A stretch of 33,835 bases of DNA. Origin: a virus. Lineage: Duplodnaviria; Caudoviricetes. Below are positions 1-33,835 of the stretch, piece by piece. Position 1 is the stretch's first letter. Every line of letters starts with the position of its first letter. Below the pieces are notes generated by a model. The model was given only the letters and a program-made list of their open reading frames with translations. It searched no databases and was not told where the DNA came from. The translations under genes were made by a program, and so were the position numbers. The stretch covers positions 1 through 33,835 of IMG/VR virus record IMGVR_UViG_3300035492_000133; one strand, given 5' to 3'.

Positions 1-83
1 ATCGGCTTGATACGTTCGACCGGTACCAGACTGCCTTTGACGTCTTGGCGATAGCCGTCTGGGATGTTGGCTTGAATAGTCAT
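1..83 (-). CDS. DUF3164-like Mu-phage protein, N-terminus (truncated by window edge)
   Basis: ATG at 83 reads MTIQANIPDGYRQDVKGSLVPVERIKP, resembling DUF3164 N-termini; overlaps upstream stop (TGATG); SD GAGGAG. Confidence 0.7.
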   Translation of the reverse strand, partial: MTIQANIPDGYRQDVKGSLVPVERIKP

Positions 84-364
84 CAATGCACTCCTCGGGT
101 CTCTTTGGCCCGCTTTACGTTGTGGTGATAGTTGGCCGCCAGCTCGTCGAGTACGGCAGCCACCTGCTCGGGCTGGTTAGCTATGTGAGCCTGAACCGCC
201 TTGTGCAGCATCGGAATGAGATAGGTCCGGTAGCCCTCAAGCTGGCACCAAAGGTCGGTTGTTTGCCGATTGGCGCGTTCCAGGGCGAGCCGCAGCTCGC
301 CCTCGGAAAGCAGCTCAGGGTTGGCGAACGTGATTGGCGCTGAGACGTACATTTCGCCGCTCAT
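83..364 (-). CDS. hypothetical phage protein (93 aa, MSGEMYVSAP...)
   Basis: ATG 364 coupled to upstream stop (TGATG); in early operon. Confidence 0.75.
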   Translation of the reverse strand: MSGEMYVSAPITFANPELLSEGELRLALERANRQTTDLWCQLEGYRTYLIPMLHKAVQAHIANQPEQVAAVLDELAANYHHNVKRAKETRGVH

Positions 365-693
365 CAATGCACCCCCCCAATCAGCCCCGCCACGCGAGGC
401 TTGCCGACCACCCACTCGATCTCGCAGCCCAGCAGGTACGAGCGGCAGCGGACGAAATGGCCGGGGGTGCGTTCCAGCGTCATGCCGCTGCGGCCCACGC
501 GGACCATGTGCAGCGGCTGCTCGCACTCGACGACCAGGAACGGCCGCTCGCCCTCGACGGCTGTGAACTTGACCGAGCAACCACGCGCCCGCAGCTCGCG
601 GCCAACCTGGTTGGCCAAGGCGAGGGACGCCTTGACCTGGTCGGTGAACACCTTGCTCTGATGCTTCTCTTCAAACGGGATCAGTGCGCCCAT
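364..693 (-). CDS. hypothetical phage protein (109 aa)
   Basis: Start 2 nt after ATPase stop, SD GGAGG. Confidence 0.8.
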   Translation of the reverse strand: MGALIPFEEKHQSKVFTDQVKASLALANQVGRELRARGCSVKFTAVEGERPFLVVECEQPLHMVRVGRSGMTLERTPGHFVRCRSYLLGCEIEWVVGKPRVAGLIGGVH

Positions 694-694
694 G

Positions 695-1885
695 TCACAC
701 CTCCATCACGATGTGGCCAGTGACAACCGACTCGCCGAGATCCGCGGCCAGGTTCATCGCGGCGATCATCAGATTGCCGATGGCCAGCGGGTACAGCACG
801 CTCAGCGTCTTGTTGCCGACGTTGTGCTGCAGGCGCTCGCCGATCGCGCGGATACCTTCGGCGTCGATCACCTTGTCCAGGTCCACGCCCACCCGGCCAA
901 AGCGGAAGCGCAGGAAGGTTTCCAGCTCGGCCAGCGGCACCGGCTCCAGCTCGACCACCTGGATGCGCTGCACGACCTCCCGCAGCTCGGGGTTGCGCTC
1001 GTGCAGCTTCTTGCTCAGCAGCTCGGGCTGGCCAATCAGGACGATATTCAGCAGCTTGCTGAATCCGCGCTCCAGTTCGCGCAGGCGCTTCAGGTGTTTC
1101 AGGGTTGGGATCGGCAGGCTGTGCGCCTCCTCAATAATGAGCAGGTGACGCATGCCGGATTCCGCGCTTGCCAGGAGCGCGCGGTGCATCTGGCGGAAGC
1201 GGGCCTCCGGCGATGACTTCGGCATCTCGGTTGGGTTGACCACCGCCATGATCGACTCGGCGATGTGGGCACTCTTCAGCGTTTTGCCCTTCTGGTCGTT
1301 GTCTTCCATGGCCAGCACATACGGCTCGATCACAACAACCGGCGCGTCTTCAGCCTCAAGGCGGGCTACCAGCTCACGGCGCAGCGTCGACTTGCCCGCG
1401 CCTGATTCGCCCACCACAGCCAGAAAACCATCATGCCGCGCCACCTGGTACATGCACTCACGGACGTAGCGAATGTCCTGGGACACGTACATATCATCAG
1501 CGCAGGTAAGGTCGTCGAATGGGTCGCGCAGCAGAGCAAAGGCTTTGCGGGCGGCTGGCATTAGGGTTTGTTTGCGTTTTAACATCGGCTCTGACTCCTG
1601 GTTGTTTTCCTGGTTGTTAACTGCCTGGGGTTGCGGATCGGCCGTGTTGGCGCACGGCTGATCCACCTTTACTTCTTCAAACACGTCGTCAATGGCGTCA
1701 TTGGCGGCACCGTTGCTCAGCAGCCAGTCACGGATGCGCTGCTCCAGATCATCGCGGTCCAGGCTTTTCGGCCACTGGCCGTGGTTGATCAGCTGGGCGA
1801 TAGTGGCCGGGCTCAGTTGCAGCGAGCGCGCCAGATCAGCCTGCTTTTGCTCCATCAATTCCAGCGTTGATTTCAGTTTCAACAT
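695..1885 (-). CDS. transposition ATPase (MuB/ExeA-like AAA) with N-terminal HTH
   Basis: Walker A GESGAGKS, Walker B LLIIEEAH, LIGQPEL motif; XRE-like HTH at N-terminus; follows transposase. Confidence 0.92.
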   Translation of the reverse strand: MLKLKSTLELMEQKQADLARSLQLSPATIAQLINHGQWPKSLDRDDLEQRIRDWLLSNGAANDAIDDVFEEVKVDQPCANTADPQPQAVNNQENNQESEPMLKRKQTLMPAARKAFALLRDPFDDLTCADDMYVSQDIRYVRECMYQVARHDGFLAVVGESGAGKSTLRRELVARLEAEDAPVVVIEPYVLAMEDNDQKGKTLKSAHIAESIMAVVNPTEMPKSSPEARFRQMHRALLASAESGMRHLLIIEEAHSLPIPTLKHLKRLRELERGFSKLLNIVLIGQPELLSKKLHERNPELREVVQRIQVVELEPVPLAELETFLRFRFGRVGVDLDKVIDAEGIRAIGERLQHNVGNKTLSVLYPLAIGNLMIAAMNLAADLGESVVTGHIVMEV

Positions 1886-3657
1886 GCATCACCTCCCACC
1901 AGCCGAAGACCCGGACGCTGTGGTTTGGGGTTGCGGATTAGCTCGGCGAAAGCCTCCAGCTCGGGCTCTGGAACGCCGTCCTTGTATCTTCCCTTCAGGG
2001 TTGCCATGGCCTCGGCGTTCCATTTTTCGCCCAGCATGGCTTTGAGCCGCTTGGCAGCGGCAACGTGGCTCAGCGGCGGTAGCTCCACCACAGGGCCAGT
2101 CAACTTGTGTTCGGTACCGCGACGCGGCATGTAGGTCGGCAGCTCGGCGTCGTCCAGCGGTTTGTAGGGATTCAGCTTCCCGGCCAGTGGCAGAGCCTTG
2201 GCCTTGCGTTCTGCGGCGGCTTCATCGGCAGAGCTAGTGCCGGTCATCAGCTGCTCGATGGCCTTGTTGGCTTTCTGCGCCGAGGTATCTGCCAGGCTTG
2301 CAAACTCGCCAAACGTGACGCTGTGCTCACCCTGGGAGAAGCCGTTTTCATCCTTCTCGATGCGAGGGATCACATAGATCACCTGGTGCCCTGCGGCGTT
2401 GGTGGCCACCACCTGGGCCGCATCGCTGCGCCATGGGTTGCGGGTAACCAGCACCTTCTCGTGCACCATCACACCGGGCACATCCTTGACCGAGTACTCA
2501 GCGCCCTGGAACGAGATGCGCAGGCTCGGCTTGACCTTCCGCTCCACCGGCTCGGCAATGGCCAGCTCGCGGCACACCTCAACCGTTGGAGCCTTAACCA
2601 GCTGTTGCTCGGTAATGCGCATCCATGCCGCAGTGCGCGTCATCCCATGTCGGCGGTGCTTGCCCGTGGCGTTGAACACCGCCCGCCACTGCGCTGCCAG
2701 GGCGTTTAGCTCTGCCAGATCCGCGACTGGGCGATAGCGCAGGCCGGCTTCAAACTTGCGCTCGATGATGTTCCGCGCGTTCTCCACTTGGCCGGTGGCG
2801 CGGGCACTGCCCGGTGCGTGGGCAATGGCCTCAATGCCCAGGCTCTTGCACAGGTTCATGGTCATGGCACTGGTGTTGGCGCTGCCGGGGTCCATATAAA
2901 GGATGCGTGGCACCCCGTGCAGCATGTCCGGCCCGCCGCGCTCCTGCAGGGCGTTGATCAGCACGCTGCAGAGGTTCTCACCGCTCTCCGCCCCCATCAC
3001 GTACTCGACGTAAATCCAGCCGCTGGTGTGATCGGTAATCTCGTAGGACCACACCCGGTCAGCCATCACCCGCGCCAGATTCTTGGGCTTGTTCTTGTAG
3101 AACTCGCCCTGGTCCATGATGTGCAGGCCCTGCGCTTTGGCCGAGGGCTTGAGGTAGTAGAGAACACACAGCGACGCATCGATCTGCCACACATGATTCG
3201 GGTGCTCGCTGCGCATCTCCACATGGGGCGCGGGTGCGGTGAGTTGATCGATGTGCAGCCCATACGCGCGAATCGCCCGGCGAATGGCGCTCTCGCTCAG
3301 CGGGGTTATCTCGCCGGTGCGCGGGTCCACTCGCTCGGCGCGCACAAGGCCGTTGGCGCGCAGTGCGGTCACCGCGTCCATCAGCGCCCAGATCACCTTG
3401 TCGTTGCCGCGGGTGGTCTCTTTGACGGCACCGACGATCAGCAACGCCTCGTCGTAGGTCAGGTCAGATTTGCCCGCGTCGGCGCGCACCTTGCGTGGTT
3501 TCTTCACTGTCAGTTCCCGCAGCTTGCGGTGCAGCGTGGCCAGGGAGATACCCAGCTCGCCACACGCCTGCTCATAGATGGCCTGTTTGCCGCCATGGCC
3601 AGCGGCGCGTATGGCTTGTGCCACAGCAACCAGGCGTTCGGTCATAACGGCGCTCAT
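1879..3657 (-). CDS. DDE transposase (MuA-equivalent)
   Basis: HPNHVWQIDAS (D1), LYMDPGS (D2), GQVE (E); N-terminal HTH; adjacent ATPase. Confidence 0.93.
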   Translation of the reverse strand: MSAVMTERLVAVAQAIRAAGHGGKQAIYEQACGELGISLATLHRKLRELTVKKPRKVRADAGKSDLTYDEALLIVGAVKETTRGNDKVIWALMDAVTALRANGLVRAERVDPRTGEITPLSESAIRRAIRAYGLHIDQLTAPAPHVEMRSEHPNHVWQIDASLCVLYYLKPSAKAQGLHIMDQGEFYKNKPKNLARVMADRVWSYEITDHTSGWIYVEYVMGAESGENLCSVLINALQERGGPDMLHGVPRILYMDPGSANTSAMTMNLCKSLGIEAIAHAPGSARATGQVENARNIIERKFEAGLRYRPVADLAELNALAAQWRAVFNATGKHRRHGMTRTAAWMRITEQQLVKAPTVEVCRELAIAEPVERKVKPSLRISFQGAEYSVKDVPGVMVHEKVLVTRNPWRSDAAQVVATNAAGHQVIYVIPRIEKDENGFSQGEHSVTFGEFASLADTSAQKANKAIEQLMTGTSSADEAAAERKAKALPLAGKLNPYKPLDDAELPTYMPRRGTEHKLTGPVVELPPLSHVAAAKRLKAMLGEKWNAEAMATLKGRYKDGVPEPELEAFAELIRNPKPQRPGLRLVGGDAC

Positions 3658-3659
3658 GG

Positions 3660-4622
3660 TCAGTTGCCCTCGATCGCCGCTTGCGCGCGCTCAAGCGCGT
3701 CCGGTGCCATCCAGTCGGTGGCGTCCGGGTCGTCGTTGTCGGGCAGGTCGTAATCCTCGCGGATGGCCAGAATGTTCAGCTCGATCTGGCGCAGCAGGTT
3801 GGCCAGGTAGGCGCGCTGGTCCTGGCCGGTTTCCGCCCCAGCGTTCACGAGCGTTTCAAAGGCGCAGCGCAGCTTGTTGGTGAGCAGGCTTTCAGCCTCA
3901 AAGGCCATGCCGGTCACTTCCAGGCGCAGCTCTTTCACCGCTTCAGCTGGGGGCATGGTCTGGATGCGGCGCTTGGCTTTCTCCAGCTCCTGCTTCACCT
4001 GGTCCAGCTCCTGGGCACGGTTGGCCAGCACCTGGCTCTGGGCGTCGTAGTCGGCATGGGCCTCGTCACGTTCTTTGGTCAGCTGTTCCTTTTCAGCCTG
4101 GTGCTTGGCAATCAGCTCCTCGGCCAGAAACTCCACCGCCTCGTGGTTGCCGGTCTTAGCAGCCTCGATCAGGGCGGAGCGAGAATCTTCAGGCAGCTTT
4201 CGGAACTGGCGCAGCTCGCGGTAGCCGATGCCCATGCGGGACATGGATTCGAGGGCCTCTTCGCCAAGTGCGCGCAGGTTTGCGATGTCTTCATCGACCT
4301 GTTGACGAGACCGTCCAAGCAGTTGGCAAAAGTCCTCCCAAGTCCCCGAAAACTGCTGACCGTCAGCAGTTGATTTGCCCTGAAGCGCCCGGTACAGCTT
4401 GTTTTCCTTGACATACGCCAGCTTGGAAGCGCTGACCGTCAGCGAAAATTTGGAAAACGCATCAGCCATTTGCACCTGCCCCAACAGCTGGTTCACTAGA
4501 TCGCGTTCTTCGCTGTGCTCGGCAATCAGGGCGCTGCTGGTGTTCTGCACCTGGTTAAGCGCCTGCTCATTCAGCGGCGCAACATCAACGGGCTCGGTGG
4601 TCGTGTTTTTTGTACGGGCCAT
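3660..4622 (-). CDS. conserved Mu-like phage coiled-coil protein (DUF3102-like)
   Basis: 320-aa ORF, GTWEDFCQLLG/GIGYRELRQFRKLPED, typical position upstream of transposase. Confidence 0.75.
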   Translation of the reverse strand: MARTKNTTTEPVDVAPLNEQALNQVQNTSSALIAEHSEERDLVNQLLGQVQMADAFSKFSLTVSASKLAYVKENKLYRALQGKSTADGQQFSGTWEDFCQLLGRSRQQVDEDIANLRALGEEALESMSRMGIGYRELRQFRKLPEDSRSALIEAAKTGNHEAVEFLAEELIAKHQAEKEQLTKERDEAHADYDAQSQVLANRAQELDQVKQELEKAKRRIQTMPPAEAVKELRLEVTGMAFEAESLLTNKLRCAFETLVNAGAETGQDQRAYLANLLRQIELNILAIREDYDLPDNDDPDATDWMAPDALERAQAAIEGN

Positions 4623-4631
4623 GGTCGTTCC

Positions 4632-4946
4632 TTAGTAGAGGCTGCCAGCGGCAACGCGCTGGTTGAGTTCGTGGATACGGTTGGTAGCGCGGGTCATTTC
4701 ATCCGCGTGTGCCTGGGCGATCTGCAGCGTGGACGTGCTCAGCGCAAAGCGACCGGTGTCCAGCTTGGTGGCGAAGCCCTCGGCGATCAGGGTGTTCATG
4801 CAGCGGGTTACCGCGCTTGGGGGGATGTTCAGCGCCTTGGCGATATCGCTGTTGCTCAGTCCGTTGAGGGTGTGGCCGCGCAGCGCCTTCATCACGCGCA
4901 GGCAGCGGGCGCCGCTCTCGCTGGTACGGGCAAATTCCTTACTCAT
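4632..4946 (-). CDS. IclR-type winged HTH DNA-binding protein
   Basis: GLSNSDIAKALNIPPSAVTRCMNTLIAEGF...TGRFAL pattern. Confidence 0.85.
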   Translation of the reverse strand: MSKEFARTSESGARCLRVMKALRGHTLNGLSNSDIAKALNIPPSAVTRCMNTLIAEGFATKLDTGRFALSTSTLQIAQAHADEMTRATNRIHELNQRVAAGSLY

Positions 4947-5424
4947 CGTCGTGCTCTCCGAGGTCTAGTTGCGGGGTCTTGTGTTGGGCCACGTTGCCGT
5001 GGTGCCAGCCCAGGCTCTCCATCGCGCACTGGATGGTCGCCAGCGTGTGGTCCGCATCCTGCTGGCCGGCGTGAAAGGCCAGCAGCGCGCCGGTGGTGGC
5101 ATGCAGCAGCGCCTGCAGCTCTTGAATGTCGGTGGCGTCGCAGGCTTTGCCCGTTGGCATGTCGATCGCCAGCTTGCCGGCGCTGGCTGCCAGCCACTGG
5201 GTCACGTAGTGGCAGCCGCAGGCAGCTTCATAAGCAGGGATCATCACGGCAGGCATGCGGCCGCTGGCCAGCCACTTGTAAAGCGCCCAGTGGTTCGGCA
5301 ATCCCATGCGCTCGGCAATGCGCTGTTCGCTCATGTTGTGCTTGACCAGGGCGTACTGCTTGCACAGCTCCATCGCGTGCAGCAGCGAGGTGGGTCGAGC
5401 GTTTTTCCAATTCCTGCGGATCAT
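4939..5424 (-). CDS. conserved phage regulatory protein (HTH-like, CII-like)
   Basis: MIRRNWKNARPTSLLHAMELC..., SEQRIAERMG...LYKWLASGRMP HTH-like; overlaps next gene. Confidence 0.75.
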   Translation of the reverse strand: MIRRNWKNARPTSLLHAMELCKQYALVKHNMSEQRIAERMGLPNHWALYKWLASGRMPAVMIPAYEAACGCHYVTQWLAASAGKLAIDMPTGKACDATDIQELQALLHATTGALLAFHAGQQDADHTLATIQCAMESLGWHHGNVAQHKTPQLDLGEHDDE

Positions 5425-5474
5425 TGGAAACCCCCAAAGCGTCTGCTGCGCGGCTTCTCCAAACAAATACCGTT

Positions 5475-5490
5475 TTTGCCTATGGGCAAA
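5475..5490. promoter_or_regulatory. TTTG-N8-CAAA dyad between divergent genes
   Basis: TTTGCCTATGGGCAAA; same dyad as the three late-promoter sites. Confidence 0.5.
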
Positions 5491-5547
5491 AGCGTTTCAA
5501 CGCTAGTAGCCTTTTGGTATACAGTCACAGCACGAGGACGGAGACCC

Positions 5548-6021
5548 ATGACCGACAGAGCAACCGCGCTTGAGTTTGCGTTTGACAAGCTGGTAGAGCA
5601 GCTGCAAGACACCGGAGTACTCAGCGCAGCCCGCTTGGCCGACGAGCTGGAGGCTCCAGCACAGTGGCTCGGCGTAGAGAACGAGGGCACTGACGAGCTG
5701 GCTGAGCTGGCGCGCCGCACCAGGCGCACCGCAGACATGGCGCAGCAGGAAGCCAGCGCATACCCGGCTTCTGAATGGGAGTTGATGGCCCAGCTCATGC
5801 TTCAGTACCTGCTGATTCAGGGCCAGCTGGACTCTCGGGAGTTTGCGGACTATCTGGACGTGTGCTTTGCGGGCATGAGACAGCATGGGGCACCGCTCCA
5901 CCTGCAAGGCGTTGTAGCGCGCTTGAGTGACTACAGCCGGGGCACCGAGCAGCTGCCGGAGTGGCTGCGAGACGCTCTGTCTTTGCGTGCCAGCGGGCCT
6001 GATGCTGATGCAACCCGTTGA
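5548..6021 (+). CDS. counter-oriented accessory hypothetical protein (157 aa, MTDRATALEF...)
   Basis: SD-like GAGGACGGAG, upstream TTTCAA-17-TATACA promoter-like sequence, helical protein-like composition. Confidence 0.7.
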   Translation: MTDRATALEFAFDKLVEQLQDTGVLSAARLADELEAPAQWLGVENEGTDELAELARRTRRTADMAQQEASAYPASEWELMAQLMLQYLLIQGQLDSREFADYLDVCFAGMRQHGAPLHLQGVVARLSDYSRGTEQLPEWLRDALSLRASGPDADATR

Positions 6022-6085
6022 GCACGTGCGCGGCGACGGCTTCGCGAGTGGCCGCGTCCAGGTTGGAGAACGATAGGGTGCTCAT
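5795..6085 (-). CDS. hypothetical protein (96 aa, MSTLSFSNLD...), 3' part antisense to 5548-6021
   Basis: ATGA coupling to upstream gene and GGAGG SD; C-terminal half looks like shadow sequence. Confidence 0.5.
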   Translation of the reverse strand: MSTLSFSNLDAATREAVAAHVLNGLHQHQARWHAKTERLAATPAAARCPGCSHSSALQRLAGGAVPHAVSCPQSTRPDSPQTPESPAGPESAGTEA

Positions 6086-6303
6086 GCCTCTGCCTCCAGG
6101 CGCTTGATCTTGCGCTCTACGCGGCGAGACTCCAGGCGGCAGCGCTCTGCGATGCAGCGCCATAGAAAGCGCTCATCCCAGTGCTCGCGGCCACCGGGCA
6201 CGGTGCGGCGGCGGTCTTCGGCGGCAATGCAGCTGCGCAGGGCAGCGCGATAGCGCTGCTTGAGTTGCTGCAGTGAGGTGGTAGTGGCTGCTTGTTGGAT
6301 CAT
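6082..6303 (-). CDS. hypothetical basic protein (73 aa)
   Basis: SD AGGAGG, ATGA overlaps at both ends. Confidence 0.7.
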   Translation of the reverse strand: MIQQAATTTSLQQLKQRYRAALRSCIAAEDRRRTVPGGREHWDERFLWRCIAERCRLESRRVERKIKRLEAEA

Positions 6304-6554
6304 TGGATACCTCCTTGGCCAGCAGTCAGCAGCTCGCCCACGGCGAGGATCTGCAGCTGGTTCAGCAGCTGACGCTCACCGGTGGTAACGCGCTGGATCG
6401 CGCCGTTGTGCTGGTAGCGGGTGATGGCGTTGCGCAGGGCGTTGAGCGTGTCGGCCTGCGAGACAGGCGAGCTGGCGATAACAACGTCCAGCAGGCGGCT
6501 GTAGGCGTCGATCGGTTCGGCCGGGCCGAATGCGGGTTGCAGCTTGAGGGTCAT
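6300..6554 (-). CDS. hypothetical protein (84 aa, MTLKLQPAFG...)
   Basis: SD GAGG, start 10 nt after Ner-like stop. Confidence 0.7.
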   Translation of the reverse strand: MTLKLQPAFGPAEPIDAYSRLLDVVIASSPVSQADTLNALRNAITRYQHNGAIQRVTTGERQLLNQLQILAVGELLTAGQGGIQ

Positions 6555-6564
6555 GGCGGTGGCC

Positions 6565-6777
6565 TCAGGCTGCGACTGATGTGTCGGAGGACTTGAGGCC
6601 CAGGGCAACAGCAATATCGTGCGCCTGGCCGTAATGGGCTTTATCAAAGCCGTTGAGCACGCGGTAAACCGCGTTGCGTTTGAAACCGTGCTCTTCGGCC
6701 CATTTGGTGACAGTGATGCCGCGCTGCTTGAAGCGCTGTTTGACCTGTTCCGGGGTCAGTACCTTCTGGTTTGCCAT
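6565..6777 (-). CDS. Ner/Cro-like DNA-binding protein (BcepMu gp16-like)
   Basis: LTPEQVKQRFKQRGITVTKWAEEHGF...VYRVLNG...GQAHDIAVALGLK signature; first early gene, divergent from repressor. Confidence 0.9.
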   Translation of the reverse strand: MANQKVLTPEQVKQRFKQRGITVTKWAEEHGFKRNAVYRVLNGFDKAHYGQAHDIAVALGLKSSDTSVAA

Positions 6778-6826
6778 GGCAGTGGCTCCGTTGGTTGCTG
6801 AATGATGTTTGCTTTTTGTTGTGATG

Positions 6827-6855
6827 ATTATTGTGGAGTATTTACACGGTGTCAA
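6827..6855 (-). promoter_or_regulatory. early lytic sigma70 promoter
   Basis: Minus strand TTGACA (6855-6850), 17 bp, AATAAT (6832-6827). Confidence 0.8.
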
Positions 6856-6878
6856 ATGATTCTGTGGATGAAATACAC
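6832..6878. promoter_or_regulatory. two putative repressor operators TGTGGA-N5-TACAC
   Basis: TGTGGAGTATTTACAC (6832-6847) and TGTGGATGAAATACAC (6863-6878), imperfect dyads flanking the -35. Confidence 0.65.
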
Positions 6879-7262
6879 ATTCGCCTGCGCGAAGAGATTG
6901 ACCAGATTTGGTCTTCAATGGCTGAGGCTGCCCGAGATATAGGAGAGTCAAGCTCTCAAGGGCTACGTGACGTATGTGCTGGAAGAAAGCGAACCACTGC
7001 AGAATTGTTGGCGAGACTCGCATTAGAGGGTGCTGACGCCGGCTACATACTTACCGGCAAGCGAACAGAGCATGCGCCATCAAAGCAGCTGCCCTCAGAT
7101 GAGCAGCTTCTGCTCGATACTTACAGAGCCATGTCTGTGACGAGACGGAAGGCGCTGCTTGCCGACTTGCTGACAGGTGGAAAGGGACGGTCGAGTGGCG
7201 GCGTGGTTGCCAGTGGCAACAATAGCCGCGCGGCTGGAAGGGATTATCTGGAAAGGAAGTAG
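6849..7262 (+). CDS. prophage repressor (c-like HTH) with C-terminal VVASGNNSRAAGRDY motif
   Basis: HTH region, GADAGYILTGKR and LPSDEQLLLDTYR typical of Mu-like repressors; divergent from Ner; start uncertain (GTG 6849 has TGGAG SD). Confidence 0.8.
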   Translation: MSNDSVDEIHIRLREEIDQIWSSMAEAARDIGESSSQGLRDVCAGRKRTTAELLARLALEGADAGYILTGKRTEHAPSKQLPSDEQLLLDTYRAMSVTRRKALLADLLTGGKGRSSGGVVASGNNSRAAGRDYLERK

Positions 7263-7265
7263 CGC

Positions 7266-8117
7266 GTGACGGTAATAGTGGATGGCCGCCAGAACAGGGC
7301 GGCAGGTAGGGATTACGTCGAAATCAACTTTCCTGGCGCAGAGGCAGAGCTGATCACCAATGGCCAGCGCCGCCGCCTCAACAAGCTGGTAAAAGACATC
7401 AGTGCTGAAACTCAAGTTCACCCGCGGGAACTGTGGCTGGCCATGCATGACAGCGTCGGGACAAACAGTATCAGCGAAATGCGCCGTGATCAGTATCGGC
7501 AAGCTATTGAGGCGCTCCAGGGTATCCAGGCGCGAGTAGCAGACGAGGCAGAGATCCAAATGCTGATCGACCTAGTTCTTCAGGTCGTCGGCGAAAAAGG
7601 GCTGCACGCTGATATGGTGAGCTATTGTCTGACGGAGTTTGGAAAGCAGCTAAATAGACTCTCGCAGATGCAGCTGGCCCAGGTGCTGAAGTGGGTAAGC
7701 GCTGAGCCTCCGAAGCACTTGATGTTACCGGGTTCGGAAGAGATGCTTCAGGTGTGTGATGAAAGCGAAGAACTCACGGTCACCGCTTCTGGAAAAAGCA
7801 GCACAGCTGCTGGTCGCGATGTTATTGATCAACGGGAAAGCACGACGGTTAGCGCCACCGGTGAGAACTCCATAGCGGTTGGCGGTGACCTCTTCATTGG
7901 CGCGGTCGCCCCCAGTCCTAAGGGGTTCCTTGCACTGAATTTGCTGTGGGCGTTTATCTTCCTGACAGCAGCTGGATTCATTGGCCGGCAAGTCCTATCC
8001 GATGCTGCTGTGTTTGATGTGGACATCGGTTATAGCCTTGCCAGGTCTGCTCTCTGGGCCGTAATCCTGATTGCAGGCTACGGACTTATCCCGCTGTGGC
8101 GATGGGCTTACCGCTAA
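7266..8117 (+). CDS. membrane-anchored accessory protein with Flk/ORF6C-like helical region, three GxxSxAAGRD-type motifs and two C-terminal TM helices
   Basis: SD AAAGGAAG; hydrophobic segments LALNLLWAFIFLTAAGFIG and SALWAVILIAGYGLIPLW. Confidence 0.8.
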   Translation: MTVIVDGRQNRAAGRDYVEINFPGAEAELITNGQRRRLNKLVKDISAETQVHPRELWLAMHDSVGTNSISEMRRDQYRQAIEALQGIQARVADEAEIQMLIDLVLQVVGEKGLHADMVSYCLTEFGKQLNRLSQMQLAQVLKWVSAEPPKHLMLPGSEEMLQVCDESEELTVTASGKSSTAAGRDVIDQRESTTVSATGENSIAVGGDLFIGAVAPSPKGFLALNLLWAFIFLTAAGFIGRQVLSDAAVFDVDIGYSLARSALWAVILIAGYGLIPLWRWAYR

Positions 8118-8131
8118 TTCTTGGAGGATGT

Positions 8132-8320
8132 ATGAAAGGACTGGATATCGTCGGCCTTGCTCTCATTATGCTCAGCCTTGTCCTAGTGTTCGCGTTTGGC
8201 GTCACTCAGAGCAACCCAGAAATGGGCGGATATAGCTTGAATGATCTTGGGCCGATCTGGCCTGGGGTGATCGGTTTGGTTCTGGTGGTTGTGGCGAGGT
8301 TTACGGGCCGCAAGGCTTAG
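8132..8320 (+). CDS. small 2-TM membrane protein (62 aa)
   Basis: SD GGAGG, two hydrophobic helices, basic C-terminus. Confidence 0.75.
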   Translation: MKGLDIVGLALIMLSLVLVFAFGVTQSNPEMGGYSLNDLGPIWPGVIGLVLVVVARFTGRKA

Positions 8321-8399
8321 GACCGGTGCTACTTATTGATTAAGCGTTCCAGAGCCCGAAGCGGCCAGGGAAGTGATTGGTAATCAAGGAGAGGCCAAG

Positions 8400-9083
8400 A
8401 TGGCTGAAAGCAAAGGGAAGTCTTTAAGAGTACTCGCTGCGGCAACAACCGCCGCTCTGGTTCTGTCGGGCTGCACGAGCGTCAAATACAACGGCGGCGG
8501 CAGTCGAGAGTACTACATCAACGAACCACTCCCCGGTCAGGTGGCGACCCGTTCCATTGGCGATGAGATGCTCACCAAGGGCAAGGTGGTTGAGGAGTAT
8601 GTGCTGGCCGTCAGACAGCCGATTCAGGGAGCGCTGTATGCCGTTCCTGCCGGAGATTATGTTCAGGTGGGCTCGGATGAAAGGAACTACTTTTACTCGC
8701 CCATTGGTGTGACCAAAAGCCCGATTGCAGATCCCATTACCGCTCTGGCAGTTGGGCGGACACCCGGTTCCGAGCTGTGTGCGGTCAGCGTCTTTGGTAC
8801 CAGTTCCTGCTACGCAGGGAACTTCGCTCGGACAAAACGCACGCGCGCGGGGCAGACGGGGTTCCATCAAACCCTGCTCTACAACGGCCGCGTAGGCAAC
8901 AAGATCAATATCGGCTACCGCGAATTCAACAACGACATGGCTCGCCCCGCCTTCAACAACGACGTGGAGTACGATCTGTCAGCCTCTGCGGTGATTGGTT
9001 ACAAGGGGGCATCCATCGAGATCATCAAGGCCGATAACAGCAGCATCACTTACCGGGTGCTTCGCAGCTTCTCGGGGCAGTAG
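8400..9083 (+). CDS. accessory lipoprotein
   Basis: SD AAGGAG; signal peptide with lipobox LSGC; beta-rich body. Confidence 0.8.
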   Translation: MAESKGKSLRVLAAATTAALVLSGCTSVKYNGGGSREYYINEPLPGQVATRSIGDEMLTKGKVVEEYVLAVRQPIQGALYAVPAGDYVQVGSDERNYFYSPIGVTKSPIADPITALAVGRTPGSELCAVSVFGTSSCYAGNFARTKRTRAGQTGFHQTLLYNGRVGNKINIGYREFNNDMARPAFNNDVEYDLSASAVIGYKGASIEIIKADNSSITYRVLRSFSGQ

Positions 9084-9115
9084 ATGCGGCTTTTGCTGAG
9101 CCAGTCGCTGTTTGT

Positions 9116-9159
9116 TTTGCCCCTGTTCAAAAGACTCTAACCGCTCGACCTGACACCCT
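9116..9159 (+). promoter_or_regulatory. putative activator-dependent late promoter (lysis operon)
   Basis: TTTG-CCCCTGTT-CAAA, 22 bp, CACCCT. Confidence 0.7.
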
Positions 9160-9209
9160 CGACCTGTCCCTGGCAATAACGCCATTGTGCAGGTTGAGGA
9201 GTGTTACCC

Positions 9210-9563
9210 ATGTATGGTTCCCCCGCGTGTAACGCCGGATCGCGCTTCCCCCGGCTGACCCTCTGGATTCTTGTTTCTGTGTTTCTGCTGGTTGCCCTGG
9301 CGCTGGTCGCGCCCGAGCAGATGCCCGTCATCGCCTACAAGGTGGCCCTGGTCACGCTGGGCGCTGTGCTGGCCTACTGGCTTGATCGCGCTCTGTTCCC
9401 CTATGCCCGCCCGCATGAGTACATGCCGAGGCCAATGGGACCCGGCGGTTGCAGCCCAGACCCTCAGGAAGCTGACCGCTACACCATCGCCTTTGCTGCC
9501 GCCTGTCTGCGCCGCTCGCTGATCGTGCTGGCCTGCGTACTCGGCCTGACGCTGGGGCTGTGA
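9210..9563 (+). CDS. putative holin (2/3-TM holin family)
   Basis: Three hydrophobic segments, YWLDRALFPYARP motif, directly precedes endolysin; SD GAGGAG. Confidence 0.85.
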   Translation: MYGSPACNAGSRFPRLTLWILVSVFLLVALALVAPEQMPVIAYKVALVTLGAVLAYWLDRALFPYARPHEYMPRPMGPGGCSPDPQEADRYTIAFAAACLRRSLIVLACVLGLTLGL

Positions 9564-10246
9564 CCATGCAGGCCCGCGATCGTATCGACCGCCGAGGCAA
9601 CTGCCGCCTGTTCAGCCTGATTGTGCTGCTGATCTGGGTGATCATCTTTGCCTTGGCCAACTGCCAGCCCGCTGCTGCCGACGTGCCCCGTGCTGCTGAG
9701 CAATACCGCCGTGACCTGGTCAGGGTGGCGCAGCATGGCTTTGGTCTTGATGCGCCAGTGGCCACTCTGGCAGCGCAGATTCATCAGGAGAGTGGTTGGC
9801 GGCCTCATGTGACAAGCCATGCCGGTGCGCAGGGGCTGGCGCAGTTTATGCCGGCCACCGCCGAGTGGATGGCTGCGATTTACCCGCGCCGCGTGGGGCC
9901 GGCCCAGCCGTTCAATCCCGGATGGGCACTCAGAGCCATGGTGGCTTACAACCAGTGGCACCTTGAACGTATCCGAGCCACGACGCCCTGCGAACAGTGG
10001 GCGTTTGCTCTGGCCGCCTATAACGGCGGGCTGGGCTGGATCAACCGCGACAAGCGGTCAGCATCAGCTTCCGGGGCTGATCCGCTGACGTGGTTCGGAT
10101 CAGTCGAGCGCTTCAATAGCGGGCGCTCGGCCGCCAATTTCCGCGAGAACCGCAATTACCCGCGCAACATCCTCACCCGCTGGGAGCCTCTGTATGTGGC
10201 TGCTGGCTGGGGGCCGGGTGTGTGTGCTGAGAGGTATCAGTTGTGA
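9560..10246 (+). CDS. endolysin, lytic transglycosylase (SLT) with N-terminal TM/signal segment
   Basis: QIHQES, GAQGLAQFMP, AYNGG motifs. Confidence 0.92.
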   Translation: MTMQARDRIDRRGNCRLFSLIVLLIWVIIFALANCQPAAADVPRAAEQYRRDLVRVAQHGFGLDAPVATLAAQIHQESGWRPHVTSHAGAQGLAQFMPATAEWMAAIYPRRVGPAQPFNPGWALRAMVAYNQWHLERIRATTPCEQWAFALAAYNGGLGWINRDKRSASASGADPLTWFGSVERFNSGRSAANFRENRNYPRNILTRWEPLYVAAGWGPGVCAERYQL

Positions 10247-10659
10247 GCCGTTACCTGATGGCGGGCGCGCTGGTAATCGCCGCTGCTCTGGGGCTGCGCT
10301 GGCTGCTGGATTACGTCGAGGATGCAGGCCACCAGCAAGGCAAGCTGGAAGCGCAGCTGGCGTGTTCAGGGGCTCAGACCCAGCAGCTGCAGGACTTGAT
10401 CAGTTCAACCGAGGGGCTGGCCGAGCAGGCACACGTTGCCAGCACCGCGCTCAATCACTCAATCAGCGCCCGCCAGCAGGCAGACGCCAACACCACAAAG
10501 GAGCTGACCGATGCGCTCGCCCTTACTGCTGCTGAGCGTGCTCACTGCCGCTTTGATGATGACAGCATGCGCCACACAGCCGCGGCCCGTGATCGTGCAG
10601 CAGAAGCCGCTGCCGGCGGCCTTGGCGGTGCCGTGCCCGCCACCGGTGGCGATGAATGA
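10243..10659 (+). CDS. i-spanin (Rz-like)
   Basis: N-terminal TM plus Ala/Gln-rich coiled coil after endolysin. Confidence 0.8.
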   Translation: MSRYLMAGALVIAAALGLRWLLDYVEDAGHQQGKLEAQLACSGAQTQQLQDLISSTEGLAEQAHVASTALNHSISARQQADANTTKELTDALALTAAERAHCRFDDDSMRHTAAARDRAAEAAAGGLGGAVPATGGDE

Positions 10660-10780
10660 CAACAGCGCAGATGCGGCATTGCTGACGCTGAAACAGCTTT
10701 ATGACCAGTACGGCCTGTGCGCGGGCCGGCTGGTTGAACTTGTGAACTACCTGGAAACGAGAGGCCCCGATGACCCTTGA
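10511..10780 (+). CDS. o-spanin lipoprotein (Rz1-like), overlapping i-spanin
   Basis: SD AAGGAG, signal peptide ending MTAC, Pro-rich, overlapping-frame arrangement. Confidence 0.8.
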   Translation: MRSPLLLLSVLTAALMMTACATQPRPVIVQQKPLPAALAVPCPPPVAMNDNSADAALLTLKQLYDQYGLCAGRLVELVNYLETRGPDDP

Positions 10781-11129
10781 AATGACCCTGTGGCAGGCGG
10801 TGACGCTGCTGATCGCGTTCTTCGGGGCCTGCGCCGCCGCAGGCAAGTTGCTGCTGGGGCAGACCCAGCGGCACATCGATGAGCGTTTTTCGATGATGAC
10901 TTCTGCCATGGCCAGCCTTGAACAGGCCAACAAGGAAGAGGCGCAGCAGTGGAAGAAGCTGGAGCGGGACGTAATGGCCCTGCGTGCCGAGCTGCCGCTG
11001 GAGTATGTGCGCCGTGAAGACTACATCCGCGGCCAGAGCGTGATCGAGGCCAAGCTCGACGGGCTGGCCGTGAAGCTGGAGAACGCGCAGCTGCGCGGCC
11101 TGATTGGAGGAACAAACCATGCAGATTGA
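10770..11129 (+). CDS. membrane-anchored coiled-coil protein (Mu gp25-like position)
   Basis: N-terminal TM, LPLEYVRREDY motif. Confidence 0.75.
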   Translation: MTLEMTLWQAVTLLIAFFGACAAAGKLLLGQTQRHIDERFSMMTSAMASLEQANKEEAQQWKKLERDVMALRAELPLEYVRREDYIRGQSVIEAKLDGLAVKLENAQLRGLIGGTNHAD

Positions 11130-11427
11130 TCTGGCAAAGAGCCGCCGCGAGAGCCTGCGCTGGCTGATTCTGCTGACCCTGAACAACGCCCGCCCAGTGG
11201 GTGCCTACGAAGGCCCGGTGCTGGCTGTGGCACAGAGTGAATACCCAGACGCCACGCCGCTGGAGATCCGGCGTGAGCTGGACTACCTGGCTGATCGCTG
11301 CCTGGTGACACTGGACAAGCAGCCGAGCGGCAAGTGGTTTGCCGATCTAACCCGCTACGGTACCGACATTGCCGAGTACACCATTGATTGCGCGCCGGGC
11401 ATCGCTCGGCCCGTGAAGTACTGGTGA
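11119..11427 (+). CDS. Mu gp26-like winged-helix protein
   Basis: RRESLRWLIL...ELDYLADR...LTRYG...PGIARP; SD GGAGG. Confidence 0.8.
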   Translation: MQIDLAKSRRESLRWLILLTLNNARPVGAYEGPVLAVAQSEYPDATPLEIRRELDYLADRCLVTLDKQPSGKWFADLTRYGTDIAEYTIDCAPGIARPVKYW

Positions 11428-11432
11428 CCGCA

Positions 11433-12005
11433 ATGGGCCGCAAGTCCGCAGTCGACCGGCTGCCAGACGACATCAAGGCATACATCCACGGCCAGCTGGC
11501 CGATGGACGCATGACGCTGGATGAGCTGATCAGCGACCTGCAGACCCGCTGGCCAGACGAAGCCGAGGCAGGCGAGCTGCCGAGCCGCTCGGCTGTCGGT
11601 CGTTATGGCCAGAAGCTGGAGCGCCGGCTGTCTGCCATCCGCGCCAGTACCGAGGCGGCCAAGATCATCCACGCCCAGGCAGGCGACCGGGAAGACGCTC
11701 GCAGCGGCGCTCTAACCGCAATGATTCAGTCTGAGCTGTTTGAATCGATCATGGCCCTGCAGGAGGTGGACGACGAGGATATGACGCCCGGTGACCGGGT
11801 GGATCTGTTGTCCAAGGCCGCCAAGAACATCGCCACGTTGACCCGCAGCTCGGTGGCGCTCAAGCGTTACCAGGACGAGGCGGAGGAACGTGCCCGCGCG
11901 CGCCTGATCGCTGAGCAGCGCGAGAAGCTGGACGAGCTGGGCCGCACTGGTGAGGTTGACCAGGACGTACTCAATAAAGTCATCAAAGCGGCGTACGGGA
12001 TATGA
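11433..12005 (+). CDS. DUF3486 / Mu gp27-like small terminase subunit
   Basis: MGRKSAVDRLP...SRSAVGRY signature, upstream of large terminase. Confidence 0.85.
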   Translation: MGRKSAVDRLPDDIKAYIHGQLADGRMTLDELISDLQTRWPDEAEAGELPSRSAVGRYGQKLERRLSAIRASTEAAKIIHAQAGDREDARSGALTAMIQSELFESIMALQEVDDEDMTPGDRVDLLSKAAKNIATLTRSSVALKRYQDEAEERARARLIAEQREKLDELGRTGEVDQDVLNKVIKAAYGI

Positions 12006-12181
12006 GCAAGCTACTGGCTGTTGTCGGCCTGCTTTGGGTCGGTTGGTTCATCGGGTGGGTGCATGCGCACATGACTGTCGCCACCGAGTGCCGGCAGTTG
12101 GGCGCTTTCTTCGTTGGTAAGACAGTGTTCCGTTGCACGGCCATCGAGCCCAAAGAGCAGGAGCAACCCGCCGATGAATAG
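12002..12181 (+). CDS. small membrane protein (59 aa, not in ORF track)
   Basis: MSKLLAVVGLLWVGWFIGWVHAHMTVATECRQLGAFFVGKTVFRCTAIEPKEQEQPADE; ATGA coupling, fills the gap exactly. Confidence 0.75.
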   Translation: MSKLLAVVGLLWVGWFIGWVHAHMTVATECRQLGAFFVGKTVFRCTAIEPKEQEQPADE

Positions 12182-13559
12182 TCTGCAGCCCGCACTCCCG
12201 CTCTACGACTATCAACGCCGCTGGGTCAACGACGACAGCCGTTTCAAGATCGCCATGTTTGCCCGCCAGTGCGGCAAGACGTTTACCAGCACGCTGGAGC
12301 TAGCGCTGGACTGCGCACGCGCCGAAGCGCTTGGCCAGCGCCGCCGCTGGGTGATTCTCAGTCGTGGCGAGCGTCAGGCGCGCGAGGCAATGAACGAGGG
12401 CGTGAAGCTGCACCTGCAGGCCCTCAGCGCGGGCTTCCAGGCATACGACTACGACTGGGAGCCGGGTATCAAGGCGCTGGAAGTTGAGCTGCCCGGCGGC
12501 AGCAAGATCACCGCGCTGCCAGCCAACCCGGACACCGCGCGGGGCTTCTCGGCCAATGTGCTGCTCGATGAGTTCGCCTTTCACCAAGACAGCCGCGCGA
12601 TCTGGAAAGCGCTGTTTCCAGTGATTTCCAAACCCGGCCTCAAGCTGCGTGTCATCAGCACTCCCAATGGTAAGGGCAACAAGTTCTACGACCTGATGAC
12701 CGGCAAGGATGATGGCTGGAGCCGCCACACCACCGACATCTACCAGGCCGTGGCCGACGGCCTGCCGCGCAACATCGACGAGCTACGCACCGGTGCCGGT
12801 GACGCTGACCTGTGGGCGCAGGAGTTTGAGTTGCAGTGGCTGGATGAATCCAGCGCCTGGCTCGACTTCGACCTGATCACCAGCTGCGAGCATGAGTTTG
12901 CGGGCCTGCCGGAGCACTACCAGAACGGCCCCTGTTATGTGGGTGTGGATATCGCCGCCCGCAATGACCTGTTTGTGATCTGGGTGCTTGAGCGTGTGGG
13001 CGATGTGCTCTGGACCCGCGAGATCATCGAGCGCCGCCGCGCCAGCTTTGCCGAGCAGGACATGCTGCTAGATGACGTGTTCCGTCGCTACAACGTGATC
13101 CGCTGCTGCATGGACCAGACCGGCATGGGCGAGAAGCCGGTTGAGGACGCTAAGCGCCGCTATGGTGAGCTGCGCCTGGAGGGCGTGTTGTTCACCGCAG
13201 CCAACAAGCTGACGCTGGCCACCCAGGGCAAGGAACACTTCCAGGACCGCAAGCTGCGCATCCCGCAAGGCAACAACGCTTTGCGCGCGGATCTGCACAA
13301 GCTGCAGCGCGTCACCAGCGCCACCGGCGCACCGCGCTTTGTCGCGGACTCCGACAGCGCCGGCCACGCCGACCGCACCTGGGCGGGCTTTCTGGCTATC
13401 AACGCTGCGGGCGTTGAACCCATGGTCATCGACTACCGCTCATCCGGCGCCCGCGCCGAGACCCGCCAACTGGAAAGCTACGCCCCCGGCTCAGGTGGCC
13501 ACATCACCAGCCGTGGCTGGGGCACCGTGGGCGGCAACAACCTGTTTGAGGACTACTGA
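12174..13559 (+). CDS. terminase large subunit (Mu gp28-like)
   Basis: ARQCGKT Walker A, LLDEFAFH Walker B, ISTPNG, GVDIA, HAD nuclease motif. Confidence 0.95.
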   Translation: MNSLQPALPLYDYQRRWVNDDSRFKIAMFARQCGKTFTSTLELALDCARAEALGQRRRWVILSRGERQAREAMNEGVKLHLQALSAGFQAYDYDWEPGIKALEVELPGGSKITALPANPDTARGFSANVLLDEFAFHQDSRAIWKALFPVISKPGLKLRVISTPNGKGNKFYDLMTGKDDGWSRHTTDIYQAVADGLPRNIDELRTGAGDADLWAQEFELQWLDESSAWLDFDLITSCEHEFAGLPEHYQNGPCYVGVDIAARNDLFVIWVLERVGDVLWTREIIERRRASFAEQDMLLDDVFRRYNVIRCCMDQTGMGEKPVEDAKRRYGELRLEGVLFTAANKLTLATQGKEHFQDRKLRIPQGNNALRADLHKLQRVTSATGAPRFVADSDSAGHADRTWAGFLAINAAGVEPMVIDYRSSGARAETRQLESYAPGSGGHITSRGWGTVGGNNLFEDY

Positions 13560-15004
13560 TGGACAAGCCAACACTCGGCCAACAGATCGCCACCAGCGGC
13601 GATGGCATGGACATCACCCGGCCTTGGGTGGGCGCGCTGTCGCAGCCCGCCGACCCGCTGCTGCGCAAGGTCGGCGCAGACGTCAAGATCTACGAGGAGC
13701 TGCTGAGCGACTGGCAGGTCAAGTCCATGTGGCAGCAGCGCCAGCGTGCTGTGGTCAGCCGCGAGTGGCAGGTCGACGCGGGCGGCGATCGCCCGATCGA
13801 CCAGGCTGCAGCCGACCACCTGCGTGAGCAGCTGAACCGCATCGGCTGGGACCGGGTTACCGAGCGCATGCTCTACGGCGTGTTCTACGGCTACGCGGTG
13901 GCCGAGATCATCTACGGCCGCGACGACAACTACATCACCTGGGAAGCGATCAAGGTGCGCAACCGCCGCCGCTTCCGCTACAGCCCCGAAGGCGAGCTGC
14001 GTCTGCTGACGCCCAACAACATGATGGACGGTGTACCGTGCCCGGCCCCGTATTTCTGGCACTACGCAACCGGCGCAGACAACGACGACGAGCCCTACGG
14101 CATGGGCCTGGCTCATTGGCTGTATTGGCCGGTGCTGTTCAAACGCAACGGCATCAAGTTCTGGCTGATCTTCCTGGACAAGTACGGCATGCCCACCGCC
14201 AAGGGCGAGTTCGACCCGCAGACCGCCACCGAAGAGGACAAGCGCAAGCTGCTGGAGGCTGGCGAGGCCATCCGCACTGACTCAACCGTGCTGATCCCCA
14301 AGGGCATGGCGCTGGAGCTGCTGGAAGCCGCGCGCAACGGCACCGCCGACTACAAAACCCTGTATGAGGCGATGGACGCCGCAATCGCCAAGGTCACCGT
14401 AGGCCAGACCGCCAGCAGCCAGGGCACGCCCGGCCGCTTGGGCAACGACGACCTGCAGGGCGATGTGCGCCTGGACCTGATCAAGGCCGATGCAGACCTG
14501 GTGTGCGAGTCATTCAACGATGGCCCGGTGCGCTGGCTGACGGAGTGGAACTTCCCCGGCGCGGCACCGCCGCGCGTGTACCGCGTGGTGGAAGAGCCCG
14601 AGGACCTAAACGGCCGCGCCGACCGGGACGAGAAAGTCACCCGCATGGCGGGCTTCAAGCCCACCCGCCAGTACGTGGAAACCACCTACGGCGTGGAGCT
14701 GGAAGAGCAGCCCGAGCCCGCGACGCCGGCCGCCCCTGCGCAGTTTGCCGAGGCTGGCGAGCCGAGCGACCCGGCGTCTGCGATGCTTGAGCGCACAGAG
14801 CAACAGGTGCAACCGGCAGTTGATGGCTGGGCGCAGCAGCTGGCCGAGCTGGCCGAGGCTGGGGCATCACCTGACCGCATGCGTGACGAGCTGCTGCGCC
14901 TGGCACCGAACCTGTCGCTGGACGAGTACAGCACCCGCATGACCGAGGCGCTGACACTGGCCGCGCTGGCCGGGCGCAACGACATCGAGGATGAGGTGCG
15001 CTGA
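13559..15004 (+). CDS. portal protein (DUF935 / Mu gp29-like)
   Basis: PYGMGL...FLDKYGMP, VGQT motifs; follows terminase. Confidence 0.92.
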   Translation: MDKPTLGQQIATSGDGMDITRPWVGALSQPADPLLRKVGADVKIYEELLSDWQVKSMWQQRQRAVVSREWQVDAGGDRPIDQAAADHLREQLNRIGWDRVTERMLYGVFYGYAVAEIIYGRDDNYITWEAIKVRNRRRFRYSPEGELRLLTPNNMMDGVPCPAPYFWHYATGADNDDEPYGMGLAHWLYWPVLFKRNGIKFWLIFLDKYGMPTAKGEFDPQTATEEDKRKLLEAGEAIRTDSTVLIPKGMALELLEAARNGTADYKTLYEAMDAAIAKVTVGQTASSQGTPGRLGNDDLQGDVRLDLIKADADLVCESFNDGPVRWLTEWNFPGAAPPRVYRVVEEPEDLNGRADRDEKVTRMAGFKPTRQYVETTYGVELEEQPEPATPAAPAQFAEAGEPSDPASAMLERTEQQVQPAVDGWAQQLAELAEAGASPDRMRDELLRLAPNLSLDEYSTRMTEALTLAALAGRNDIEDEVR

Positions 15005-16260
15005 TGGCAACCCCGGCCACCTACGGCAGCCTGCCGTTCGACGAGCAGATCCAGTTTCTGCAGCGCAAGCTGCCTAGCGTGGACTATGCCCAGGTGCGCC
15101 AAGCGGCACATGACCAGGCGTTTGTGGTTGCTGGTGGCCACCGCCTGGATATGGTCAGCGACATTCACGCGGTGCTGAACCGCAACCTGCGCGAAGGCGA
15201 CACCCTGGAGCGCTTCCGCGAGGACTTCTACGCCGTGCTGGACCACTACGGCTGGCAGCCAGAGGGCGGCCGCGACTGGCGCTCACGGGTGATCTACGAA
15301 ACCAACCTGCGCACCAGCTATGCCGCGGGGCGATACCAACAGCTGCAGGCGGTGAAGGAAGACCGCCCGTTCTGGATGTACGTTCACTCAGACGCCGTGA
15401 TCACCCCACGGCCGGAGCATGAAGCCTGGGACGGCCTGGTGCTATCTGCAGATGACCCATGGTGGCAAACCCATTACCCGCCCAATGGCTGGGGCTGCCA
15501 GTGCGGCGTGCGCGCATTGAACCAGCGGGATCTGGACCGCCTCGGCAAGAGCGGCCCGGATCAGGCACCGCCGCTGAACGAGCGCCAGATCGTCCATAAG
15601 GGCGAGCGCGTGAGCGTGCCCGAAGGCATCGACGCCGGCTGGAACTACGCGCCCGGTCGCAGCGCCTTTGAGCAGCAGGTGCAACACGTACTGGAGAAGG
15701 TGCCGGCACTGCCGGCGGATCTGGGCGCGGCAACAAGCCGCGAGCTGGTGCTGTACCCAGCGGTGCAGCAGGCACTGGCCAGTGACTGGCGGCGCCTGCT
15801 CACCCAGGTGATGGACGACGGCAAGCCGCGTGGCCGCCAGCTGGTGGTGGGTGCGCTGAGCCCGAAGGTCGTCGCTGGCATGCAGGGTGCGGGTGTTGTT
15901 GCAGCTACTGCTGCAATCACGATGAACGACAAGAGCATGCTGCATGCACTGCGTGACACCAAGGCTGGCGCCGTTACCGCGGCAGGTCGCCCGAAGGCTA
16001 TCAGCCAGGACGAGCTAGCGCGCCTGCCAGAGATCCTCGCTCAGCCTCAGGCTGTGCTGCTCGATCAGGGCAGCGGGACGCTGATCTATGTGTTCCCGGC
16101 TGAACAGCGTGAGGCGGGCAAGATCGCAGTGAAGGTGAATTACCGGCTCAAAGCGGGCGAGCTGACCAATGCCGTGCGTTCTGGGTCGCTGATTGATCTG
16201 GCAGATGTGCGCAAGGATGTGGATGGCGGGTTGCTGATCGTGCTGGAGGGGCAACTGTGA
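15004..16260 (+). CDS. MuF (gpF-like) minor head protein with C-terminal PBECR-like extension
   Basis: IYETNLRTSYAAGRYQQ, RPEH, WWQTHYPPNGWGCQC; tail LHALRD...LPEILAQPQAVLLD...LIYVF...KIAVKVN. Confidence 0.88.
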   Translation: MATPATYGSLPFDEQIQFLQRKLPSVDYAQVRQAAHDQAFVVAGGHRLDMVSDIHAVLNRNLREGDTLERFREDFYAVLDHYGWQPEGGRDWRSRVIYETNLRTSYAAGRYQQLQAVKEDRPFWMYVHSDAVITPRPEHEAWDGLVLSADDPWWQTHYPPNGWGCQCGVRALNQRDLDRLGKSGPDQAPPLNERQIVHKGERVSVPEGIDAGWNYAPGRSAFEQQVQHVLEKVPALPADLGAATSRELVLYPAVQQALASDWRRLLTQVMDDGKPRGRQLVVGALSPKVVAGMQGAGVVAATAAITMNDKSMLHALRDTKAGAVTAAGRPKAISQDELARLPEILAQPQAVLLDQGSGTLIYVFPAEQREAGKIAVKVNYRLKAGELTNAVRSGSLIDLADVRKDVDGGLLIVLEGQL

Positions 16261-16354
16261 GCGCTCAGGGTGGACGCCACTTCCACCGTACAGGCGCCTT
16301 GCGGCCCCCGAGCCGGAGCTGGCGATTTCCCGGCCGCCAGAACGCTCACAGTCT
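16252..16354 (-). ncRNA. candidate structured ncRNA (four-way junction, kissing loops)
   Basis: Closing stem, three hairpins, GNRA loop, G-U pairs favouring the minus strand, TATACT -10 at 16366-16361. Confidence 0.55.
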
Positions 16355-16370
16355 GGAGGCAGTATAAACC

Positions 16371-16856
16371 ATGGCCGGCGCAAGAGTAGAGCTTGAACTG
16401 GACAGCCAGAGCGCCATCGCCGCATTGCGTGAGGCGCTTCAGCTGCTGCAGGAGCCCCAACGCCTGCAGCGGGACATTGGCGAGCACCTGATCAACAGCA
16501 CCCGCGACCGCTTTCGTGATGAGCGCGGCCCGGATGGCGAAGCCTGGCAGGCACTGTCACCGCGTTACCTGGCGAACAAGGAACCCAATCCCGGCAAGAT
16601 CCTGCAGCGCTCGGGGCACCTGGCGCGCCAGATCTCGTACCAGATCCAGGATGGCGACCTGTTTGTGGGCACCGATCGCATCTACGGTGCTACCCACCAG
16701 TTCGGTGCCAAGCAAGGGCAGTTCGGCAAGACTTCCCGCGGCGGGCCGATCCCGTGGGGCACGATTGCGGCCCGTCCGTTCCTCGGCGTATCCGATTCAG
16801 ACGCCGATGAGATCATCGCGCTGTGCCGAGACCACTTGAAACGCCGTTTGAGCTGA
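16371..16856 (+). CDS. virion morphogenesis protein (Mu gpG-like)
   Basis: RFRDERGPDGEAWQALS, VGTDRIYGATHQFG, IAARPFLG. Confidence 0.92.
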   Translation: MAGARVELELDSQSAIAALREALQLLQEPQRLQRDIGEHLINSTRDRFRDERGPDGEAWQALSPRYLANKEPNPGKILQRSGHLARQISYQIQDGDLFVGTDRIYGATHQFGAKQGQFGKTSRGGPIPWGTIAARPFLGVSDSDADEIIALCRDHLKRRLS

Positions 16857-17016
16857 TGGCCGCAAACGGGCCTCTGTGAGCGTTTTGAGGCCCTTGGGCG
16901 CTACCGTTTACTGACTCATACCCCTTGCGGCGCAGGAATAGCGTTTATAAACGCGTTTACCGCCACTTGTTCAGGGCGCCGATGACGTATCTGCTGCTGA
17001 GGGGCTGATTTTAAGT

Positions 17017-17060
17017 TTTGCCCTGGTACAAATTACATTCCCGCCATCGGGGCGCAGTCT
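17017..17060 (+). promoter_or_regulatory. putative late promoter (head operon)
   Basis: TTTG-CCCTGGTA-CAAA, 22 bp, CAGTCT. Confidence 0.7.
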
Positions 17061-17066
17061 GGCCCC

Positions 17067-18278
17067 ATGAACACATCACATCGCGCCACCTTGCCCATTC
17101 TCCCCGCCGGCCAGCACGTCGCTCTGGACGGCCGCGCGGTGGAGTTCACCGAGGCCGTCCTGCAGGAGATCGTCGATAGCTACGATCCGGCACTGCATGA
17201 GGCGCCTCTTGTTATTGGTCATCCGAAGCTGAACGGCCCCGCCTATGGCTGGGCCAAAAGCGTCGAGCTACGCGACGGCATGCTGTTTGCCGAGCCGCAC
17301 CAGGTCGTGCCGGAGTTTGCCGAGGCTGCCAACCGCAAGATGTACAAGAAGCGGTCGGCGTCGGTTTACCTGCCGGACTCGCCTGGCAACCCAACACCCG
17401 GCAAACACTACCTGCGCCATATCGGCTTTCTGGGCGCTATGCCGCCAGCCATCAAAGGCATTCCCGATGCGGCGCTGGAGTTCGCCGAGGAAGACGGCGC
17501 GCTAGCGGTCGAGTTTGCCGAGGCCCCGTATGCGTTCACCGCGATCGCCGACATCCTGCGCCGCCTGCGCGATGTGTTCGTCGAGCGCGATGGCGCCGAG
17601 CAGGCTGAGCTGATCATCCCGCAGTGGCAGATCAAGTCCATTGAGGAGAGCGCCCGCAACAGCGCCGAGCGCGACGTGGCGTTCTCCGAGTCAGAACAAC
17701 CCACCAGCGAAGCCCCAACCCCTGAAGGTGATGAAGGCGCCGCAGCATCTGCCGCTGCCGCACCGGAGCCGGGGAACACGGACCCGTCGGCGGCGGATGC
17801 CGGCGCGGTCTCAACTCAGGAGCCAGCCATGGCCGACGATGATCGCGAAACACAGCTTGCCGAGCGTGAGCGCAAGGTGGCCGAGGGTGAGGCGCGTATT
17901 GCCGCTGCCCAGGCTGAAGAGAAGGAAAACGAAGCGGCCGAGTTTGCCGAGGGGCTGGTTGCCTCTGGCCAGCTGCTGCCGCGTCAGAAGGCGCGAGTCG
18001 TCTCGCTGCTGCTAAACCTGCCGGCAGACACCCCGCTGGAGTTCGCCGAGGGCGAGCAGACCATCAGCGAGCCGGCAGACAAGGTGCTGCGCGCGCTGCT
18101 GAGCGAGCTGCCCAAGCAGGTGGACTTCGCCGAGAAGTCTGGCGGCGGCGACATCGTCGACGACCAGGACGCCAACGCTATTGCCGCCCGCGCAACAGCG
18201 TATCAATCCGAGCAACGCCAGGCTGGCAACAACATCAGCATCAGCCAGGCAGTCAACCACGTAACCAAGGGAGCCTAA
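17067..18278 (+). CDS. prohead protease/scaffold (Mu gpI-like)
   Basis: APLVIGHP, AYGW, YKKRSAS, YLRHIGFLGAMPPAIKG; acidic scaffold C-terminus. Confidence 0.9.
   Translation: MNTSHRATLPILPAGQHVALDGRAVEFTEAVLQEIVDSYDPALHEAPLVIGHPKLNGPAYGWAKSVELRDGMLFAEPHQVVPEFAEAANRKMYKKRSASVYLPDSPGNPTPGKHYLRHIGFLGAMPPAIKGIPDAALEFAEEDGALAVEFAEAPYAFTAIADILRRLRDVFVERDGAEQAELIIPQWQIKSIEESARNSAERDVAFSESEQPTSEAPTPEGDEGAAASAAAAPEPGNTDPSAADAGAVSTQEPAMADDDRETQLAERERKVAEGEARIAAAQAEEKENEAAEFAEGLVASGQLLPRQKARVVSLLLNLPADTPLEFAEGEQTISEPADKVLRALLSELPKQVDFAEKSGGGDIVDDQDANAIAARATAYQSEQRQAGNNISISQAVNHVTKGA
17829..18278 (+). CDS. nested in-frame scaffold protein (Mu gpZ-like)
   Basis: AGGAG SD before in-frame ATG after a Pro/Ala linker. 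Confidence 0.65.
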   Translation: MADDDRETQLAERERKVAEGEARIAAAQAEEKENEAAEFAEGLVASGQLLPRQKARVVSLLLNLPADTPLEFAEGEQTISEPADKVLRALLSELPKQVDFAEKSGGGDIVDDQDANAIAARATAYQSEQRQAGNNISISQAVNHVTKGA

Positions 18279-18284
18279 CCGGCT

Positions 18285-18668
18285 ATGAACATTCCCGGAC
18301 TCATTACCCCGTTCACCGCCACCGCCGCCATTGGTGCGTACCTGATTGCCGCACACGGCGCTGCCGATGGCGCGGCCGTGCAGGCCGATGACGGCAGCAC
18401 CATGCCGCTAGGCGTGACCACCGACATTCCGGCCGCCGCTGGCGAGACCGTAGACGTTGTGCGCAGCGGCCCGGCTAACGTCACCTTTGGTGGCAACGTC
18501 ACTCGTGGTGCGCCGCTGACCGCCGATGCCAACGGCCGCGCCGTTGCCGTGGCGCTGCCGGCAGCGGCTGACACTTTCATTGTTGGGTACGCCGAGGTCT
18601 CGGGCGTGGCAGGCGACATCGCGTCCGTCCTGGTTGCGCCTGGCTTCATCCCGGCGACTGCCCCTTAA
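18285..18668 (+). CDS. capsid decoration/cement protein (DUF2190-like)
   Basis: GETVDVVRSG...VTRGAPLTADANGRAV; between scaffold and capsid. Confidence 0.8.
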   Translation: MNIPGLITPFTATAAIGAYLIAAHGAADGAAVQADDGSTMPLGVTTDIPAAAGETVDVVRSGPANVTFGGNVTRGAPLTADANGRAVAVALPAAADTFIVGYAEVSGVAGDIASVLVAPGFIPATAP

Positions 18669-18698
18669 CCGGCCTCGGCCACATCAGGAGTACCTGAC

Positions 18699-19625
18699 AT
18701 GAGCAAAGCACCATTCCCGATTAACCCGGCGCTCACCGCCATTGCCATTGCGTACCGCAACACCCGGCTGATTGCCGATCAGGTGCTGCCGCGTGTGCCG
18801 GTGGGGGCGCAGGAGTTCAAGTACCTCAAGCACAATCTGGCGCAAGGATTCACCGTGCCGGATACCAAGGTCGGCCGTACGTCGCGCATAAACCAGGTGA
18901 GCTTCAATGCCACCGAAGAAACCGACGCAACCGAAGACCACGGCCTGGAAGCGCCGGTACCGCAGCGCGATATCGACAACGCTCCCGTCAATTACGACCC
19001 GCAGGGCAAGGCGACCGAGCAGACCACCAACCTGATCCTGCTGGATCGCGAGGTGCGCACCTCCAATGCCGTGTTCAATGCTGCCAACTATGCGGCAGGC
19101 AACAAAACCACGCTCTCGGGCACCAGCCAATGGAGCCACGAGGACAGCAACCCGCTGGCGGCGATCACTGATGCGCTGGATAGCGTGGTGATGCGCCCGA
19201 CCATTGGCGTGCTGGGCCGCGCGGTATCCACAAAGCTGCGCCGCCACCCGAAGGTCGTTAAAGCCTTCCACGGCACCCTGGGTGATGAGGGCATGGTGCC
19301 GCTGCAGTGGCTGGCAGACATGCTGGAGCTGGAGGCCATTCTGGTCGGTGAGGCGCGCCTGAATATTGCGCGCCCTGGCCAAGCCGCCAACCTGTCTCGT
19401 GTGTGGGGTAACCATGCCTCATTCATCTATCGCGACCAGCTGGCCGACGCCAACAGCGGCACCACCTTCGGCTTCACCGCTGAGTTCGGCGGCCGTGTCG
19501 CCACTTCCGAGTTCGATAAGAACATCGGCTTGCGTGGCGGCCAGATGGTCCGCGTTGGTGAGTCGGTGAAGGAGCTGATCAGCGCGCCTGACCTTGGTTA
19601 CTTCTTCGAGAACGCCATCAGCTAA
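18699..19625 (+). CDS. major capsid protein
   Basis: 308 aa, LTAIAIAYRN...IADQVLPRVPV, ends GYFFENAI; SD AGGAG; position. Confidence 0.9.
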   Translation: MSKAPFPINPALTAIAIAYRNTRLIADQVLPRVPVGAQEFKYLKHNLAQGFTVPDTKVGRTSRINQVSFNATEETDATEDHGLEAPVPQRDIDNAPVNYDPQGKATEQTTNLILLDREVRTSNAVFNAANYAAGNKTTLSGTSQWSHEDSNPLAAITDALDSVVMRPTIGVLGRAVSTKLRRHPKVVKAFHGTLGDEGMVPLQWLADMLELEAILVGEARLNIARPGQAANLSRVWGNHASFIYRDQLADANSGTTFGFTAEFGGRVATSEFDKNIGLRGGQMVRVGESVKELISAPDLGYFFENAIS

Positions 19626-19651
19626 ACGGCTGACCAACCCACCCTATGACC

Positions 19652-19669
19652 GGGCGGCAGCTGCCGCCC
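19652..19669. other. perfect 18-bp GC palindrome after capsid gene
   Basis: GGGCGGCAGCTGCCGCCC; no U-tract. Confidence 0.6.
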
Positions 19670-19682
19670 CTGGGAGATCAAC

Positions 19683-20030
19683 ATGGCAGCGAAGAAAGCC
19701 ACCGCAAAACCGGCTGAGCCAGTCGAGAAGGAAGCCGCGGGCAATACCCAGCAGGATGCGCCCGTTGCAGATCCGGCCGACGCTCAAGCCGCACCAGCGA
19801 CAGAAGTGACTGCCGCAGCCGATAAGCCAGTTGCCGATCCGGTACCGCCGGCACCGGAGCAGAACCAAGCCAACGACGAGCAAGCCGAGAGCGTTGTCCT
19901 GGTGGTGAATCGTGAGCGCCTGGAGCATGACGGTGTGCCGTACGGCATGGGCCAACCTATCGAGCTGACCTTTGACCAGGCGAAACCGCTGCTGGCCATT
20001 GGTGCCGTTCGATTTGACGAGGACGAGTGA
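19683..20030 (+). CDS. hypothetical virion-region protein (Ala/Pro-rich N-terminus)
   Basis: SD GGGAG, C-terminal LEHDG...IEL domain. Confidence 0.8.
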   Translation: MAAKKATAKPAEPVEKEAAGNTQQDAPVADPADAQAAPATEVTAAADKPVADPVPPAPEQNQANDEQAESVVLVVNRERLEHDGVPYGMGQPIELTFDQAKPLLAIGAVRFDEDE

Positions 20031-20338
20031 TGGACAACCAGCATCGCAAGGTCTCCGGCTATCGCGAGTTGAACCAGGACGAAATTGACCTGATGAACCG
20101 CATCAAGGCCAACGGCGCTGAATTGCTGCAGCTGCAAGAGGAGGCGCGTCGGTACCTGGTCGAACAGAGCAACCAGAAGCACAACGCAATACTGGGTGCT
20201 GAGTCACTGGCAGAGCTGGACGAGCTGAAGCGGTTTGAGGCGGCTGAACCGTTCCGCTGGGTGTCGATTGCTAAGACGGACATCCAGACCGGCGTGATGG
20301 CGCTGGTTCGCGCTGTCGCTCAACCGGCAGGAGTCTGA
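20030..20338 (+). CDS. acb2: anti-CBASS cyclic-nucleotide sponge Acb2 homologue
   Basis: MDNQHRKVSGYRELNQDEIDLMNRIK...AEPFRWVSIAKTDIQTGVMALVRAVAQP closely matches the Acb2 sequence as recalled. Confidence 0.9.
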   Translation: MDNQHRKVSGYRELNQDEIDLMNRIKANGAELLQLQEEARRYLVEQSNQKHNAILGAESLAELDELKRFEAAEPFRWVSIAKTDIQTGVMALVRAVAQPAGV

Positions 20339-20339
20339 C

Positions 20340-20852
20340 GTGGCCTATATCACCCTCACTCAGTTGGCCGACCGGCCGGGTGCTGTTGAGCTGGCCCAGG
20401 TGGCCACGCCTCGGCAGTACCGGCAGGTGGATGCCGAGCTGCTCGATGCGCTGCTGCGCGGGCAGGACCTGGTCGCCTGGCCAGCTGATGAGGTGTCCAT
20501 CGCCGAAGCAACCCAGGCCGTGATTGAGGATGCGTTGGCCAACGCTGAAGCAACCATCAACGGTTATTTGGCCCGGCGCGGGTACAGCCTGCCGCTGGCC
20601 ACCGAGTTTCCCATTGTGACGGGGTGGGCACGGGCGATTACCCGCTACCACCTGCACAAGGACCGCATCAGCGGCGAGCAGAACGATCCGATCGTGCGCG
20701 ACTACCGCGACGCGCTGAAGTTTCTGCAGCAGGTTGCCAGCGGCCAGTTCAGCCTGGGAGCCGATGACCCGCTGACACCAACCACCAGTGGCGCGCCGAT
20801 TGTCTCGGCACCGCCGCGTACCTTCAGCCGCGACGCGCTGAGGGACTTTTGA
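20340..20852 (+). CDS. head-tail adaptor (Mu gp36 / DUF1320)
   Basis: MAYIT..., INGYLARRGYSLPL, ITRYHL, DYRDALKFL...G. Confidence 0.9.
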   Translation: MAYITLTQLADRPGAVELAQVATPRQYRQVDAELLDALLRGQDLVAWPADEVSIAEATQAVIEDALANAEATINGYLARRGYSLPLATEFPIVTGWARAITRYHLHKDRISGEQNDPIVRDYRDALKFLQQVASGQFSLGADDPLTPTTSGAPIVSAPPRTFSRDALRDF

Positions 20853-20854
20853 AC

Positions 20855-21292
20855 ATGAGTGAGCCGTTCGACATTCAAGCGGTGATCGATCGCCTGGCCA
20901 GCCTGGAAGAGCTGGACGGCATTCAGGGTGCCGCTGAGTACGCAGCGGTGACCAGCTTGAAGGACTTTCGTGTGCCGTCCGCCTATGTGCTGCTGCTCCA
21001 GGAGCGGGCCGACGATGCGCAGGTGAAACCGGGTGGCCGGCAGCGCGCCATCGTGACCTTCGGTGTGGTGCTCGCTGTGCGCAATTACGGCGATCAGCGC
21101 GGTGAGCGGACCCTGCAGGAGCTGCGTCCGATTCTGGGCGCAGTGCGCAATCGCTTGATGGGCTGGACGCCGGAGGTGCCAGGCGCACGGCCGGTGCAAT
21201 GGTCACGAGGTGACGTGCTCGATTACGACCGTAGCACGCTGCTCTGGGCCGAGGTGTATTCAACGCAACATTTCATAGGGGGTGCCCCGTGA
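20855..21292 (+). CDS. tail terminator-like protein (gp37-like)
   Basis: PSAYV, FGVVLAVRN, LMGWTP; position. Confidence 0.8.
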   Translation: MSEPFDIQAVIDRLASLEELDGIQGAAEYAAVTSLKDFRVPSAYVLLLQERADDAQVKPGGRQRAIVTFGVVLAVRNYGDQRGERTLQELRPILGAVRNRLMGWTPEVPGARPVQWSRGDVLDYDRSTLLWAEVYSTQHFIGGAP

Positions 21293-21498
21293 CCGACAAG
21301 AAGCAACCGCAGCAGCAACTGGAAGAAGTTGTGCTGCTCAAGCCACATACCCATAAGGGGCGCCAGTGCGCCGTTGGCGACAAGATCGACGTCAACGCCC
21401 GCCAGAAAAGCTGGCTCATGTCCCTGGGCAAGGTAGCTACCGATGAACCTGCCGCGCCTGCTGTTAAGCCCGCGCCGGCTAAAGCCAACAAGGAGTAA
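21289..21498 (+). CDS. small hypothetical tail-region protein
   Basis: GTGA coupling; KPHTHKG...GDKIDV. Confidence 0.75.
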   Translation: MTDKKQPQQQLEEVVLLKPHTHKGRQCAVGDKIDVNARQKSWLMSLGKVATDEPAAPAVKPAPAKANKE

Positions 21499-21501
21499 CC
21501 C

Positions 21502-22239
21502 ATGAGCCTGTTTAGCTTTCAAGGCAAGATCTGGCTGGCCGAGCGCTCAGCTGTCGGCATGCCTCTGGCGTTCACCTGGTTGGGCAACGCGCCGCAGCTG
21601 CAGCTGCAGATCAACACCACCAACACCGATAAGACCGACTCGTTCTCGGGCAACCGCCTGCAGATCGGTCGTCTGGCCGGTGCCAAGACGGTCAATATCA
21701 ATATCACCTTGGACGAGTGGACGCTGCACAACATCGCGATGGCGTTCTATGCCCAGCAGGTGGCCGTTACCGGCGACGATGTGACCGGCGAGGAGCTGCC
21801 AATGCCCCTGGCGCCCGGCGACGTCATTCGGCTGAATGAGCGTTTTATCAGCTCTTTGGTGCTGGACAACGGTGGGACGCCGCTGGTGGCGGATACCGAC
21901 TACCGCATCGAGTCAGCCCCCGCCGGTTTGGTTGAGATGCTGACCGCGCAGGCGTCGCAGATCGAGGCGGATTACAGCTACGGCAACGCGGTTTCAATGG
22001 CCCTGTTCTCCGAGCAGCCCAAGGAGCGCTGGCTGATGTTTGACGGCATCAATACCGAGAACGGCGAACGGACGGTGTTCGAGTTGTACCGCACCATCTT
22101 CAACCCGCCGGGCGACCTGAACATGATCACCGACGAGTACGGCAACCTGCCGCTGACCGGGGCTGCCTTGGTGGACGTGGCCAAGCTGGCTGATGATGTG
22201 CTCGGCGGCTTTGGCCGCTTTGTTGAGGCGGCCGCCTGA
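21502..22239 (+). CDS. major tail tube protein
   Basis: FSFQGKIWL...WLGNAP; SD AAGGAG; no sheath gene; precedes chaperone and tape measure. Confidence 0.82.
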   Translation: MSLFSFQGKIWLAERSAVGMPLAFTWLGNAPQLQLQINTTNTDKTDSFSGNRLQIGRLAGAKTVNINITLDEWTLHNIAMAFYAQQVAVTGDDVTGEELPMPLAPGDVIRLNERFISSLVLDNGGTPLVADTDYRIESAPAGLVEMLTAQASQIEADYSYGNAVSMALFSEQPKERWLMFDGINTENGERTVFELYRTIFNPPGDLNMITDEYGNLPLTGAALVDVAKLADDVLGGFGRFVEAAA

Positions 22240-22748
22240 TGGCCTCCCGCGCGAAGAAGAAACCAAAGCCTGGTACAGAGGGTGCAGATGACCTGCAAGT
22301 GCTGCACCCCGAGTTACCGTTAAGCGTTGGCGGCCGTGACCTGGTCATCCGCGAGTATGGGTTTATTGAGGGGCTGCGAGTGCGGCCCATCATTGAGCCC
22401 ATGCTCAAGGACATGGAGGCGCTGATCGGGCTGACGACGCAGCCCACCAACGACCAGGTGCTCGACCTGATGGGCAACCACATAGACGAGTTTCAGGAGC
22501 TGCTGGCCGTGGCCAGCGACACGGACGTCGCCTTTGTGGCTGGGCTCAATCAAACAGATGGCACCCGGCTAGCTGATGCCTGGTGGAAGGTGAACGGCCC
22601 TTTCTACTGGCGCACCGCGATCAGCCGCGTAGCGGTGGCCAGGGTGCAGGCGCGGGCCGGAAAAGCCGGTGGGGCGACATCTACGCCACCCTCATCCGGC
22701 ACGGCCACAGAGAGTGCGACCTCGGACGCTACACACGCCGGCAGTTGA
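22239..22748 (+). CDS. tail assembly chaperone (G-like)
   Basis: DDLQVLHPE...IREYGFIEGL...WWKVNGPF; position. Confidence 0.8.
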   Translation: MASRAKKKPKPGTEGADDLQVLHPELPLSVGGRDLVIREYGFIEGLRVRPIIEPMLKDMEALIGLTTQPTNDQVLDLMGNHIDEFQELLAVASDTDVAFVAGLNQTDGTRLADAWWKVNGPFYWRTAISRVAVARVQARAGKAGGATSTPPSSGTATESATSDATHAGS

Positions 22749-22873
22749 TGCTGTATTACGAGCGCGCCCTGGCCGTTGACCGGCTGGACCGCGCAGGCCG
22801 AATGCAGGACATGAATCTGGCGGTCGGTGGCGGCAAGAAAGCCGCTGACCACCTGCAGAAGTTGTTGCGGTAG
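22658..22873 (+). CDS. -1 frame extension of the tail chaperone (GT-like)
   Basis: Open -1 frame WGDIYATLIRHGH...YTRRQL. Confidence 0.65.
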   Translation, partial: RKSRWGDIYATLIRHGHRECDLGRYTRRQLMLYYERALAVDRLDRAGRMQDMNLAVGGGKKAADHLQKLLR

Positions 22874-22927
22874 GCCGAGTCCAGGGAGGCGGCAGGACAC
22901 CGCCAAGGTGGATTAAAGGAAACCTTC

Positions 22928-22967
22928 AGCGCCCAGAGTGCCCCGAGCACCTCGGCGCTTTCTTTTT
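22928..22967 (+). terminator. putative intrinsic terminator overlapping the tape-measure promoter dyad
   Basis: AGCGCC...GTGC-CCCGA-GCAC...GGCGCT followed by TTCTTTTT. Confidence 0.5.
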
Positions 22968-23008
22968 GCCCTTGTTCAAATTACTCACAGCGAGCAACCG
23001 GGCACCCT
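22965..23008 (+). promoter_or_regulatory. putative late promoter (tape measure/tail tip operon)
   Basis: TTTG-CCCTTGTT-CAAA, 22 bp, CACCCT. Confidence 0.7.
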
Positions 23009-23041
23009 GAACCTGAATCCCCTCAGGCAATCAGGTACTCC

Positions 23042-25960
23042 ATGAGCACAAAACTCGAACTGGCAATGCGCATCCGGGCTGACATGAAGCAGGCCATGCA
23101 GCAGCTCGATCAGTTGGAGAATGAACTGGACGATGCCGGCGACCAGGCTAAACGCACCAACTCCGACATGGAGAAGCTCGGCGCCACCCTCGGCAAGGTC
23201 GCTGCGGCCTTTGCCGGCGGTGTCGTCTACAAAGCCGTGATTGCCGCAACCGTTGAGCAGGAGCGCGTCACCAAGCAACTTGAAGCGACGCTCAGGGCAA
23301 CCGGCGGCGCGGCCGGCTTGAACCGGGACCAACTGCTGAGCATGGCCAGTGCGCTGCAGCAGGTCACCACCTACGGCGACGAGGCCATCATCCCGGCGCA
23401 GTCGCTGCTGCTTAGCTTCAAGCAGATTGGCAGCGACGTATTCCCTCGTGCATTAAGCATGGTTCTGGATCTGAGCACCGCGATGCAGCAAGACCTCGGC
23501 GCATCCGCGACGATGCTCGGCAAGGCCCTGGAAGATCCCGTTCGGGGCATCACCGCGCTCAACCGCGTAGGGGCAACGCTCACCGAAGAACAGGGCAACA
23601 TGGTCAAGGCGCTGGCTGAATCAGGCCGGATGGCTGAAGCACAGACCCTGATCCTTGAGGTACTTGAAGGCCAATACGGCGGCAGCGCGCGCGCCGCACG
23701 AGATAGCTTTGGCGGCGCCATCCAAGGGCTGAAAAATGCCTTCGGCGATCTTCTGGAGGGCAAGTCCGGCCTCAAGGAAAGCTCGCAGGAGATCGAGCGG
23801 CTGACCTCAATCCTTGCCGATCCAGCAACAGCGCAGGGAGCGGACAAACTGGTTAGCACGCTGATTCGCTTGACCGGTGCGCTGGCATCAGCAGCGGCTG
23901 AGGGTGGCAACTTTCTGCTATTCCTGGACCGCCTGGGAACCGACATCAGCGATAAGGAAACCGAGGCGCTCAAGACACGCCTGGATGACCTGCAGAACCT
24001 GCTTGATGACAAGTCGCTATTCAATGTTGGTGAGCGTATTCGCTTCTTCGGCCCCGACGGGATTGTCAGTTGGGTGAGCGAAGACGAGATCCGCGCGGAG
24101 GTTGCTCGCATCAAACGGGTTTTGGCTGACGCGGCTGAACAAGGCCCGAGCACCGAGCTGCCAACGGGCGGCGTGGTGGTGCCCGCCCAAGACCCGGTGC
24201 TCAACGCCGAGGCCCAGAAGCTGCTGGACAACCTCAAAAAGCAGGCCGAGACCATTGGCCTGATCACCGAGGAAGCCAAAACCCGCTACGCCATCGAATC
24301 CGGCGAGCTGGGCGAACTGATCCCCGAGCACCAAGAGCTGCTGCTCACCCAGGCCCGCCAGCTTGACCAGGCCAAGGCCAACGCCGCGGCATCCGATGAG
24401 CAGCGCAAGGCCACCGAAAAGCTGGCCAGTACACAGCTCAGCTTTGTCGCCAACCTGGAACGCCAAGCATCGCTGATCGGCCTGAACACAGCCCAAACGC
24501 GCGAAGCCGAGATTGCCGAAAAGGGCCTGACCGGCGCGCTACTGGAGCGTGCGCAAGCCGCATCCGAGATGCTCGCTGCGGAGGAAGAGCGTTTGGCAAT
24601 GGAGGCGGACGCGAAGACGATTGCAGAGCTGCAAACCCAGCTATTACGTGCCCAAGGCAAGGAGTCCGAGGCTGTTGCTCTGGAATTGGAGCAGCGCTAC
24701 GGGGAGCTGATGAAACGCCTGCAGGAGCGTGCAGATACTGCCGGTGTTGAAATAGTCAAAGCTCTAATCAATGGAGAGCAGGCACGGACCGAGCTCTCTA
24801 GCATGCAAAAAGAGTTGGATCGCGTCTTTAACGACACAAGCCGCCGTGAACAGACGATACAAGCACAAGTGAACGCGGGCCTTATCACCGAAGGCGAGGC
24901 CCGTCGAAGGATCGTTCAGGAACACCAAAAGCAGGCGAAGGAGCTAGAAAACCTTTTGGTTCTGATAGAAGGGTTTGCTGAACAAACCGGCAACCCGGCT
25001 TATCTGGAGGAGGCCGAGCGTATCCGGGCCGAGCTGGAGCTCCTTAAGTACACGGCAGATGAGGTGGCAATTGCCTTCCGCGACGGTCTACAGGGTGGAC
25101 TGGAAGAATCAATCATGGGCTTGGTGGACGGCACCATGAGCCTGCGCGATGCCCTGGAGTCCTTGGTCTTAGGCATTGCAGATTCTATGGCCAGAATGGC
25201 GAGTGAGCAGTTGGCCGACATGGCCACCCAAAGAGTGTTGGACCTCTTCAATGGCGGCGCAGCTGAACAGGCGCAAGCTATCCAGCAGTTGACGACCCAG
25301 CAAGTCATGTCGATTCAGACGGTCACCAACGCCCAGAAGACGGCAGACATTGCCCGAGCAACTTCATCGGTTGCCGCAGCCAACACGGCCGCAACCGGGC
25401 AAGCAGGCGCGGCCGCGACCACCACATCAGCATGGGCACCCGCCGCGACCACCGCGTCGATCGGCTCCTTCGGTGCCGCTGCCGCGATCGGTATCGCTGC
25501 TGTGCTGGCAGCGCTGGCGATGGCGCAGTCGTTTAACACCGGTGGCCAGGTGCGTGGCGCCGGCACCAATACCAGCGACAGCATCCCCGCATGGCTCAGT
25601 GACGAGGAGTTCATCACCCGCGCGGCTGTCGTTAAACAACCTGGTGCGCTGTCGTTTTTGGAGGACTTCAACCAGCGCGGCATGTCCGCGCTCGATGACT
25701 GGGCCGGCACCGTTTACCACTCGACCGGCGGGCTGGCTGGCACCCCGGCACCTGCAGCGCCGTCGCCGGTGTTTGATGGCGGCCGTATGTCTGAAGAAAG
25801 CGCGCTGACTGCCAACGTGGCAAACAACTTCAGGTTCGCCGCGCTCTTCGACATTGAAGAGGTTGCGAGCCGGCTCGGCAGCTCACCCGGCTTCACCGAC
25901 GTGCTGATTCAAATGACCGCCAACAACGCCACCGCCATGCAGAGCGCGCTGACCACATGA
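23042..25960 (+). CDS. tail tape measure protein
   Basis: 972 aa helical Ala/Leu/Glu-rich, LGKALEDPVRGITAL, C-terminal GGQVRGAGTNTSDSIPAWLSDEEF. Confidence 0.93.
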   Translation: MSTKLELAMRIRADMKQAMQQLDQLENELDDAGDQAKRTNSDMEKLGATLGKVAAAFAGGVVYKAVIAATVEQERVTKQLEATLRATGGAAGLNRDQLLSMASALQQVTTYGDEAIIPAQSLLLSFKQIGSDVFPRALSMVLDLSTAMQQDLGASATMLGKALEDPVRGITALNRVGATLTEEQGNMVKALAESGRMAEAQTLILEVLEGQYGGSARAARDSFGGAIQGLKNAFGDLLEGKSGLKESSQEIERLTSILADPATAQGADKLVSTLIRLTGALASAAAEGGNFLLFLDRLGTDISDKETEALKTRLDDLQNLLDDKSLFNVGERIRFFGPDGIVSWVSEDEIRAEVARIKRVLADAAEQGPSTELPTGGVVVPAQDPVLNAEAQKLLDNLKKQAETIGLITEEAKTRYAIESGELGELIPEHQELLLTQARQLDQAKANAAASDEQRKATEKLASTQLSFVANLERQASLIGLNTAQTREAEIAEKGLTGALLERAQAASEMLAAEEERLAMEADAKTIAELQTQLLRAQGKESEAVALELEQRYGELMKRLQERADTAGVEIVKALINGEQARTELSSMQKELDRVFNDTSRREQTIQAQVNAGLITEGEARRRIVQEHQKQAKELENLLVLIEGFAEQTGNPAYLEEAERIRAELELLKYTADEVAIAFRDGLQGGLEESIMGLVDGTMSLRDALESLVLGIADSMARMASEQLADMATQRVLDLFNGGAAEQAQAIQQLTTQQVMSIQTVTNAQKTADIARATSSVAAANTAATGQAGAAATTTSAWAPAATTASIGSFGAAAAIGIAAVLAALAMAQSFNTGGQVRGAGTNTSDSIPAWLSDEEFITRAAVVKQPGALSFLEDFNQRGMSALDDWAGTVYHSTGGLAGTPAPAAPSPVFDGGRMSEESALTANVANNFRFAALFDIEEVASRLGSSPGFTDVLIQMTANNATAMQSALTT

Positions 25961-27153
25961 GCTATGTAGAAGACGGGTACGTGTTGTGGCCCGTGCCGCC
26001 GGATTGGGACGCCGGGGTGCGCGAGCAGCTGGAGTGGCTGACCGATGTACTGGAGGCCCGCACCGGTGCCAAGCAGAAGCGCGAACTGCGCCTCGGCCCG
26101 CGCCGCCAGTTCACCTTTGAAGTGATCGCCGACGACCAGAGTCGCCGCGTTGTGGACATGATCCTCGCCGACCACGGCAGCGACTACTGGCTGCTACCAA
26201 TCTGGCACGACGTGCAGCTGCTGCCGGCGCTCGATGCCGGCGTCGACACCATCCCCTGCAAGACAGAAGGTTTTGAGCTTTTAGCCGACAGCCTGGTCGT
26301 CGTCTGGGCCTCGGTGAACAACTGGTGGCTTGCCGCGATCGAGGACGTCGGCGAGGACTACATCACCACCGGCCTGCCGACCGATCGCGCCTGGCCTGCA
26401 GGCTCGCGCCTGTACCCGGTGCGCCTTGCGCGTCTCGACCGCCAGCCGGAGGAAGCCGCATGGACCGACACCGCCGGCACCCGGTCTGTCGTCATGCAGA
26501 TCGAGGAGCCGAGCGACTGGCCAGCCGTGCTGCCTGCCACCATGTACCAGGGCTGGCCGGTGCTCGACATGCGACCGGACACCGGCGACGACCTGAAGAG
26601 CAGCTTCGCTCGTATGACCAACGTCATCGACGAAGACACTGGCGCGATCACCATCATCGACCGCCCAGGCCGCGCCTTCCGCGAGCAGTCCCTGCGCTAC
26701 CTGCTGGGCAGCCGCGCCGAACTGGCCGCCATGCGCTCGCTGCTGTACGGCCTGCGCGGCCGCGCTGGCCATGTGTGGGTACCGAGCTGGGCACAGGATC
26801 TGCTGATCGTCGCCCCAGTAACGGCGGTGGCCACCACCATCACCATCGAGTGGGCCGGCTACAGCCTGTTTGGCCGCGCCCAGCCGGGCCGCCGCGACAT
26901 CCGCATCGAGCTGACTGACGGCACCGTGCTCTACCGCCGCATTACCGCAGCCGTCGAAGCTGGGGCCACCGAAACCCTGACCATCGACTCAGCCCTCGGC
27001 CGCGCCGTCCAGCCGAACCAGGTGCTGATTGTTTCGTTCGTGGCGCTGAGCGAGCTGGCCAGCGACCGCGTCGAGCTGCTGCACGAGACCGACGGCGACG
27101 GTCTGACTGAGGTGAAACTGGATTTTCTGGGGGTACGTCGTGAGTCTGCTTGA
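25957..27153 (+). CDS. tail tip protein (distal-tail-like)
   Basis: PPDW...EQLEWLTDVL, LYGLRGR...WVPS; follows tape measure. Confidence 0.8.
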   Translation: MSYVEDGYVLWPVPPDWDAGVREQLEWLTDVLEARTGAKQKRELRLGPRRQFTFEVIADDQSRRVVDMILADHGSDYWLLPIWHDVQLLPALDAGVDTIPCKTEGFELLADSLVVVWASVNNWWLAAIEDVGEDYITTGLPTDRAWPAGSRLYPVRLARLDRQPEEAAWTDTAGTRSVVMQIEEPSDWPAVLPATMYQGWPVLDMRPDTGDDLKSSFARMTNVIDEDTGAITIIDRPGRAFREQSLRYLLGSRAELAAMRSLLYGLRGRAGHVWVPSWAQDLLIVAPVTAVATTITIEWAGYSLFGRAQPGRRDIRIELTDGTVLYRRITAAVEAGATETLTIDSALGRAVQPNQVLIVSFVALSELASDRVELLHETDGDGLTEVKLDFLGVRRESA

Positions 27154-28183
27154 AGGTTCCTGGTTCGGCGGCAAGCCGGTGCTGTTCTATCGCTTCGCGC
27201 GCGGGCCCATCACCTGGTGCTACACCTCGGCGGATCGCATCCAGACGCTCGGTGAGGACGAGTACACACCGCTGCCGATCAAGCCGCCGCAGGTGCGGCA
27301 AGGCAGCGAAAAGGGTCGCCGGTCCTTCAAGGTCGAGCTACCGCGCACAGCCGCGGTGGCCGCCAACTGGCTGCCGTACTCTCCCAGCGAGGTCATCACC
27401 CTGACTGTGCTGTGCCGGCATGTTGGCGAGACCGAAACCCTCGTCGAGGCACAGGGCCGCGTGGTCGGCAGCGTGTTCAAGGATGACCTGTTGGAGCTGA
27501 CATGCGAGCCGACCATGACCCGCGGCCGCCGCACCGGATCGCCGCGCCGCCTCACGGTTGGCTGCGACCTGGTCGTCTATGGCAAAGGCCCCGGCCTGTG
27601 CAATCTGGACCCGAACGCCGTTCCGGTACCGGGCACCCTGACCGACGTCGCCGAGCTGACGCTCACAATCACTGCCGCCGAGTTTGCAGACGCACCGCGC
27701 AACATGGCGGGCGGAATGGTCGAGTGGACCGATACCGAGGAAGTACTCCACCAGATCCCGATCGTCAGCCACAGCGGCCAGACCATCACCCTGGAAAGCT
27801 GGGATGCCCAGCTGCTCGTCGACCTTGAACTGACGGCGTATACCGCGCCCCTTAAGTTCGACGCGACCCTGACCGCACTCAGCGGCCTGACCCTGACTGC
27901 AGCCGAGTTCACCTCGTATGCGTCCGGCCGGCTAGCCGGCGGCTTTATCGAGTGGGTGCGCGCAGACGGCGCGACTGAGATCCGCACAATCCGCGAGCAC
28001 TCTGGCGACACCATCACAATCGACTACGGCGCGCTGGATCTTGCCGTCGACTTGGTTGTCACTGCGTACCCCGGCTGTGCCCACACGTGGGCTGCATGCG
28101 GCCAGCTTGAGAATCAAATCAATTACGGCGGCAACCTGCACATGCCGGTGGAAAACCCGTATTCCGGCGACCCTGTCTGGTGA
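27140..28183 (+). CDS. tail tip protein (DUF2163/BR0599-like) with internal duplication
   Basis: YTSAD, GC...YG...C, C-terminal AYPGCAHTWAAC...NYGG. Confidence 0.85.
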   Translation: MSLLEGSWFGGKPVLFYRFARGPITWCYTSADRIQTLGEDEYTPLPIKPPQVRQGSEKGRRSFKVELPRTAAVAANWLPYSPSEVITLTVLCRHVGETETLVEAQGRVVGSVFKDDLLELTCEPTMTRGRRTGSPRRLTVGCDLVVYGKGPGLCNLDPNAVPVPGTLTDVAELTLTITAAEFADAPRNMAGGMVEWTDTEEVLHQIPIVSHSGQTITLESWDAQLLVDLELTAYTAPLKFDATLTALSGLTLTAAEFTSYASGRLAGGFIEWVRADGATEIRTIREHSGDTITIDYGALDLAVDLVVTAYPGCAHTWAACGQLENQINYGGNLHMPVENPYSGDPVW

Positions 28184-28194
28184 GGAGATAAGTC

Positions 28195-28416
28195 ATGTGG
28201 ATAGCGCTAGCGGCCATTGTCATTGTGTCGGTGATTATCCAGGCACTGAGACCAAAGCCAGAGGCTCCAGCAGTCCAGGAAGGCAACACCCCGACCACGA
28301 AGGAAGGGGTAAAGCTTCGTAAGGTCTACGGCACCGTCTGGATCAAAGAGCCGTCGCTGGTTGCGTTCAAGAAGATGGGCACCATCCCGATCCGCTCCAA
28401 GGGAGGAAAGAAGTGA
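28195..28416 (+). CDS. small tail assembly protein
   Basis: Hydrophobic N-terminus, PTTKEG...VYGTVWI, ends KGGKK. Confidence 0.8.
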   Translation: MWIALAAIVIVSVIIQALRPKPEAPAVQEGNTPTTKEGVKLRKVYGTVWIKEPSLVAFKKMGTIPIRSKGGKK

Positions 28417-28643
28417 AGATCACCCTCAAGCATCTGCATACGATCCCCGGTACCGGCAAGAAGCCAGGCTGGTGCAATACCAAGGCCCGTGATTTTTTTA
28501 AGCGTCACAACCTGGACTGGTACGCCTTCCGCCATGGCGGCATTGATGAGCAGGACTTCCTGGCAACCGGTGATGGTCTTGCCCTGGCGTTGGTTGAGTG
28601 GGCGCATGAGTCAGAGCGGATCGAGCAGGAGCGTCGGGCATGA
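28413..28643 (+). CDS. small tail assembly protein
   Basis: C...ARDFFKRHNLDW..F...GI...ATGDGLA; coupled at both ends. Confidence 0.8.
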   Translation: MKITLKHLHTIPGTGKKPGWCNTKARDFFKRHNLDWYAFRHGGIDEQDFLATGDGLALALVEWAHESERIEQERRA

Positions 28644-31600
28644 GCGGTGGCGGCAGCAAAACCCAAACGGTCGGCTACTGGTACAAGTACCTGCAGGCGT
28701 TCGCACTCTCCCTGGGCCGGCTGGATGCAGTGCTTGAATTTCGTGCGGGCGGCCGCACAGCTTGGCGCGGTATCGTCACACAGACCAGCCGGATCTACGT
28801 CAACGCCCTGAACCTGTGGGGCGGGCAGAAGAAAGAGGGTGGCCTGCTGGGGTACATGGATCTGCAGATGGGTGACGCTGATCAGCAGCCGAATGATTAT
28901 CTCGCAGCCCAGCTCGGCAGCGATCAGCCATCGTATCGGGGCAAAGCGATGGCGATCTGGCGTGGCGGGCGCTGGGGCGCGATGAATCCGTATCCCAAGC
29001 GCGCAGAGTTCAAGGTGCGGCGCATTCTCCAGGGGTGGGATAACGATACGCCTTGGTATCCGGAGAAGGCGGAGATCGTGTTGGTGCCTGAGTTGGCCCT
29101 TATTGACGATCTTGCGTTCCCTGCAACAAGCGCGTCGCTCGGTCCTTATGCTGGTGTGACTATCAATAGCGGGTTCAGCGCTAATGATCAGTTGATTGTT
29201 AGCAAGCCTGCAGGTCTGACATATAAGGCTTGGTCATATTGGGATGATGACAATGAGCCAGCTGCCCTCGGCCGGCCGTGGTCGAACGGTTTCTGGGTGA
29301 CTGACGACCAAGGAGCTACAACGCAGTATTGGAGTGGTCAGGATCCAGCAAAGCGATATGTAACCCCCGAGCAAGCAGACAGCGCATACCGTTACGACTA
29401 CGTCGTCCTGTCAGGCTCCACCTCTTACACATTCTGGCTCTACGACACGCCCGTAAGCGATAACCGCGGCGGGCTGTCATTGCGCGTCTGGAAAGGTGGT
29501 GTTGTTGCGATGAACCCCGCTCATGTCCTTTATGACTCTCTCACAGCCAGAGATATGCAGGGCGAGCCGACGGCGCTCATTAACGATGCTTCCTTCAGGG
29601 CAGCTGCTGATACGCTGTATGAAGAGGGCTTTGGGGTATGCACAACCTATGATTTTGATGAGGACATCGAAGACTTCCAGCAACGCATCCTGGACGTTAT
29701 CGGTGGCGCTCTTACCCAGTCTCGTGAAGACGGCCAGTACTACCTGGACCTGATCCGCCGGACAGACGACCCTGAATCACTGCCGGTGATCGAAAGCGAT
29801 GACATCAAGTCTTTGACGCTTGAACCGTCGGCCATCACCGAACAGGTGAACGAACTGGTTGTTGAGTGGTACGACGTCGAGAACAACGTCAAGAAATCCA
29901 CCCCGCCAATGCAGTCTCGGGGTGCAGTCCATGCGGCTGGGCAGGTCATCTCGGAAACTATCAAATACCCGGAAATTCCCGTTGAGTCACTCGCACTGCG
30001 AGTCCAGGCGCGAGATCTCGCCGCCCGCGCAACCCCGTTGACAAAGGGTACGCTCACAACTAATCGGCGTAATGACATTTGGCGCCTGAGAAAGGGTCAA
30101 AAGGTCCGCTTGCAGGCCCCGGAGGATGGTGTTGCTGACATGATTGTCGTGCTGGGTGACATCGACTACGGGAACGTCAAGGACGGGCAAATCAAAATGA
30201 AGGTTGTCGAGGACGTCTACTCGATGCCTGAAACGACCTATGTAGAGTCCCAGCCAAGTCAGACGCCACCGCTCTACACTCCGCCGGCCGCGCCACCTGC
30301 CCAGCGTCTCATTGAGGCTCCATACGTCGAAGTTGTCGCCAACCTGTCTGCAGCCGACCTTGCTGTTTATCCCGATGACACGGGCGTGATCATGTCCATG
30401 GCGACTGAACCATCCAGCGGCCTCGACTATACCCTTTACACAGCTCAGGAAGGGGGCGAGCTGACCGAGACAAGTACCGGGGAATGGTGTCCGTCGGCGC
30501 TGATTGTTGAGGCAGCAGGCTACATTGATACATCGTTCACCTTAACTGCAGCGTCGAGGCTTGACCTTGTTGAAGTGGGCAGCTGGGCACTGTGGGACGA
30601 AGAGATCGTGCGCGTAGACGCCATCGACGAGGAGGCGCTGACTATAACCCTCGGACGAGGCTGCGCAGACACCGTGCCGTGGCAGCATGATGCAAACAGC
30701 CGGATCTGGTTCTGCGGTGACTGGGCATCAACAGACGGAGCGCAGTACCTGGACGGCGAGACCGTCAGCGCTGCATTGCTCACCCGAACCACTATTGACG
30801 AACTGCCCCTTACCAACGCAACGGTACTGACTGTCGAGCTGGACCAGCGGCACTATCGGCCTTATCCACCCGCTGGGCTACTGATCGGCGGCGTGGCGTA
30901 CCCCGAGGAGGTGCTGGGGGACGTCGCCTTCACTTGGGTCGCCCGCGACCGGGTAATGCAGTCAGACCAGCTGTTTGATACATCCGCTGCCGCCATTGGC
31001 CCAGAAGCCGGCGTGACCTACAACGTTCGCTGCTATGTGAACGATACCCTCGATACCGAGCTACTGGACACGTCCAGCACCAGCTTCACGTGGACGCCCA
31101 GCACTACCGCGGGGGTGGGCCAAGTAGCGGTCAGCTCGGTTCGTGGAGGGTTAGAGTCTCTGCAGGCTCTGACTGCGGAGTTTAGTTTGGGCGAACCTCT
31201 AGAAAGCGATCCTCATTGGGAAAGCGTGGTGAGCCTCTTGCGATTCGACGAACCAGCAGGCTCTCCTGATTTTATTGATGAGACCGGGCGATTATGGAGT
31301 GTAAGTGGCTCAGAGATAAGCAGGGTAACTTCTGCGCCGGGGTTCGGCACTGCGTTGAGTGTCCGCGGAAACTCATCAGGGCTGAGCACTGCTAGAGGGG
31401 TGCTGCAGACGGGAGAGCCATTCACGATTGAGTCGTATGTGAGGGTTCCATCTATTACTCGCGCGGGTGGCTTAGTGACGCATGCGCTGGCGACGCAGGC
31501 TGCGAATAAAGGCGGCGGGGATCAGTTCATTTCGATTACGTCCGGCAAGCTCAGATTTGGGCGCGGTGCATCGGTTGGTGCAGGGTCGTTTGACGTTTCC

Positions 31601-31873
31601 GGTACGACAACAATTACGTTAGATGAATTCGTCCATTGGGCTGTTTCGTTCGATGGTACCGTTGCGAGAGGCTTTCTTGCGGGCAATCTCGAGTTCGAGT
31701 TTGCATGTCAGGGCTGGGTTAACGCTGCCGGACCTTTCTATATAGGACTCAACAAAAATGGCAGCTACGCGCCGACCGGATCGGATGCAGATTTTGACGA
31801 GGTGCGTATTACGCAAGAGTGCAGATACATAGACGCTTTCACGCCGGCATCACTCCCTTTCCTGAACCAGTAA
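28640..31873 (+). CDS. central tail tip/host-specificity protein (J-like) with C-terminal LamG/ConA-like domain
   Basis: GG...QTVGYWY, WGGQKKEGG, MNPAH, RGCADTVP, RPYPP; C-terminal FTIE, HWAVSFDG, FDEVRIT. Confidence 0.85.
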   Translation: MSGGGSKTQTVGYWYKYLQAFALSLGRLDAVLEFRAGGRTAWRGIVTQTSRIYVNALNLWGGQKKEGGLLGYMDLQMGDADQQPNDYLAAQLGSDQPSYRGKAMAIWRGGRWGAMNPYPKRAEFKVRRILQGWDNDTPWYPEKAEIVLVPELALIDDLAFPATSASLGPYAGVTINSGFSANDQLIVSKPAGLTYKAWSYWDDDNEPAALGRPWSNGFWVTDDQGATTQYWSGQDPAKRYVTPEQADSAYRYDYVVLSGSTSYTFWLYDTPVSDNRGGLSLRVWKGGVVAMNPAHVLYDSLTARDMQGEPTALINDASFRAAADTLYEEGFGVCTTYDFDEDIEDFQQRILDVIGGALTQSREDGQYYLDLIRRTDDPESLPVIESDDIKSLTLEPSAITEQVNELVVEWYDVENNVKKSTPPMQSRGAVHAAGQVISETIKYPEIPVESLALRVQARDLAARATPLTKGTLTTNRRNDIWRLRKGQKVRLQAPEDGVADMIVVLGDIDYGNVKDGQIKMKVVEDVYSMPETTYVESQPSQTPPLYTPPAAPPAQRLIEAPYVEVVANLSAADLAVYPDDTGVIMSMATEPSSGLDYTLYTAQEGGELTETSTGEWCPSALIVEAAGYIDTSFTLTAASRLDLVEVGSWALWDEEIVRVDAIDEEALTITLGRGCADTVPWQHDANSRIWFCGDWASTDGAQYLDGETVSAALLTRTTIDELPLTNATVLTVELDQRHYRPYPPAGLLIGGVAYPEEVLGDVAFTWVARDRVMQSDQLFDTSAAAIGPEAGVTYNVRCYVNDTLDTELLDTSSTSFTWTPSTTAGVGQVAVSSVRGGLESLQALTAEFSLGEPLESDPHWESVVSLLRFDEPAGSPDFIDETGRLWSVSGSEISRVTSAPGFGTALSVRGNSSGLSTARGVLQTGEPFTIESYVRVPSITRAGGLVTHALATQAANKGGGDQFISITSGKLRFGRGASVGAGSFDVSGTTTITLDEFVHWAVSFDGTVARGFLAGNLEFEFACQGWVNAAGPFYIGLNKNGSYAPTGSDADFDEVRITQECRYIDAFTPASLPFLNQ

Positions 31874-32005
31874 AAGGAGGCGACCGAGCCAGGTGCGCCA
31901 ACACCTGACCCGGACGCTAACAAGCAGAAGTAGCTGCAAGCCAGCCAAGGCCCCCCACACTCGCGAGTGCGGGGCAAGGCTATCAGAATTGAAAAGGCTT
32001 TGCAG

Positions 32006-32122
32006 ATGTTGAAAGAGCTACGTTGTGGTCGTTGTTCACGGCTCCTGGCCAAGATCGACCAAGGCAGCATCATCGAGATCAAGTGCCCCCGCTGCGGGAC
32101 ACTCAACCAAAGAAGGCCATGA
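32006..32122 (+). CDS. Com-like zinc-ribbon translational regulator (38 aa, not in ORF track)
   Basis: MLKELRCGRCSRLLAKIDQGSIIEIKCPRCGTLNQRRP; two CxxC; upstream of DNA methylase. Confidence 0.8.
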   Translation: MLKELRCGRCSRLLAKIDQGSIIEIKCPRCGTLNQRRP

Positions 32123-32162
32123 GCCTCAAAGCGAGCGCCCCGAGCGCCGACTGGAGGTTTAC

Positions 32163-32954
32163 ATGGCACAGCCCATCATCCCCTGGATCGGCGGCAAGCG
32201 ACGTCTTGCCGACCGCATCTTCCCGCTGTTTCCCCGTCACAGCTGCTACGTCGAGCCGTTCGCCGGAGGTGCAGCACTGTACTTCCTCCGATCGGTGCCG
32301 GCCGACGTCGAGGTGCTGAACGACGTCAACGGCGACCTGGTCAACCTGTACCGCGTCGTCCAGGTGCATCTGGAGGAGTTCGTCAGGCAGTTCAAGTGGG
32401 CACTCAGCAGCCGCCAAGTGTTCAAGTGGCTCCAGGACACCAACCCGGCAACCCTCACGGACATCCAGCGCGCCGCCCGGTTTTACTACCTTCAGCAGAG
32501 CGCCTTTGGCGGTCGCGTCGATGGCCAGAGCTACGGCACCGCCACCACAACCCCACCGGGCCTGAACCTGCTGCGGCTGGAGGAGAGCCTGTCGGCCGCG
32601 CACCTACGGCTCAGCAACACCTACATCGAGCACCTGAGCTGGCAGGACTGCATGCGCAAGTACGACCGGGAGCACACCTTCTTCTACTGCGACCCACCGT
32701 ACTGGGAGACCGAAGGGTACGGCGTGCCATTCGGTTTCGAGCAATACGAAGAGATGGCTGCGATGCTGAAGGCACTCAAAGGCAAAGCCATCATCAGCCT
32801 CAACGACCATCCCGACATCCGCCGGTGCTTCGCCGACTTCCACATCGAAGCGACCGACATCAAGTACACAGTCGGCGGAGGCAAAGGCAGCAACGCCTCG
32901 GAGGTGCTGATCTTCAGCTGGGATATCAGCGCCGAGCCGGCTGGGCTATTCTGA
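32163..32954 (+). CDS. DNA adenine methyltransferase (D12/Dam-like class)
   Basis: PWIGGK, YVEPFAGG, NDVNGDLVN, DPPY; SD GGAGG. Confidence 0.93.
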   Translation: MAQPIIPWIGGKRRLADRIFPLFPRHSCYVEPFAGGAALYFLRSVPADVEVLNDVNGDLVNLYRVVQVHLEEFVRQFKWALSSRQVFKWLQDTNPATLTDIQRAARFYYLQQSAFGGRVDGQSYGTATTTPPGLNLLRLEESLSAAHLRLSNTYIEHLSWQDCMRKYDREHTFFYCDPPYWETEGYGVPFGFEQYEEMAAMLKALKGKAIISLNDHPDIRRCFADFHIEATDIKYTVGGGKGSNASEVLIFSWDISAEPAGLF

Positions 32955-32981
32955 CTCCTCACATCAAGGGAGGCAGCTGGA

Positions 32982-33620
32982 ATGGCAATCAACAAGGACG
33001 ACTACAAACCGACCGCACTGGAGCAGGTTGCAAGCCATCCGGCAGTCACTGCTGCCGCGACAGCGGTGGCGGCCGGGGCATCAGTTGGAGCTGCCATGTT
33101 CCTCCCGATCCTCACAGGCACACTCGCAGCGCGTCGTCACGAGGAGCGTCTTGCCAAGTTCATCAATGACGTCAGCGATGATCTGAGAGGACTGGAGCAA
33201 AGGCTTGATGAGATGAGTGATGCCCAGTACCAGCTTGTCGGGGACGCTGTCGCGTGTGCCTTTCAAACCATCAATCAAGAGAAGCTTGATTACCTTCGGC
33301 ATGTCATCAGAAACAGCCTGAGCGTGGATATCGATCCATTCAATTATGCCCACGTGGCTCGTGTCATCCGGGATGTATCAGCGGATGAGGCTGGTTTGCT
33401 CATGGAGACTAGTGCCAATCCAAAGGTATTAACTCTGGATAACCATAGATTGAAGCGGTTGTTTACCCTTAACCCTAGAGGGCGCAACCAACCCGTTTTG
33501 AGAGGACTGATATCGCTGGGGCTGGTAGAGAAACACGCCGATGGCGATCCCAATCTTCGAGGGGATGTGTACGCCTGGACTCCTATTGCTGAAGTTGTGC
33601 ACCAGCTGCTTTCGGCGTGA
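32982..33620 (+). CDS. accessory protein, possibly Abi-alpha/DUF4393-like
   Basis: 212-aa ORF with SD GGAGG; EKLDYL...NSL, DVSADEAGLL, LISLGLV...WTPIA pattern. Confidence 0.6.
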   Translation: MAINKDDYKPTALEQVASHPAVTAAATAVAAGASVGAAMFLPILTGTLAARRHEERLAKFINDVSDDLRGLEQRLDEMSDAQYQLVGDAVACAFQTINQEKLDYLRHVIRNSLSVDIDPFNYAHVARVIRDVSADEAGLLMETSANPKVLTLDNHRLKRLFTLNPRGRNQPVLRGLISLGLVEKHADGDPNLRGDVYAWTPIAEVVHQLLSA

Positions 33621-33663
33621 CCGTTTTGAAATTCCCTTTCTCACAGAGCAACGGTTGTTCAGC

Positions 33664-33708
33664 GTCAAATATCGCGCGCACTCCTGCTGAATATCGCGCG
33701 GCGCTACA
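33664..33708. repeat. prophage right end: two transposase-binding-like repeats and terminal CA
   Basis: AATATCGCGCG at 33668-33678 and 33690-33700 (22-bp period), then GCGCTACA (5'-TGTAGCGC on minus strand). Confidence 0.8.
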
Positions 33709-33715
33709 GCGAGCC

Positions 33716-33835
33716 AAGGGGGGCTGCTTGCCCAGCCCCCCTTAGCAATCCCCCCGGGCACCCGACTACGCGGCCCTGCGGGTTCGCTGCGTTGCTCGAT
33801 TTATCGGGGAGCCACAAAACTCGGGGGCTCCGCCC
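33716..33835. repeat. host REP/MITE-like palindromic DNA flanking the insertion
   Basis: 11-bp stem AAGGGGGGCTG/CAGCCCCCCTT (33716-33743) followed by GC-rich non-coding sequence. Confidence 0.45.

Follow-up and report, generated by a model that had tools for sequence, protein, structure and literature searches.

A B3-like prophage repressor and its membrane-anchored neighbor carry a matching motif that co-varies across phages in an arrangement like that of bacterial amyloid signaling

How a prophage leaves lysogeny when its repressor has no RecA-cleavable domain has long been an open question. In layout, the closest described systems to the locus reported here are the BASS pairs of bacterial amyloid signaling, in which the C-terminus of an effector and the N-terminus of the adjacently encoded sensor carry a motif of ~25 residues (10.1101/2020.01.06.895854). 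According to the accessible part of that source, BASS motifs are rich in G, N, Q, V, and I, those of BASS1 and 6 occur as pseudorepeats, and in HET-s and BASS1/6 it is the effector that bears multiple motif copies. The adjacent bab and agp genes of E. coli (BASS11) likewise encode a C-terminal effector motif and an N-terminal sensor motif (10.1101/2024.11.07.622273, available in part). Qtip (10.1101/2019.12.16.877910) and the TF-smORF modules (PMC10432266) are transcriptionally induced small proteins that bring about SOS-independent, phage-specific inactivation or sequestration of a repressor; Qtip binds the N-terminal DNA-binding part of its target, and the portions of the two sources at hand describe no shared motif. 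Among Beetrevirus-type phages, B3 ORF18/ORF20 and Ps59 gp17/gp18 are annotated merely as a repressor and a hypothetical protein, and for Fc02, from the B3/Ps59 group, a plasmid that carries the cloned repressor and no partner gives immunity (PMC9936078, in its available part).

The window (the whole stretch of DNA that was analyzed, a record of 33,835 bases) encodes a Mu-type transposase, a transposition ATPase, a holin, an endolysin, a terminase, a portal, head proteins, and siphovirus tail proteins, and its gene order is that of Pseudomonas phage B3. The Mu-type transposase and AAA transposition protein lie in a divergent early operon, with holin, endolysin, terminase, and siphovirus tail genes in the other arm, as expected of a B3-like transposable phage. 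The immunity region under study comprises a ner-like gene, the repressor gene, and a gene directly behind the latter whose product we call the partner. These and the associated features are as follows.

6565..6780, minus strand: ner/cro-like HTH gene, first in the divergent early operon (phrog_925 HTH DNA-binding protein, E 6.7e-30)
6827..6855, minus strand: candidate σ70-like promoter facing ner (lytic pE-type) and overlapping the repressor start; 11/12 consensus bases, a consensus match only, with 1 site found vs. 1.2 expected in shuffles
6849..7262, plus strand: XRE-family immunity repressor, 137 aa (from the Pfam matches of homologues, a family profile, and an AF2 model)
7203..7247, plus strand: motif copy R at the repressor C-terminus, VVASGNNSRAAGRDY
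7266..8117, plus strand: partner gene, 283 aa, 3 nt past the repressor stop
7272..7316, plus strand: motif copy N at the partner N-terminus (residue 3), VIVDGRQNRAAGRDY
7353..7715, plus strand: cytoplasmic core of two predicted three-helix units (residues 30–150), weakly antirepressor/ORF6C-like (AF2 pLDDT 90–97)
7779..7823, plus strand: internal copy I1 in the partner (residue 172), VTASGKSSTAAGRDV, lineage-specific and BASS6-like
7848..7892, plus strand: internal copy I2 in the partner (residue 195), VSATGENSIAVGGDL, lineage-specific and BASS6-like
7926..8102, plus strand: two predicted transmembrane helices, both ends predicted inside (hydropathy; AF2 helices 218–246 and 256–282)
8132..8320, plus strand: hydrophobic accessory ORF, 62 aa, without the motif
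8400..9083, plus strand: lipoprotein-like accessory gene (phrog_1353), last before the holin, without the motif

The ner/cro-like gene occupies the position of B3 ORF17. Contigs from other studies replaced parts of this region: one (X3) carried 3,398 other bases in place of the whole immunity and accessory block (6572–9107), and another (X10) replaced 6428–6708, so we regard the immunity region as an exchangeable cassette. The lipoprotein-like gene was present as two alleles, 55 differences apart over 8379–8790 within one run, and was much more variable than the repressor and partner genes. At the right end of the window, a DNA methyltransferase gene (phrog_56; 32025–32954) is followed by an ORF without a PHROG match (32982–33620). 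Contigs of an RNA run (X11) covered 7027–7571, 7557–7840, and 8024–8267; these reveal neither the strand nor a single transcript and may be DNA.

A Pfam search with the window repressor itself returned no match. Its homologues carry the XRE HTH families PF01381, PF13560, and PF12844, the family profile matches the 434 repressor, P22 c2, and DdrO, and the window repressor matched the B3 and Ps59 repressors by tblastn. The gene is divergent from ner/cro within the immunity region, as is typical of an XRE/cI-like repressor. In the AF2 model, a five-helix HTH is followed by a two-helix domain and a disordered tail with pLDDT under 50. No S24 autoprotease domain was found; the two helices and tail that follow the HTH had no Pfam match, and a 434-type protein of 137 aa has no room for one, which bears out the description of this repressor in the earlier note. 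The tail motif was retained in homologues with a diverged HTH, and other homologues had different tails rich in Gly, Asn, Gln, and Val or had no tail. Repressor tails of many further β-type classes, mostly followed by a Lys/Arg-rich end, were seen in the set P0040–P0175. At one locus (L222), the motif ends a protein with a ner-like rather than a cI-like HTH and the next gene encodes a zinc-finger membrane partner.

The earlier note had claimed four 15-residue copies of one motif, and all four were confirmed, in frame, at the positions listed above, with R and N separated by 69 nt and I1 and I2 spaced 23 residues apart. When the 47,385 stop-free 15-mers in the six frames of the window were scored with R, the four copies ranked as the top four, with BLOSUM62 scores of 75, 51, 46, and 33 against 27 for the next best 15-mer, and chance was rejected as their source. 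R and N share 9 of 15 residues, 4 of them with the same codon; the corresponding values were 10 and 3 for R and I1, 8 and 2 for R and I2, and 7 and 0 for I1 and I2. This codon comparison upholds the suggestion that the copies are under selection at the protein level. Contigs from other studies span the motif region, one (X3) with 9 differences over 6300–9139 and one (X5) with 1 difference over 6541–8402, so an assembly artifact was ruled out. A contig from an isolate showed 10 differences in 7150–8120, none of them within R or N. In I1, a Ser is turned by two neighboring changes into the Asn found at this position in R and I2.

The four copies are not equal, since N and R scored 37 and 36 bits on a family motif profile built without this locus, whereas I2 (1.8 bits) and I1 (−3.2 bits) scored at background (best unrelated peptide, −2.7 bits). 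No copies were found at the place of I1 and I2 in the 24 other aligned homologous partners. R itself differs from the family in having Ala at motif position 3 and Ser at position 8; of 100 other distinct tails, a single one had these residues, the same tail for both. Because Ala3 and Ser8 are common to R, I1, and I2 and are not found in N, R combines features of N with those of the internal copies, an indication that I1 and I2 may be working partners of R. A lone 10-residue match of I2 to PF05658 (E 0.47) raised the possibility of a YadA-type adhesin head repeat, which we rejected; the motif copies are scattered and predicted to be cytoplasmic, vs. the many tandem 14-residue repeats of a secreted trimeric autotransporter.

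Co-occurrence of the motif in other repressor/neighbor pairs was examined at loci fetched for the similarity of their repressors; of 155 such loci, 153 gave a repressor match, and repressors of 90–200 aa were kept and clustered at 80%, leaving 106, the window’s own included. Tails were flagged by a composition rule applied to the repressor alone, a loose rule that also flags several plainly helical ends, and a pair was called when a downstream N-terminus within 1.3 kb scored at least 38. A matching downstream N-terminus was present for 50 of 72 tail-bearing repressors vs. 1 of 34 tail-less ones in this non-redundant set, using a score threshold and class patterns that were chosen after a first look at the loci. 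When flagged tails were compared with the downstream regions of unflagged loci as a control, a score of 38 was reached in only 14 of 2,448 comparisons. For the other 22 flagged tails, a partner was not seen within 1.3 kb, in some cases because the tail was called falsely or a start was missed.

Thirty-eight of the 50 pairs belonged to the window’s type (class A) and 12 to other classes. Class A tails scored 52.5 with their own partner, 47.4 with other class A partners, and 25.2 with non-A partners; non-A tails scored 49.5 with their own partner, 30.5 with other non-A partners, and 23.0 with class A partners. Class matching was significant in each set (permutation p<1e-5, a value inflated by relatedness). 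On trees built without the motifs, there were four motif-class changes among 23 partner cores, two of them forced by starred branches, and seven changes for four classes (minimum three) on a quick tree of 43 repressors. The match between tail and partner was also retained across an inserted gene at three loci (L033, +685 nt; L053, +1178; L133, +502). At fourfold sites of identical residues in 47 pairs, the third base was the same in 73 of 219 (33%) vs. 26–29% by chance, and by this comparison, the synonymous sites of tail and partner are near saturation. Intergenic gaps varied, both in and out of frame, and a conserved read-through fusion was ruled out.

A motif-first scan, blind to the carrier protein, returned 120 loci, 80 of them with flanks (53 distinct motif sets, many being near-copies). 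The motif was at a protein C-terminus in 80 of 80, 73 of those proteins match an HTH profile, and a second copy starts the next gene in 79. These loci include phage B3-type and E. coli prophages, and the motif pair is carried by B3 ORF18/ORF20 and Ps59 gp17/gp18. One variant of the pair was present in 514 of 5,426 complete E. coli genomes, in a prophage with a replication endonuclease and an integrase, which we take to be P2-like. Lack of co-conservation had been named beforehand as grounds for refutation; instead, in these comparisons, the motif is co-conserved in repressor and partner and co-varies between the two proteins. We consider it likely, from this pattern, that repressor and partner pair physically through their motifs.

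Residues 1–149 of the window partner match phrog_5825 (E 7.7e-34). The loop between its two predicted transmembrane helices is short (~15 residues) and acidic and its C-terminus is basic, and for these reasons, all three partner motif copies are probably cytoplasmic. Among 45 complete non-redundant partners, 28 have the helical core and 17 do not, two CxxC motifs are found in eight, and a hydrophobic segment is present in 38; most partners end in a single C-terminal anchor, and four (L031, L041, L086, and L128) appear soluble. In these sequences, partner bodies are interchangeable between loci and mostly membrane-anchored. At two loci (L017 and L020), two successive genes, +6 and +484 nt past the repressor stop, one encoding the zinc-finger membrane type and the other a further protein, each start with a class A motif. 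Very short or oddly started partner ORFs at L034 (+3 nt), L039 (about +75 nt), and L043 (+4 nt) are hardly more than the motif and may be minimal partners or broken genes. In four partners (L003, L021, L027, and L070; residues 25–60) and in Ps59 gp18, a second β-type stretch, GNINFGTQ-like, follows the N-terminal motif, and no repressor copy of it was seen.

Weak matches to antirepressor PHROGs (E 7.5e-5 to 6e-3) were obtained within the core family, with phrog_245 matched by 5 of 25 members (best E 7.5e-5), phrog_2127 by three, and phrog_463 by two; the window partner itself had no antirepressor PHROG match. One of the 25 matched PF10552 (ORF6C) at E 0.017 and 15.5 bits vs. a cut-off of 22, and a PF10552 search in 151 genomes found none. 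Foldseek against BFVD gave weak rows for an ORF6C protein (E 0.023) and RecT, none at E<=0.001, and Foldseek against the PDB likewise gave no match at that level. The top VIA-align match of residues 30–94 was chain 1A of the Sak-Stl complex 8qe9 (Z 8.5, rmsd 1.9, 61 aligned), followed by NinB (7.6) and the Redβ C-terminal domain (6.6 and 6.5); these scores fall within the chance range for helical bundles and give a lead to a peptide-binding domain only. The two halves of the core align weakly with each other (hhalign probability 6%, E 0.006). An ESM Atlas search gave no usable match, a full-length homologue search with the partner returned only the partner itself, tblastn of the window partner and of L024 against named phages found nothing, and neither did single-protein locus searches. 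Two repressor matches of 267–271 aa (L139 and L145) are one-chain fusions of an HTH, a motif-like stretch, and the core (phrog_17822 type); they are homologous to the split pair L086, with 36% identity to its soluble partner (E 1e-29).

Set beside BASS1–10 and Bab/Agp, as far as the accessible sources describe these, the locus has the same layout, a Gly/Asn/Val-rich motif at the C-terminus of one protein and at the N-terminus of the adjacent product, and it shares with them several classes matched within pairs, pseudorepeats, and fused all-in-one forms. It differs in that the motif is ~15–18 residues long rather than the reported ~25 and in its carriers, a DNA-binding repressor with the C-terminal copy and a small membrane protein with the N-terminal one; Pfam and PADLOC found no Bell/HeLo, NLR, TPR-GreA-PIN, or other death domain in repressor or partner. 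It would thus work like a BASS pair in layout, and we do not file it as one because the carriers are not Bell/NLR proteins. By eye and text search, R, I1, and I2 resemble peptides of training cluster C09 in supplement 1 of PMC8086366, a cluster we take to be BASS6 because its fold share (18/175) fits Table 1 in the part of that source available, and the AxGxxSxAxGGD-type BASS pattern given in the earlier note does exist there. The family core NRVAG and the string GNNIQ were absent from the BASS training sequences examined in that supplement. AF2 predicted the motif regions of either monomer at low confidence (about 45–55) and with no strands, and was uninformative in this respect.

The partner core is weakly like the Ant/ORF6C helical domains (PF10552; phrog_245, 2127, and 463) in profile and fold, but it falls below the cut-off, is membrane-anchored, and is lacking in roughly one partner in three. 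None of the DNA-binding domains KilA-N, Bro-N, and AntA was found. The predicted output is that of Qtip and the TF-smORF modules as far as these are described in the available text, whereas here the partner gene immediately follows that of the repressor, and the partner motif mirrors the repressor tail. B3 and Ps59 share the immunity gene order and the motif pair with the window and differ from it in the body of the partner. In Fc02, the repressor has no tail and the neighbor has no motif, and gene e4 of this phage was rejected as a partner because it lacks the motif. Our literature search, which was thin on subscription papers, found no description of a repressor-partner motif pair, a negative limited by the supplements of the BASS preprints, which could list such carriers.

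We tentatively favor, at somewhat below even chances, a signal-gated antirepressor, in which like-with-like, probably cross-β, capture of the repressor tail would lead to induction without RecA cleavage. Both proteins would be made in the lysogen, and a cytoplasmic cue would cluster the partner via its helical core or zinc finger, with the membrane anchor assisting. Clustered partner motifs (three per chain here) would nucleate a β-stack that recruits repressor tails, the repressor would leave its operators, and the ner/transposase operon would be derepressed and the prophage induced. We prefer an antirepressor role because the core weakly matches antirepressor families, because the HTH and core fusions put the core in control of the HTH, and because the tail-less Fc02 repressor, in the available account, represses alone; BASS-like assembly is preferred because the geometry is that of Bab/Agp, as described in part, and because of the BASS6-like sequence and pseudorepeats. 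Against this role, an antirepressor made constitutively together with its repressor would have to be tightly gated, the core matches are weak, and 17 of 45 partners lack the core. Further points against the favored reading are that the motif is shorter than those of BASS, that NRVAG was not among the BASS training sequences examined, that the AF2 monomers show no strands at the low-confidence motif regions, and that 22 of the 72 flagged tails were unpaired. The envelope signal proposed in the earlier note fared less well and is not favored, since the loop is only ~15 residues, the variable domains are cytoplasmic, and some partners are soluble or fused. A further-reaching version, a widespread, self-propagating cross-β switch between lysis and lysogeny in which exchangeable sensors nucleate the assembly that consumes the repressor and give all-or-none, phage-specific, SOS-independent induction of transposable and P2-type prophages, the motif classes acting as private channels among co-resident prophages, is conceivable and, in our judgment, rather doubtful.

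The partner could instead be a co-repressor or stabilizer that tethers, oligomerizes, or shields the repressor, its loss or cleavage causing induction. All of the co-variation evidence fits this equally, a gene co-expressed behind that of the repressor would be a fitting arrangement for a helper, pairs with a membrane-held anti-activator or co-regulator are common, and the permanent union of HTH and core in the fusions is compatible with a presumably working regulator. However, the tail-less Fc02 repressor confers immunity without a partner (PMC9936078, available in part), the core is antirepressor-like by its weak matches, and the two different motif-bearing partners at L017 and L020 look more like several inputs than a scaffold. 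On balance, we judge a co-repressor unlikely.

An abortive infection system, in which an incoming phage disturbs the repressor as a guarded sensor and the motif is templated onto the partner, with cell death or exclusion of the phage brought about by the membrane helices of the latter, has a still smaller chance of being correct. The known motif pairs all control cell death in the accessible parts of their sources (10.1101/2020.01.06.895854, 10.1101/2024.11.07.622273), variable accessory genes occupy the slot behind the repressor, which lysogens transcribe (PMC9936078, available in part), a hydrophobic segment is present in 38 of the 45 partners, and the I1 and I2 copies on the partner parallel the reported effector-side multiples of HET-s and BASS1/6. 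Yet PADLOC gave no match for 8 of 8 proteins tested, there is no Bell/HeLo or NLR domain, many partners have one terminal anchor, several are soluble, soluble HTH fusions exist, and very short partner ORFs occur (L034 and L039).

The motif may also be a tag for a third factor (a host protease, a chaperone, or another phage’s antirepressor), in which case the partner would be a decoy or an adaptor and like would not assemble with like. Turnover of the Mu repressor is governed by its C-terminal tail, the motif here is terminal and predicted to be disordered, and a decoy must resemble the tail, which would explain the matching. We nevertheless regard such a tag as improbable: a fixed host factor would not permit several unrelated motif classes, the copy is at the C-terminus in one protein and at the N-terminus or inside in the other, and a Gly/Asn/Val β-arch-like pattern is found in each class. 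Finally, the copies could be without protein function, left behind by DNA duplication or by recombination of cassettes where the two genes meet. This could account for part of the class co-variation, as R and N are close enough for a single recombination to swap both, and for the slight excess of shared third bases, but it is largely refuted and neutral duplication is rejected, since residues are kept while codons are scrambled, the motif outlasts both HTH and partner body, and matching persists over insertions of 0.5–1.2 kb.

A matched, swappable tag on repressors and their small partners, of which we favor the signal-gated antirepressor reading, is a candidate, testable input route to induction. 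If the tag is amyloid, bacterial amyloid signaling would reach beyond cell death to the control of transcription factors; if it is not, the locus would still represent an undescribed repressor-partner system.
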